The notes under the pieces are model-generated. The model made no database searches. It was given only the letters and a program-made list of their open reading frames with translations, and was not told where the DNA came from. A program made the position numbers and the translations under genes. From Isurus oxyrinchus (lineage: Eukaryota), in NCBI GenBank assembly GCA_026770705.1, contig JANJGN010000015.1, positions 103,044,001-103,108,000 on the forward strand: a DNA stretch of 64,000 nucleotides, read 5' to 3'. This document shows, in pieces, positions 1 to 64,000 of this stretch. Numbering within the stretch: position 1 is the first letter of the stretch; each line of letters starts with the position of its first letter.

Positions 1-329
1 TGAGCAGCTGAAGTGAAAAATAGAATTTTTGAATAAGATTTACATGCTAGTTATTCATTTCTATATACTTTTTATAAACTACTTAGAATCATTAGGTGAT
101 TATTGTTATTCCAACAGTCAATTTTAAAATTTAACAATGCTGATAGCCAAGACCATGGTTCTCTGACATCACCCAACATAGATTATAGCATGAACAGTGG
201 CTCTTTAGTGCCAATACTAACGTTCAGCGTTCAGTTCCACATACCGGCTTCAAACTATGAAATAGAAAGATGACGAGCAGCTTTACACTGCACAACCTCA
301 TCTTCCTAAGAGGACCTAGATTACTTTTT

Positions 330-505
330 GGCAAAAACAATAGAAAGGTTGGAAATAGACAATAGGTCAATCAGCATCTGAAAGAGAAAAGACAGCTCAA
401 TGCTTCAAGTGGGAGCCTTCATTAAAAGTAAGCTTGGGAGAAGGATCTGCACCCAAAACACTGAACTGCTGCATTTCCAATGTCTTCTGTTTACATTTCA
501 GATTC
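330..505. mobile_element. Old degenerate copy of the palindromic pLTR-derived element
   Basis: Residual ...ttggaaata..caataggtcaatcagcatctg... and ...ctgctgcatttccaatgtcttctgttt..atttcagatt arms. Confidence 0.5.
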
Positions 506-959
506 TGAGTATTTGTGCTGTCCTTATTTGAATTGTGAGGGTGACATCACAGAGGCAGACAGATGTATCTGCTTTCAGCATTCTAATGTTTAAACTACCT
601 TAGGAAACAAATATGATGATAATGGAACTTAATTGTTTAAAACCGGAATTGTAAACTCAAATGAAAAGATCAGATTTAAGTCCTATGATTAAAATGCCAT
701 TTTTTTACAGTAGATTGCTAGTTATATAAAGTTGAAAACTAACTAGACCACTGTGTCCACATCTATGTACTGAATGCCATTTGCTCTCATCAGAACATGA
801 AATGTATTGGAGTATTTTGGAGGGGAAAATTGAAATCATAAATTTGCTCAAAACCCTTAGTTATTGAATTTTCAAAAATAAATTGGAAAAATTATATTTT
901 TGCTGCCAGCTGTTAATAAGTTGTGAAATGTAAGTGAATGGGTGCAACTAGGCACTTAC

Positions 960-1073
960 CTTGAGCACTGGTCCATAACGACAGAAATGTCTGGATAAGT
1001 ATTGTTCAGTAATGTTTGAAGACAGACCATCTAGCCATACACAGTTAGTTGGCATGCTCTTTCCAAATCCCAG
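960..1073 (-). CDS. SPEN: SPEN exon 8 (114 nt): RRM3 end and RRM4 start (not in the ORF track)
   Basis: LGFGKSMPTNCVWLDGLSSNITEQYLSRHFCRYGPVLK. Acceptor ctccttctccag|CTG; donor AAG|gtaagt. Confidence 0.96.
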
Positions 1074-2751
1074 CTGGAGAAGGAGAGAGAGAACACAGGT
1101 GTATTTTAACTGTAACAAAACTCACTGACCTGAATACAATATAACTAAGCTATATTAGAGATTTTCTCATATGTTTAACAAAATCTACTTAACTGAATCG
1201 TCCCCAAAATTTACAACTACTACTAGTAGTTTTTATTACTAGTAACACAGAATAAACTATATGAAAATCTTCACAGGAGATAATTAATATAGAAACATGA
1301 TGCAACTCTATACATAATTTATATTGTTCTGTGAACGTCTTATTCATCTCACTTCTTTTCAGGTGTCTTTGAATCATTCACTATTTAACAGCTGAAACAG
1401 AGCCCAGCTTTTCTACATTCTTCTGGAACTGGTCTTTAGGAAGTACTTGAGTTGATTGGGAAAACATTCCAAATTTCCCTCATTTCTTTTGGGGATGCAT
1501 TTTTCCTATTCACCAGAACTAATTGCTCACAAAGTATTGACACAAACCCATGTTTGATAACTCCAGGACATAATGTTCTGAAGCACTAACATGCAACAGT
1601 CTGACCTGAAAACATTTTTACATTTGTACAGAAGACCAATATAGCTCTAAGAGGATAAATTATAGGCACAAATACAATAATGCTTAAGGGATTACTCAAA
1701 TTGTTTTTGTACTTGCAGTGAATTCTATTTCAAAGATTACATGATACCAAGTTCTATTAACTGAATAGTAATTGAAAAACCAATAAATATTTTTGGTCTA
1801 TGCCTATCATATGCACATGGGCTAACTGAATTTTAAATGACATTTTTATGAAGAAATTGCTCTGTCTAGATTCCATATTGACAGAATTATAGCCTAACTC
1901 ATGTAATTTCTGTATAATTCCTTGACTAGATATTCTTACAATCCACCCTGTACTCAGAAGAAATGCAAAATAGGCGTCACATTGATGAGTCTTCGCTTTC
2001 AATGGTAGTTACAAAAATGCAAGAAAGGTCACTGCGCCATGTTGTAGGACATGGATTCTTTCTCCATGATTCTCCACATAGTGAGTTCCCAATCTCAGCC
2101 AAACTACCAGTTAAGGATAAAAGCAATTTTCCAAATGGAAGCAAGAAATTGAAGCATGAATTTATTGGGATCACCCAGGTACATTATGAATTATGTAGAT
2201 TTTTCAATTGCAGATGCCTGGGAGAAATTTATTTTCCAAGGTTGACACAAGCTGCATGATGACGTATGGGTGAAAAATAATTCGCAGGGAAGAGGAAAAT
2301 AGAGCTGGCCAATCCTATAACCTAGATCAATGGATTTGCAATGAGGAGAGACCAGTTTCAGGTAACAATTGCACTTGGGCTTCTCCCAGAGCTCAGTTCA
2401 ACTTTCTTTGTCTCAACCCCATCTGAGAGAGGAACAGTGATGCTTGCCTTCACACACTGCTCAATCACAGCCCAGGTTAGACGACCAAAAGTGGCATGGA
2501 TTACATCCAAAGAAACATCTCTGAAGCTTGTACATTCTACCTAACATGCCAAGGAGAACAATATTAAACTTGGAGGGAGGAAAGAGAAAAGTAACTCAAG
2601 AAAACAGAGGGGAATATTACAAAAGTAAAGTTACAACAAAAAACAGTATACAAGAAATTGTTCAACAGAAAATTCTTACTAATATTTCACTGTGAATTCC
2701 TGATAAGTGAATATTCCTGATAAGCAAATGACTGTATTTCTCCTTCCTGAC

Positions 2752-2877
2752 CTTGAGCCGATTATTTCCTAAGTACTCTCCGTCCATTTTCTTGATGGCT
2801 TTGCAGACACTTGCAATGTCACAGTACTGTAGGAAGGCGTACTGAGGAACCCCATTTACCTTCTTGATGTCAATATC
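2752..2877 (-). CDS. SPEN: SPEN exon 7 (126 nt): RRM3 second half (not in the ORF track)
   Basis: DIDIKKVNGVPQYAFLQYCDIASVCKAIKKMDGEYLGNNRLK. Acceptor aacag|GATATT; donor AAG|gtcagg; phase 0 to phase 0. Confidence 0.96.
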
Positions 2878-3471
2878 CTGTTATTTTAAATAAAAAAAAA
2901 CGATAGCATGGACTTTTTGGCTGTGTCTCATCACAAAAAACACATTCTTGCCAATTTTTAAAGATTTCTATTTTAATAATTTTCTTTACCCCATTAAAAA
3001 ATAGGGGAGTATGTAACACTTTAGTTTAAACACCTTATTTTTTAAATGTCAAAAATAGTGTACCACATTAATCCACTGTCATTTGCAATAGGGTCTGAGG
3101 GAGCAGAAAAAGAATGAGATGGTTACTTGAGGAAATGTAGTGCTACACCTGAATCACAAGTGGGAATCATGTCCACAAGTATTGAGACACCTGCCTGGAT
3201 AGTGTAGTCACTACGTCTTTTCCCAGTTGGTTGCTGTTCATTTGAGCAAGAATCAGCCTCATTTCATCTCATGGATGGGAGTGCTTTAACTGATGTCAAA
3301 AACTCAACATCAGTTAGGGTTCAGTATCAAACTACTACAATTCTTTGACCTCCTTCGACATTTATGCTATCATTTGGAAATAGAGCATTTTACATTCTGG
3401 TGCAATTCAGTTTGCAAATTATGCCCCAAGTTTTAATGCAGCAAACTGTACCAGGTCAGTGGTCATTAGTA

Positions 3472-5730
3472 ATAAAAACGGAAAACACTGGAAAAACTCA
3501 GCAGGTCTGGTAGCATCTTCAGAGGGAGAAACAGAGTTAATGTTTCGAGTCCAATATGACTCTTCTTCGGAACTGGAGATAGGTAGAAATATTATGGGGT
3601 TTTTGCTGTTCAAAAAGGGGGGAGGATCAGGTGGAACAATGGGGAAGGTCAGGAATGGGTTAGACGGCATTAAGTAAAGATGTCTTGGAACGAAGATACA
3701 GACTGGCACTTGGCAAAAACAAAATTCAAAATGGTGGACAGAGATCATGCTCTAAAGTTGCTCAATGTTGCGTCCAGAAGGCTGTAGAGTGCCTAATTGG
3801 AAGATGAGGTGCTGTTCCTCCAGTTTATGTTGGGTTTCACTGGAACATTGTAGCAGGCTGAGGACAGAAATGTGAGCATGAGAGCAAGATGGTGAATTGA
3901 AATAGCAAGCAAAGAAAGGTCGGGGTCACGCTTGCACACTGAGTGGAGGTGTTGACTGCATTGTGAGCAGCAAATACAGTAGACTAAATTGAAAGTAGTA
4001 CAAGTAAATTGCAGTTTTGCCTGGAAGGAGCATGTGGGGCCTTGGACAACGAGAGGAGAGGAGGTAAAAGGGGCAGGCGTTACACCTCCTGCAGTTACAA
4101 GGGAAGGTGCCTTGGGAAGGGTTGAGGGTGATAGAAGAGTGGACCAGAGGGTCACGGAGGGAATGGTCCTTTTGGAGTGCTGACAGGGATGGGGAAGATA
4201 TGTTTGGTGGTGGCATCATGCTGGAGATGGTAGAAATGGTGGAGGACGATCACATAGACTACACAGAAACTAGGAGCAGGGGTAGGCCATTCGGCCCTTC
4301 AAGCCTGCTTCGCCATTCAATATGATCACGGCTGATTCTCTATCTCAACGCCATATTCCCACTTTCGTTCCATACCTCTTGCTGCCCCTAACATCCAAAA
4401 ATTTATCAATTTCTTTCCTGAATATACTCAGTGACCCGACAGCCTTCTGTAGTAAAGAATTCCACAGGTTGACCACCTTCGGAGTGAGGAAATCTTTCCT
4501 CATCTCAGTCCTAAATGGTCTGCCCCGTATCCTGAGACTGTGGCCCTTTGAATCCTTTGATTCCTGTGGATCCTTTGAATATGAAGACTGGTGGGGTGGA
4601 AAATGAGGACAAGGGGACCCTATTGTAGTTCTGAGAGGGAGGGGATGCAGTGAGGGCAGAAGTGTGGGAAATGGGTCGAGCATAGTTGAGGGCACTATCA
4701 ACCACAGTGGGGTGAGGGGGGGATGATCAGTTGAGGAAAAAGGAAGATATGTTGGAAGCGCCATTTTGGAAGGTAGCATCATCAGAACAGATGCGATGGA
4801 GGCGGAGAAACTAAGAGAACAGAATGGAGTCCTTAACAGGAAGCAGGGTGTGAGCAAGTGTAGTCAAGATAGCTGTGGGAGTTGGTGAGCTTGTAATGAA
4901 TCTTTGCAGACAGTCTATCCCCAGAAATGGAGAGAGAGAGAAGGGAAGGGAAGGGTTAGAGATATACCATGTGAAAGTGAGAGAAAAGTAGAAACTGGAA
5001 ACAAAATTGACTGATTTTACCAGTTCCGACGAAAGCAGGGAACAGCATCGGTATAGTCATCTGTGTACCGGAAGAATTGTGGGAGGGGGGCTTGGGTAGG
5101 GCTGGAACAAGAAATGTTCTACGTACCCCAAAAAAGGACAGGCATAACTAGGGCTCATTCGGGCACCCATAGCGACATCTTTTATTTGGAGGAATTGAGA
5201 CAAGTTATACGAGAAATTGTTCAATGAGGGAAGTTAAGCCAGGCGGAGGAAGATGGTGGTGGATGGGGACTGTTCAGGCCTCCATTAAGGAGGAAGCAGA
5301 AAACTTTCAGACCATCCTGGGGTTGGTGGGGGGTTGGTGTGGAGGTGTAGAGGGATAGGACTTCAATAGTGAAGAGGAGGCGGTCAGGGCTAGGAAACTG
5401 GGAATTGTTGAAATGACGTAGAGCATCAGAAGAATCACGAATGTAGGTGGAAAGAGACTGGTCAAGGGGAGAAAAAAATAGAGTCGAGGCAGGGAGAGAT
5501 AAGATCAGCAAGGCAGGAATAGGCTGAAATAATGGTCCACCAGGACAGTCCTGTCTGTGGATTTTGGGAAGGAGGTAGAAGCGGGTTGTTCGGGGTTGGG
5601 AGACTTTAAGGTGGGAAGCTGTTGAAGGAAGGTCTCCAGAGGAAATCAGGAACATGACAGTCTTGATGGCTTGATGTTTAGTGGTGAGGTCATGGTCCAG
5701 GGCGAGGTAGGAAGGTGTGTCTGAGAGTTG
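3472..5730 (-). mobile_element. Penelope-like retroelement (RT + GIY-YIG), 5'-truncated and degenerate, with 13-bp TSD
   Basis: RT remnants FYLLPKIH...YIRDSSDAL...LLFT..V.SLYTS (5221-5730). GIY-YIG region QGP..SFQ.K..FTCT.FNLVYCI.CSQC (~3930-4100). pLTR at ~3472-3600. Perfect direct repeat gtggtcattagta at 3459-3471 and 5731-5743. Confidence 0.9.
4251..4548 (-). mobile_element. CR1 (HER1-like) LINE 3' fragment nested inside the Penelope-like element
   Basis: GHSLRIRGRPFRTEMRKDFLT.KVVNLWNSL.QKAV is the typical CR1 ORF2 C-terminus, followed by a CR1 3' UTR. It interrupts the PLE at gatc. Confidence 0.85.
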
Positions 5731-6448
5731 GTGGTCATTAGTATTTGGTAGAATCCATTTTGTGTGAAACAAGGATAAAATAGTCTCTTCAAAAACTCGG
5801 CTGCCCATATGGTTTCCATACCAAGTCCGACTCCGCCCATCAGCCAACCCTCGCTCACCTACATTGGTTCCTGGATCACAAGCATCTTCAGTTCAAAATT
5901 CTCACCCTTTGTGGTTAAATCCCTTCACGGTCCCAACTGTTCTTTTTTACCCTTTGAGATCCTATTAACAAATTAGGCTGCTTGAGAAATCCTTAACAAT
6001 GCCCTGGAATATTGCTGACTTGCCTAGCTCAGGTATCTGGAGTCTGCCAGAGTTGACTGAGTTTCGTTCTTCCATCGTCAAGCACATCATCTCGACCCTG
6101 GTAATCACTTTTACCCACCCCCAGGGAGGAGTCACTAGGTGGTTATTAATTAGATAATTGGACTGAAGACAAACACAAAATAAACAACAAATGTAGATTA
6201 TTCACCATGAGAGAAAAGAGATGAAACACAAATCACAAAAGCTGCGCAATGAGGTAATATTCTACACAAAGCCTTATGCTGCAAAAATTCTGAAAGGTAA
6301 TCAAGACGAAGGATAACCAGAATATGGATAATGGGTGCCTTAAAAAAAATGTTCAGCTTTAAATCATTTACACTTCCAAGTCGAGGGGTTCCTAAAAGGG
6401 ATGAAATCTTGTCACCTCAATAATGACCAACCCAAGCAGTGTACATAC

Positions 6449-6600
6449 CACAATCTCCCCAAAGCGTTCAAAGATGTTTCGAAGATCTCCATAGGTTGTA
6501 GTTTTCTCCAGATTCCCAATAAATAATGTTCTCGTGGCCTTGGGATGAAACTCATCTATTCGGTCATCCAGTGGTCGAAATTCATTCTCGCTTTCCGTTT
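6449..6600 (-). CDS. SPEN: SPEN exon 6 (152 nt): start of RRM3
   Basis: ETESENEFRPLDDRIDEFHPKATRTLFIGNLEKTTTYGDLRNIFERFGEIV, with RNP2 LFIGNL. Acceptor ccccttgcag|AAAC; donor GTG|gtatgt. Confidence 0.97.
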
Positions 6601-7606
6601 CTGCAAGGGGTCCCAAACAAATAAAATTCGAAAACATATTATGTCACCAGAACACTGCTCTGTTTATTTTTCGAACCAACTTCCATTTGACAATATATAT
6701 ATTAAATATGTATTTAAAAAAACATTGGTACGGTCATGCAGGCATTGCTTACGCTTTCTCCAATCCTCATTCACTTCAGTAACAAAGGTGTAATTAACTA
6801 GATACTCCATGCCATACATTCATCAAACAGACTAACCCCCGACTCTAGTTTTACAATAGGTTTCAGGAAGTCAAAATAAAGTTAATATTCACAAAAGTCA
6901 TTCAAGGCACTGGCGCTTGTAATATAACTCATGGACCATTTGCAGGCCTGTCCCTTTCATTTGTGGCTCATAGCACATTTTTTTACTGTTTTGCATGTAT
7001 CTGGAGCACCATTAACACCCTCCCCTGCCATGAAATGTTGCCGCAGCAAAGAATCAAACGCTGTTCCTATACTTTTTCTGTTAAGTAAGAGAAAGTAAGG
7101 AAATGCTATCAAAAGCTTACTGGTTACAGAATCCATAAGGCAAGTGAAAATGCTTTCAGAATTATAGATTCCACAGTTTAATGGAACTATTGATTCTACA
7201 TTTCTTCCATCCATCCAGTCCAAACAGTAATTTTCTTATTAAACTAGGATTGAAACCAGGAGTACAATATATAGGGAATCATGAACACATGTCCATATCC
7301 CATCACCCTGTAGTTCATTATGAGAATGGTCCTTCAGCAAGATACTACCATGGGCTGAAGCAATGAAAGTTCCTGAGTAACATTAATCTTAAGTCCATGC
7401 ACCTTTCATCTCTTCAGCAAGATAGCAGACAAGGTACAACTGTGATATAAATCCAAAAACATTTAGATGTAAACCCAAAAACATTTAGAAGCTACAATTA
7501 AATTAAAACACAAATATTCCTTATTTTCACCAAGCCTTTGCCATGATGTGGATTATAATGTCACATCCTTACTCTCAAACTGTGCCGCTGCTCAGTAAAC
7601 ACCTAC

Positions 7607-7807
7607 CTGGGCCTGTCCACGCAGTAACTTCAATCTGCATACCAAAAAATAACTTCCCCTTTGATGCATTCATAGCCTTCTCTTGGTCTTCCTGTTGTCG
7701 AAAGAATACAAGCCCATAGCGCTCTTCAGATGCACCATGGATTTGAACAGATGTTACTTTCCCATACTTCTTAAATTCATGGAAAAGACCATCTTTAAGG
7801 CTTGTGT
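7607..7807 (-). CDS. SPEN: SPEN exon 5 (201 nt): RRM2 (not in the ORF track)
   Basis: Read by hand: DTSLKDGLFHEFKKYGKVTSVQIHGASEERYGLVFFRQQEDQEKAMNASKGKLFFGMQIEVTAWTGP. Acceptor ttttctttcag|ACAC; donor CCAG|gtaggt. Confidence 0.96.
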
Positions 7808-9923
7808 CTGAAAGAAAATATGAAAGCTTTCAGTTCAAAGTATTCATGTGATGCAATGTATTTTTTCTCCAATTTAGTGAGTAATCAACAAATGATTTCC
7901 AATTTCAAATACACTCTCCTGATCTGAGATGGAAGAGACTTTGCTTTCAGGCTTTGTCAATTGATAGCTACCAAAATCTGAGAGAAGGGTGAACATTGGA
8001 CATTGCTGCAGGCAGCAGACAATGACAATCTCTGTGAAACTAATTGGGAGGGAAGCTGGAGTGGGCTGCCCAAGAGAGGATTTGGTTTGCTATATGTGAC
8101 CAATAATTATAACTGCTGGACTTTCCCCAATTTCAAGCCAGCTCTCTTCTATTCCCTTCAGTAAGTGTTACTAGAGTTGGAAGAGTTAAGAAATACAAGA
8201 GTTCAAGTGTAGGGAGGATCCAGGTCTCCAAAAAAGAATTATGGCTGACTGAGAGATTGTAAAAGGTGTTGTTCCTGGATTAAAGTAGATTTTAATGCAG
8301 TAAAATAAATAAGCACACCAAGTGCTCCTGATGAAAAGAAGCAAAGGTCAACTTCGTGAGGTCTCATTCTAACTTCTGTACATGGCCTTTGACCCAAATA
8401 TTCACAATTTCAATGTAGTTGGGAAATATTTAGATCGACAATGAATGCATGTCTCAAGTTTCTCACAGACTAAAGCTTTTCTTAAATAAAATGTTCCAGT
8501 ATGAAACAAATGAATTTTGGGCTGCAAAACTAAAACTATTCAGCTAATCGGTGACTGTCTTAGGGATAGAATTCTGGGCTTTCAGCATTCACAGAAAAAT
8601 CAAGCCTAATCATTATATAATCTCACATCCAAAGCAATTTTTGATTTTAAATTTGCTTGTTTCACATTTGTTTTCAATTCTGTGAAATTGATAGTCCCAT
8701 TGAAATGCATGTAAACTGGAAACAAAAAGTAAACAAATTGTATTTTTTTAAAAGTGTGCTATCCCTAAAGTATATGTACTATTTGTTCATTCTACTTTTC
8801 CTGTTAACTTTCTCCCCTCCACACCTGGAGATATTTATTCCTCTCTGGGGCTGGGTCACCCAGGGCTATGGATGACCTCCAAGACTTGTGCAAATGACCA
8901 TTTTTCAAGTGCACCTCAGACAATGTGTGCTTGCAGGCCATTCAATAATGGAGGGGTCATCACCTGTGCCCACCCTCACCCAATATTTATACATGCATTT
9001 CCAGCAGAGGTATTAGATAAGATTCATGGCCAGAAAATATGGCCCATTTTCCTTCCCTAACCTGATGATTCTGGGATGGACTGTAGGATCACCTGTGACC
9101 ATCCTGTCTAAGACTAGCTAACTATGCATAGAAGGGAATTAAACTTAGGGCTGTGACCTGTACAATTCACTTAATCATTGCCTTAACTGGCCTGGCCATC
9201 AGTGTGCTCCTGCCTAATGTATTCATAATGACACATTATAATATTCTGTTCTAGTGTCACTTTTGATTTTCCATTGTATGCCTGAAAAACCAGAGAAAAA
9301 TGTGCTGTATGAATTGGGAAGTGTCTTTAAAATCAATCAATAATCCTTAACTAATATTTTTTCTCATCTGTGTTTGACACTAGGGCACATTAGACAGGTT
9401 GAATATGCTTTTAATCAGGTTAGTCTCCACGTACAAATTGCAAAATCTCTTCTCCTCCTTCCCCCGACCATTTCAATCAATTTTAGATAGCCTTTTTTTT
9501 TCCTTCAAGAAGTTATATCCAAAGCAGTAGATTTTGCAATTTTCACATGAAGGATTGAAGAGGTCACACTGAATATGAATAGCAGAGAAGCTGTTAATTT
9601 AAATTGGATTAAAATGACAGATTTAATAACTGAAAACTACTTTCGTAATGAAATTCAAATGTTGTTAATGGAATATGATGAGCTTTATATACGCTAAACA
9701 TTGCATAAATGGTTTCTAAATTTAACTTTCCAGCATTCCCTAAAATCCAACAATCTATCTGTGAAAAGAAAAGTATTTGATGTCGGATGCCGGGCGATCT
9801 TTAGTTTTTTTCAAATTCGTGAGGTGTATTCCAGAAACAGGGCACCATGTATTTCTGAACATAACTGAAAGGAACTTTGATTTCCACCAGTTCAAATTTC
9901 TATTAAATGGTGCATTTACTCAC

Positions 9924-10084
9924 CAGTAGAGCGGACTGGCAAATTTTGGACTTTGATTCCATAGCTCTTACGTGGTTCATCCTTTTCCACAGGTGTTGGG
10001 AGCTGGACTGGTGGCGCAGGGACTGCAGCAGACTGAACTGATCTTGCTGGAGATTCATCACTGGAACTGCTGCTGGAATCACTA
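9924..10084 (-). CDS. SPEN: SPEN exon 4 (161 nt): linker and start of RRM2
   Basis: SSDSSSSSSDESPARSVQSAAVPAPPVQLPTPVEKDEPRKSYGIKVQNLPVRST. Acceptor ttttccctttgcag|TAGT; donor ACTG|gtgagt; phase 2 to phase 1. Confidence 0.96.
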
Positions 10085-11099
10085 CTGCAAAGGGAAAAAA
10101 AGGCCATTGGTTAGACGATTGAACTGACTGACTGCACCCCTTGTTATATTTGTTCTAGAGTGATCAATATAAGATAGTTCCCTATTTGGTACAATGGAGG
10201 ATAACTAGGCCATGTTCCATACAAAAACTGTATACATGAGAACATTTCCAACATGGCTGTAAAGTAAAGAATATTAAACTAATGTCCTTCTTACAATCTC
10301 AATCCTGATGCTATGAGGAGGCCCGACACTTCCCTGGAGGCAACCAGCTGTAAATAAATGCTTCTTACAGTCAAATTTTAAGTGGCACCAACAATGATCT
10401 ACAAATAGGTTGCTGACCCCCTCTTATACAAATGATGTCTTGTGCAGAGAGACGACAGGTTGGATAAAATACACCATTTAACATATTACATACATCATAT
10501 ACGTGTATTAATATCTTGAAATGGGAGTCCCACTCAAAAATACACCTCTAAAATAGAGGTTACAATAATTTTTCAAACTATGCTACTTTATTACAGTAAA
10601 TCAATAATAGTTGGGTTCCACATCAATTTATTCAGCCATTAGAATGGCTTTCCACATTTAATACTCTCATGTGTCTTCAAAAGTATGCAGCCCTTGTGTT
10701 TAGGGAACACAAGCAATATATTGTAACACCCTTATGAATTCCCTTTGTGCAAAAACATCTATGCACTTAAGTACTACACACTGATTTTATGAATCACATG
10801 CAATGTGAGGGTTCCAGCGTTGGGACTTTGTAATTTATTCAAATTAATAATTTTTAATACCTCTGTGACCAACTAACATTCTTTTCTTTTAATTGCACTT
10901 GGAGTAGATGATAAGAAATGTTAACCAAAGTAGTCAAAAAAGGAAAGCATTTAGAAGCTAAAGGCCAGTTAGTTCAACATTTCAAGTGAGGGAATCTTCA
11001 AAATGCTGAGAACAGGCAAGTAAATATGCATGGGCTCTTTGACCTATACTGCCCATGCACAACTTGAGGGCACAGGATAAAAATTAATAAACTTCAAAG

Positions 11100-11345
11100 A
11101 AACCTCCTACTCTGAGTATTAGACATATGAAACTGACTCCTCCAAAAAAGCTGTTGATGTTGTGTTAATCAGTTCCTTCAAAAAAGAGATGGACAGGTAT
11201 CTGGATGGTAAGAGGGCTAGAGACTAGAGATAAACACAGACTGAGATAACTTTCTATGGTCACAGCTGCTAAAATGACAATTTGGGGAAGGGTAGGAATC
11301 TTATATGTGGAGAACAGCAAATCAGGGCTGAATAGCAAAGATGCG
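11100..11345 (+). mobile_element. Old CR1 3' fragment
   Basis: ctcctccaaaaaagctgttgatg...ttcaaaaaagagatggacaggtatctg...gggctgaatagc. Confidence 0.55.
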
Positions 11346-11934
11346 AGATTCAATGATTGTTCTGGAGACTTAATTATCTTTCAGGTTCAGGGGATACATC
11401 TTTCACTCAGAATATTAAATAGTAGGTTAGAGTTCACAATGGAGCAGAGTTTACTTTGATTATGAAAAGGACAAGTCCATAGGGGCCAAACAGCTTTTCT
11501 CTTGTTTTTTTAATACCCTATCTTGTGTTGTTTTAAAATTGTAGCATTAATTAGGGGTGAAGAAGAGATAATTGGGCTAGAGGAACAATGGGGCCCAACA
11601 GTGTAATGCAGCTAAATATACTCAGCTAGAATAATATCATTGAAGGACTGCATCCCCAAAGTCAGATATTTTTACTTCAAATTAAAAAATTCAGATTCAC
11701 GCACACTAAATGAAAACCACAGTAGTCATAACATCTTCGAGTCTCTCACACTTTAACAATCTTTATAGCCCTTGCTGTAAAATAACCTTAATTGTGCATA
11801 TATTAATCCCCATTCCAATAGAACATTTGAAAGATGACTTTGGGATTCATTCAAAGATAACTATGAAGAAAAACTGATACAGTGCCATTCTCAAGCATAA
11901 TTCATTACGACAACCATATAGAGTAATACTTAAG

Positions 11935-12090
11935 TTCTAGAACTCCCTCCCTAATAGCACTGTGGGGGTACATACGCCACATGGACTGCAGTGGTTCAAG
12001 ATGGCTCACCACCACCTCCTTAAGGGTAATTAGGGATGGGCAATGCAGGCCTAGCTAACGATGCCCACATCCTGTGAAAGAATAAAAAAA
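11935..12090 (+). mobile_element. 3' tip of the same LINE family
   Basis: gaactccctccctaatagcactgtggg...catggactgcagtggttcaag...gatgcccacatcctgtgaaagaataaaaaaa. Confidence 0.8.
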
Positions 12091-12614
12091 TACATTATCT
12101 ACCATTGATGTAAACAAATAATAAGTGATGTCATTTTTCAAGTGTTAACTATTGATTGGAATCTGCACATAAGATGTTTAAAGGATCAAATACTGGAAGC
12201 CTATGAGGGTTACTGAAGCCAAGGACATGCTGCTTAAAAATAGCTTTGGAGTGAATAGAAGATTTTCAATGTATCAGCAAACAAGAAGTGGAAACTAAAA
12301 GTCAGCCACATTGCTGCCTGTAGAGCATATGCAAGGAAATCATGCAGTATGTTCCTTGTAAACATGTATCTGGCAATGTTTACTACAGAATGATGGCCAG
12401 TTTCAACGTTTGAACTTTTCAAACTGAAATTCTATTCTTATTCAGTGGAAGCAAAATTAAGTCAAATTAACTAAAATGGATTTTCTGTTTTACTTCCATT
12501 TCAATTCCATTCACAAAGGTCCATCTAGATATGGTTAAGGGGGCATGTATTGTAGGTTATGACACATTACACATGCAACACAGAACATTAGATATTGGCA
12601 GAACAAATAAGAAA

Positions 12615-12810
12615 TAAAAATCGCAAGTTCTGGAAATCTGAAACAAAAGTATAAATGCTGGAAATACACAAGTCATTCGGCATCCGTAACAAGATGACTG
12701 GTCCAATTTCAATTCTGACACCCAATACCTAAATACCCAAAATGTTAATTATGTTCTCTTTACAAATGCTGGCAGATCTGCTGTGCATTTCCAGCATTGT
12801 GTTTCAGATA
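12615..12810. mobile_element. Old degenerate copy of the palindromic pLTR-derived element
   Basis: ctggaaatctgaaacaaaa..aaatgctggaaatac and gatctgctgtgcatttccagcattgtgtttcagat inverted arms. Confidence 0.6.
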
Positions 12811-15439
12811 TAGACAATCATATGTAGTTTATCATCTATTGTGTAACAATTTCTACCAAGCTGCCATTCCATAATGAGCTTGAACACTAATAAATGCTGG
12901 CCTAGCCAGCAAAGCCCACATCTCTTAAATAAATTTTAAAAAATCTTGGAAAGTTATGATTCAAATTAATATGGCTGTTTTAACCTATATTTAATGTAAA
13001 TTCAGACAACTGTTCCTTGGGTGAAATTTGATCAAGTATCAGAATTCTCTAGAATCATGATGTTCTCAATGGTGCTGCTTGACCAGTATCAATTAGATCA
13101 AATGTATTCCAAAGGAACAAGTCTCCCACAGGTCTAAAATAAAATACCAAACCACCCTACCATGAATTCAAAATGATCAGCCACAATCCATGCCCAGAAT
13201 TTCACAAAAACAAAAATAATTATCTCTGTTCAGTTCTACTATGCCTTCCCTTGTCTCACTCAGTGACATTTGAGACTCTCACCGACTTCCAGCGGTGCTG
13301 TCATATTATACCCACTGCAGCAGCAAGGTCCAGTCACATTAGGCTGCTGATACTCAAAACCAGCTGAAAGATTATTTCCCAACAGGAGCTGTAAAAGTCA
13401 ACAGGAAACTGTTTTTTGCTGCGAAGTACACAATGCTGTACAGTCAGAAATTTTGAAAATTTTCGACCAAGCAACCATTCCATAACGAGCATGAATACTA
13501 ATAGCTAGAAATCATTCCACACACTTTACTTTAAGAATGTCGCAGTACTCATTCGTTTAGAAGCTTTCAGAATCCATTTTTATCCATTTCATCTCCATGC
13601 TGATCAGGCCAATATTATATTAATTTGAAAAATTAATAATCTGCATTATTCTAATAAAATGAATGCAATACCTAACAACTTCTAAACATAGAGATTATAC
13701 ACTCTTGTTGAAAAAAACACATCATGTACTGCAGTTTGTCCATTTGCAACACTTTTTTAATCATATCTGCTGATATAAGCCCATATTCCACAACATGGAT
13801 TCACAACAGAGAAACAACATAAAAACTCACCCTCCCAAGCAGAAACTCTCACTATAATAGTTATGAAATATATAATACAACTTCCTTATTAAAAATAATC
13901 CATATATCAAACCTCATCAAAAACATAAGATAGCTCCATGATAATCATGGAGCACTTCTGCACTAAATATTTAAACTTAACTGGATGCTCAAAACCCATA
14001 TATGGTTTATTTTTCCATTTTTACTTTAGGATAGTTTCAAAGCCAAACTGATTTTCACAGTACCAAGGGAATGGGACAAGAGGTTGTCTTCACATTTCAT
14101 TACACATGAAGCTGCAAAACCTGTATGTACAATAAAACAAAAGAGACAAAAACTCAGTTCAAAACACATGTCTACAGTGGATCTCCAACAATAAATACTG
14201 GCTCTCACTTTAACCATGGAAGCTTCACAAGCAACTTAATTAGACAGGCACAATCTGCTTTTAATCCAAGTAGATGTAAAATCAAATTAGGAACACTCAA
14301 CAGGAAGTGCGGCATTCTATAATGCCCTAAAATGACAAAGGGTTCAAAGCAAATGGCCATAGTAAGAGAAGTGAGTTGATGGCCGCATTTTGAACTCTGC
14401 TGATTCAGGAATCTGGCATATCAGATCCGCAGTCTACGATCAAGCTGCCCTTTTGAAAACCTCACACTTTCAGCAGCTGAATCAGGGAATTGATTTAGTT
14501 CTTGAATCAGCACTAACTGAAATGACAAATGGCTGCTACAGTGCAATGAACTACAGCTACACTGAATTCAGATAAACACATACCTCATCCAAAATACTGA
14601 ACTTCCCATTCATTTCCAATAAACAAAAAGCAGAATGCTGATGCAAGCAGAAGTGTTCTTGGCAAATTAGTTATATATTTACCAGTGCTGTAACATCACA
14701 CTGAATGCTCAGCCTCTTTTGTGACTCATAACAGCTCACCACTTCGCACTTGCAATGAGAATGTTCTCTTGAAATCATATAATCAGAATGAGAATTACTC
14801 TAAAATGTATTCGGCTACAGACAAATGCCAACATTTCATAATTCATTCTTTCCAAAAATAAGTTTATAAAAATAATTGAAACTCCAGGTTTCCTAAAAAA
14901 ATACCTATGTAAATGAGGCAAGAAAACAACTAGGTCTACACATCAAATGAGACATCAACTTAATTTTAAAATTAATGATGGCTGAAACTATGTACGTATG
15001 GGCACAGACAAATTAATTAATCAATTCTAAAACAAAGCACTGACAAGTCTCCAATAGTGTGGTGGTCTCACTTGTGCTCCATATAGGACCAGTATTGCAC
15101 AGCTTTATTAAAGCCAGCTTCTTCATCTTAGTGCTTACAAAGAAACATGAAGACAGGTAGCCCTTCACAAGAAGCAGGTTAAATCTTCACAGAGATCAAT
15201 TTCTCTACAATTACATTTACAATCTGCCTCCCAACAGGAACCCATGCTTTTTTGCAAATGCACAAAATGCTAAAACGTGAGAGTGGGAGATGAGATAAAG
15301 AAGAAATTGAAAGAATGATGCAGAGCGATTTTGCTTCAGTATTTATCATGGAGATGGGTCAAGCGGACATACATCGGAAGATGAGACTAGAAATGATATA
15401 ACTGCATTTAAAATAAAGAGATATATTAAATAAATTAGT

Positions 15440-15630
15440 CAATCTCAGGAATGTGGAATTTGTTACCACAGGGAACAATTGAGGTGAATAGTTCAGATGC
15501 ATTTAAGGAGAAGGAAATAGAGGGTTATGCTCATATAGACCAGTAAGGATAAGAGGCTTGAGTGGAGCATAAATGCCAACATGGACTGGTTGGGCTGAAT
15601 GGCCCATTTCTGTGCTGCATATGCTATAAT
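15440..15630 (+). mobile_element. CR1 3' tail fragment
   Basis: ggaatgtggaatttgttaccacaggga...ggagcataaatgccaacatggactggttgggctgaatggcccatttctgtgctg. Confidence 0.7.
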
Positions 15631-16354
15631 GCATTCTCGTTATATTCCCACAGCATTATAAATGCTATTTTCTAATAAGCCTGGATTTTTATTTACATAA
15701 AGGATTTTAGCCTTTAGTGGAGTTATCTTTGAATAAACATTAGATACTGAAGAATAATCCCTCTGCTCTTACTGTATGTAATGCAGAAAGAATCTGTAGC
15801 TCTCACTGGGAAAGTCAATTACATCCCGGCAGCGAGCACAAACTCTCTTAGGAAATCAGAGATCGACATTTGACCTAATCTAGTGGTTACTGTGGTCATA
15901 AAGTATGCATTCCAATGTATGTGAACAGAATACAGAAAGTTTCACTGTAACTTGTTTACAAAGTGATCCGGGGAGATGCCTGGTCAGAGAATTCCACAAC
16001 AGAAGTAAACTAGGATTTTAAAGAAAAACGTTATTTCCCATCGCTAAAAAACTTGGAACAGACATGACATTCATATTCTTCACACCTTCAGCAATCCCAG
16101 TTTCAAGGTGGCACCAGAGATAGTGACACAGTCCTAGTGCAGCTCAATAATAGCTATTTATGGGAAAAATGTATCATTCCACAGTACGTGTTGGCAACAG
16201 TTTAGCTTCAATAGTTTGACAGTAAGTTTTAATCAGCTAAATAGGTTAGACAAGTGGCTGATGGAAAGGAGAATGGGATATGGGAACAAAGCAGGCACAT
16301 GGTATAAGGACTATTGCTTATGTAATGTATAAACATCAGCACAGACTAAGATGA

Positions 16355-18130
16355 TATGAAATGGGAGCAGGAGTAGGCCACTTGGCTCCTTCGAGCCTGC
16401 TCCGCCATTCACTAAGATCCATGGTTGAACATCCAAATCAGTTCCAATTTCCTGTTCTATCCCCATATCCTTTGATTCCCTTAGTGCTCAAAAATCTACT
16501 GATTTTGGTATTATATACTCATCGACAGCATCCACATTCCTCCATCTACCATCTTCCTGCCCAATCACTTAACTGCTCAATATCCTTTGCAATCTCTTTA
16601 TGTCCTCCTCAGAGCCTACTTTCCCAACTTTTTTCTTTCAACAACAAACTTGGATATATTGCACTTGATCCCCTCATCTAAGTCATTGATACAGATTACA
16701 AATAGCTGAGGTCCAAACACTGATCTTTGTGGCATCCATTAGCCAAACCCTACATTTTTTAATCTATGCTAATATATTACCGCCATTCCATGAACCCTTA
16801 TGTTGACAAAAACCTGCTGTCTTATTGAATGACTACTGAAAATTCAAATATGCATCCAATGGTTCCTCCTCATCTACCCAGCTAGCTGCTCCTGGAAAAA
16901 AATCTCTAATAGATTTATCAAGTATGATTTCCCTTTCTTAAAATCCTGTTGACTCTGCCTAATTCTGATGCGATTTTCCAAGTGCCCCGTCACCAAGTCC
17001 TTAATGAAAGGTTCTAGCATTTCCCCTCCTACTGTTGTCAGGATTACTGGCCTACAAATTTTTCTGTTCTCTCTCCTTTCTTGAACAGCATGGTTACATT
17101 GGTTACCTTCCAATCTATGGGGATAGTTCTAGAATCTAGAGAATTCTGGAAGATCAAAACCAATGCATCCACTATCTCAGCAGCCACTCATTTTAGAATC
17201 CTGGGAGATAGAGTAGAGGTTCTAGGGGATTTGTTGGATTTTAGACCCACTAATTTCTCCAACACATTTTCTTTACTAATATTAATTACTATCATGCTCT
17301 TAATTTGCACTGGACCCTTGGTTCCTCATAATTTCTGTTATGTTCTTTGTGACTTCCACTGTGAAGACAGACATAAAATATTTGTTTAATGTTTGCCATT
17401 TCGTCACTCTCCATTATAATTTCTCCCCTTTCTGCCTCAGGGGACCTACATTAACTTGTGCTAATCTCTTCATTTTTACATAAGTTCTTACAATGTGTTT
17501 TGATACTTGCTATTTTGATCTCATGCTCTACTTTCTCCCTCTATCGTTTTCTTGGTCATCTTTTGCTGATTTTTAAAATCCGCCCAACCCTCAGGCTGAC
17601 TAAACTTTTGGGCAACATTGTAAGCCTCTACTTTTAGTCTAGTACTACCCTTAACTTCTCTAGTTAGCCACTGATGTGACACTTTTCAATTGAGTTTTTA
17701 ATCCCTCAAAGGAATGAACATTCATTGAGAATGAGTTATTTCTTTCAATGTCTGCTACTGCTTATCTACCATCGTACAACTCTTTCAATCTAATATCCCC
17801 AAGCTACCTCGGTTAACTTGTCCATCATACTTCTGTAGTTAGCTTTTTTTAAACTTAAGACCCCAGTTTCATACTTAACCATATCACTCTCAAGCTTAAT
17901 GTGAAATTTTAACATATGATCAGACTTCCCCAGAGGATAGTTTTACTACAAGACTACAAATTAAGCTCTGTGTCATTACATAACACTAGATTTAACATAG
18001 CTCATTCCCTAATCGATTTGTCAGCATTTTGTTTTAGGAAAAGATATGGAATACATTCCATGAACTCACCCTCCAAGTTACATTTGCCAATTTGGTTTGT
18101 CCGAGTATACATGAAGATGAAAGTCTCCCA
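16355..18130 (-). mobile_element. Degraded CR1 LINE (3' UTR through RT and endonuclease region)
   Basis: HLENR.RIRQSQ..F.KGKS.L.NLLE motif at ~16900-17000; CR1 3' UTR at ~16355-16520. Boundaries approximate. Confidence 0.8.
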
Positions 18131-18411
18131 GTTGCGGGTTGAGCTGGACAGCTTTTCCCATTTTGCAACTTCTATTAGGTTCTATCACTTTGCATTGATC
18201 CCATAGTAATCTAGATATATTAACATAATGGAAATTTGGAGAAGCAGGAAATCAAGGATACCGAACTGTCAAACCTGCCTGTAAACATGATCGGTACAAA
18301 TATTTTATATTCATAGGATATATATTTCTAGGAAATATATAGATTGAAAATGAGTTTCAAAGATATCCTAGAACACAATATTAAGGATGCATCATTTAAA
18401 AAAAAAACACT

Positions 18412-19645
18412 GGGCAGGATTTCAAGGTCCCCAAGCTGGCGGGTTTGCAGGAGTTGGGGGGGGGGGGTGGGGGGGACGACCATAAAATTCCCTGGATGGT
18501 CTTTCTGCCGGCCCCCGACCTGACTGTAATTTTACGGGGGGAGGGCAAAGCCTAGGGTGGCCCACCCACCCTTGCCACAATTAGCCAATCAGATAAGCCA
18601 GCAGCTGAGGCAGGGGCAAAATTCCTGTCTCAAGCCAATTAATAGTACCTTTAAGCCATTGGATCTTTGTTGGATCAATTATACATTATACTTTCACCAA
18701 ATGAAATATGAGTCAGATATTCTAACCAGGGCAATAATTCAAAAACTACAAAAAGTAAAGATTACAAATGAAAGGCATCTAAACAAAAAACATTGAGGGA
18801 TGGGGGGCAGGGGGCAATGGATCTTTTTGGATGCTTGCAACAGCTCCTAGGATTGATGTGAGACAGAGTGGGAGAGAGAGACACAAGACAGAGACAGGGG
18901 GCTGAATATTAGGCCCACCAGCACCACTGCCACCCCACCTCCCGGAAGCACGCCGACACACTCCACCCCTTGCTGCAGGTGGGCCGAACAAGGGCCAAGT
19001 GAGACTTCTGCCCTCACTGGGCAGGAAGTCCCACCCTTGGGAGCTGCCAACCAATCTGATTGGCCAGTAGCTCCATCAGTCCCAGCAACACCAAGAGCAC
19101 AATAGTGGGTGCTGCCATGACTGCAGCAAGAACGAGCAATGGATCCCTGGAAACAGATAACTCCAGGGTCTTGGTCAGGAAGGGTTTTGGGGAGTTTAGG
19201 AAAGGGGGCGGGTGTGAGGGGGGTGGTGCTGGTGAGTTTAAGGTTGCAGGCAGGTAGGAAGAAACCAGGGGTGGGCTTTATCATAGGGGTACAGCTCCCT
19301 CGTCTGCAAAGGGCAGTCACCAAAGAATGAACTCCCTCTTCCTACCTGCCCTTTGAAGGATTCATATTTTTGAAAATTGGCTGCCATTCTTGCCTGACTC
19401 CCCATGCTAAACGTTTTATGGCATGGGCAGCATATTATCAGGGTCAATTGGCTTGGCAACAAGGTTAATTGATCCCTGATTACCTATTTAAATAGAGTGG
19501 GCGAACTGCTGATTTAGGCACCCACCCCCCCGCAATATTATGGGAGCGAGCTCGAGGATGTGTGGGGGGAGGTGGTGGGATGGGCAACCGCAGTATTTTA
19601 CATGCATCCCCCCCCCCCCCACCCCCCCCCAAACATGCCTGGCAG
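18412..19645. mobile_element. GC-rich non-autonomous DNA transposon (MITE-like, Harbinger-type termini)
   Basis: Ends gggcaggattt and aaaatgcagccc. Internal block 19000-19090 is the reverse-complement homologue of 51230-51320. Confidence 0.65.
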
Positions 19646-19899
19646 AGGCATGTAAAATGCAGCCCAAAGGAAGAGAGAGAGAGAGAGAAAATGCCCATGA
19701 GAGAAAGAGAAAGTAAGTTAAAACAGAAGTGAACACTGAAAATTAGGCACTGCTACATCTGTCTCATCGTTAGTTTGAATCTCAACAACCCCATTCAGTT
19801 CACAAGCATGACCATGAGATTTCAGTTGCCGGTCATTTTTAGTTTTTGTTCAAATCTCACCTCAATGGCAAATCAAGAAAGTGCCTTGTCATTCGATTA

Positions 19900-20266
19900 G
19901 GCAATTTACAGTCTTCCAGGCTTAACAGCCAGTTCAACAATTTCAGACCATGATTGCTGTCCCCATCTTTTCACACAGCAATTTCTGGCAATGATTCCGC
20001 TATTCCTATTTACTTGTCCTTTTTGCCTTGCACCACCTAGGGTTGATAGGTTTGTCATTTAATTGCTCCTGCCTTCCTCCATATCCCTCTTGATCGATCT
20101 TCCCCTCCTTCCCTTTCCTGGTTTCCATATTCAGCTAAAACATGTTGCATCCTGAATTTTACCAGTTCTAATGATAGGTCATCGAACTGAAATGTTAGCT
20201 TTGTTTCCCTTTCCACAGATGTTGCTCAACTTGCTGAATACTTCCAGCATTTTCTGTTTTTATTCC
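19900..20266 (+). mobile_element. Penelope-like element 3' end / pLTR remnant
   Basis: cagttctaatgataggtcatcgaactgaaatgttagct...cacagatgttgct..acttgctgaatacttccagcattttctgttttt matches the pLTR family. The left boundary is approximate. Confidence 0.6.
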
Positions 20267-20585
20267 ACAATTCTAAAAATTTGCTAAGCAGACTTGACAG
20301 TGAATTGGGCACATTAAGTCAATCTTTTAATAAAGTTTGATTTTAGTGAATACCGAAGTTGTTCAGTTTCAGTCTAATGAGAACAAATTTGCATTTAGAA
20401 AACACTTTTCACAAGCTCAGAAGGTTCCAAAGCACTTGACAACCAATTAACTATTTTTGAAATGTAGTCACGCATAAATTTATTTATATTTATATATATA
20501 TATATAGTGTGCATGATGCCTGTAAGATCAAACAAGTTAGAGAAATGGGGAAGAGTCTAGTTATAAACTTTAGACATTGCACTTC

Positions 20586-21344
20586 ATTAACAAAGAATGA
20601 AATCTGATAACTTTGCAGTTTATTTTTGAGATTCCTGTCCAGAGTTGCATCAGCTGTTTGCCCTCTTTATACCGAGTTCAATTTCCCAGTGAGGTTCCTG
20701 AGTACAGTCTTTGTAACACTGACCCTGTGTTCACTTTTTCATGACTGTGCAACTTTCAGGTGTGTGTGCATAATGTACCTCTTCCTCGTGCAGAAATAGT
20801 ATTTTTGTTCATGAAAGGAGGCAATGGAATACAGATCAAGATCTTGAGTAATCCTCCAAATTGGACCTTACAATTGCATGTATTGCAAATTAAATATTTT
20901 GTTTATCTCATCTTCCAACCATTTATCTAAACACTTAACATATACGTTTCCATATTCTACATGATTCTGCTATATACATAAACTCACTTTTTTGTTGGTA
21001 CAATGCCAACTTTTAATTCTGTACTCGCAATTGTCCCTCCAACTGTCAGCCATGCATTGTAAGGTCCAATTTGGAAGATTACTCAAGATCTTGATCTGTA
21101 TTCCATTGCCTCCTTTCATGAACAAAAATACTATTTCTGCACGAGGAAGAGGTACATTATGCACACACACCTGAAAGTTGCACAGTCATGAAAAAATGAA
21201 CACAGAGTCAGTGTTACAAAGACTGTACTCAGGAACCTCACTGGGAAATTGAACTCGGTATAAAGAGGGCAAACAGCTGATGCAAATCTGGGCAGGAATC
21301 TCAAAAATAAACTGCAAAGTTATCAGATTTCATTCTTTGTTAAT
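20586..21344. repeat. Long inverted repeat: ~295-bp arms (20586-20880 and 21051-21344), 170-bp spacer
   Basis: Manual alignment shows reverse-complement arms with about 5 substitutions and one 1-nt indel. Confidence 0.97.
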
Positions 21345-22447
21345 TGGTAGATGTAATACTTTGAAAATAACTCCAAAATCAACTTTTCTACCAACCTAAT
21401 GACAACATGACCACCCTTACAGATATTCAAAATGCCACAAAGGATTAACCCAAAATATGTTTTAATTGGAAAAGACATAAGCTGATTAGCACCTGACATT
21501 AGATTTGCCTATTCAGTCAGTCATGCAAGTCAACCGCATTCCATGCTGACCGAGGACAGCCACAAAAATACTTCAAATCAGATTTACTCCCTTCTTCCGG
21601 AGCAACATTGGAGGGAACTCCCAATAACTAGCTATTATTAGCACAGTTCAACACAACTGTCCATGCAGCTGAATCTGCTTGGAAGACACAGACCTGCATT
21701 ATGAGTCGCAGTCATTTTCTGCACCGCAATATTTAAACAGAGTTTAGTCAGTAACATTTCTATAATGCTCAGCAAAAAATGTTGTTTAATTTAATGTAAA
21801 GTTAGAGAAAAATAATGTAGTCATTTCATAAAATTAACATCCAGCTGAATTAATTCTCAGTTCGTTCACATATTCATTATGCACACAGTTGTAACAAACT
21901 TTTACAAACATACTATATCAGTCTTCCTCCACCCAGCACTACATGAGCTATATAGTCAATAGAGAGATAAAGCCTCAATAAAATAAATAACTTGCATAGG
22001 ATCGTAAATTAGTAAAACATCTCGTGCTTCACAAAGGCATAAGGAGAAATGGACGCCAAAGCAAAAAAGGGAAGACTGGGAGGGATAACCAAACATTTGC
22101 TTAAAGGTCTTACAGATCTGTAATATCAGGGATTCAGCTATTTTTTAGTGCCACGTATATACCACCAATAGGATGTGGATCTTTCAAACACAGTTCCTGC
22201 AGATTATTTTCATTAAATAACAGTCCATAATCTGAACTGACTCAAAATTCCACTAGTCCAAAATAAAATCAAGTTGTGTTGGGGTTGACCCTGCAGATGC
22301 CTATCAAAGATCTCAGTGAATCATAAGAAGTGACTTCAGTTTTGCAGTGCCTGACTTTGTGCACTAAAAGAAATGATTTTTATATTCTGTAGTGCCTTTC
22401 ACAACCTCAGGATGTCTCAAATTGCGATGAAGTACTTTTTAAGTATA

Positions 22448-22681
22448 AAAGCAAAAAACTGCAGATGCTGGAAATCCAAAACAAAAACAAAAATATCTGG
22501 AAAAACTCAGCAAGTCTGGCAGCATCTGCAGATAGGAGCACAGTTAACGTTTCGAGTCCGAATGACCCTTCAACAGTTTTACTTAGTTCTGTTGAAGGGT
22601 CATTCGGACTCGAAATGTTAACTGTGCTCCTAGCCGCAGATGCTGTCAGACTTGCTGAGCTTTTCCAGGTATTTTTGTTTT
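22448..22681. mobile_element. Palindromic Penelope-pLTR-derived mini-element with 15-bp TSD
   Basis: Arms ~22475-22576 and 22589-22681 are reverse complements and homologous to the pLTR at 3472-3575. TSD tactttttaagtata (22433-22447) and tacttttgaagtata (22682-22696). Inserted in a SINE tail. Confidence 0.85.
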
Positions 22682-25589
22682 TACTTTTGAAGTATAGTAA
22701 TCACTGCAACAATATAGTCAGGTGTCACATTTACAGAAGAAGCATTTTCCACATCAACAAGAATAGTATGTAAAATGAAAAAATAAATGTCCAAAATACT
22801 TCTGTCAATGCGTAAGTTATGTGAATAACTAGTCATCTATTCAAAGAAAATACAAATAATTTCTTATTTCTAGACAGTGGGCCAAATCTTCCAGGCAAAA
22901 TAGTGGAGATTCATGAAATATGCAGTTATTAATGCACTAAAGCAGCAGAATGTCCGAGCAAAGAAATACACTGCAAGTTGTAAATCTCCATAGCTTGCTG
23001 GTTGATTTATGCTGCTTCGCACAAACGGCAGCTTGCCCTCAATCTCCCCATAATTTTTGAGAACTTTGCTGGATTTGACATTAATTGGCCATTAAACTTC
23101 TCTCAGAAAGTTAGGGCATGTATTTAATATTATAACTTTTTTTTTAATCAATGTGATATTATTAGCAATGCTAATAAACCTTTCCTGCCCAAAAAGAAAA
23201 CATTTTAAACTGTGGTGTCTCATTCCTGCAGGTAGTAAATTCTTAGACATTTTTTTAAAGAAGTACTTTAAAAAACTAACTTCTCCTTTCTGTCTCTCTT
23301 GTAACACAATCTTTCTTTACCTGATTTGACTTTAACTTATCCAATCTAATTCATCCTCCTTCCCCTCTATTCCTGTTTCTTTCTCAATCCTTTATAAGAC
23401 TTTTGGCCACGTTGTTCCCTAAAGTCCCAGATACCCCATTGCCCTTGCCACACCATTACATACTCACACTTCAGCAACTTATGTTCCAAATTATACTCGA
23501 GCTGAAGGGTGCAGGAAAAAGTCCAAATAATGGTGCATGCCACGAGATGTGCTGTTCCAGCAAGGTTTGGCCTACTACATTCAAATTTTAATTCATGGTC
23601 CCCTGGAGAATGCACCCTGCCCGAATGATGCAAGCCTAGAAAATGATTGCTCAATTTGTTAAACAAGATTTGCCTAGACTGTCCAAACTGGTAGAACTCT
23701 TTACATCCACACAGTGAGCACAAATTGTGCTATGGAATAAGTCCTACAATACGGTGTTCTAATCAACCCACATCGAACGACAGCCAGTATGTATCTAAAA
23801 ATAACTCACCCCGAGCACAGTGGGAATGTAAGCTATGAACAGATGCATTTAGGGGAAGTTCGATAAATACGAGGAAGAAAGAAATAGAAAGCCAATTGGG
23901 TTGACTGGCAGCTTGCATGTGTATATTCACTGTAATAACCTGGTATTGTCTGAAATGATTTCTGACACTATACTTACTTGAGGAAAATTCTTGGCAGTCA
24001 TTATATCTACTTTTGAATAAAAGTACTGAGTCATTATAAGCAAGGTAAACATTTCTTAACTATGTCAAGAACAGATTTACTACACCAACACATGCAACTG
24101 CAGGTGTCCCTGAAGAAAGGTTTGAATGTAGCATTACATAACCAGCATCAAAAGTAAACTTCAAAGCTAGGTGCACCTAGATAAGGGACCGGTGCAACTT
24201 CTTTTACTAGGGAAGATATATTTGATCCAATTTATTCAACAAAAGTTGACAATAATAATTTTACACCTCAATAGCAAAAACTTCTATTTATATCGCAGCT
24301 TTAACTCAGCAAATGTCCCAAACTGCATCCACAAAGATTGTTAATCGAAATTTGACACCGAGCCACAGGAGATATTAGGATAAACGGCCAAAGGCTTGGT
24401 TAAAATGATAGATATTCCCACAACTGCTATAAACTATGCAAATTAACGAGAAAACTCTAGTCCTGAGGTACCCAGGTGGCTAAAATTTGAAACAAAACAA
24501 AAATACAATTTTATTAACCGTGTTGCTTGGGGTGTGGAGGCTGTGGTGGGGGTTGGGTAGCCTGAGAAATCTCTCATCATACCCGATGTCACTTGGGAAT
24601 TGGATAAATACTAAGTCAGGGTTTATGTAAAAACAGTGAACTTCACACTTGGGGTGATATGTACTTATCTCACAGAAATTAGTTTCTAAGCTGAAATGAA
24701 AACTCTGAATCACCGCTAAGTTACACCAAAAACTTAGCATCAACTCATATACCATAACAAGCAGCAAATTTGCAGAACAAGCCTTCTAATCTTAGCTTTC
24801 TTGGCATTACTACAAAACTTTGTTCCTTCTTCTCTGCATTCTAAATGCAAAGACCTTAGACTTCAGCACATCCAAAACCTTAGCCAAAATGTCTCTGCTA
24901 CTCATCTCTTACTCCATTACCCCATTTTTCTCTGTCATCGTGATTAAAATTGCTGCTCTTAGTTATCACCTTCAACTTCTTAACTTTGACACTATTTATC
25001 ATTTTAACTTCGTCTACAGATCCCTCATTGACACTGCTTTTCACTAATCCCGTTCATACCAATGCCAACAACACATCATTCATTAATTTCTCTCATCCAT
25101 ACATGTATGATCACTGCTGGTGTATCACCAGACTTCACTGTTTGATCCTCCTTCATCATCTACATGGTGACATCATCCAAAATAACAGGACTGGGTTCTA
25201 TGTGTGGTGGATGACACCTATTTTACCCTCTTATCTTCCCTTGATTTCATGGCTGCTGTTGAAATTTCCAACTGACTGTCTGACGTTAAAGAGATGTCTT
25301 GAATAAAAGTTGTTTATATATTATTACTGGCCAGGCACAGCAGTGATTTCAGTCACCCTATAGATGCGGCAAAGAAAAACAGTACCGAGGCTTTTGTATA
25401 GAGCCAAGCTACAAATCTGGGTCAATTATTGAACAAGCAACAATATTGTGTGCTTTTTGAAACAGGAAATGAATTAAACCTTAGAATTTGGGTTCTTACA
25501 ATGTTTTAAATAAAGTTATCTCTTAATGTTCCACTTGTACACAGTCTACTTCCTGCAGGTAATGCTGCAGTGGATCTGGTAAGCAACTA

Positions 25590-26275
25590 TGACATCGCTG
25601 AATCCCCCACTATCAACACCATGAGGGTCACCACTGATCAGTAACTGAACTGGACTAGCCGTATAAATGCTGTGGCTACAAGAGCAGGCCAGAGACTAGG
25701 AATCCTGCAGCGAGTAACTCACATCCTGACTCCCCAAAACCTGTCCATCATCTACAAGGCACAAGTCAGGAGTGTGATGCAATACTTTCCTGGAATATTT
25801 GCCTGGAAGAGTGCAGCTCCAACAGCGCTCAAAAAGCTTGACACCATCCAGGACAAAACAGCCCGCTTGACTGGCACACTATCAACAAACATTTGCTCCC
25901 TGCACCACCGACACACAATGTCAGCAATGTGTACCATCTACAAGGTGCACTACAGAAACTCACCAAGCCTGCTTAAGATAGCACCTTTCAAACCTATGAC
26001 CACAACCATCCAGAAGGACAAGTGCAGCAGACCAATGGGAACACCACCACCTGGAAGTTCTCCTCCAAGCCACTCACCATCCTGACCTGGAAACATATCG
26101 CCGTTCTTTCAATATCTCTGGGTCAAAATCCTGGAACTCCCTTCCAATTGGCACTGTGGATGTACCTGCACCACATGGGCTGCAGCAGTTCAAGAAGGCA
26201 GCTCACCACCACCTTCTCAAGGGATGGGGAATAAATGCTGGCCTAGCTCACATCCCATGAAGAAATATAAAAAAC
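25590..26275 (+). mobile_element. Non-LTR retrotransposon (CR1/L2-group) ORF2 C-terminus and 3' end
   Basis: ATRAGQRLGIL.RVTH.LTPQ.LS.IYKAQVRSVM.Y...AW..AAPT.LKKLDTIQDK. The 3' end gctcaccaccaccttctcaagg...ataaatgctggcc is shared with 11935-12090 and 49955-50615. Confidence 0.85.
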
Positions 26276-26559
26276 CTCATAAAATAAACACATTCCCATG
26301 CATAATTGGAATTCAAAAGAGCTTAAGATTCCCACATTTCAAGTATCTGACCTGAATCAATCTGTCAGGGAATGAGACAGCTCCGAAAGTGTTTGCGGTA
26401 ACTTCAAGTTCAAATTATGTGATTATATCCACATTTTAGTGAAAATTGCGCAAATATAATGTTGAAGGTTTATCCAAACACAATATGTTGCCTTTTCAGG
26501 ATCCATAAAAATTGGTAGTTTAGGTGTGTTAAGCTAGTAACAAGAAGGAAAATGAGCAG

Positions 26560-27860
26560 AAATACTGTGGAGTGACATGATATGGAAAAGTAGGCTATGG
26601 CACTGGTGTAGGTGATGGGGTATGGTTGTATTGAGAAGTGGGGTTCTTGGATGTTTTAGTAGGAAGGGAAACTTTGGGAGTAATTGGAGTGGTGTGTAAT
26701 GGTGGTGATGGCTTACCAGCATTGCACAGCAGTAGTTGGTGGCCGTCATTTTGACGAACAGGATGAGGTCAGAAGCTCAGCTCAAGAATACAGAGGTTAT
26801 GAGCAGTCTCCGTTCAGTCTGAAACTGCAATTGAGGAGAAAGAAGATGCTGGTGGCATGAGTACAGAGGCTTCCCAGTGTTTAATTTCAGGGATGTTTAG
26901 GCTCAACAAGGCTAGCCGTCAGACTTAAGTTTTGACAGCACAGAGATAGTGGAAGGGTTGAGAAAGTTTGTGGAAATGTAGAGTTAGATGTATATGGTTA
27001 TATGTGCAAGCTGACACTAAAAGCTTTAGACGATATTACCAAGGAGTAGCATACAGATAAGGAAGAAGGGTCAAGGATTAACTTTTGGGGGATTCAAGAG
27101 CTGAAAGTCTAAGATGGAAAGAGAAACCATTACTAGAAATGCTACAATTGGATAAATAAGAGTTGAAACAATCAAGAGATGTTTCACAGAGCTGGACGAA
27201 GTAAGGGAGATGTTGGTAGAGCATACTTACATATACTGGGAGCTACATATATTAATATAGGGCCCTGTTCTTTGCAGACAGAAAGAACATGTATACATGT
27301 TGTGCCTGTTGCAGCTTAACAAAATAAGTGACAGCCATTTGTTGGTTCATCCCACTGGGCAATGCTTTGACCAGAGTCAAGCTGCCTGATTCAAAATTCA
27401 AACACTTGGCAGTTAATTGTAAGTCACCATCAACTGGTACATTCTCCATGGCAACGCCTCTACTAGAGTCCACTTGCTGACCAATCACCACTCTCTTCTC
27501 ATTCGGTATAAAGTGCTGTTTCCTTTACATTTGGTATTCTTGCGAACTGCAAGGCAAAAAGCTTCGACAAAAAACTTTTTTTCAGCAATTTTACAGCATT
27601 TTTCAATTAAGCAATTCTATGCACATAGTCTCCTCAGTGTCTCACATAATCAGTCATTCTTCATGTACAACTGTACTCGAGCATTGGAATAGACAAACCT
27701 AGGGGTAACAAAGGCATGGATGAAGGTTTCAGCAGCAGATGAGTTGATGTGGGGTCAGGGGTGGAGATGGATGTTGGCAGTCTTGATGATGGAGAGATTA
27801 TGGGTCAGAAGCAGTCAAGATCAAGCTGGTCAACGGTTCAGTCTCAGGCTTTGACCAGGC
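26560..27860 (-). mobile_element. Highly decayed L2-like RT fragments
   Basis: Purine-rich LINE antisense texture, e.g. gtaacaaaggcatggatgaaggtttcagcagcagatgag and gtgcaagctgacac...attaccaaggagtagcat. Discontinuous. Confidence 0.45.
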
Positions 27861-30800
27861 AAGTCTTTATACATGACAGGCACAAAGACAAGCATAGGAA
27901 ATTAGCATATATTATGACAACACGGAGCTGTTTTGCAAAGATAGAAATATTATACTGTATAAAATACAATGTATTACATTTCTACCAAATTGTGTCCCTT
28001 TAAGGCCACAAAGACTAATTAATAAGTAAAAACTGGATGGGTTCATTCAAAGGTTAACTGCTATTCAGACCGAGATCAAAATCTTAGGCTTCGTGGGAGT
28101 TCAATTAAGAAAGGCAGACAGAAGAAGCTGAATTTATAGAACATCCTTCATGATCTCAGATTAACCCAAAGCATTTCATAGCCAATTAAATATTTTTGAA
28201 GTGTAGTTACTGTTCTAATCTAGGGAAAGATAGCAGCTAATTTGGGCAAACAAGTTCCCACAATCATCAATGCAATAAAATGATCAGATATATCTGTTTT
28301 TGTGGAGGGATAAAAATAGGTCAGTCAACATAGAGAATGCTCCAAGGCTCTTTTCTGTATAGGAATCTTTTACCTTCACCTGAGTGGGCAGGGAGGGTTT
28401 AATACTGCATCTGAAATCCAGGATTGCAGTTCTTGCATTTTCTATTCCACATTTCTGTACATCATAAATGGCTACTTTGTTTAAAGCATGAAACAGAAAT
28501 CTGATTAGGAAATGTGTGATAGAAAAGAACTGTGCCCAAAAAGTTTCTTGAGCACTACCAGTTAGAAAGTCAAGACCAAGGCTACAGTCTTCAGAAGAAG
28601 TGAAGTGAGAAGATGGCGTATAATTGGAACAGGGCATCCAGGGATAAAACAGTCTTGATTTAAATATGTACATTCTGTCCTTATTTTAAAATAATACTTT
28701 GATTTGATATTATCTGCATTAAGAACTGCAAATGCTAGAAATAACCAGGAGATCAGACAACATCTATTGAGAGAGATGGGGTTAAAGTTTCAGATCAATA
28801 ACCTTCTGTGGTTTATTATTTGCAGTCTTTGTTGTATAGCACAGGATTTTCCCTGCAATACAGAGGAAGGTGTTGGGAATGCAAAACTGGGACCCTGTGC
28901 ATCAGTGCTAGTGAGAGGGTGTAATTATAGCATAACAAGTTATGTAAGCAGTCTCCATTATAAATGTATATAATGCAATTTATAATGGAAAGGGTGAAAC
29001 TGAAAATGTGCACAGATTAAGATTTTCAATATATTACCAATTGATCTCCATGATGTTGCCCATGGTAAGTCAGAGAACATGGTATTTCCCAAACTGTCCC
29101 TCTGCCTTCATGTTGCTGTTTCTGTCTGTCGCTCTTGTTCCTGCCTTCACTACTTTATGCTTCCCTCCCTTTCTCTTTTCAACTAAGAGGTCTATGTGTG
29201 GGGAGAAAAGAACCACTAAAGGTTGCAGACTGCATTCAAGGTAGATGTTTTAGGGTAAATGTGGCTCTCAGTAGCTTCTGTCTAGTCCCCATTCCCAATG
29301 ACTTGTGCTTCTCCTCAACATGCTCTCAAAGTGTGCTTACCCTTCCCACAATCCAGTCCAATCACTACTCTCAAAATTATTTTCCTCTTCCCCATTGAAC
29401 AATCTGCTCAACCACAATATCTCACCCTTTGTGCCAAGGGCACTCACCTCACCCTTAACCCTTCATTCATTCCTCTCAAAGATGAATGGCAAAAGGCAAG
29501 AGGCTGCCCTCACCCTCTATTCCTATCTATTTCCTATAATCAAGTTTTCTCAGCTTTCAAAATGTAACGTGCTTTCTTTAAAAACAGCCACCAAGTTAGA
29601 ATAAGATAATAATTTACATATCTGCCTTTCTCTCTGCTGCCTTGTCTCATTACTGTTAGAAATTTTTGTCATAGACAGAAACAATTAATATTAGCCTTTT
29701 CTAATTCTTAACAAAACAAGAGAAGTAATTAGCTGGCTTCAAATTTCATTTTTTTAAAAATTGGATTAGCATTACATGAGGAGAAACTGTATTTTTCTCC
29801 CTCACCTCTCTTCAAGTCTTTGACCATTTCTTTCTCTCTTCCTTTTCACACAACCTCTCCTTTTAAAAGGAATGCAATGAATTTTATCCCAGTACTGCTT
29901 TTGGCATTGGTCCATGACCTAATCTTCAAATAATTATGAGAAAACCTATGAGCTGAAACAGCTAGAATTTCTAAAGACAAAAAAATCCACCAGTACAGTT
30001 GACTGACAATACTGATGTATCCCTGGAATGGAGATACACTGCACATGCACACGCTCATTCTAATTCAGCTCACAATACCACAGTTCTGGGCTCAAGTCTG
30101 GGCTTTGGGAGAGGCAGAGTCCTTATAGTAAAACTTTAATTGAAGGCCTTAGAGGACACAAAGGACAATGCAAAGGATAAATTTCATGATGTTATTGTGA
30201 AATTGGTACTTTTTAAAATGCTCGTTACACTTTTTTTTGGACATCAAAAATTTCAATTACAGAGGGGAAGAACTGGCTATTGAAAAAATATTTTATAAAA
30301 CACTGTCAGAACATGGCCAGACTCTGCAGCCAAACTGAGCAATCAGAGAGACAAGCTTACATAGGCACTTTCCATTGTACACATGGGCATGGGAATTTAT
30401 AATGGAAAAAATTAACACAGAAATAGTGACAACAGAAAGACAAGTGACCCATACAAATAGTGCATGCAGACACAACATTTTTAATATACTGTAGAGATAA
30501 ATAATGTTCATAAACAACAGAAAATGGCAGGATTTACACACCCCAGCATGCTATATTGCAAATTTACTTCAAGCAGCCGCAAATTATTTTTCTTAAGCTA
30601 ACTAAAAAAAGCAAACAAGGGAGTTTCCATACTGTGTAGAATTTTTCACTAACCATTTCTCTTGGAAAATTTTCAGTTCTAATGCTTATCAATTGAACAC
30701 AGCTTCTAAAGATACTGCCAACTTTTCATTCTATCTAATAACTTACTGCTGTGGAAGAAAGAATATTCTCAGTGCTCTGGAAGATCATTGATGGGGAGAA

Positions 30801-30929
30801 AACAAGGGAGGGAGGGAAATGTGATGGAGAAGGTGAAGGGATAGCTGCTGAAGGGGGCATGGGAGAGGTGAATTTACTACGTTGCAAGTTCAAAAAATAA
30901 CAAAAACCATATACAAAAAAGAAAAAGGG

Positions 30930-31450
30930 CAACAACTTGCATTTGTGAAGCACATTTAACATAATAAGACATCCCAAAGCATTCACAGGAGTGTTACAAA
31001 ACAGGATTTAACACTGAGCCACACAAGGGGATATTAGGGCAGGTGGCCAAAAGCTTGGTCAAAGAGGTAGGTTTTAAGGTGTGTCTTTAAAAGAGGAAAG
31101 AGAGAAGAGAGCTGGAAAGGTTACAGGAAGGAATTCCAGAGCTTAGGGTCGAGGCAGCTGAAGGCATGACCAATAATGGGGCAATTAAAATCAAGGACGT
31201 TCATGCGACCAGAATTAGATGTGCGCAAATACCTTGGAGTGTTATGGGACTGAAGGAGGTTTTTTAGATAGGGAGGAGCAAGGCAATGGAGGGATTTAAA
31301 ACCAAGGATGAAAATTTAAAAATTGGGGCACTGCTTGACTGGGTACCAGTGTCGGTCAGCCAATTGTAAATGGGATTTTGCGTAAGGGCAGTGGATTTTG
31401 GATGACGTCAAGTTTACGGAGGGCAGAATATGGGAGGCAGACCAGGAGTG
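30930..31450 (-). mobile_element. L2-like LINE 3' end
   Basis: acaacaacttgcattt...catcccaaagcattcacagg...gccaaaagcttggtcaaagaggtaggttttaagg. Related copies at ~21985-22110, 24270-24410, 41080-41310 (+) and 60630-60910 (+). Confidence 0.7.
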
Positions 31451-32299
31451 CAAGACAAAGGAAACAAAAGTTAAGAGAAATTTGGCAACTTTATACAGAA
31501 GTTTATGAAAGCAAAAGTTATGAAAATTAATGAATCAGGTACTTATATATATAACTAATGGCTAGAGGATTGAATTTAAAGCTGACCAATGCACTTTAAC
31601 ACTTTAGAATTGCTAACACAATTAGCACTTCCAATCTTTTTGAATATATGATCCTGGAAGGCATTTAGTAGGAAGTTAGAAGAGCCCCTCTGCAAATTGA
31701 GCAATTACTTTAAATGGCTCTATAAAGCATTTTTCAGGGAGTCAAATTAACGTCACACTAAAACACCACATCAACACAATGCGCATGTCTATGTGTGAGG
31801 GGTGAGAGCAGGAATAGACAGGACCCTTTTTGAAAACTTTATCAAAATTCCTGTAGATATAGGCAGTTTAACTATCAAGGCCAGAGTGACTTATTTTGCA
31901 AAAGTGAAGTACTGAGTTAAAAATTCAGTAACGTGCATGAAGACAAAAACAATTCAGCCTGATTGCACAACAGGGGCTCACAGGTGATCTTTTCAAGTGA
32001 TTATCTATAGAAGAAGGTAACAAAGGAAGCTGTCAAATAAAAATACAATTTAATAAATGGATTTAAACATTAGTTCTGCAGAAATGTACCAGCGTATTCC
32101 ACATCGCTTGATAGGTCATCAAATGCCGCAACTCTGATCTTAAACAGTATAAATTATACTCATTAAGCGCCTAACATGGGATTCTTGAAAAATCTTTTGA
32201 GCCAAATGTAAAGAAAATGCAAGAAAAATTCTTAAAGTCAAAAATAACATGCAAGGTTTTTCTAAATTACAACTTCATAAAGGCATTTAATCTCTGAAG

Positions 32300-32600
32300 T
32301 CATTTCCAGAGCGCTCAGCCACTCTCCCCCACGTCTGCTCCACTTCATTGGGGCGGCAGTAACATCTGCAAGTTAATTGACAGGCACTTCACAGTCCACC
32401 GGCTGAGAATGTAACCCCTCCTCCTTCTTGGTTAACCACAGGCTCCTGCCAGTCACATGCCTCCTCCCCTCTATCCTTTCCCCCTGCACCACAAGGACTC
32501 CATCAGAGAAGGAAGTGAAGCTCATATTACCACTGTGACATGGCCTGTTGCCAAGTCAAACTGGATATTTCCAGTTCAAACTAGCTCCGAGAAGCCAAAC
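32300..32600. promoter_or_regulatory. Enhancer-like non-repeat block in intron 3
   Basis: Locally GC-richer unique-looking sequence with a near-full NFI palindrome TGGC-N5-GCCAA (32541-32554), ETS AGGAAGTG (32510-32517), TGACA (TALE) and E-box-like motifs. Confidence 0.35.
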
Positions 32601-35239
32601 AAGCAGTTCTAGCTTTTGCTATATTCAGATGCAAGCTTTTCAATCCATACACATGGAACAGTTTGCCAAAATAAGCCTCCTTAAGATGGTATCCAGTTAC
32701 ACAATGTTACTATTATGTCCCTTAATTAGTGGCATTCCCCTTTCACTCACATAAACTTTAGAATAAAAATCAAAAATATTACAGCATTCTGGTTTATAGT
32801 CCACTTCACCGAAGTACAGCTCTTCACCGACACAGACTAATCGCAGAAATCAATTGCTTTCCTTTGTCTGCAACCTCACAAAGTCAACTCTGTACTTCTT
32901 GCCTCTTTTTAAAAAGAATTTTCATTCACAAACATTAAAAACACTTCTGGTTCAATCAAAACTACAACCTCAACATGTCAATGAACATGGAGAGAAAAAA
33001 AAAACTATGCTGAAGCTATTTTCTGCGATCTGCAATAAACAGCCTTATTTTGCACAAAATTCATGTGACAACAACAGCTTTCCGACAATGATCCACATGG
33101 GCTTTTATGTACAATGTTTATTATGTTAAACTAAATCTCCAGGCATTTAAGCATTTTTAATCTGAAAGCCAGATGGGTTCTCTTTATTATGCAGTACACA
33201 TTTAGTACCATAGTAAAATGAGTATGGATTCAGATATATTGCTGGTTGACCGAGCAGCCGGTGAATCAAATGACGCTGAGCTGGCCAACCTGCGGCATGG
33301 AATCTCTAGGGCTCTCCCAAAACATTTTCAGTCAAAATGTCAACCAAAAGGCTTTCTAATGATAAAATCTTCTTGAAATAAAGGATATGATATCTGCTTT
33401 GATTTTCAAGGGTCAAATAATCAGTAAACCCTCTCCATGTGCTTAGCTACCTTGGTGTTAGTTGTAATTTTGTGTTAATTCCCATCAGAATCCCATTTTT
33501 TAAATCTGGAAATGGAGTTAGAACCAGACAAGAACTGTGCTTTCCATAATCTCTGGGTGAATTCCAAATCTGATACATGCACTATATTATCAAATTTAGA
33601 TGGTTTTGGAATACTGAATATTTTTTGAGTTCTTAGATCTGGTACAAATTTGCTTGCTTTCATCAAGAAAATAGCTTATTTGCAATTCTCTGTGGTCTCC
33701 TTTTATACAGGTAAAAAAGCTCATTCATATAATTAAGGACTTCAACCGCTATGTTCTTAATCCTACAGTTTATTGGGCAACTGACCAGATTGGATGGGTG
33801 TTAAGATACATAACTATCTTCACGTACAATGGAAGCATAATTAGCTCAATCTTTTTTCCTGTTCCCTGCTTTATGTCCACATTATGTTACATATCTTCTG
33901 AGCATGAATCGTGGGATAATTTTAATAAGTTTAAAAATTGAAGCTAAACAAAAAATGCATATTGGCAATGCAGGTTTGTCTTTAAAAACAAAAGGAATTT
34001 CACTGGAGGGATGGTGGGTTGGGTGCAATGCACAATGAAATGATCTCTACTCTCATCATCGTGAGAACAAGTTTGTTCAGACATGAAAGGTCAGATTATG
34101 TCCATTCAATAGTATATTTCAAAGAATGCTTATTTAAACTATAAGCTTCTACATGTCTGCATTTCAATTTAATTAGTTACAGTACAACTTCATTACCCAA
34201 CTCTCAAGCACACATGAAGTATCATTAGCTGAGGACTAAAACTCTTCTGACATTTAACTGAGAAGGTGTCAGATGAAAAAGGTACAGAACGCAAGGGAGA
34301 AAGACTAAATCAATTACTGTATTATTAGCTGCTCAGGTCAAGACCACTTGGCTGAAAAACTGAAGGTCAGAAACAAAATATTTCCAAATACAAAATCTGT
34401 ACTATCATAGAAATTTTGCTACCAAACGAAGTTCAACTCATTGTTAGCTCCAATGGTACAGCCATCTATAATCCTCATCTCCCTTCTTCATCCTCTTACC
34501 CTCTGGCAGCTTTCTTCTACAGTTTTCTTCTACAAGTGCAAATTGCTTGTTAAAAACAATGAAGGACTACTGCCTTAATCAAGGTGCCACCTGACGGATG
34601 ATACATTTGATTGAGGCCCAGTTTGCTGTGTTCAGATTCATGGCACTATTGGAAAATATCTTCAGATATTCTGGCCAACATTTATCCCTTAAACACCACC
34701 AAAAGAGATGAATTGGTTTTTGATCTCATCGATGTTTGGAGACACTGCTGTGTGCAAATTGGCTGTTGCATTACCTGGAAATGAAATAGGGACCACCAGC
34801 CTATCGTGCAAAGGAAGTATTTACAGATGATCTTTTATCAGTTTTATTTTTCCATGGCTCCAATATCCCCTAAAGGTGCATAAATTTACATTAAATAAAC
34901 CATAATCCCGGAAAACAAATAAAAGTTGAATACTGCACTAGGATGTTTCTTGCAGGATTCACACTTAAGCTGCATTGATATTGTTCTTGTGATTCAGATT
35001 CGGGGAGGATGGTATCCAGGAACTGCCTCCCAGTATGTTTGCTATGAAATCATTTTCCATAGCTCAGTGGCAGATCCAGAATTTGAATTACAATAGAAGT
35101 AGATAAGGCAGGCTTAGCTAACAAATAAATATTATATGAGATTAAATCTTGTCGAACCACCCTACTCTCTCATCTTTAAAAAAGTCAAAATACGTTTTCC
35201 CTACCAGCTATTAAGAAAGCTGCTCTGTGATCTTTACTT

Positions 35240-35650
35240 TTTTTTATTCTTTCATGGGATGTGTGTTGCTGGCAAGGCCAGCATTTGTTGCCCATCCCTA
35301 TTTTTACTTGAACTGAATGGTTTGCTAGGCCATTTCAGAGGACAGTTAAGAGTTAACCCATTGCTATGGGTCTGGAGTCACACGTATGCCAGACCAAGTA
35401 AGGATGGCAGATTTCCTTCCCTAAAGGGTATGAGTTTCTCCTGGGTTCTCCAAGGGTTTCTCCTGCAGGAAACATCCTAGTGCAGCCTGTTTTTTTTTTA
35501 CAACAATTAATCGTCATGGTCACCATTACTGATGGCCAGCTTTATAATTCCAGATTTATTAATTGAATTTAAATGATGGGATTTGAACTAGGTCTCCAAA
35601 ACATTACCTAGGCCTCTGGATTACTAGTTCTTTGACTTTACCACTATGAT
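35240..35650 (-). mobile_element. tRNA-derived SINE sharing its 3' tail with the above LINE family
   Basis: Minus-strand head catagtggtaa...ctagtaatccagaggcc...gttcaaatcccatc (A/B-box-like) and tail agggatgggcaacaaatgctggccttgccagc..cacacatcccatgaaagaataaaaaa. Confidence 0.75.
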
Positions 35651-35899
35651 CTTCCCATTTTACTGCCAAGTAAACCTAGACTTTCAATTCATCTTTTCAG
35701 TCATTAATTGTTGAACCTATGCACACACTTCTGCTATATTCAAATCAGTGACACAGTAATTGACTCAGGCATACTTTAGAAAAAAGGTTGGAGGGCAATA
35801 AATTCAGACTTGGAGGCTGGTAGAAGCACCTTCTGCACACCTACAGTTATTAATACTGAACATTGCTCAATAATCAAAGGACAATAGTTACAGAAAACT

Positions 35900-37345
35900 A
35901 CTGCAGTAAAACTGAGACTTACAGCTTTAAGAAAAACAATTTTCCTTCGATGAGAAAATTGTGCCAAGGAGCACAGGACAACCAAGAAAGTATGTTCAAG
36001 AAAGAGGTGATGGATAAATGGAGTAACTGTGACTCTCAGTTGTAGGCAAACTCTTAGAATCCATAACTCAATAAAATTATATAAAACTCAAAAGATAAAA
36101 TTAGTTTAGAAATGATAAAAGCCAAAAAACTGCAGATACTGGAAATCCAAAACAAAAACAAAAATAAAAATACCTGGAAAAACTCAGCAGGTCTGACAGC
36201 ATCTGCAGACAGGAACACAGTTAACGTTTTGAGTCTGTAGAACAGAACCTAAGGAAAAATAGAAGAGAGGTGAAATATAAGCTGGTTTAACTTGTCCCAC
36301 CCCCTTAAACCAGCTGATATTTCACCTCTCTTCTATTTTTCCTTAGGTTCTGCTGAAGAGTCACATGGACTCGAAACATTAACTGTGTTCCTCTCCGCAG
36401 ATGCTGTCAGACCTGCTGAGTTTTTCCAGGTATTTTTATTTTTGTTTTAGTTTAGAAATGCATAGGTTAATCAAGGACAGTTAGCACAGATTTTTTAAAA
36501 GCACATCGTATTTGGCAGATTGAACTGCTATTTGAAGAGGTGCCTGGCAAGAATGCAGAATATATAATGCACATTGTTGTTCAGAAGATATTTGATAAAG
36601 TAGCTTCCAGGAGATGTGTTAAAAACAAATCAAGTGTAACAAGAAAATTAGTGCACAGAAATTTGCTGATGGTCAGAAAACAATGGGTAAGGAGTAATAG
36701 GGGGGTGGTTCAGATTAGAGATGGGTTGGGACATGACACTGAAATTTGCAGATGACACAAAAGCAAACAGCAAGGGCTGTAAAACACTTCAGGAAGGCAA
36801 ACAGATTAGCAGAATAGATGGATGCAATTTATTGCAGGGAACTAAGAAGGAATATATTTTGGAAGGAAAATCAAACAAAGGAAGTACACAGTCACTGCAG
36901 AAACTGAGTGAACAGGTGCACTTCAAGGCTGAAATGCACCATGAAAATACAAGTGTGCAGGTAGATAAAACCATCTAAAAGGCCAATATAAGTTAGGATT
37001 TTATAAATATTGGCAAGGCACAAGAGTGTCACATTGATGATAAATTTGCACATGCGATGGTCAGGTCACAGTCAAAGACACTGTGAAGTTTGGTCACCCC
37101 ATTACAGAGGAAGGACATCAACGCTGTTGTGAGTGTACAGCATATATTCACCAGGTTATTGAGGTAATGAGAAACTAGTCATGAAAAGAGTCTCAAGATA
37201 CTGCAACTATTTCCACTGGAACAGAGAATGCAAAGAGGAAGTTCAATAGAGGGTTTTAAAATTATGAACAATTTTGATAGGATCAATAAGGAATTACTTC
37301 CTCTGATTGTGAAGTCAGTGACAAGGGTTTATCAATGTTAAATTA
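35900..37345 (+). mobile_element. Ancient CR1 LINE remnant interrupted by the pLTR palindrome
   Basis: LIKDS.H.F.K, QKIFDKV and LKFADDTK motifs in decayed form. Boundaries approximate. Confidence 0.7.
36115..36446. mobile_element. Palindromic Penelope-pLTR-derived mini-element with 14-bp TSD
   Basis: Inverted arms ~36160-36290 and 36305-36446. Perfect TSD ttagtttagaaatg at 36101-36114 and 36447-36460. Inserted in an old CR1. Confidence 0.88.
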
Positions 37346-38143
37346 TCACTAGTTTGTTGCCAACCACTATCAGTGGTTAATAATTTTCATGCTTTGAAGA
37401 GAAGAAAGTGCAATCCCATAACACTGTCATTTAATGGAAAGAACTAGCAAAATGTAATAGAGATTTGAATCTACTTCAATTAAAGACAGCATCTATTAGG
37501 AGGGACTGGAAAGGAATTAGATTTATTTGCACAGAAGGTACCCAAACTTTAATGAGTCACCAGGCACTTCTAGAGGAGATCCAGTTTCCTCTCACCACAA
37601 ATCTACACTTTAAATCTTTTACACAACAGATGCAGGCAATTTCTATCAAGCACCTATAATTCTCCATAGGCTATTTTTTAATCCAAAGGAAATAGAGCTA
37701 GAAATCCCCCACTACTGCTGTTTACTGCAAACATCATTCACCGATGACTCAGAAAATAAGTAACAGGCAAAATAAAAACTTAAATCAGATAGCAATATCA
37801 GGAAACAAATGCATTAAAACCTGAACAGTGGCGTTGGAAGTATGGTCAGTGAGTTTGCAGGCAACGCAAAAACTGTTCAATGGTTAGGATAGTAGAGGCA
37901 TGCAATCAAATGCAGATTTAGGTTACCAGAAGGGTGGACCACACAATGGCAAATGACATTTAAGATAGATAAATGTAATGGCATGCATGTTGGTGGGGCC
38001 AAGACAGATTATATGCATCATTTGCAGAGACCAATACTGAAAGAGGTTGAGATGTAGTGTTTAGTCATGGTGTCATAACTGAGTGTGAGGCAGCCTTAAT
38101 GGATCAGCTGGTCTTTTCTTCCTGTCAACTTTGCATGTTCGAA

Positions 38144-38360
38144 GAGCTGGATTTTATGGGAGGCTGTGGCCCGGCCACCGGTTGAAAAGTTGGGGGCGGG
38201 GGAAGCCCACCTCCACCTGTCCAGGAAGTCACAACCAGATTTTAAGGTAGTCGGGCAGTCAACTGCCTGAGATCATGGCTTCCACCCCTACGAGGGAGGA
38301 TGTCCCACCTCGAAGAGATGTCAGTCAACAGGGGAGGGGGTGGGGCATAAAATTCTAGCC
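38144..38360. mobile_element. Short MITE of the same family
   Basis: Imperfect TIRs gagctggattttatg and cataaaattctagcc; internal gtcccacctcgaagag core. Confidence 0.6.
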
Positions 38361-39249
38361 ATATGTTCTACCACCCTCTCCTTGTTATTGTATAGAAATC
38401 ATAGTGTTTTATCTACCCCTACCCCCAATTAAGATTCAATCATTTAAAATCTTATGAAGGATTCTGATATGTTGATGCAGAATATATCTAACACTTCTCT
38501 GACATTTCATTACCAGCTTCAATTTTTGCTTCCCAACCCTAAGCCACTTCTCAGTTCCAGAAAAATATCAGTTTGAAACTCAAAACGTAGAATACAAAAA
38601 AAATGTTTATTATTTCTCCAATTCTATTTAAGAAGTTTGGCAGTTGACCACATGCTAGCAACTTTTAATCCCTATCATTTTGTACCAAAACTACAAACTC
38701 TGGACAATGCTGGAATTGTAATAAATTTTACATTTGGATTGTTGGACTAAAATAATGAATTGCAGAGTGTATAGCTTATGATTGGAATAAATACAACTAA
38801 TCTGCTCATTTTTTACCTAAATTATACCCAACAATCGATCTCAGTTCATATATTCAAGGCCAACCAAAGGTTTCCCTTATTTTAACCAGGAACTTGAATG
38901 ACTGAAGTGCATGAAGCATTTAGACTGCTTACTTTTTTTGGAGATCACTACATTTGAGTGTGTTTCACAATAGCATATGTAAAAACACAATTCAGGAGAA
39001 CCTGAATGTTGATTGATCCTGCAAACTATATAAAAACATATTTTTCTAACCTCAATGAATATTTTTCTGTAATTATAATAGATAATAAATTTACAATGCA
39101 TTTGTCTAAATGTAGTTAAGTTTCGAATTAATCCTTCTTTGGGTCCAACTCCGCATACACCAGTTGGTCTCCAATGCCTCTCCTAATTGAATCATTCTGT
39201 ACACACAAGTCTCACAAACGAGTGTTAAGACTATTTTATGTTGGAGAGG

Positions 39250-39430
39250 ACCACAGCCAATGTTCAGTCACAATCCACACCCACACTTACAGCAGAGGTC
39301 ATGGGAGCTATATAAACCATCCTGGCAAGGATCAGCTAACTCATCACAGACCAGAAATCAAACCTGAGGACTTCCTGATCTGGATGACTTATCAATTTAC
39401 TATTTTAACCAGCTGCATCATTAGAGGAGT
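39250..39430 (-). mobile_element. Ancient tRNA-SINE-like fragment; related pieces at ~8960-9200, ~56240-56410 and ~61110-61335
   Basis: Shared gatcagctaactc..cacagaccagaaatcaaacctg.g.. head-like motif among the copies. Confidence 0.4.
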
Positions 39431-42400
39431 GACAGAACAATGGGATCCAACGCTAGTAAAATATTAAAATACAAAAATACCCGCTCAATCATTGGATTTG
39501 GACATTAAATCCAAATCATTAAATAGTTTAGGACTATTTCTATTTTTGAATGATTTATTGATATACCGGGTATTGGGCAGACATCTGTGACTTATTAACT
39601 AACACTGTATAATTGCTCAGAAATTGGCCAATTTAAAAGCAGGTACAAATACTCTCATACCTGCCTTAGCAATAGCCAAGAAGAAACAACACACACAGGC
39701 AGCTTTGGACTGTACTCACGTTACTGAACACCTAGATTGAAGAAATGGCAAGTAATTAGCTTTGCCAATCTTCCCAAATATGAAAAACAGAGTAACTTCT
39801 AAACATTGGATCCTGTTTTATACTGATGGTTGAACAGAGGCTACACATATCAAAAGAACTGTTTCAAACTGAATGTATATTAATATCACAAATTTGTCTT
39901 ATAATGTGAATAATGCTAAATGGGACTTGCTCTTTGGCACTAACATGGTACTTAAAAAGATGGTGATTAGAGTTTATCTAACTTTGTATAGGCCTTTAGG
40001 TTAAACCTCTATTTAGAGAAAGGTCAGGATAAAGGAAACTTCCATTGTTTGCTAATTTCTGAAATTGAAAACTGTGGATGCCGAACAAAAGGCCAAATAC
40101 AGACTGCAGCGTAATAAAGGCTATACATGGTTACCTCGTTGAAGCAGTTCTCGGTTTAAAAGGGATGATTTGTTCTTTCTATGGAGTTTGGTTATGCATA
40201 TGCAAGGACTTCTGGCCTCTGTACTTTACTGCGCAAGAGTGTTCTCCTTGAATGTAGCAATTTATTTGTGATCCAATCAAGAGCCATTTAGAATTGTGTC
40301 ATATTCTTGTAATAATTAAGAATATTTAGTTTCATAAAACAAATGAAATATCTAGAGTTGTTGACAAAGACAAGTGGGAAAACAGCAACTGGTTGTGAAT
40401 ATTCCACATGGGGAAGGGAACAAGGCTAGGCTTTGAATGGTGGTAGCTAGAAAGTAACAGCACATCACAATTTTGACAGAGGAAATGAGGCAAGATGTCT
40501 GATTTTTATTGAACACGCGGTTAACGGATAATTCCACAATTATACTTTCAGGAATTATTTGATTAATTAGTCAAGCTACCATTCACTGAACTGATCAACG
40601 TAGCCAAACTTAGATGGCTAGTGACCAGTGGTTTGGGTAAAACTCACCGTACCACAAAACTACAGGATAGAGAATCTCCTAATTATTCTTCACAAGCTGG
40701 TTCCTGAATGGAAGCTAAGCTTATCCAAAAGGGAAGAGGGGACAACTGGTGAGTAATTTATTTCCAGATTGCTCATATAATTTTTCACAGCTGAATATAT
40801 AATGGAATGAACTAAGCCTGGTGAACAGGCCACCTGACTAATCCCTGAAAAAGGTAATGAAACACATGTAGACAGGAGACAATTATAAATGATACAAAAA
40901 GCATTAAGGCATTTTCTTGATAATAGCATAAATGCAAAGGTCAAGCATGGTAAAGAGCCTAATTCCCTTAGTATTATCAGAAAACTTTGCATTGATACAG
41001 AAACTTTACAAATAATGTGAGTGAACTGCACAATTCAATTAGGCATACCCAAGCTAAATTGAACATTTCTTGACAAATCAATCTCTCTTCACCCCACCAC
41101 CAGTGACTGTGCCTTTAGCCACCTAGGTATTCCCCACCTAGTTACCCTTCTGTCCCTGTACCTTTAAGACCTCTCTTGAAATCCAATGTTTGACCAAACT
41201 TTTCTTCCATCTCCTTCTTTGGCTCAGCATTAATTTATTCCTTATGCATCTGTGAAGTGTTACAAGATACTTTTCTACATTAAGTATTATTTAAATGGGA
41301 GTTGTTGTTGTTTATTAAAATTCCACTGTACTAACGAAAACTGCATCTGCCTTGTCAATCCAGAGATGTGGGTTGCTAAAAATGAATGGGCAGTACAATG
41401 ATAGACAGATATTACAAATGAGCACGAGTGCGTGAAGATTTAACCATCTTTACTCAGCAAGACCAAAATCAAGACTGCCCCCATTTGCCTGCAATCTCAT
41501 AGCATCTACCCTTACCTGTGCCCTCTATTCAATTCATTTGTGAGGCAGTATAAAAATTACCAGCTCATCGAATGTACAGTGGCTTCATTCACTACAAAAA
41601 TAAATTGCATAAGCGAGAGTCACATTTGTTTTTTCCTGTTGTGAAACTCCTGCTTTGCAATTTAAGGATTAGGAAGGGTGGGAGCGACTAACTGCACTCA
41701 TCCATCTCTGAATCAATCAATCAATAGTAGCAAGGTAAACAGGGTTAACCAAGAATGGATTACACCTAGTGCATCTTTCAGTAAACTCAGACATCATTAA
41801 CAGTAAAGGGACACAAATTTAGATGTTGTAGCTGTTTTCAGAATATCATGCAAAGCCTTAACAATGATAAGGATTGACTCTGGGAATATTATCTCAGATT
41901 CCAATTCTGTTTACGGAAGGTAACTGCGTTTGCCAGATCTTTCCAAAAAAACAGCCCAGACACTGTAATTAACACTGCAGTAGGGTTTCATGAGTGGGGG
42001 TTGTTTTGAATCTTGAACCTCTATTGAACTTGTTTAGACATGGAGTCAATTAAACAGTTAGCCAATAACTGTGACACAGCACAATCAAATCTATCCCCAG
42101 GACTGGTATTAGCTAACATGCACATAATGGCATCACCAACAAAATCCATATGTTGTGTATCACAGCTTTGAGATCTGAAGATCAGTCAGAAGTATAAACT
42201 AAAAAGGACAATATTTGCATAATAAATAACATTTTTCAACTTCACATCTCAAGGGAATCAGGGCCATTTACCTTAATCTATTTTAGAACCATAAAAGGAA
42301 TGACAAATTGATTTCAAAACTACCGTAAAATTACCATGAGTTCAGAGCAGAGAAATAGTGTGTTTGCACAAAACACATCAACCCAGTTACTGACCTATAT

Positions 42401-42489
42401 AAAGCATTAAAACAGGTTGCTTATTCAGATTATTTATCATAAGCTGCATTTCCTAAAAACACTTTGAAAGGCAGTGTCAAATGGTAAAA

Positions 42490-43065
42490 AGGATGGTTCT
42501 TAGAGTTCCCTGACAAAATGCATATACTCTGCAAACAAAGCACTGGGTTTCATTTCTAGAGGAATAAAACTTAAAAGCAAAAAGGGTAGATTAAACTTAT
42601 GAAGAACCTTCAGTAGGTCACTGTTAGATAATCATGCAGGGTTCTAATCTCCATATAGAGGTATTGGTAAAGGTTCCAGAAAGATTTATGTAGGTAATAA
42701 AAAAACTGAGAGGTTGCACAGACTGGAGCTCTATTCTCTAGAAAAGGTTGAGGGGTGACCTAACAGAGATCTTTAAGTCTATTAAAGAGATGTTGCTTCC
42801 ACTTGAGGTGGAGGGGAGGAATAAAACCAGAGGACATAAAAATAGCCACCAATAAATCCAATACAAAAATCAGGAATTATGAGTTTGAGGCAAATAGCGT
42901 AAATGCAATTAAGGGGAAATTAGATAATTATATGAGGAAGAGAAGTTCAGAAGGATATGTTGACGGAGTTAGATAAAGTAGGGTGGATGAAGGATCATGT
43001 GGAGCATAAACATCAGCATAGACCTGTTGGGCCATATGGTTTCTTTCTATGTTGTAAATGCTATG
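42490..43065 (+). mobile_element. Degraded CR1 3' fragment
   Basis: aggttgaggggtgacctaacagagatctttaag and 3' UTR ggagcataaacatcagcatagacctgttgggcc. Confidence 0.7.
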
Positions 43066-44434
43066 TCGGTCAAAGCATACCTGCTCTACGAATCTATGCT
43101 CTGCAAAACCACCTCCCTCAGTTTTAAACTATTTTGCTAGAAACGCAGGAGTCAATAGCGTAATTACATAAGTAATGCAGTACTAAAAAACGCTGGTTGC
43201 AACATTTTAAACTAGGTTTATGGCACGAGACACACCTTTTTCTTCCCAGGGGTGGGTATGTTAACAACTTGAACGTTCATGATTGGTTACTCCCACAGCA
43301 TTGCCTCTGTTCCAGCCTCAAGGCAACTGAGCCCATGCACCACATTTTGCCACAGTGGGCCCCAGAATGCAAGGAGCAAAATAATTTAAAAATATAAAGC
43401 TAAAAGTAAAGTAGAACATTTAAATATGTCTCACTTGTGTTCATGTAGGATTGGGTGCCTTCATGTGATCTCACCCATCATGTTATAGGCTTATGGCAAT
43501 ACTTCATACACAATGACACACCATACTACAAATATGAACATTTGCTGACATAGAATTCTCAAGTATTTTTAAAATTATACTTTTTCATTTAAAATTTTAT
43601 TAAACACTTATCAAACATCTTGATCACTTTGTGCCCCTAGTATCTCCCACAAAACAAGCTGCTTCTGTGTAGTTTACTACTCATCGTGAATTAACATTTT
43701 GCTGCCATGTATATAGTGATGACAAAATGCTGTTGTTGAAAATGGCTTCAAAGCTTATATGCACTGTATAAGAATGCAATGTTGCTCTCCTGCCACTATT
43801 TGCATATCCCTGCATAATTTTAAATAAAAAGTTTCATAATATTACAAGCACAAGACATTACCTTCATTCCAGAAGCAAATTGGTGTATTAACATATGTAA
43901 ATGTATGATGCCAAGTTATTTTTCTAACCAGATCCAGCTATCTTAGTGGAGTGCTCATCCTGAACTTAACTTCATTCTTCTGTGGTAAGGGCCCACATTC
44001 AAGTGTTGCTAAATATATAGTGATCCTTCCAGAAACAACCCACTTTTGGAAGGGCAACTTTACTGCCAAGAGTTTTCCACATTTCAGTTGTCAATGCATG
44101 AAAATGCTCCTTATTACTACACTTTTTTGAAATTCCAGTGAGAACAATGCATTCACTACTTTTGTATCACACAGGTACATCACAAGCTTTGTGAAAGCTG
44201 GCTTTTGTGCTAATTGTTTCCATTATTGAAATACACAATTTCAGAATCTCTCAGGAAAAAAAGATTAAAACAACAATTTAACAGTATAAAGAACAGGCAA
44301 TAACAATCAGTGTTGGTTTACTGACTTGTACAGTTCACCTTTTCCGATGAATGGTAAAAACAATATCCACATGATTCCCTTTGCTCTGATGTCATATGGT
44401 GGGAATTATTGGTGTTATGCTCCTCTCCACCTAC

Positions 44435-44908
44435 CTGTCACTGCTGGTACTACTGCTGCTGCTGACTGAATCACTGCTTGATGACCTACTCCGGGACCCA
44501 CTGCCACTGGGTGAACGCCGTGACCTTGATGCTTGACTAGATCGTTGTGGGGACTGGTTTCCTGACCGTGAGGAATGTGGGGATCGACTCCTGCTGTGCT
44601 GATAATTTTTTTCCTGTCGTCTCCCTCTTACTTCCCGAGTAATGTCTTCCCTGTAGAGGTCTCGGTGCACTACACTTGATATTGCAAACTGTTCCCTCCC
44701 TCTTTGTTCATAACGTGGATCATGAGCTTCAAATCGAGTTGGACTTCGACTTCTTGACCCATAATAAACTCCATGTTGTATAGTTCGATCTCGAGGATCT
44801 CTATAGTAATCCTGTTCATAATGTCTGGGGCGATCAAACCCTGCCGCTGTACGATCGTGGTGTCCATAGGCACTGTGATCATAAGTACGCTCCCTGTTAT
44901 CAGAAGCC
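44435..44908 (-). CDS. SPEN: SPEN exon 3 (474 nt): Arg/Ser/Asp-rich linker
   Basis: ASDNRERTYDHSAYGHHDR...SRSRSPHSS...SSSDSVSSSSSTSSD. Acceptor acacag|GGCTTC; donor GACAG|gtaggt; in frame with exon 2. Confidence 0.96.
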
Positions 44909-46241
44909 CTGTGTTTTGTTTGGGGATGGGGAGGAGGAGGAAAAAATAAGAATCTGTCAAGCATCAGCAAAATAGCAAAAAGTCCCCCAAATTGCCCCTT
45001 CTAAGCTCAGGGAAAACAAGCATTTGAATTTTAACTAGAGAGTATATAGAAACAATAGAGAAATTAGCAATAGCAAGGTATTCCGTAACTAAAATAGTTG
45101 GCATCAGGTTTCTCATTATTTAACTTTTTGAATTAGACATCAGTACAGCTTATGTTTTCCAATTCCCAGGCACCGACAGACAAGTCAAATTAATGTTTAT
45201 ATTATACTTAAGAGTTTTTGATATTTTCACATTAAGAATTCTCCCACTATCTCTTTCCTTGGCTCCATCAATTATTTTAAATTACAGAACTAATCATTTA
45301 AAAACTATACAGGAAGTCCTTAGATTTTCAAATATTGTGCTATACACCAAATCAATCCATAAGGGCGCTGACCATCAAACCTCAAACTACAAAGAACAAC
45401 ATTTTGTAGCCAGTGTTTAACCAGAAAACTCATGATTGGAAGAAAGCAAGAATTAAGCAGCAGCAGTTGTGCTGGTTATCTGTACCAGATGATGGCAATT
45501 CATTTTTTGAATATTAAAATTGGCTGAACCTCTGTAACCACTTTGACAAGGAGACAATCAGGCAGCAGTTGCTGAAAGGTGAACCTCTTATGTCCAAACC
45601 TCCAAGGAAAGTCCCCAGTGCAGAACACTGAAGGTTGCACCAAAAATTAAGTTACATTGTTGGTTGCTTCCTGTGGGCTTATGAGGTCCAAAAGGCTAAA
45701 AAGCTAGCCTGATTCACTATTCACATTTGTTCAAGAAAAGTCCTTCCTTTAAAAAAAATTAACTGCTTTCTTCCAATTTCCATCCTTTACAGTTAAATAT
45801 TTACTTCCTGATTTCCAAATGAAGTGATGCTTCATTAATTTTATTTAGCTAGTTATATTTCCTAATTATCAGGCATTAAAGATATGGAAAATATTGTTAT
45901 AGAGCCTGATTCAACATGGGTTGATTAATTGTTAAATATTTTATCTCCATAACAATGTAAAGAAATGTGGTTATTTTAATTTCGGATTTTATATCATTCT
46001 ACCCTGTGCTCTTATTAAATTATTTCATTTTCATTCTGGCTATTTTTGTCCCAACCCATTCTACATTTCTCCCACACAAGCTGTTAAAACATTATTACAT
46101 TTTTTTGTTAACATTCTACAGATTCAGGAAACACTGAGCAGCAAAGCACTAAACTATGCATAATGTCAACTTGACTTAATTTTTTAAGCTACAGTTACAG
46201 AACTGAGCTTACAACATACTGTGGAATCATTTTACACTGAC

Positions 46242-46292
46242 CTTTCAGCAATCAGAAGAAGCAAGCTGATTCCAAAGCGTTACTGCCATCAG
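46242..46292 (-). other. Candidate 51-nt stop-containing cassette (poison) exon in SPEN intron 2
   Basis: Acceptor tttgtattttttgtatgtcag|CTGATG; donor AAG|gtcagt. Joined to exon 2 it reads GG|C TGA, an immediate stop. Confidence 0.5.
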
Positions 46293-46491
46293 CTGACATA
46301 CAAAAAATACAAACTCCTAATTCATGAAAGACACAGACAGGCAGAGGAGCTAATAGAGCTGTAAGTCAGTGAGATTCTATTGGCTAAAGTGCTGTTTGAA
46401 TTTCTAGCAGTGCTACTGACTACTGAAGTTAGTGGAAAGGAAGGGTTGACTGGGTTAGGAGAGGGGCTAAGATATACATGGCAGGACATAC

Positions 46492-46537
46492 CAACCTTTT
46501 TAGACTGCAGTAAACACGACCTAAATCCCAATTAAAT
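46492..46537 (-). other. Candidate 46-nt frameshifting cassette (poison) exon in SPEN intron 2
   Basis: Acceptor tttgtacacttttctctccctag|ATTT; donor TTG|gtatgt. Inclusion gives ...AGG TTG|GGC TTC TGA, a stop 3 codons into exon 3. Confidence 0.6.
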
Positions 46538-47858
46538 CTAGGGAGAGAAAAGTGTACAAACATTCCCAATTTGGTCCCCTCTTAAAGGGGTAATCCAACT
46601 TCGGATAGTGCTAGTGCCGCATTGATTTGGGGATTGTATCAAGAAAACTGAACGCCCAAGATAGATAAACTTCCATTGCCAGTGTTAAGTGCATTCGCCT
46701 GAAAACAGATAGCTCCCAAAGTTAAAAAGTAACTCCCAAACCCCAAGACCTTTCTGAGATGGCGAAGTGCGTTCAATTTGATGCGTGTCGGTAGATAGAC
46801 GTATCCCAATTCTTGAGTCGATATTAAGCAACTACACCCGTTACTCCTAGGGCACAGTGCTTTCTTCTAGTAGAAGGCATTTATTATCCATTTTCTAGCA
46901 GTCAGTAGCCATTCAATTCTTATGAAATCTTTTCACATTTGATCTGAAAATTAAAATGTAACGTATCCACTAACAATTTTCCCTTGTTTGATAGTCCATT
47001 GGTACAATAAGGTAGAATCAAGAAGTATGTCAAACACAAACCAGGTAATCCATTCTGCCATACAACTACTTAAAGGTGCATATAATCCCGTGTTGAAGAG
47101 AAAGTGACCTCTATTCCATTATACGGGGAAAATGGCATTCCAAATGTTTAAAAGTTTCTAATATTTTATCTTTAGCCCATAAATATCCATAAGATCCAAT
47201 CAGGGAGAAACAAAATAAACAGTACAGATTTGTAGACCCATGACAACTGTATCTGTTACGTCCTCATTCTTCAGTTTTCCTTGCATGTATTCCTGTTGAA
47301 AATCATTGGCTGTAATATCCTTCCAGGAAATAGTAGATCAAAAGAGTACTCTATCTTCATAGAAATATTTCATATCCAAAGAATGTGCATCAATATTTTA
47401 TGTTTAAACCAAAGCCAAATATAATTGTGCAGACAGTCTTCAATGCACTTCAGTATTGCCTCAAAAAGTAGGTCTGGTAATCCCATAGTATTCCTCAGGT
47501 TAGTTGCACCAGACAGTAATATTATAGCCACTCGATCGAAGGGATACATCCAGAGGGAACTGCTTGCAATCCAGGGAGAAAAGGGAAGCTTATTACGAGG
47601 GTTAACTCCATATTAACTGACAGAAACCTTCCATCAAACTAACCAAACTTATCCCAGGAGTAGTCATCCAGCCAGCTGCAGGATAGATCCACTGCGAATA
47701 GGCCAGAGCTGCTACTGGATTCAATTCTCTTCCATATCCAACAACGGTACGAATGTACAGATTTCCTCAATAAATCCATCTGGGGAACCTATACATGAGT
47801 TGCTGCTTCTCACCACACTATTTATCAAAACCCTGCCTAGAGAAACCTTGGAACTTAC

Positions 47859-48179
47859 CCATCAAGTCTCCGTTCATAACGTCCTTCCCGTCCATGTAGT
47901 GATGGTGGTGGTCCATATGTTGGCCCCCCACCACCTCCCCTGAACCCTGAAACCTCTCTAGTACGAGTTCCTATAGGAACGGTATCATCTAATCCCCGAG
48001 CAGCACTCGGAATAGTGCCAGGCTCATTGTAATCCGTTCGCAGATCCCTGTCTCCCATTTTGTTGACAGAATTGTGCGCTTTCTGCGCACTCTTGATGTC
48101 CACAAAATCCACAAAGGCTGCCACTCCACCTTCTGAGCCCCTTTTGGGAAGAATTTTGACACTTTCCACACGGCCATAT
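47859..48179 (-). CDS. SPEN: SPEN exon 2 (321 nt): C-terminal part of RRM1 and Gly-rich linker
   Basis: Translates (R)YGRVESVKILPKRGSEGGVAAFVDFVDIKSAQKAHNSVNKMGDRDLRTDYNEPG...ERRLDG, recognisable vertebrate SPEN. Acceptor ttttctttcag|ATATGG; donor GATGG|gtaagt; phase 2 to phase 2. Confidence 0.97.
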
Positions 48180-49149
48180 CTGAAAGAAAAAGAAAAACAG
48201 AATTAGCTTAACCATTTTAAATTTAAATAGGTTGTGCTTAACTGTTCAAGGATACAACCATATATAAATATGCACAGTATAAATCTGCCAGGACATGATA
48301 CAATTGAGGGTTTGTATAATAATCCGCAAATTCATATTGTATCATTTTTATCATTTTGTTTTCTGCGCTAGAAAGAAATTTATTTGCAGTTTTGCAGTGC
48401 ATTATATTATATATTAAGATTTCTAATGGAAATACGTTGTTCAGGTGCTGGATGCACTGTCTCCAATAAAGTATATCCAAAAGCATAGAATAAGCATCAT
48501 TTTTATAGTTCAAGAATGTGCAGGGAGATGGGGGGGTGGTTAAGCTGTTTTAACATCCAGTTCACGAATACACAACAAAGTTCTGCCCGATCACCAGAAT
48601 CTAGACCATTGTATTGATATGTATCATCACTGCATAAAGGAACATCTACCATTTCCTATCAAGCCACTCTAAGATGTTGATTTACACCATGCTGAGTAAT
48701 CCGTTTTAATTAAATTAATCGATGTGTGGATTCTTCTTCAGACAAAGTGAGGCCTGAGGTAAAAATTTGATCAGAGTACACAAGCAATGGTCAGATATGC
48801 TACCCAACATTTACTGAAGTGCATTACAAAATTTATTAATCAATTTATTTATTTCTTCTGTTCTAGTTTGTTTAAACTAATTTTGGCCAAAGTATTACTT
48901 TCTTTTTTAAAAATTTATACAAAAAAATGAAAGCATTGATAAAAAGGAACCAATTTGCCATTTACTGAATTACTGCTACAAATAAACATGATCTCTAAGC
49001 AAAGTGTCTTAAACCAGAAAGTCTCACAACCTGCATTACTAAGTCATAAATTTTAATTTTCCATCATATCTCTACAGGTTTTTTTTAAACTGTAGTCAAT
49101 CCTCTCCCTTATTTTCCTGAAGGGTTTCAATTATCGCATTTCTTACAAG

Positions 49150-49565
49150 TGTCAGCCATAGATCAGTGATAGCACACTCAATTGAGGCAGAAGATTTGGG
49201 TTCAAGTCCTACTTCAGAGGCTTCAGCACAAAATTAAGGCTGACACTCCAGTGCAGGACCAACGAAGCATTGCCCTGACAAAGGTGCCATCTTTTGGATG
49301 AAACGTTAAATTAAAGCCCCACCTGTCTTCTCAGATGATATAACAGCAGGAAAGTTTTCCCTGGTGACCTGTTCAAGATGTATCCCTCAACCAACACCAT
49401 TAAAATGGATTATCTGGGCTTTGCTAATTGTAGGACCTTACTGTGCACAAACTGACTGCCATGTTTCCTATATTACTACAGTGACTATACAGCCAACAAC
49501 ATAATTTTGAAGTAAAGTGCTTTGGTATACTCTGTGGATGTGCAAGACACAAGTCTTTCTTTCTT
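49150..49565 (+). mobile_element. Deu-domain SINE (SacSINE1/AmnSINE1-like), near full length
   Basis: tRNA-like head with gggttcaagtcc B-box, Deu core aggtgccatcttttggatgaaacgttaaa, and (tctt)n tail. Fragments of this family also occur at ~28130-28420 (-), ~34580-34790 (+) and ~62775-63075 (-). Confidence 0.75.
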
Positions 49566-49954
49566 TGGCTGCTGAATGCTCTCTGATACTTCATTCATAG
49601 CACAGTAGAGCTTGATCCTATTGTCACTTGATGACTACACATAGACTATTTCCACACTGGTATGCTAGTGCTACTGGTTCTCAAAATATGTCTCACATAC
49701 AGTGGCTACCCAAAGTAAATTTGATAAATTTGCTAAGATTGGCCTGGTGGTATTTGGCAAATTAATTTTACAATTGGGGTTGGCTGCACTAGATTTGCAT
49801 TTTTGGAGTCCATGGCAATGCCACGTATCAATAAACTAAAAACAGCCATATGTACTTCTAGCAGGAGTTTCTGTGACCAGAAACAAAAACTTAAGCAAAT
49901 TTTGTCATCCAAACCTAAATAATAATACTCCAACTGTTCCCCATTGGCTGAGAA

Positions 49955-50615
49955 TTTTTTCATCATTTCATGGAATGTGAGTGTTGCTGGCAAAACCAGC
50001 ATTTGTTGCTCATCCCCAATTGCTCTTGAGAAGGTGGTGGTAAGACACCTTCTTGAACCGCTGCAGTCCACATGGTCTAGGTACATGTACAGTGTTGTTA
50101 GGATTTTGACTCAGCAACAGTGAAGGAACTGCAATAGAGCTCCAATTAGGATGATGTGTGGCTTGGAGGGGAATTTGCAACTGGTGCTGTTCCCATGCAT
50201 TTTGCCCTTCTAGGTGGTTAAAGTCACAGGTTTGAAAAGTGCTGTCAAAGGAGCCTTGTTGAGTTGCTGCTGTGTATCTTGTAGTCACTGTGTTGGTGGT
50301 GGAGGAGGTGAATGTTTAAGGTAGTAGATCAGTTGTTGATCAAGCAGGGTGCTTTGTCCTGGCTAGTGTTGAGCTTCTTCAGTATTGTTTGGAGCAGCAC
50401 TCATCTAAGCAAGTGGTGAGTATTCCATCACATTCCTGACTTGTGCCTTGTTGATGGTGGATAGGCTTTAGGGAGTCAGGTGGTTTGTGAGGCAAATGTT
50501 ACTTGCCACTTATCAGGCCAAGTATGACTACTATCCAAGTCTTGCAGCATATGGACAAGGACTGCTTCAGTATCTGAGGAGTTGTGAATGGTACTTAACA
50601 CTGTGCAGTCATCAA
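49955..50615 (-). mobile_element. Same LINE family as 25590-26275, reverse orientation
   Basis: Reverse complement of the same 3' end and of the YKAQVR.VMEYSPLA region. Confidence 0.8.
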
Positions 50616-50739
50616 CTAAGTCAAAACAGATTTAGGACCTACCCCATCTGTAAGGTTCAGCTGTTCACGGAATAAATTCATTGTGCTATTGGGGTCGCCA
50701 TTTTCAGCATGTTTTGTTTTTAAATGAAAATTACCAAGA

Positions 50740-51453
50740 TGAGAATCTTATCCACCCAACCAATGGCATATTTGAAAGCCATTTAAATGAAACAGGTGGC
50801 TAGCCCACCATCTTCCTGTCCACCTCGAGCTGTTCCCCCATATTAGTGGGTAGATAAGGCATCAGCCCGCCTTTAGGCCTACTGAGGCCCTTAAAGGCCA
50901 ATTAAAGTCCACTTAAGGGCCTCTTTCTGCCTTCACTGTCATAGAGGAAGGCAGAGGAAAGTGGCCAGCCCGCCATTTTCCCAACTCGGGATAAAAGGTG
51001 AGAAGGGGGCGGTCCCGTGTCCATAGGTGGCACCCCTTGCAAAATGGTAGCACCCCCTCCAAGATGGTACCTCCCCCTTTCCTGCTCCACTCCCCCACCC
51101 TGCCCATTGTTTGGGTCCTCATCCTTCCTCGACCAAAAACGCCACACTTAGCTCAAAGTCCTGTATCCGTGGATCTTCCTCTTGGGACTCTCTGTATTCC
51201 CAGCAGCAGGCACTGCTGCATTTTAGCATTGCTGGGACTACTCAGCTGCTGGCCAATCAGATTAGCCAGCAGACCTCGAGGGTGGGACTTCCTGTTCTGA
51301 AGGGGCAGAAGTCCCACTCTCACCTCGTTAATGTCCCGTCCCGTCCCCCCGCATATTATCGCAGCGGGCAACCCATTTCAAAGTTAGCGGGTCCAAGGCC
51401 AACTTTTCTACTGGGGGTCGAGCATTACCACCCCCGCCCGTAAAATGCAACCC
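50740..51453. mobile_element. GC-rich MITE-like element, same family as 18412-19645
   Basis: Right end cgtaaaatgcaaccc; shared core gctggccaatcagattagccagcag...gggtgggacttcc. Left end degenerate. Confidence 0.65.
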
Positions 51454-51899
51454 TGTATCTATTTGCCACATCTCTGTGTCCAGTCAATATGTTGCAACTT
51501 AAAAAGACCAAAAATATTTTCAAGGTTCCAAATTTCATATAGAAATCATCAAGGTATAAATGTTTGGTGCATTTGCATTCAGCTTCTGGTTGATAGCAGT
51601 ATAGCAAATTAAATTAGTGATATGGAAAATACATGTCAGAAAACTAAGGCTTAAATGTTACAATGTTTTGCAACACCACCATGAAACAAACCAGAATCCT
51701 ACTTGGGAACTGGAAATTGTAGCTTGGTGTTGTGGCTTTAAATTTTCAAAATATATATTATGCAACACTTCCATTTGTAAACAGTAGGCATTTTACCAGA
51801 CACCAAATTCCAGAAATGCGAAGTTTCGACTCCTACTCCCCCAAACCAAAACTGCCAGATACTGTACGAGTTAGCACCCACTTCCTTTTAAGTGTCAGT

Positions 51900-53480
51900 T
51901 ATTTCCTGTCTCACCCAGAAATACTGATCCTCCCGTTCAGGGTGGGCAACGCCATGGAAGAACCGAAAAGACAGATGCATGTTTTTATAATTAAGTGAAA
52001 AATTATTTCGAAAGTTTCGTCTGTAATGTATGGTTGCAACACAAGGCGGTATAACCAACCAAGATGGGACAACACTGATCAACTTAATTAAAATCTATGT
52101 TTTAATATCGCTGACCGTGAAATCCGCAAGCAGTAATATGCCACCCTTTCCACAAACATTTCAGTGAATGCTGCTATCTGATTTATTTATTTGAACCCAC
52201 TCTAAACACAAACGTTGCTATCTGTTTACAGGCCAGTGTACACTTTGAAAAGTCAAGGACGTTTAAACAAGAGGCTGGACTTTTGGGAAAATGCCGAAAG
52301 GAGCAGCTTAACACGTTTCCCTCAATGACGAGCTGAACTGGCCACATGGACACACCTTGTGGCTGCCTTCCAAGCTCTCTAATGCTGCAATCTCGCAGCC
52401 GACTGGCGGTGCAATGCTGTAAAATGGCGGGACACATCACAGGGATCGAACGGACCCATGTAATGGCGGGAGACAGAGGCAAAAAAAGGCTTGAAATAAT
52501 GTCAGCCGCCGAGTAAATCAATGAGGCTAACAAAAAAGACTTGCCAGATTTCGAATAAACTGCACAATTCGGTGCTAAACTGTAATCTAATTTTCCCAAA
52601 GTAATCTTCTGTTGCTAATACTGCACGATTTTCATTATTTCAAGGACATCAGCCCTAGTAGGGTTCTCATTGGACGCAGTCATCAATTAACTTACCTTTC
52701 AGAAATTGGGCAGCTCGAGCAGGGATATCACATGATCCACTGGGAGTGTAGCAGGATTTCAATGCGGTATGTCCTAATTTGTAGATTTCTCTCTACGTAA
52801 ATATAAATCAAAATGGTTCTTCCCCATTTCTGAAAATAGACAAGTATCTTAGGTTTCCTACCGTTATCCAATACGAATGTTTTGTACAATGATCTCCGTA
52901 AATGCGATTTTGTGTATTTTAATTAATTTGTGTTGGGATTAGCATGGCGTTCGCACGTGGATTGAGCTGCCTGATTTCTTCTGGGCAAATCTCTTGAGAG
53001 AAGCGAATGCTACATTTTTACACAATACATAATATACACTACAGAGCCAAAACAATTCTGGTTTTGTGTATGTCCGCGCTCCGCTGCAATCGCTGACCCA
53101 AAACCTTTTCTAACGCAGTCAAATAGCCCAAACAATTGACGGTTCAATTTTTGCAACGAAAAAAGATTGAAAGGAAACCCTGCCCGAAGTATGGTAGAAT
53201 TTTATTGCTATACTCGGCTGGCTTCACCTGCCGACACAGCCGATCCAAACTATAATTTTTTGGGGGGGCGGTTAAGTGGGATGTCAAAATGACAACTACA
53301 CCAGCCTATGATAGCAATTTAATCTGTGAAATGCGTGTGTATATAATATAATCATACGTGGATGACTATACTTCAAAACGATAAACACGATATTTCTTTT
53401 AAATACAGACGCAGAATGGAGACGGTTGCGGTTATCCACAACCTCTAAGCACTACCAGTGGAGCGAATAGGTACAGCTCC
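51900..53480. promoter_or_regulatory. CpG-enriched, TE-poor promoter- or enhancer-like region in intron 1
   Basis: CpG density is visibly far above the flanks. Two AATGGCGGGA (YY1/E2F-like) motifs at 52423 and 52462, ATTGG at ~52669, CACGTG at 52954, GC box at ~53265. Confidence 0.55.
52696..52829 (-). other. Candidate 134-nt non-coding or poison exon in SPEN intron 1
   Basis: Branch-like cctaa plus tacttgtctattttcag|AAATGG acceptor; perfect AAG|gtaagt donor; no open frame into exon 2. Confidence 0.5.
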
Positions 53481-54084
53481 ACAGTGATCATATTTGTAAC
53501 GCAATCACTGCTCAACAGTACAGCATATTTTAAGGCTCCAGTGTTTTCTTCCTTAAAACAGAAAGGCCTGGTAATATTTTACTTCAAAATAGAAACCAGT
53601 ATAATCTCGGTTTTAGAAAAACTCAATTATAATTTGTACATTTTACAAACAGCCCTTAAGCATGTTTCTGGTTGTGAACACATTCGTTTGTCCAAATTAA
53701 ATCGATTTTGTCAAGTGAGGTTGGGTCAAAAAACTAGTGTAGTATACTGTTTAACTCTGGAACGGTTTAAATGGAAAGCATAAACTTTAAGGCATGGTCG
53801 TTAAACAACCTGCAGGATCCCTTAGTACACAAACAACAATATTCACAAATACAAATATTCACTTCTACTAATGTATAATAATAGCACCAGAGGTCTGGCA
53901 AGCTTTGCATGGATTGCTGCTTAAAGAATCATAGAAGCACACTCAAGTGCAGTTATAAAAATGTCTTTTTTAGTTAAATACCATGAACTGGATATTATCC
54001 ACAAAATACTCTCAAAGTTAGTCCCTGAAGCCATCATAGCAAACATCTGAAGTCCATGAAATTTGCCTAAAGCTCATCTCATAG

Positions 54085-54470
54085 TCAAAAAAGGAAACTG
54101 AACAATTCCAATGAACTAACATAAGTTAGCTTATTATCAGTGATAGGAAAAATAATGGAACCATTCAAAGATGCAGCAGGAAAATATCTAGAAAATGAAA
54201 ATACAAGAATAGTCAACAGATTTCAAAAGGGAATTCCATTCTTGATTAACCTAATTGATTTCTTTGAAGTAGTAACAGGAAAAAGTAGACAAGGGTAATG
54301 CAGGGATTTAATATATATAGACTTTTAAAATGCCTTCAATAAGAGCATAAGATTAGAGAATGAGTCAAGGAACAAATCACTGAATGGATAGCAAACTGGC
54401 TATAAAACAAAGAGAGAATTAAAGTTTAAGGTAGTTACTCAGACTGGGGAGAAATGGGAAGTAATGATCC
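54085..54470 (+). mobile_element. Degraded CR1 RT fragment
   Basis: Decayed SQ..F.KG.S.LINLIDFFE.VT...DKG and YIDF..AF.K motifs. Confidence 0.65.
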
Positions 54471-57400
54471 AAAAAAGAACAATCCTCATGGTCATCAATA
54501 ATCTAGCCCGAAGCATTAACAAAGCTACATCAACTACCATCTTTCACAAGCAGGATGGCTTGAGTCACATGCACCGCAGTCATCTTAATTATGCCTTATA
54601 CTATACAACATTGCTCGAGGCTAAATAAAGACAGACTGAAGTTGGGATCTTGTTGCAAGTTTCAGCAATGTCACCGTCCTGTTGCTTAGCAACCTGCAGA
54701 TATTTCAGATTTAAAATGTTTGTTTTGCTCTTTACAATTCATTTTTAAACTACATATCTATAATATTAAATATCTTACATTTGACACTTACTGTCAACTT
54801 TTTCCAGACATTTTAAGTGACCAGACTTCATAAGTACTTCATTTGGATGTGAAAGGCTTTGGGAATATTGAGTTGGCGAAAGGAACCATACAAGCATATT
54901 ATTTTTCTTTATAAATGTGGACATAAGAGTATGTCATGTAAACTGCCCATGTGAAATTATTACTCCTTAATTAGACCCTCACACCAGTGGAGGTACTATG
55001 TGTATCCAATATATTAAAATAATTAGTGATCTAAAGATTCTAAAAATGCTGCACCAGTAGGTGGGGCTGTCAACATAACATCACTAAACACATCAATATC
55101 AAAGTGAACTGGCCTAAGATTACATAATAGCACAAACATGCATAAGTTTCAGTTTTCAAAAAGAACAAAGAGAAATGACAGGGTCTGCTGCCATAGAGAA
55201 AATGTCAAACAGGAGCCATGAACAAGTTGCCTGTCGAGGCAGGGATCAGAACGGAAGCTGAAAATGGAAAATTTCAAAGCACAGGAAACTCTTGAGCATG
55301 AAAGATACCGCAGCAGAGACTGTACAGAAATGGCAGAAAAAAACTGACGAGCCATGGTCATGTGATGAACATGAAGAGCCTGCCCCTCCCCTACTAAGCA
55401 AGACAATGGACCCTTTCTGCCACTCCCCCATCCCTGCTGAGCTCATTATTGGATTGCCCTATTATATTGGCAGTGAACTCACCCTTCATCCACTTGAGAT
55501 GCTTTATATCTGGCCTTATTTATTTTGTCTGAATTGCTGTTCACCAATGCTTCTGTTAATCTCTAGACTGATGTCTAGTAATTTTTTAAATTATATTTTG
55601 TCCTTCCTGCCTGTTGAATATTGCCATTTGGCAATATCCTTTATCCTCATATCAATACCAAGTTGAACTCGAACTTGTTCAAAATACCAACATCTCTTAA
55701 AGAACACCAAAATGAAAAGATACAGCACCATTGAACAACTGTGCTACTCCAAATACTGAACCATATTTCTCTTCTCCTTTCTGCTAAAAATATTTGCAGT
55801 TTCCCTTACTCATCTAAAAGCAGAGGCAGCCAGGGCATTCAAGCAACAGCAGCAATTTAAGCATTATCAAATGAATTCTCTCATGGCTCATTCCCACCCC
55901 AAGTGTTGCTTGCTGCCAACCAAACCTCTTCCCAAAAGAGATGGCAAACCATGACTGTGCGCTCAAGCAGAATGTTTACCAGTTCCATTAAATGTACAAA
56001 ATCTGTTCTACAATCACCGCATTTACTTTCTCCTTTCTTCCATTATTGAAAATGCTGACCATGTCAGAGTATATACTCCTGGAACCCTTTATTACCACCC
56101 CACAGTAGACATAATTGTGTGAAAACTCAAGACGGTGAGTATTAGCTTTATATTCAATCACAACTAATATATAATTCTATCCTAACTGTACATTCACATG
56201 CAAACACTTGATGATAGTTACTGAATAGAAATCAAACAGGAACTGATTTTCCCAATCCTAGTCAGAAACCAATTGTAGCACCCCAACTGCTGGTCCGGTT
56301 GAGATTAACTAATTCAACCTGACCAGAAATAAAATCTGTTGTAAAAGCAAAAAAGTAGTAAAATCTGTTTTGTTCCGTCACACCCTTATTCCACCAACTG
56401 AGCCATCACAGGAACTACTTAGCATTTTTAAATAGCCTAAAGGTTGTGAAAAGTTGCATAATTATTGTGACAGAGCAAATACATATAACAAACTAAGTAG
56501 GACACAGGGTTAATTGCATGATTATTAAAAAAATGTTCTAAAACTTTACACACAACCTCATTAATAATACCCTTATTATTTAAAGAAGTTGCAGATCATG
56601 GATTACGCTTGTTTTTAATAAAAGGATACCTGTAATATTTATACATAGTATTTTCCATCCTAAGATTATTTTTAGTAAGTTTATAAATCAAGATTATCTA
56701 GGAACATAGATTACTTTGGTATCCTTTGATGTTACAGCAAATGTATCACAGGATACACTAACTGTTTTGAATTCAGATTCCAAAACAACCAATATTACAA
56801 TGTCCAGCAGTGGTCAGTTGAATAGATTGCAGGATCTTAGAATGTTCCTTATAGTACATCTATTTCACTTTTTTTGATCAACCCTCTGTTACATCAAAGA
56901 ACTAAAATTAGGTTAGTTAGACACAACTTCCCAACAACAAATCCATCCAGAATGCCCCTTATTAACCCACGCTTCTCCTTGTTAATTTGTGTAAACTATT
57001 GAGTTGCAAAATTAATCAGAGACATTCAGAACCAGAATGAACAAATAACTGAGGTTTCAGTTTTTCTAGTTGTGATATAGCTCCATTTTCAATGCATTTG
57101 AAACATTAAATGCTTCAAAGTGGGTTTATCTTAAATATACTGAAACACTCTAAATACTACCAACTTGCAGTTTTGTTTGCATGACACACTATTTACATTA
57201 TATTCAGGTGGTTACATTCACTAGTGGCATCTTTGTTGAATATTACTCCATGATTTTTAATGTAGTATAACATGCTGAGTTAAACAGATCAAGTGAAAGA
57301 ATACAAATCTACTAAAGGTTATCTAGTTAAGATATCTGCAGGATAAAGTTACCCAAGTACTAACCAAGAACACCACAAATATTAGTCAACCTACAAAATA

Positions 57401-57623
57401 TTGTTTTTAAAAATTGCAGGTTAAGATTTTTTCTTAAACACAACCATTCTGCTTTCAAAGAAGCTGTATGTTTTACATAATCTGCTCATAAAGTTGAATG
57501 GCCCAAAGAGGCTAAATCCCCTTTGTGCACTAATCTGCTTGCTGGATTTTGAGATTTAATGTTACAATGTCAAATGCATCTCAGAATAGCAGATTGTAGC
57601 ATAAAACACATTTTTAAAAAATG

Positions 57624-57713
57624 TGTTAACTGTTTCTTCAGATACTGTCAGACCTGAGTATTTCCAGCATTTTCTGTTTTAATTTCAGATTTCCAGCATC
57701 CACAGTATTCTGC
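57624..57713 (+). mobile_element. pLTR 3' tip fragment
   Basis: gttaactgtttcttcagatactgtcagacctgagtatttccagcattttctgttttaatttcagatttccagcatc, same family as 22448 and 36115. Confidence 0.65.
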
Positions 57714-57863
57714 AGTAGTAATTTTTTATTACTTTCAATTTAAATATTAAGCGCATCTGAGACAGAAAACTGCGAATTTACTAAAAGCACAAGATCAGCA
57801 TGAACACACTGGGAAAAGTTGGCAATGAACTAATGACTCTTCATAATATGGAAGGGAGGTATT

Positions 57864-58140
57864 CTGGCGCAATGGGTAGCATTGCTGCCTCTGAGTCAGA
57901 AACTTCTGCATCTCACCTCAAGGACTCAGTGGTCAAGGAAGGTGCATTCATAGTGCAGCCAGACAGGTTGATTATCAACCTGCAAATCCTTCCAACACAA
58001 GCCAATGGCAGGTGGTAAGTGCGGGAAAGATTCCTGGTCAGCCATGCGATGGAAAGAAAGTTGGAGCTGCTCTCATCACTATCCATAGCTCCAGACTACA
58101 ACATGCATCTAAAAGTCCGAGTTTCCACAACAACTTGGGA
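57864..58140 (+). mobile_element. tRNA-headed SINE, family not identified
   Basis: Head ggcgcaatgggtagcattgctgcctctgagtcagaa followed by a distinct body with internal hairpin caggttgattatcaacctg. Confidence 0.5.
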
Positions 58141-58179
58141 CTCTGTGAGTGAACTGTAACACAACATCATAATAAGGAC

Positions 58180-58530
58180 AATTGCGCTGACAAGGGGCAA
58201 GTAACATTCACCCCACATAAATACCAACTGATGGCCATCCCTAACAAGACACCAAGTCCTTCTACTCTGCCTTGAGATTCAGTAGCATGATAGATCCCCA
58301 AATCTACCACCACTTGAGGATCACCACTGACCAGGAACTTAACTAGACAACCATGTAATACTAGTTACAAGAACAGGTCAGAAGCTGGGTATTCTGTGGC
58401 AAATGACTCACTTCCCAACTTTATAAAGCATTTCCAAAATTTACAAGGCACAAATCAAGAGTCTTGTAATATACTTTCCAGTCTGGATGAATGCAGCTGC
58501 ATCAACAGTCAAGAAACTCAACACATTTAG
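58180..58530 (+). mobile_element. Degraded fragment of the same LINE family
   Basis: gcaagtaacattca..ccacataaatacc and acaagaacaggtcagaagctgggtattctg...tacaaggcacaaatcaagag match 25620-25850. Confidence 0.65.
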
Positions 58531-58559
58531 ACTAAGTTAGGAGCCACAGTAAATTATAT

Positions 58560-59570
58560 TGATGGGAATAGGAAGTTGTAACAGTAAAGATAGACTATGT
58601 GAGTGGGCAAAACATACAGCAGGTGGAATTCAACATGGAGAGCTCATCCATTTTGGATCTGAGAACGACAAATCAGAGTATTTTCTTAATCATGACAGAC
58701 CAGCTGGGGTTTAGCTATCCCAGTAAAAAAAATCACTAAAACCTAGTGCACAGATACAAGTAGTAATCAAAAAGGTTAATGAAACATTGGCCTTTATCGA
58801 AGTAGAATTGGAATTCATAAGTGAGGAAGTGATGCTGCACTTGTGAAGTCATGGCCCATCTGGAGCACTGCATTCAGCTTTGGGCACCACACCTCAGGAA
58901 AAACATTGGTTGTTGGAGAGGGATGATGCAACAACACCTTACATTTATATGATGCTATAATATAACAAAACATCCCATGGCACTTCACAGGAGCATTACC
59001 AAACAAAATTTGACACCGAGCACCATAAGACAATATTAGGGAAGACAACAAAAGCTTTCTTGAAGAGGTAGGCTTCAAGGAACATCTTAAAGAAGGAAGA
59101 GTGGTAGAGAAGTTTAGGACCTAAGCAGCTGAAGGCAAGGTCCCCAACAGTGGAGCGATTAATGTACAAGAGACCAGATTGGAGGGACAGAGATGAGGGT
59201 CATTGGCATAGATTCACCAAAATGATTCCTGTGTTCAAAAAGTTAAATTATGATAACACGTTCTATAAAGCTGCATCATATTTTCTTGATTTTAGAAGCA
59301 GGCAGAATTATCTAATTGAGATGTTTAAAATGATAAAGTAATTCAATAGGGTAGATACAGAGAACAGCAGTCAAATGAATCATAGAATGGTTACAGTACA
59401 GAAAGAGGCCATTTGGCACGTCTTGTCCGTGCCAGCTCTCTGCAAGAGCAACTCAGCTAGACCCCTCCCCTGCCTTTTCCCTGCAAATTCTCTCTTCAGC
59501 TGCTTATCCAATTCCCTTTTGAAAGCCATGACTGAATCTGCCTCTCAGGCAGTGCATTTCAGACTCTAAC
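58560..59570. mobile_element. Nest of CR1 (+), L2-like 3' end (-, ~58930-59170) and CR1 tail (-, ~59378-59570)
   Basis: QVEFNME...HFG and HLEHCIQLWAPHLRKNI motifs. The interrupting segment resembles 30930-31200. Confidence 0.65.
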
Positions 59571-61342
59571 TGCAGAGTATATAAAATATGTTTTTCTAAT
59601 ATGTTTTATATGATCCATTTAAAAATGCAACGTTATCTGCACCATGCTGAGAATTTGATTAGGTATTTAAACGGACAAATCAGAAGATAAATATTCACTA
59701 TTAGGCTAAGCATAGGGGATTCTCAATTACCTGGGAGACTGGAAGTGAAAAAAATCTTTTACTAGTGTCCTGCTGTTGTGCCAAATGCTTTTGACTCAAG
59801 TTCCCAAACAATTTAGTAACCACAGGAACCATAATAATTCAACCATATACATAGGCAAGTAGAGCACAACCAGATTACAATTAGCAGAAAACGACATTTT
59901 TGTCTGTTGGGAATTGCTCAATACTTGAAATACCAAACATTTGCAGATATCCGGTTATCTTTTTCAGAATACATGGAATTTGGTTATTTACGCTGTGCAG
60001 CCATTAGCAATTTAGGCCTAATATCCAAAAGACTCATTAGTTAAAACAGCAGCTGCCATCTGAACTGATCTTCATGAAACAAGTTAAATCCATAAATTCG
60101 AAGCAACTGCACTACTATTCCACATCTACACTTTTATTTGTCAACTTTCAACATTTTAAAATGATGTTTCTCATCTGTGTGCATTTATTCAATAGGCAGA
60201 CCCAACATCAAAACACACTCATGACTGCATTGTTCAATCTGTCATCAGATAAGTATTGTATCCAACATCTCAATTATTTATATGCTCTATAAAAAGGGCC
60301 CGAGAAAAACAATGGTGTTTCAGTTACAAAGAGCAAGGTCTGATTCACTCAGGCTAAATTAATAACAATTCTTGTTCTTGCCCTATTTAAAATCTAACTA
60401 TTTTCATAATTGGAGAGAATATCAGACCCTTGACATGTATAAAAGGACACATGAAAAATCATTTTTCATTGTGTAAAACTAGCCAACTCTTTAAGTGTAG
60501 GATTAAAACCAGCGGTTTCTCATCATTGTTGCTAGTTATTTCTCATAAATGGTAAACAACAATATACTTATTCTAAATAGGCAGATAGCTTGCAAGAACC
60601 ATCCTTGAGAGAAATATGATTTGTATCAAATTGCATTCTGGCAACTTGCACGTCTCCAATTTTAATTGCTCCACCACTGACAGCCGTGCCTTCAACTGCC
60701 TAGACCCCAAATTTTACATACTTCCCTAGCCCGCCTTCCTCTTTTAAGACACTTCTTAAAACCTTTGCATTTACCAAGTGTTTGGTCACATACCCTAATA
60801 TCTCATCATGTGGCCCGGTGTCAAATTTTGTTTGATAATGCTCATGTGAAGCACTTTTAACTTATCCGAAATATTATTTTAAAAGTGCTTCTGAAATGCA
60901 AGTAGTTGTTTCACCCAGCGCCTCAAAGCACTGCGATACTGGACACGTCAATAATAACCAGGCCCTTTGACATGAATGTAACTGAAGGTGTTTTCTTATT
61001 CTGAGATTCCTAATACGTTGACAGATGTGTCCAAATTTGTCCTAAGTCAGTGCAAAAAAATGATCTTTTAGTCCTCCAATGCTTAAATTAGTGAATACAC
61101 TGCCCAATATAGAACTTATCCAAAAGATCCCAAGTTCATTCCATGGCTGATGTTGATCTCAGCCTGGTAGTACATTGGTCTCAATACATTTGAGCTGGGT
61201 GGAAGGTGTGCAGGAGAGAAGGTGAAACTGCTAGGATTCCCTATTCTAATTGCTATAGATGCTACCCTGTTTACAAAAGCAATGTGTGGACTTCAGACAA
61301 GGAGGGGCAGAATTTGACTAAGTTATGATGTCTTCCAATATA

Positions 61343-62326
61343 TGGGTCCCCTATTATTTGTCATTTATATAAACGACATAGATGACTATGTGGGGGGTAG
61401 GATTACTAAGTTTGCAGATGACACAAAGATTGGCCGGGTGGTTAACAGTGAGGTTGAGTGACTTGGGCTACAGGAAGATATAGACAGGATGGTCAAATGG
61501 ACAGATAAGTGGCAGATGGAATTTAACCCTGAAAAATGTGAGGTGATACACTTTGGAAGGAGTAATTTGACAAGGAAGCATTCCATGAACAGCATGACAC
61601 TAGGAAGTTCTGAGGAACAAAGGGGCCTTGGCGTATGTGTCCATAGATCTCTGAAAGCGGAGGGGCATGTAACTGGGGTGTTGAAAAAAGCATATGGGAC
61701 ACTTGCCTTTATCAATCGAGGCATAGATTACGAAGTAGGGAGGTCATGTTGGAGTTGTATAGAACCTTGGTGAGGCCACAGCTGGAGTACTGTGTGCAGT
61801 TCTGGTCGCCACATTATAGGAAGGATATGATTGCACTGGAGGGGGTGCAAAGGAGATTCACCAGGATGTTGCCTGGGATGAAACATTTAAGTTATGAAGA
61901 GAGATTGGATAGACTTTGGTTGTTTTCGTTGGAGTAGAGAAGACTGAGGGGCGACCTGATCAAGGTGTACAAGATTATGAGAGGCATGGACGGGGTGGAT
62001 AGGGAGCAGCTGTTCCCTTAGTTGAAGGGTCAGTCACGAGGGGGCACAAGTTTAAGGTGAGGGGTAGGAGGTTTAGGGGGGATGTGAGGAAAAACTTTTT
62101 TACCCAGAGGGTGGTGAGGTCTAGAACGCGCTGCCTGGGAGGGTGGTGGAGACGGGTTGCCTCACATCCTCTAAAAAGTACCTGGATGAGCACTTGGCAC
62201 GTCATAACATTCAAGGCTATGGGCCAAGTGCTGGTAAATGGGATTAGGTAGGTACGTCAGGTGTTTCTCACGTGTCAGTGCAGGCTCAATGGGCTGAAGG
62301 GCTTCTTCTGCACTGTGTGATTCTGT
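61343..62326 (+). mobile_element. CR1 (HER1-like) LINE, 5'-truncated, relatively young
   Basis: LFVIYIND.D....G.ITKFADDTKIG (RT catalytic region), KWQMEFNPEKCEVIHFG, LELYRTLVRPQLEYCVQFWSPHYRKD, FRGDVRKNFFTQRVV, plus CR1 3' UTR. Contains stops and frameshifts. Confidence 0.93.
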
Positions 62327-64000
62327 GAAAACAGCCTGCCAAAACTTAAAATCCAAGATCAAAAATGAAGATTGACCAATTAGGATGAGGTAGCAATCCA
62401 CCTCTGTAAGAAGAGGAATAAGCAAATTAAAGAGGTAAAATTCCTGATCAATATTTTGAGCATACATTCCTTTATCCTTAATTGCACTGTATTTGTTACA
62501 ATATATAACCAAAATGGAATTCTGTCAAATCCAGTGGATTAGGGAGGATTGTTTTAGTACACAAAAAATTATAGTGTACATAAAATTATCATAATCCTGC
62601 TCCTTGAAGATTAAAACACAATACTTGTTGTGTTGCCTTCATTCTTACTATTTGAGAAAAATACTCCAAAAGCTGAACTTTATTAAAAAAACTTTTCAGC
62701 CACAAAACAGCTGTAAACATTTTTCACTTAATAGAGGTAGTTCTCTACGATCATTAACAGAATGTTATCAAATAAAGAACTTGCATTTACACATTTGATG
62801 CCCCCTGGATGCCCAAAAGTGCTTCACAGCCAATGAATTACTACTTAAATATAGTCACCATTGTAAAGTAGGCCAACAACATCCCGGAAGCAGCAACACC
62901 ATAAACGACTAGTTAATCTGTTTGGTAATATTGGTACTGAGAACACCCTGCTTTTATTTTCCAAAAAATTACATCAATCATACAGAGAGGTCTTCAGTTT
63001 AACATATCAATAATCAATTGAGGTGACAATCCAAGTTGTTGTCTCAGGGTCTACAATGGGACTTGAATCCATCGAGTCAGTTGAATCCAGAGTCTGTGCT
63101 AAACACTATGACGGGGCCCCGACTCTAAGGGTTGCATACAATATAAATAATATAACATTTTAAATGCCTGAATTTTTCATGATGACTGGGAATAGATTAT
63201 TTGAATGTCAGCAAGAGTGGTGCTTTTGCATTCTGCTAGGAGATATTTCCCATGTATATGAAACCAGCAACTCTGTCACTCAGACATGGCAGCCCGGAGC
63301 AGCTGGCACCTTTGTTGCCTATTATGCCAATAAACTTCAACTGGTTGTTTGGAGCCAGCACATTTGGACAAAAGGGTCAGGGTTCATTATTCATCTTTTG
63401 ACTGTTAGCCATGCAATGCCAATGCCAAATTTGTCATTTCACTATCCTATGAATAGTTTCCTTGATTGTAGCACAACTGAAATATGCACAGGGATTAGAA
63501 ATACATATAAAATGACAGCGGATGCCAAATTAATTTTTATTGGCTCACATCTGGTGACCAAATGTTGCTAACGATCACTCTGAAAAAGTTAATGGCTGCT
63601 ATCACAGAGATGGAAAACATCCAATTTGAATCTGGCTTCAGTTTCAGTCAGGGTGTTGCTATGTAGCTACAATTTAAGACAAAAATGTCATTACGTTATA
63701 ATGAAACTATTTTCACAATCTATCTATGAATCTATTACTGTGTGCAATTGCTCCATTTATACAACTGGTTATCAGAAAGGCTGTCCCAATTATAATTTCT
63801 TTTTAAATAGCGTGTGCAACTTCCTTGGGGATGAGGGTGGAGAGGGTAAGGGAAGATAAGGTTTTACAAGCTTTGCAACAGAGGGTATAGGAAAGATGTG
63901 ACAGCTGCATTCCTGGTACTATTTGTGTCTATCCGCTTCTGATCTGATCCCATGAAGCCGAGACAAATTTGGCATGCAAAATTCGGTTTACAGATGTCAA

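Follow-up and report, generated by a model that had tools for sequence, protein, structure and literature searches.

The SPEN locus and its second intron

The window analysed here, a 64-kb stretch of Isurus oxyrinchus DNA, carries the 5' portion of SPEN, which is encoded on the minus strand, as are all SPEN features below. Exon 2 (47859..48179; 321 nt), which encodes most of RRM1, is separated from exon 3 (44431..44908), the source of the common acceptor, by an intron 2 of 2950 nt with GT..AG ends (44909-47858). The first SPEN coding exon lies ~3.5 kb past the window end, and the exon and intron numbering therefore stands. Intron 1 carries LINE reverse-transcriptase-like fragments (61400-62250) and a CpG-rich stretch (52000-54000; observed/expected ~0.8) that may be an enhancer, an internal promoter or a young repeat.

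A preliminary description of this DNA had proposed an RNA-level SPEN autoregulatory element in intron 2, noting that the intron has no recognisable transposable element (TE) and lies in TE-rich surroundings. Both repeat observations were borne out: a search of the species' own genome (4.98 Gb) with the intron returned one candidate, the intron itself, and two flanking stretches of the same size returned 2091 and 24262 candidates. By local BLAST, which is less sensitive than the own-genome search, 4 of 16 same-size tiles were also repeat-free, so that the absence of repeats is by itself modest evidence.

Conservation of intron 2 among vertebrates

We scanned metagenome contigs with the exon-2 protein and recovered at least 10 loci of host DNA. 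The exon of the bird-like locus L002 is identical to a named bird protein (107/107 residues) and that of L003 to a named teleost protein (105/105), while the exon of the teleost-like locus L001 matches an eel protein at 75 of 78 residues. L003 stops 1354 nt into the intron, ahead of the core described below, and its words were counted in those 1354 nt. A further locus, L010, is a SPEN-like gene lacking an intron after the RRM1 segment; it was left out of the comparison, and the intron-2 switch is thus not universal among the relatives found. In the prokaryote and viral collections neither the exact core pattern nor the exon-2 protein gave a match, and the ESM Atlas returned generic RRM clusters only.

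The alignment check proposed in the preliminary description, run against L002 and L001, revealed conservation well beyond close relatives. The window intron aligns to L002 over intron positions 1-319 (66% identity, 340 columns; the block at 47540..47858) and 1100-1653 (71%, 574 columns), and to L001 over positions 1308-1407 (80%, 104 columns; 46452..46551). The three-way core within the latter consists of an acceptor-like site, a candidate whose AG ends at 46538 (46538..46557), followed after 42-47 nt by a tandem donor with GT at 46495 and 46491, which lies within 21 bases identical in the window, L002 and L001 (46481..46501). Downstream of this distal donor, the intronic flank at 46206..46451 retains 71-74% identity to L002. 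Immediately past the donor, a pyrimidine tract (46423-46460) contains CUAAC twice; these words, both kept in L002 and one in L001, are possible branch-point-like or QKI/SF1 sites.

A predicted poison extension of exon 2

The proximal, productive donor (47853..47861) is followed at once by an in-frame UAA (47857-47855), which is also present in the bird-, teleost- and coral-like loci and is automatic for a phase-2 intron starting with GUAA. Since the conserved distal donor lies 1-2 kb downstream of the coding donor and shares its next acceptor, its predicted use would extend exon 2 by 1363 or 1367 nt (46492..47858), and the transcript would meet a premature stop through the UAA just past the proximal donor. 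The corresponding lengths are 1301/1305 nt in L002 and 1818/1822 nt in L001.

The preliminary description had seen two splice-site-bounded poison segments, given without coordinates, and a hairpin. Of this anatomy, the acceptor at 46538 and the donors at 46495/46491 proved deeply conserved, but the 42-nt form between them is in frame and stop-free, a frame shift arising with the 46-nt form only. Most likely the unit is an extension of exon 2 as far as the distal donor and not two poison cassettes plus a hairpin. The spacing from acceptor to donors is 42/46 nt in the window and 42/46 and 43/47 nt in the other two loci. All three loci lose the frame with the longer form (46/46/47 nt), and one of the three does so with the shorter (42/42/43 nt). 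No reading frame across the core is common to the window, L002 and L001, and we accordingly rejected a coding exon or alternative first exon. The extension also contains no conserved poly(A) signal, its sole AAUAAA (46885) being lost in L002.

All donor and acceptor scores rest on textbook frequencies and are rough. A strong-scoring donor at 46241 (46236..46244, minus strand) was dropped as a conserved element because it is absent in L002; in a closer relative it is unchanged, and the contig there reads across it unspliced. Over the 87 nt of the surrounding interval, 46217-46303, no difference is listed for a relative whose other intronic contig is ~9% divergent; the interval contains both this donor and the region of the fold-z minimum window.

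The hairpin block that the preliminary description had characterised as CpG-retaining is present, with 10 CpG at intron positions 1001-1250, but none of 11 CpG is kept in L002. Its fold z of -2.8 came from one of 48 windows and was not the lowest, and we set the hairpin aside; the CpG-rich stretch (46603..46840) is not conserved and is probably outside the mechanism. A UGGAUUA word followed by a 5-bp hairpin (46576..46597) is kept in L002, and the hairpin is missing in L001. More generally, no window had an outstanding fold z, and the covariation term of the three-way core fold was unfavourable (+1.67; three sequences). Scanning 44000-54000 against Rfam gave no match at E<=1, and the intron shows no tandem GC-rich cores with U-rich spacers.

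A sense-strand GGAU array ahead of the distal donor

The extension carries an array of 19 GGAU words (46525..47777), 13 of them UGGAU. In the first 1363 nt of intron 2 these counts compare with 8.4 and 3.1 expected, and in 46200-47858, where the preliminary description had picked out a GGAU cluster, with 8.2 and 3.2; no shuffle of 500 reached either count, so that the cluster stands. The 3' half of the intron contains 2 GGAU against 4.8 expected. The excess is confined to the sense strand, as the reverse word ATCC occurs 5 times in 46200-47858 (5.5 expected). Among 148 tiles of the same genome (110 kb, both strands), none reached 19 GGAT or 13 TGGAT, the maxima being 16 and 7.

Similar counts were found in the other vertebrate loci. 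UGGAU occurs 13, 14, 13 and 14 times in the window, L002, L001 and L003, respectively (~3 expected and 0/500 shuffles in each); no other 5-mer ranks above it when the four loci are combined, and its count is stable even where alignment is lost. Downstream of the distal donor the number drops to 1, 2 and 1 in the window, L002 and L001, although in L002 GGAT, but not TGGAT, is also in excess there (10 vs 5.1). Between the window and L002, 10 of 19 GGAU words are kept in place, compared with 13% for any 4-mer (p 4e-5), and their spacing is irregular (9-210 nt). UGGA is enriched as strongly as GGAU. GGAUA occurs 8 times (2.1 expected), giving the array the repeated GGAUA of the Xist repeat A family, and GGAUAC is found at only 2 of 19 sites.

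We found no excess of canonical m6A words between the donors: in the window DRACH is depleted (17 vs 29.0) and GGAC occurs 3 times (4.6 expected). DRACH is similarly low in L002 (13 vs 24.4) and at expectation in L001 and L003.

Coral loci

The excess ahead of a conserved distal donor may extend, in weaker form, to corals, for which our data are suggestive. The L004 exon matches a named stony-coral SPEN at 96% identity, and in that SPEN the junction of this exon with the following one falls where it does in vertebrates. L004 and L006, which are ~75% alike in the intron and are related rather than independent, have introns of 3.0-3.1 kb with a common strong donor at +2081/+2130; L005, L007, L008 and L009 are near-copies of one or the other and were not counted as independent. 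Upstream of this donor, a boundary picked after inspection, GGAU occurs 17 times (8.0 expected) in L004 and 21 times (7.8 expected) in L006, and it is at expectation downstream and in intron 1. When the interval is instead fixed at the first 1363 nt, GGAU is found 11 times (4.7 expected; p 0.004) in L004 and 12 times (5.4 expected; p 0.008) in L006, and the UGGAU excess is significant in L004 only. No alignment between coral and vertebrate introns was found. A highly conserved non-coding block at L004:7140-7365, with the matching part of L006, ends in a strong donor and sits relative to the GGAU-rich interval where the vertebrate core does, again with no alignment between the two.

Transcript evidence in the same species

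Four sequencing runs were assembled against the interval; none of the runs available is on record as RNA, so that an RNA label is a guess. In a same-species run guessed to be RNA, three contigs fall within 46678-47827, inside the extension. Two runs gave no true contig, namely X15 (0) and the DNA control X5 (short chance pieces only), and the missing cover in the 3' half in X17 was not counted as evidence. The contigs contain no splice joints; exon flanks lie outside the stretch used, so that the exon-3 junction could appear only as a loose end, and none was seen. In X20, contigs cover both 46241 and the end of the intron without splicing, which indicates that this library contains unspliced RNA or DNA. 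Among short database proteins, 5 of 58 (P0016, P0020, P0035, P0036, P0042) carry exon-1 residues fused to exon 2 and terminate at its donor. An extended or unspliced form predicts such proteins, but truncated gene models or unspliced RNA would account for them as well.

Relation to the mouse Spen switch and other m6A-controlled introns

An m6A-dependent alternative 5' splice site has been described in mouse Spen intron 2 (Wei et al. 2021, PMC8327914). As far as the accessible text and tables of that study go, the mouse cluster comprises only two introns, 141517318:141520859 and 141517318:141522072, which share one acceptor, end at exon 3 and have donors 1213 nt apart; neither joins the proximal donor to an acceptor inside the intron. 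Loss of METTL3 lowers the share of the distal donor from 0.337 to 0.167 (p 0.002; adjusted p 0.156), and five m6A peaks tile 141520883-141522052, between the donors, with none under the coordinate prefixes of the remaining intron (PMC8327914). The authors term such splice forms poisonous. Gene, intron, the position of a distal donor 1.2-1.4 kb past the exon-2 donor and the unproductive product, predicted for the shark, are the same in mouse and shark, whereas the mouse switch was reported for cells and DRACH was named as the general motif (PMC8327914). We infer that the shark tandem donor is the ortholog of the mouse distal donor (offset 1213 nt in mouse, 1363/1367 in the shark and 1301/1305 in L002), a match by position only. 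Conservation in shark, bird or teleost, the GGAU array and the DRACH depletion do not appear in the accessible text and tables of PMC8327914.

In the same genome we used YTHDC1 as a single control gene, recognised by peptide motifs, and its intron after the exon that ends the YTH domain was taken as the counterpart of mouse intron 11. This intron (L016, G000:C4:70789000-70798999, minus strand; ~2.97 kb), which probably corresponds to the m6A feedback intron known from mouse, has strong donors at about +390, +1119, +1482 and +1555. It contains 10 GGACU in its first 1500 nt and none in the remaining 1468, with no UGGAU excess (3 vs 2.5). In the available account of the mouse YTHDC1 intron 11 and WTAP intron 6 switches, a methylated interval between donors or before an alternative end likewise diverts the transcript of an m6A-pathway gene (PMC8327914). 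The YTHDC1 counterpart here uses GGACU while SPEN uses GGAU, so that within one genome the reader-gene sensor appears with the canonical word and SPEN with GGAU.

Other self-limiting RNA-binding protein genes offer partial parallels. The Spen-family gene FPA of Arabidopsis likewise curbs its own expression by terminating the message beyond the first RRM (reviewed in PMC10111866), but does so at a poly(A) site in intron 1, whereas the one AAUAAA of the SPEN extension is not kept in L002. The poison exons of SR-protein genes in ultraconserved elements are likewise conserved unproductive splicing of RNA-binding protein genes; unlike those, the SPEN intron has 66-86% identity in blocks, and its signal is mostly a dispersed word count rather than an alignment.

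GGAU as a possible link between m6A, SPEN and Xist repeat A

SPEN crosslinking on its own intron 2 has reportedly been seen in mammals, whereas the figure legend available names exon 2 of Spen (PMC7282817). SPEN binds its own RNA, with irCLIP signal over exon 2 of mouse Spen, and represses itself (PMC7282817); without SPEN, nascent Spen transcription rises, and SPEN targets RNA that is GA-rich and bound by SR proteins (10.1101/2025.05.21.655143). The proposal that RRM2-4 of SPEN recognises structured RNA in intron 2 was not sustained: the intron has no conserved fold, and in the accessible reports RRM2-4 prefers U-rich RNA in vitro (10.1101/2025.05.21.655143) or sites marked by AU richness only, without homology to repeat A (PMC7282817).

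The word itself has closer ties to m6A and to repeat A. Wild-type METTL3/14 prefers GGAC 3.7-fold over GGAU but still methylates GGAU, YTH domains read it, and METTL14 R298 cancer mutants favour it (10.1101/2023.03.16.532618). GGAUU makes up ~17.5% of non-DRACH sites in one dataset, where it is the second commonest (PMC12816753; no SPEN rows in the accessible supplements), and holds the same rank, sensitive to inhibitor, in another (10.1101/2025.11.02.686099). In one tethering reporter, however, changing GGACU to GGAUU abolished methylation (PMC10787126), which together with the DRACH depletion leaves m6A on GGAU itself unproven. In human Xist, GGAUA is present in 8 of 8 full A-repeats and GAUAC is the top SPEN crosslink site (PMC10870365), and deletion of GG16,17 of repeat A lowers SPEN association while mutation of U19 cripples silencing (10.1101/2025.05.21.655143). 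Reading these two sources together, we take the GG16,17/U19 positions to spell GGAU. The role of this 3' part of the core (G16-U19) is explained by neither SRSF1 nor SRSF2 (10.1101/2025.05.21.655143). Like Xist repeat A, the SPEN extension places many GGAU words on one nascent RNA; unlike it, the extension has no tandem 25-nt core, regular U-rich spacers or Rfam match, and the base before GGAU is mostly U (54/82 sites), where Xist mostly has C, with GGAUAC again rare (2/19).

Interpretation and alternatives

We interpret the interval as an orthologue of the mouse switch, a poison extension of SPEN exon 2 that is governed by the GGAU array, with m6A and SPEN-linked proteins tuning its use, and give this reading a probability of about 0.62. 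On paper, the exon-2 donor and the distal donor, the latter conserved across vertebrates, would compete for the exon-3 acceptor. Judged from the sequence, a transcript that continues past the proximal donor would stop at once and encode only ~135 residues (RRM1), and it would presumably be removed by NMD or nuclear decay. Use of the distal donor, its METTL3 dependence and the m6A-enriched interval are observations from mouse only; in the shark, the donor would be used, its GGAU words would carry m6A and the outcome would depend on SPEN. The conserved signal is probably GGAU, a weak METTL3/14 site and a word needed for association of SPEN and SRSF1 with repeat A. An array of such weak sites would respond only when recruitment of the writer by SPEN or RBM15-type proteins is high, which would close a negative feedback loop on SPEN dose, and the short acceptor-donor unit probably helps to define the distal donor. 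What persists of the autoregulatory element first proposed is thus a conserved unproductive-splicing element, supported by conservation and the mouse data, without the cassette and hairpin anatomy or a direct reading of structure by RRM2-4.

The same conserved splice sites could delimit a cassette exon of 42 or 46 nt, from the acceptor at 46538 to the tandem donor, whose 46-nt form would shift the frame and lead to decay, with the GGAU array as an upstream intronic control region. Conservation of acceptor, spacing and donor, and the frame shift from the second donor in all three loci, speak for it, but no intron of the accessible mouse cluster links the proximal donor with an internal acceptor, the mouse m6A signal spans the whole interval (PMC8327914) and the 42-nt form is in frame, stop-free and without a conserved peptide; we regard a cassette as unlikely. 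We think it similarly improbable that the array chiefly serves as a nascent-RNA landing pad that recruits SPEN in cis, via SR proteins, and restrains transcription of the gene itself, much as repeat A acts on Xist, with any splicing change secondary. The rise of nascent Spen without SPEN, the SR-bound GA-rich targets and the effect of the GG16,17 deletion (10.1101/2025.05.21.655143, in its available part) would fit, as would the equal enrichment of UGGA; yet the array ends at a base-for-base conserved donor that a pure pad does not need, and apart from GGAU it shares no repeat-A feature, with GGAUAC at 2/19 sites.

Developmental regulators often carry conserved intronic enhancers, and the interval might act as DNA, either as an enhancer or as an internal promoter whose alternative first exon would yield a SPEN lacking RRM1; there is an in-frame ATG for donor 1 in the window and for donor 2 in L002. 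We consider this very unlikely, as only the sense strand shows the word excess (ATCC 5 vs 4.1), the invariant core is a splice site, no frame is common to the three loci and the CpGs are not kept. The idea that the donor is real while the GGAU excess arose neutrally, from composition or from an old tandem duplication, draws on the shortness of the words and on the motif having first been chosen by eye. It is already largely refuted and hardly credible, given the same excess in three other vertebrate loci (0/500 shuffles each), retention in place far above the 13% background and irregular spacing.

Significance

The kind of element is already known from mouse (Wei et al.), and the GGAU array and the depth of its conservation appear to be new; neither turned up in the literature searched, which lay mostly outside subscription journals. 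Beyond the poison extension itself, we tentatively suggest, as a possibility that is rather less than even, that the GGAU array is an ancestral RNA code engaging SPEN, kept by word count since the split of corals and vertebrates, and a sensor of SPEN dose built of deliberately weak m6A sites, and that Xist repeat A later adopted GGAU to capture SPEN. The idea of an ancestral RNA ligand, raised in the preliminary description, thereby gains a concrete motif link to repeat A.

The choice of RNAs by SPEN in cells poses a puzzle: in the accessible part of one study its preference is U-rich in vitro while a GC-rich repeat-A core is needed in cells (10.1101/2025.05.21.655143). The same word, arrayed in SPEN's own intron and kept in vertebrates and perhaps corals, offers a direct test of SPEN RNA choice. 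If the proposed reading is true, the array would exemplify selection acting on a non-canonical m6A word, and METTL14 R298 cancer mutants would be predicted to lower SPEN.

Follow-up and report, generated by a model that had tools for sequence, protein, structure and literature searches.

Intron 2 of SPEN carries a deeply conserved unproductive-splicing element with a probable competing distal 5′ splice site

The minus strand of the window (the whole 64,000-nt stretch of DNA analysed here) encodes SPEN, and both the gene and the element described below in its second intron are present as single copies across the 4.98-Gb genome. The genome is a vertebrate one and, to go by its layout, presumably that of a cartilaginous fish. 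Outside the window are exon 1, about 3.5 kb beyond it, and a SPOC-domain exon, about 17.5 kb before it; further exons for the RRMs are found near 10050-957 of the window. Intron 3 (from 44435 to approximately 10050) spans about 34 kb and is far longer than intron 2 (2,950 nt), the first half of which is of similar length across the loci compared. The features to which the text refers are listed here (L002, L003 and L004 are further SPEN loci, and P0276 and P0232 are deposited protein sequences, all described below).

47859..48179, minus strand: SPEN exon 2, 321 nt, encoding most of RRM1; 94% identity to the 135-aa SPEN entry UniRef F6WRY4
47853..47858, minus strand: proximal (productive) exon 2 donor; read-through gives Gly-stop, and L002, L003 and L004 are alike
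47625..47858, minus strand: conserved 5′ block of intron 2, within a 586-nt blastn match to L003 (79%, exon 2 included)
46538..47858, minus strand: extension with a dispersed array of 13 sense-strand TGGAT (UGGAU) copies
46576..46590, minus strand: small hairpin directly after the last TGGAT, a prediction only
46538..46551, minus strand: conserved acceptor-like site, a pyrimidine run with TAG; over positions −12 to +3 it matches L003 at 15/15 and L002 at 13/15
46496..46537, minus strand: core of 42 nt (43 nt in L002), bounded by the acceptor-like site and the distal donor
46494..46495, minus strand: distal 5′ splice site GT (AAG/GTTGGT), 1,363 nt after exon 2, used in P0276 and P0232
46490..46491, minus strand: donor GT proposed in an earlier note (TTG/GTATGT), in tandem with the distal donor and conserved
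46270..46489, minus strand: conserved intronic block downstream of the donors, found by blastn
44435..44908, minus strand: SPEN exon 3, found by tblastn

Reading past the exon 2 donor ends translation at once: the TAA at 47857-47855 (intron positions +2 to +4) closes the read-through frame at 135 aa, and this stop is identical in 4/4 loci.

To compare the intron between species, metagenomes were scanned with an exon 2 alignment. Four loci were obtained, three of which bear vertebrate SPEN exon 2 together with intron 2; the fourth, L005, showed no blastn match to the region and was dropped. L003 is amniote-like, its closest named protein being an archosaur entry, and L002 and L004 are two teleost duplicates, paralogues of one assembly. 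L004 ends 1,354 nt into the intron, before the element, and served for motif counts only. The conserved 5′ block of intron 2 does not align to the teleost loci past about 30 nt. Between the window and L003 the extension can be aligned only over its initial 230 nt and its final ~250 nt, and between the window and the fish loci almost none of it does. The element itself aligned as follows: blastn with 46602-46270 gave 79% identity to L003 (E=3e-72), and the match to L002 spans 46546-46452. The 99-nt element block is the only strong intronic blastn match in L002 (E=2e-16), two other short matches having E=0.007.

The 42-nt core keeps 34/42 positions in L003 and 32/42 in L002, and the donor region (−5 to +30) keeps 32/35 in each. 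A 12-nt block across the acceptor-like site and a 21-nt block across the donors, which includes the GT at 46491, are invariant in 3/3 loci reaching the site, and the AG and both GTs are kept in all three. The distance from exon 2 to the distal donor is 1,363 nt in the window, 1,301 nt in L003 and 1,818 nt in L002. The predicted hairpin, which lies 5′ of the acceptor-like site, is also found in L003 (L003:7526-7541) and is absent from L002. Rfam covariance models gave 0 matches at E<=1 over 44900-47900, and a search of viral contigs with the element pattern likewise gave 0 matches.

The look of the splice sites lies within chance: by crude matrices, the 34-kb intron 3 contains 11 AG..GT pairs that score just as well (0.32 per kb). 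We count the element as real because of its conservation, and not because of its splice-site look alone. The peptide encoded by the core is not conserved; the loci differ by internal indels, and an in-frame stop interrupts it in L002. Of 62 read-through ORFs found in other genomes, 14 stop earlier and 48 reach the core, where 41 are unspliced, 6 end inside the core and 1 is spliced. As judged from the sequences compared, constraint acts on the RNA signals and not on coding.

The earlier note had proposed a 46-nt frameshifting poison exon here, and its reading of the letters stands. A 12-nt pyrimidine run ending in TAG lies before the segment (minus strand, 46537-46492) and GTATGT comes after it. 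The segment keeps the exon 2 frame open and then shifts exon 3 to Gly-Phe-stop, reaching the TGA, so that inclusion would give a 152-aa frame with its stop about 465 nt before the exon 3 end. The loss of AG or GT in related species, which the note held would speak against the exon, was not found: both dinucleotides are kept, and the AG-to-GT length is 46, 46 and 47 nt in the window, L003 and L002, in no case a multiple of three. What the note overlooked is the upstream GT at 46495, 4 nt from the one at 46491. A cassette ending at the 46495 donor would have 42 nt and be in frame in the window and L003, and is therefore not a frameshifting poison exon. Accordingly, a premature stop more than 50 nt before the junction is present in the window with the 46491 donor (152 aa) and is missing with the 46495 donor, where the frame stays open.

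The choice between the two GTs can be read from deposited proteins. P0276 (‘SPEN isoform 5, partial [Pan troglodytes]’) bears 80 intron-encoded residues before the acceptor-like site, and P0232 (UniParc UPI0003D11AA1), from another species, bears 113; the acceptor-like site is thus read through in both. P0232 is identical to P0276 at 94/100 positions, and the two share one join: they read TWKR and then ASDNRE, in frame with exon 3. The 46491 donor would add Leu and shift the frame; the missing Leu therefore shows that the upstream GT (46495) was used. These are the only spliced sequences found (2/2), and both use this GT and retain the upstream intron. Neither shows continuity back to exon 2, because P0276 is 5′-partial and P0232 is a fragment. 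The 46495 donor also pairs better with U1, forming 8 Watson-Crick pairs and 1 wobble (−8.4 kcal/mol) against 6 Watson-Crick pairs and 1 wobble for 46491 (−5.3 kcal/mol); the value for the exon 2 donor is −10.3 kcal/mol. Our crude 9-nt matrix slightly favours 46491 (2.45 vs 1.93).

A donor-like AAG/GTCAGT at 46241, with the second-highest donor score, lies 254 nt past the distal donor and just outside the block common to the window and L003. The exon 3 acceptor (44930-44909) has an A-rich interruption just 5′ of its AG and does not appear within the top 15 acceptor scores of the region by our crude matrix.

We further inspected 210 SPEN N-terminal proteins, comprising 91 short SPEN matches and the listed members of 10 clusters (at most 15 per cluster). 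None of them continues from exon 2 into the segment; the protein searches were limited to 2,000 aa, a range that leaves full-length SPEN outside, so that an annotated 14-aa insert could be missed. One SPEN entry for Boreoeutheria, F6WRY4 (135 aa), ends at the exon 2 read-through stop. In all, 169/210 proteins end there, but these are mostly unspliced read-through and were not taken as evidence. We rejected the tamarin model P0131, in which exon 2 is followed by an insert that finds no match in intron 2; P0215-P0217, which made up 3/7 phmmer matches to the element frame, are unrelated repeats and were dropped.

Further evidence comes from mouse. In its accessible portions, the report of Wei et al. 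2021 (PMC8327914) describes an alternative 5′ splice site in mouse Spen intron 2 that depends on m6A: the intron is m6A-marked and bound by RBM15, and use of the alternative site falls on METTL3 loss. The cluster clu_1930 of the same source, which we take to be Spen intron 2, consists of two introns that end at one position and start at donors separated by 1,213 nt, and its distal donor accounts for 0.34 of the junctions, dropping to 0.17 after METTL3 loss (p=0.002, adjusted p=0.156). The cluster as given there lists no junction into an internal acceptor, although the use of nascent RNA and cluster pruning could hide one, and the accessible text of the paper has 0 matches to NMD. The same gene, the same intron and a distal donor about 1.2-1.4 kb after exon 2 that is spliced, or in the window predicted to be spliced, to exon 3 are common to the mouse event and the window, and the element of the window is very likely its orthologue, as matched by position only. 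Conservation beyond mouse, the donor sequence, the acceptor-like site and a motif array are features of the present account that the accessible parts of the mouse report (PMC8327914) do not give.

Taken together, the results show a real, deeply conserved unproductive-splicing element, for which the donor and the isoform type proposed earlier need correction. In the reading that we prefer, at a probability of roughly 0.65, the conserved distal 5′ splice site (GT 46495) competes with the exon 2 donor; its use would extend exon 2 by 1,363 nt and bring in a stop directly after codon 135, and the resulting RNA would be expected to undergo decay or remain nuclear. In other species the distal donor is joined to the normal exon 3 acceptor with the upstream intron kept (P0276, P0232 and the mouse cluster). 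In the window, the premature stop would lie about 1,360 nt before the distal junction. In the present species, use of the proximal donor would yield full-length SPEN and use of the distal donor a stop-containing RNA. An unproductive, RRM1-only SPEN transcript, as the earlier note had it, is still the most likely outcome; what changes is the isoform, as the spliced sequences use 46495 and keep the upstream intron, and the likely stop, which moves from the exon 3 TGA to the TAA at intron +2 to +4. Lying 42 nt upstream, the acceptor-like site probably helps to define the distal donor, by exon definition or as a decoy, while usually staying unspliced. A comparable arrangement is found in Ythdc1 intron 11, where likewise a distal 5′ splice site in a gene for an RNA-binding regulator is self-limiting; its minor form takes 20-30% of splicing and lowers output, according to the accessible portions of PMC8327914. 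For Ythdc1 the feedback via m6A has been shown, whereas for SPEN we infer it.

The conserved AG and pyrimidine run exceed what a competing distal donor needs by itself, and this counts against our preferred reading. One alternative overlaps with the preferred reading and differs by making the acceptor essential: the AG and the upstream GT may define a decoy or slowly spliced cassette of 42 nt (43 nt in teleosts) that interacts with the splice sites on either side and holds back removal of the upstream intron, its full inclusion being rare and, in the window and amniotes, in frame. Conservation of the acceptor-like site equals that of the donor, no acceptor candidate within intron 2 outscores it in our own matrix, and the intron is longer than 1 kb. 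A late-spliced upstream intron, moreover, could escape nascent-RNA data. Precedent is given by SF3B1, whose intron 4 decoy exons (Parra et al. 2018, PMC6097662, as far as its accessible parts go) resemble the SPEN element in being a conserved cryptic exon with both splice signals, in an intron of >1 kb, that is rarely or never included; such U2AF-bound, rarely spliced cassettes promote SF3B1 intron retention. The difference is that SF3B1 decoys block removal of the whole intron, whereas the SPEN donor is productively spliced to exon 3. Against a decoy stand the mouse cluster, with no exon 2-to-acceptor junction, and the protein set, with inclusion in 0/210 entries (full-length SPEN, at >2,000 aa, lying outside the searches). 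Nor was SPEN found in the supplements of the decoy paper itself (PMC6097662, except file 5). We consider it unlikely that a decoy cassette is the main explanation.

SR and other RNA-binding-protein genes carry conserved poison cassette exons, and the SPEN element shares with them a deeply conserved non-coding intronic block, splice signals, a premature stop and a likely role in autoregulation. It differs in that those exons are included as cassettes, whereas the SPEN acceptor is read through and the block, at ~80% identity, is not ultraconserved. The original proposal is that the 46-nt cassette (TAG, TTG/GTATGT donor) shifts the frame of exon 3 and acts as the main NMD switch. In its favour, the AG and the 46491 GT are invariant and their spacing is in no locus a multiple of three, as described above, the bases past this GT are conserved beyond the need of U1 pairing to 46495, the same spacing into the 46491 donor recurs in 41 of the 48 read-through ORFs that reach the core, and an unstable RNA would be under-represented in databases. 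However, the two spliced sequences join exon 3 from the other GT with the upstream intron still in place, U1 pairing is weaker at 46491, the mouse table lists no exon 2-to-internal-acceptor junction, and the product occurs in 0/210 proteins. In the supplements searched of five papers on NMD or poison exons (PMC11188260, except file 13, PMC11632617, PMC7347940, PMC6547761 and PMC13187750), SPEN was not found. The 46-base poison exon is probably not the main product, and as the principal switch it is improbable.

A promoter inside intron 2, with the conserved block closing an alternative first exon of a SPEN that lacks RRM1, seems highly improbable: P0276 does start with an intron 2 Met and runs on in frame to exon 3, and junction tables cannot separate a first exon from an extended one, but P0276 is labelled partial, two stops interrupt this frame in the window in the ~50 codons that precede the core, the one nearby Met of the window is absent from L003, six amniote-type ORFs end in the core, and the TGGAT array extends back to exon 2. 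Least probable of all is a conserved DNA element such as an enhancer, or a chance splice-site pair, with no splicing role, a reading favoured by the frequency of equally good pairs in intron 3 and by the conservation continuing ~200 nt past the donor in L003, and contradicted by the peak of conservation at the splice signals, the joining of the spliced sequences at this site and the strand-specific excess of TGGAT.

The extension between the two donors of our preferred reading has a composition of its own. GGAT repeats were first noticed by eye, and all 4- and 5-mers were then tested against 300 dinucleotide shuffles. The extension contains 13 copies of TGGAT in the window, 14 in L003, 13 in L002 and 14 in L004, against an expectation of 3.0-3.4 (3.1 for the window), and 0/300 shuffles reached this in each case; L002 and L004 come from one assembly, and the counts are not fully independent. 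TGGAT is the top 5-mer in three loci and the fourth in L002, after purine-repeat words, and is the best common 5-mer. Elsewhere the motif is scarcer: ~1.5 kb 3′ of the donors contain 1, 2 and 0 copies (window, L003 and L002), and the rest of the window has a median of 2 and a maximum of 6 per 1,321 nt on either strand. The excess is also strand-biased, with GGAT 18 times vs 5 for ATCC in the window. The copies are dispersed 5-mers with little common flank, and most of them are not positionally conserved, because the extension is mostly unalignable. A multivalent short motif in the sense RNA is nevertheless present in 4/4 loci. Canonical m6A (DRACH) motifs show no such enrichment in two of the loci: the window has 17 over 1,367 nt of extension against 28 over the 1,500 nt that follow, and L003 has 13 against 32. 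Only L002 carries more in its extension (41 against 31).

From its sequence, the TGGAT array is a candidate self-binding platform. Proteins bound to UGGAU (SR proteins, the m6A machinery or SPEN itself) may push splicing to the distal donor, and, with the mouse data in mind, the choice of this donor would close a negative feedback loop on the SPEN level. In mouse, as far as the accessible parts of PMC7282817 go (echoed in PMC10274648), the RNA bound by Spen RRM2-4 includes Spen's own, across exon 2, and the knockout has elevated Spen mRNA. In the accessible portions of PMC10274648 and bioRxiv 10.1101/2025.05.21.655143, SPEN self-repression is described as transcriptional, and in those of Carter et al. 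(PMC7282817) the Spen-bound RNAs have neither homology to Repeat A nor a long motif. Because of this transcriptional framing and the missing long motif, we offer the link between array, SPEN and donor choice as a hypothesis.

Xist Repeat A provides a further parallel. Its GC-rich core is, like the array, a multivalent short-motif RNA, which recruits SPEN via SR proteins, and its GG16-17 and U19 matter for silencing (bioRxiv 10.1101/2025.05.21.655143, accessible portion). The units of Repeat A are longer, tandemly repeated and carry an AWCG motif, whereas the SPEN array consists of 13-14 dispersed 5-mers. The spacing of GG16-17 and U19 would match GGAU if the letter between them is A. We tentatively raise a wider idea, which is doubtful as it stands: the UGGAU extension (1.3-1.8 kb) might be an ancient self-silencing RNA module, kept since the teleost-amniote split by motif count and not by alignment, that would assemble SR proteins, the m6A machinery and SPEN on nascent SPEN RNA and flip splicing to the dead-end donor. 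It would then be a SPEN-recruiting element older than Xist, whose logic was later reused by Repeat A. A literature search on UGGAU surfaced only a plant m6A-reader paper.

Xist silences chiefly through its partner SPEN, which also represses its own gene, and the accessible parts of the SPEN papers cited here leave the RNA element behind this self-repression undefined. The present analysis names an exact donor, kept across bony vertebrates, and offers a countable motif array. Should the dead-end donor capture about one third of transcripts, as in mouse ES cells, SPEN output would rise once this donor is blocked, a point of relevance to human SPEN haploinsufficiency. The earlier report of the splicing event in mouse limits the surprise; the literature searched, with most subscription papers outside its scope, yielded no paper on a SPEN intron 2 poison exon, on its conservation, on the tandem donor with its acceptor-like partner or on the UGGAU array.

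Several minor observations concern the same intron. Complementary hexamers, GGCAGG (47837-47832, starting at intron +22 to +25) and CCTGCC (46485-46480, directly past the donors), are each kept in 3/3 loci; their pairing could bring the two donors together, with only 6 bp and no covariation. A long-range duplex between the two donors was set aside, as it had been computed without shuffled controls and differed among the loci.

The teleost element sits in an atypical fish duplicate: no SPEN exon 3 was found within 4.6 kb downstream in L002. Its exon 2 is 98% identical to a 135-aa Fundulus model, and fish 135-aa models were not counted as support, as they may derive from this duplicate. Same-strand exon-like pieces with UIM-like motifs lie at L002:3730-3810, 4257-4490 and 5677-5745 (Pfam UIM_2, E=0.38 and 0.00055, both below the cut-off), and we take them to be ANKRD13-like. 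L002 is possibly a truncated or fused spen copy that retains the intron 2 regulatory module.

Within the extension of the window there is an AATAAA at 46885-46880 (intron +974). L003 has ATTAAA at +824 and +1007, L004 has three poly(A) hexamers and L002 none before the element. Judging by these hexamers, which are not positionally conserved, intronic polyadenylation in the extension is possible.
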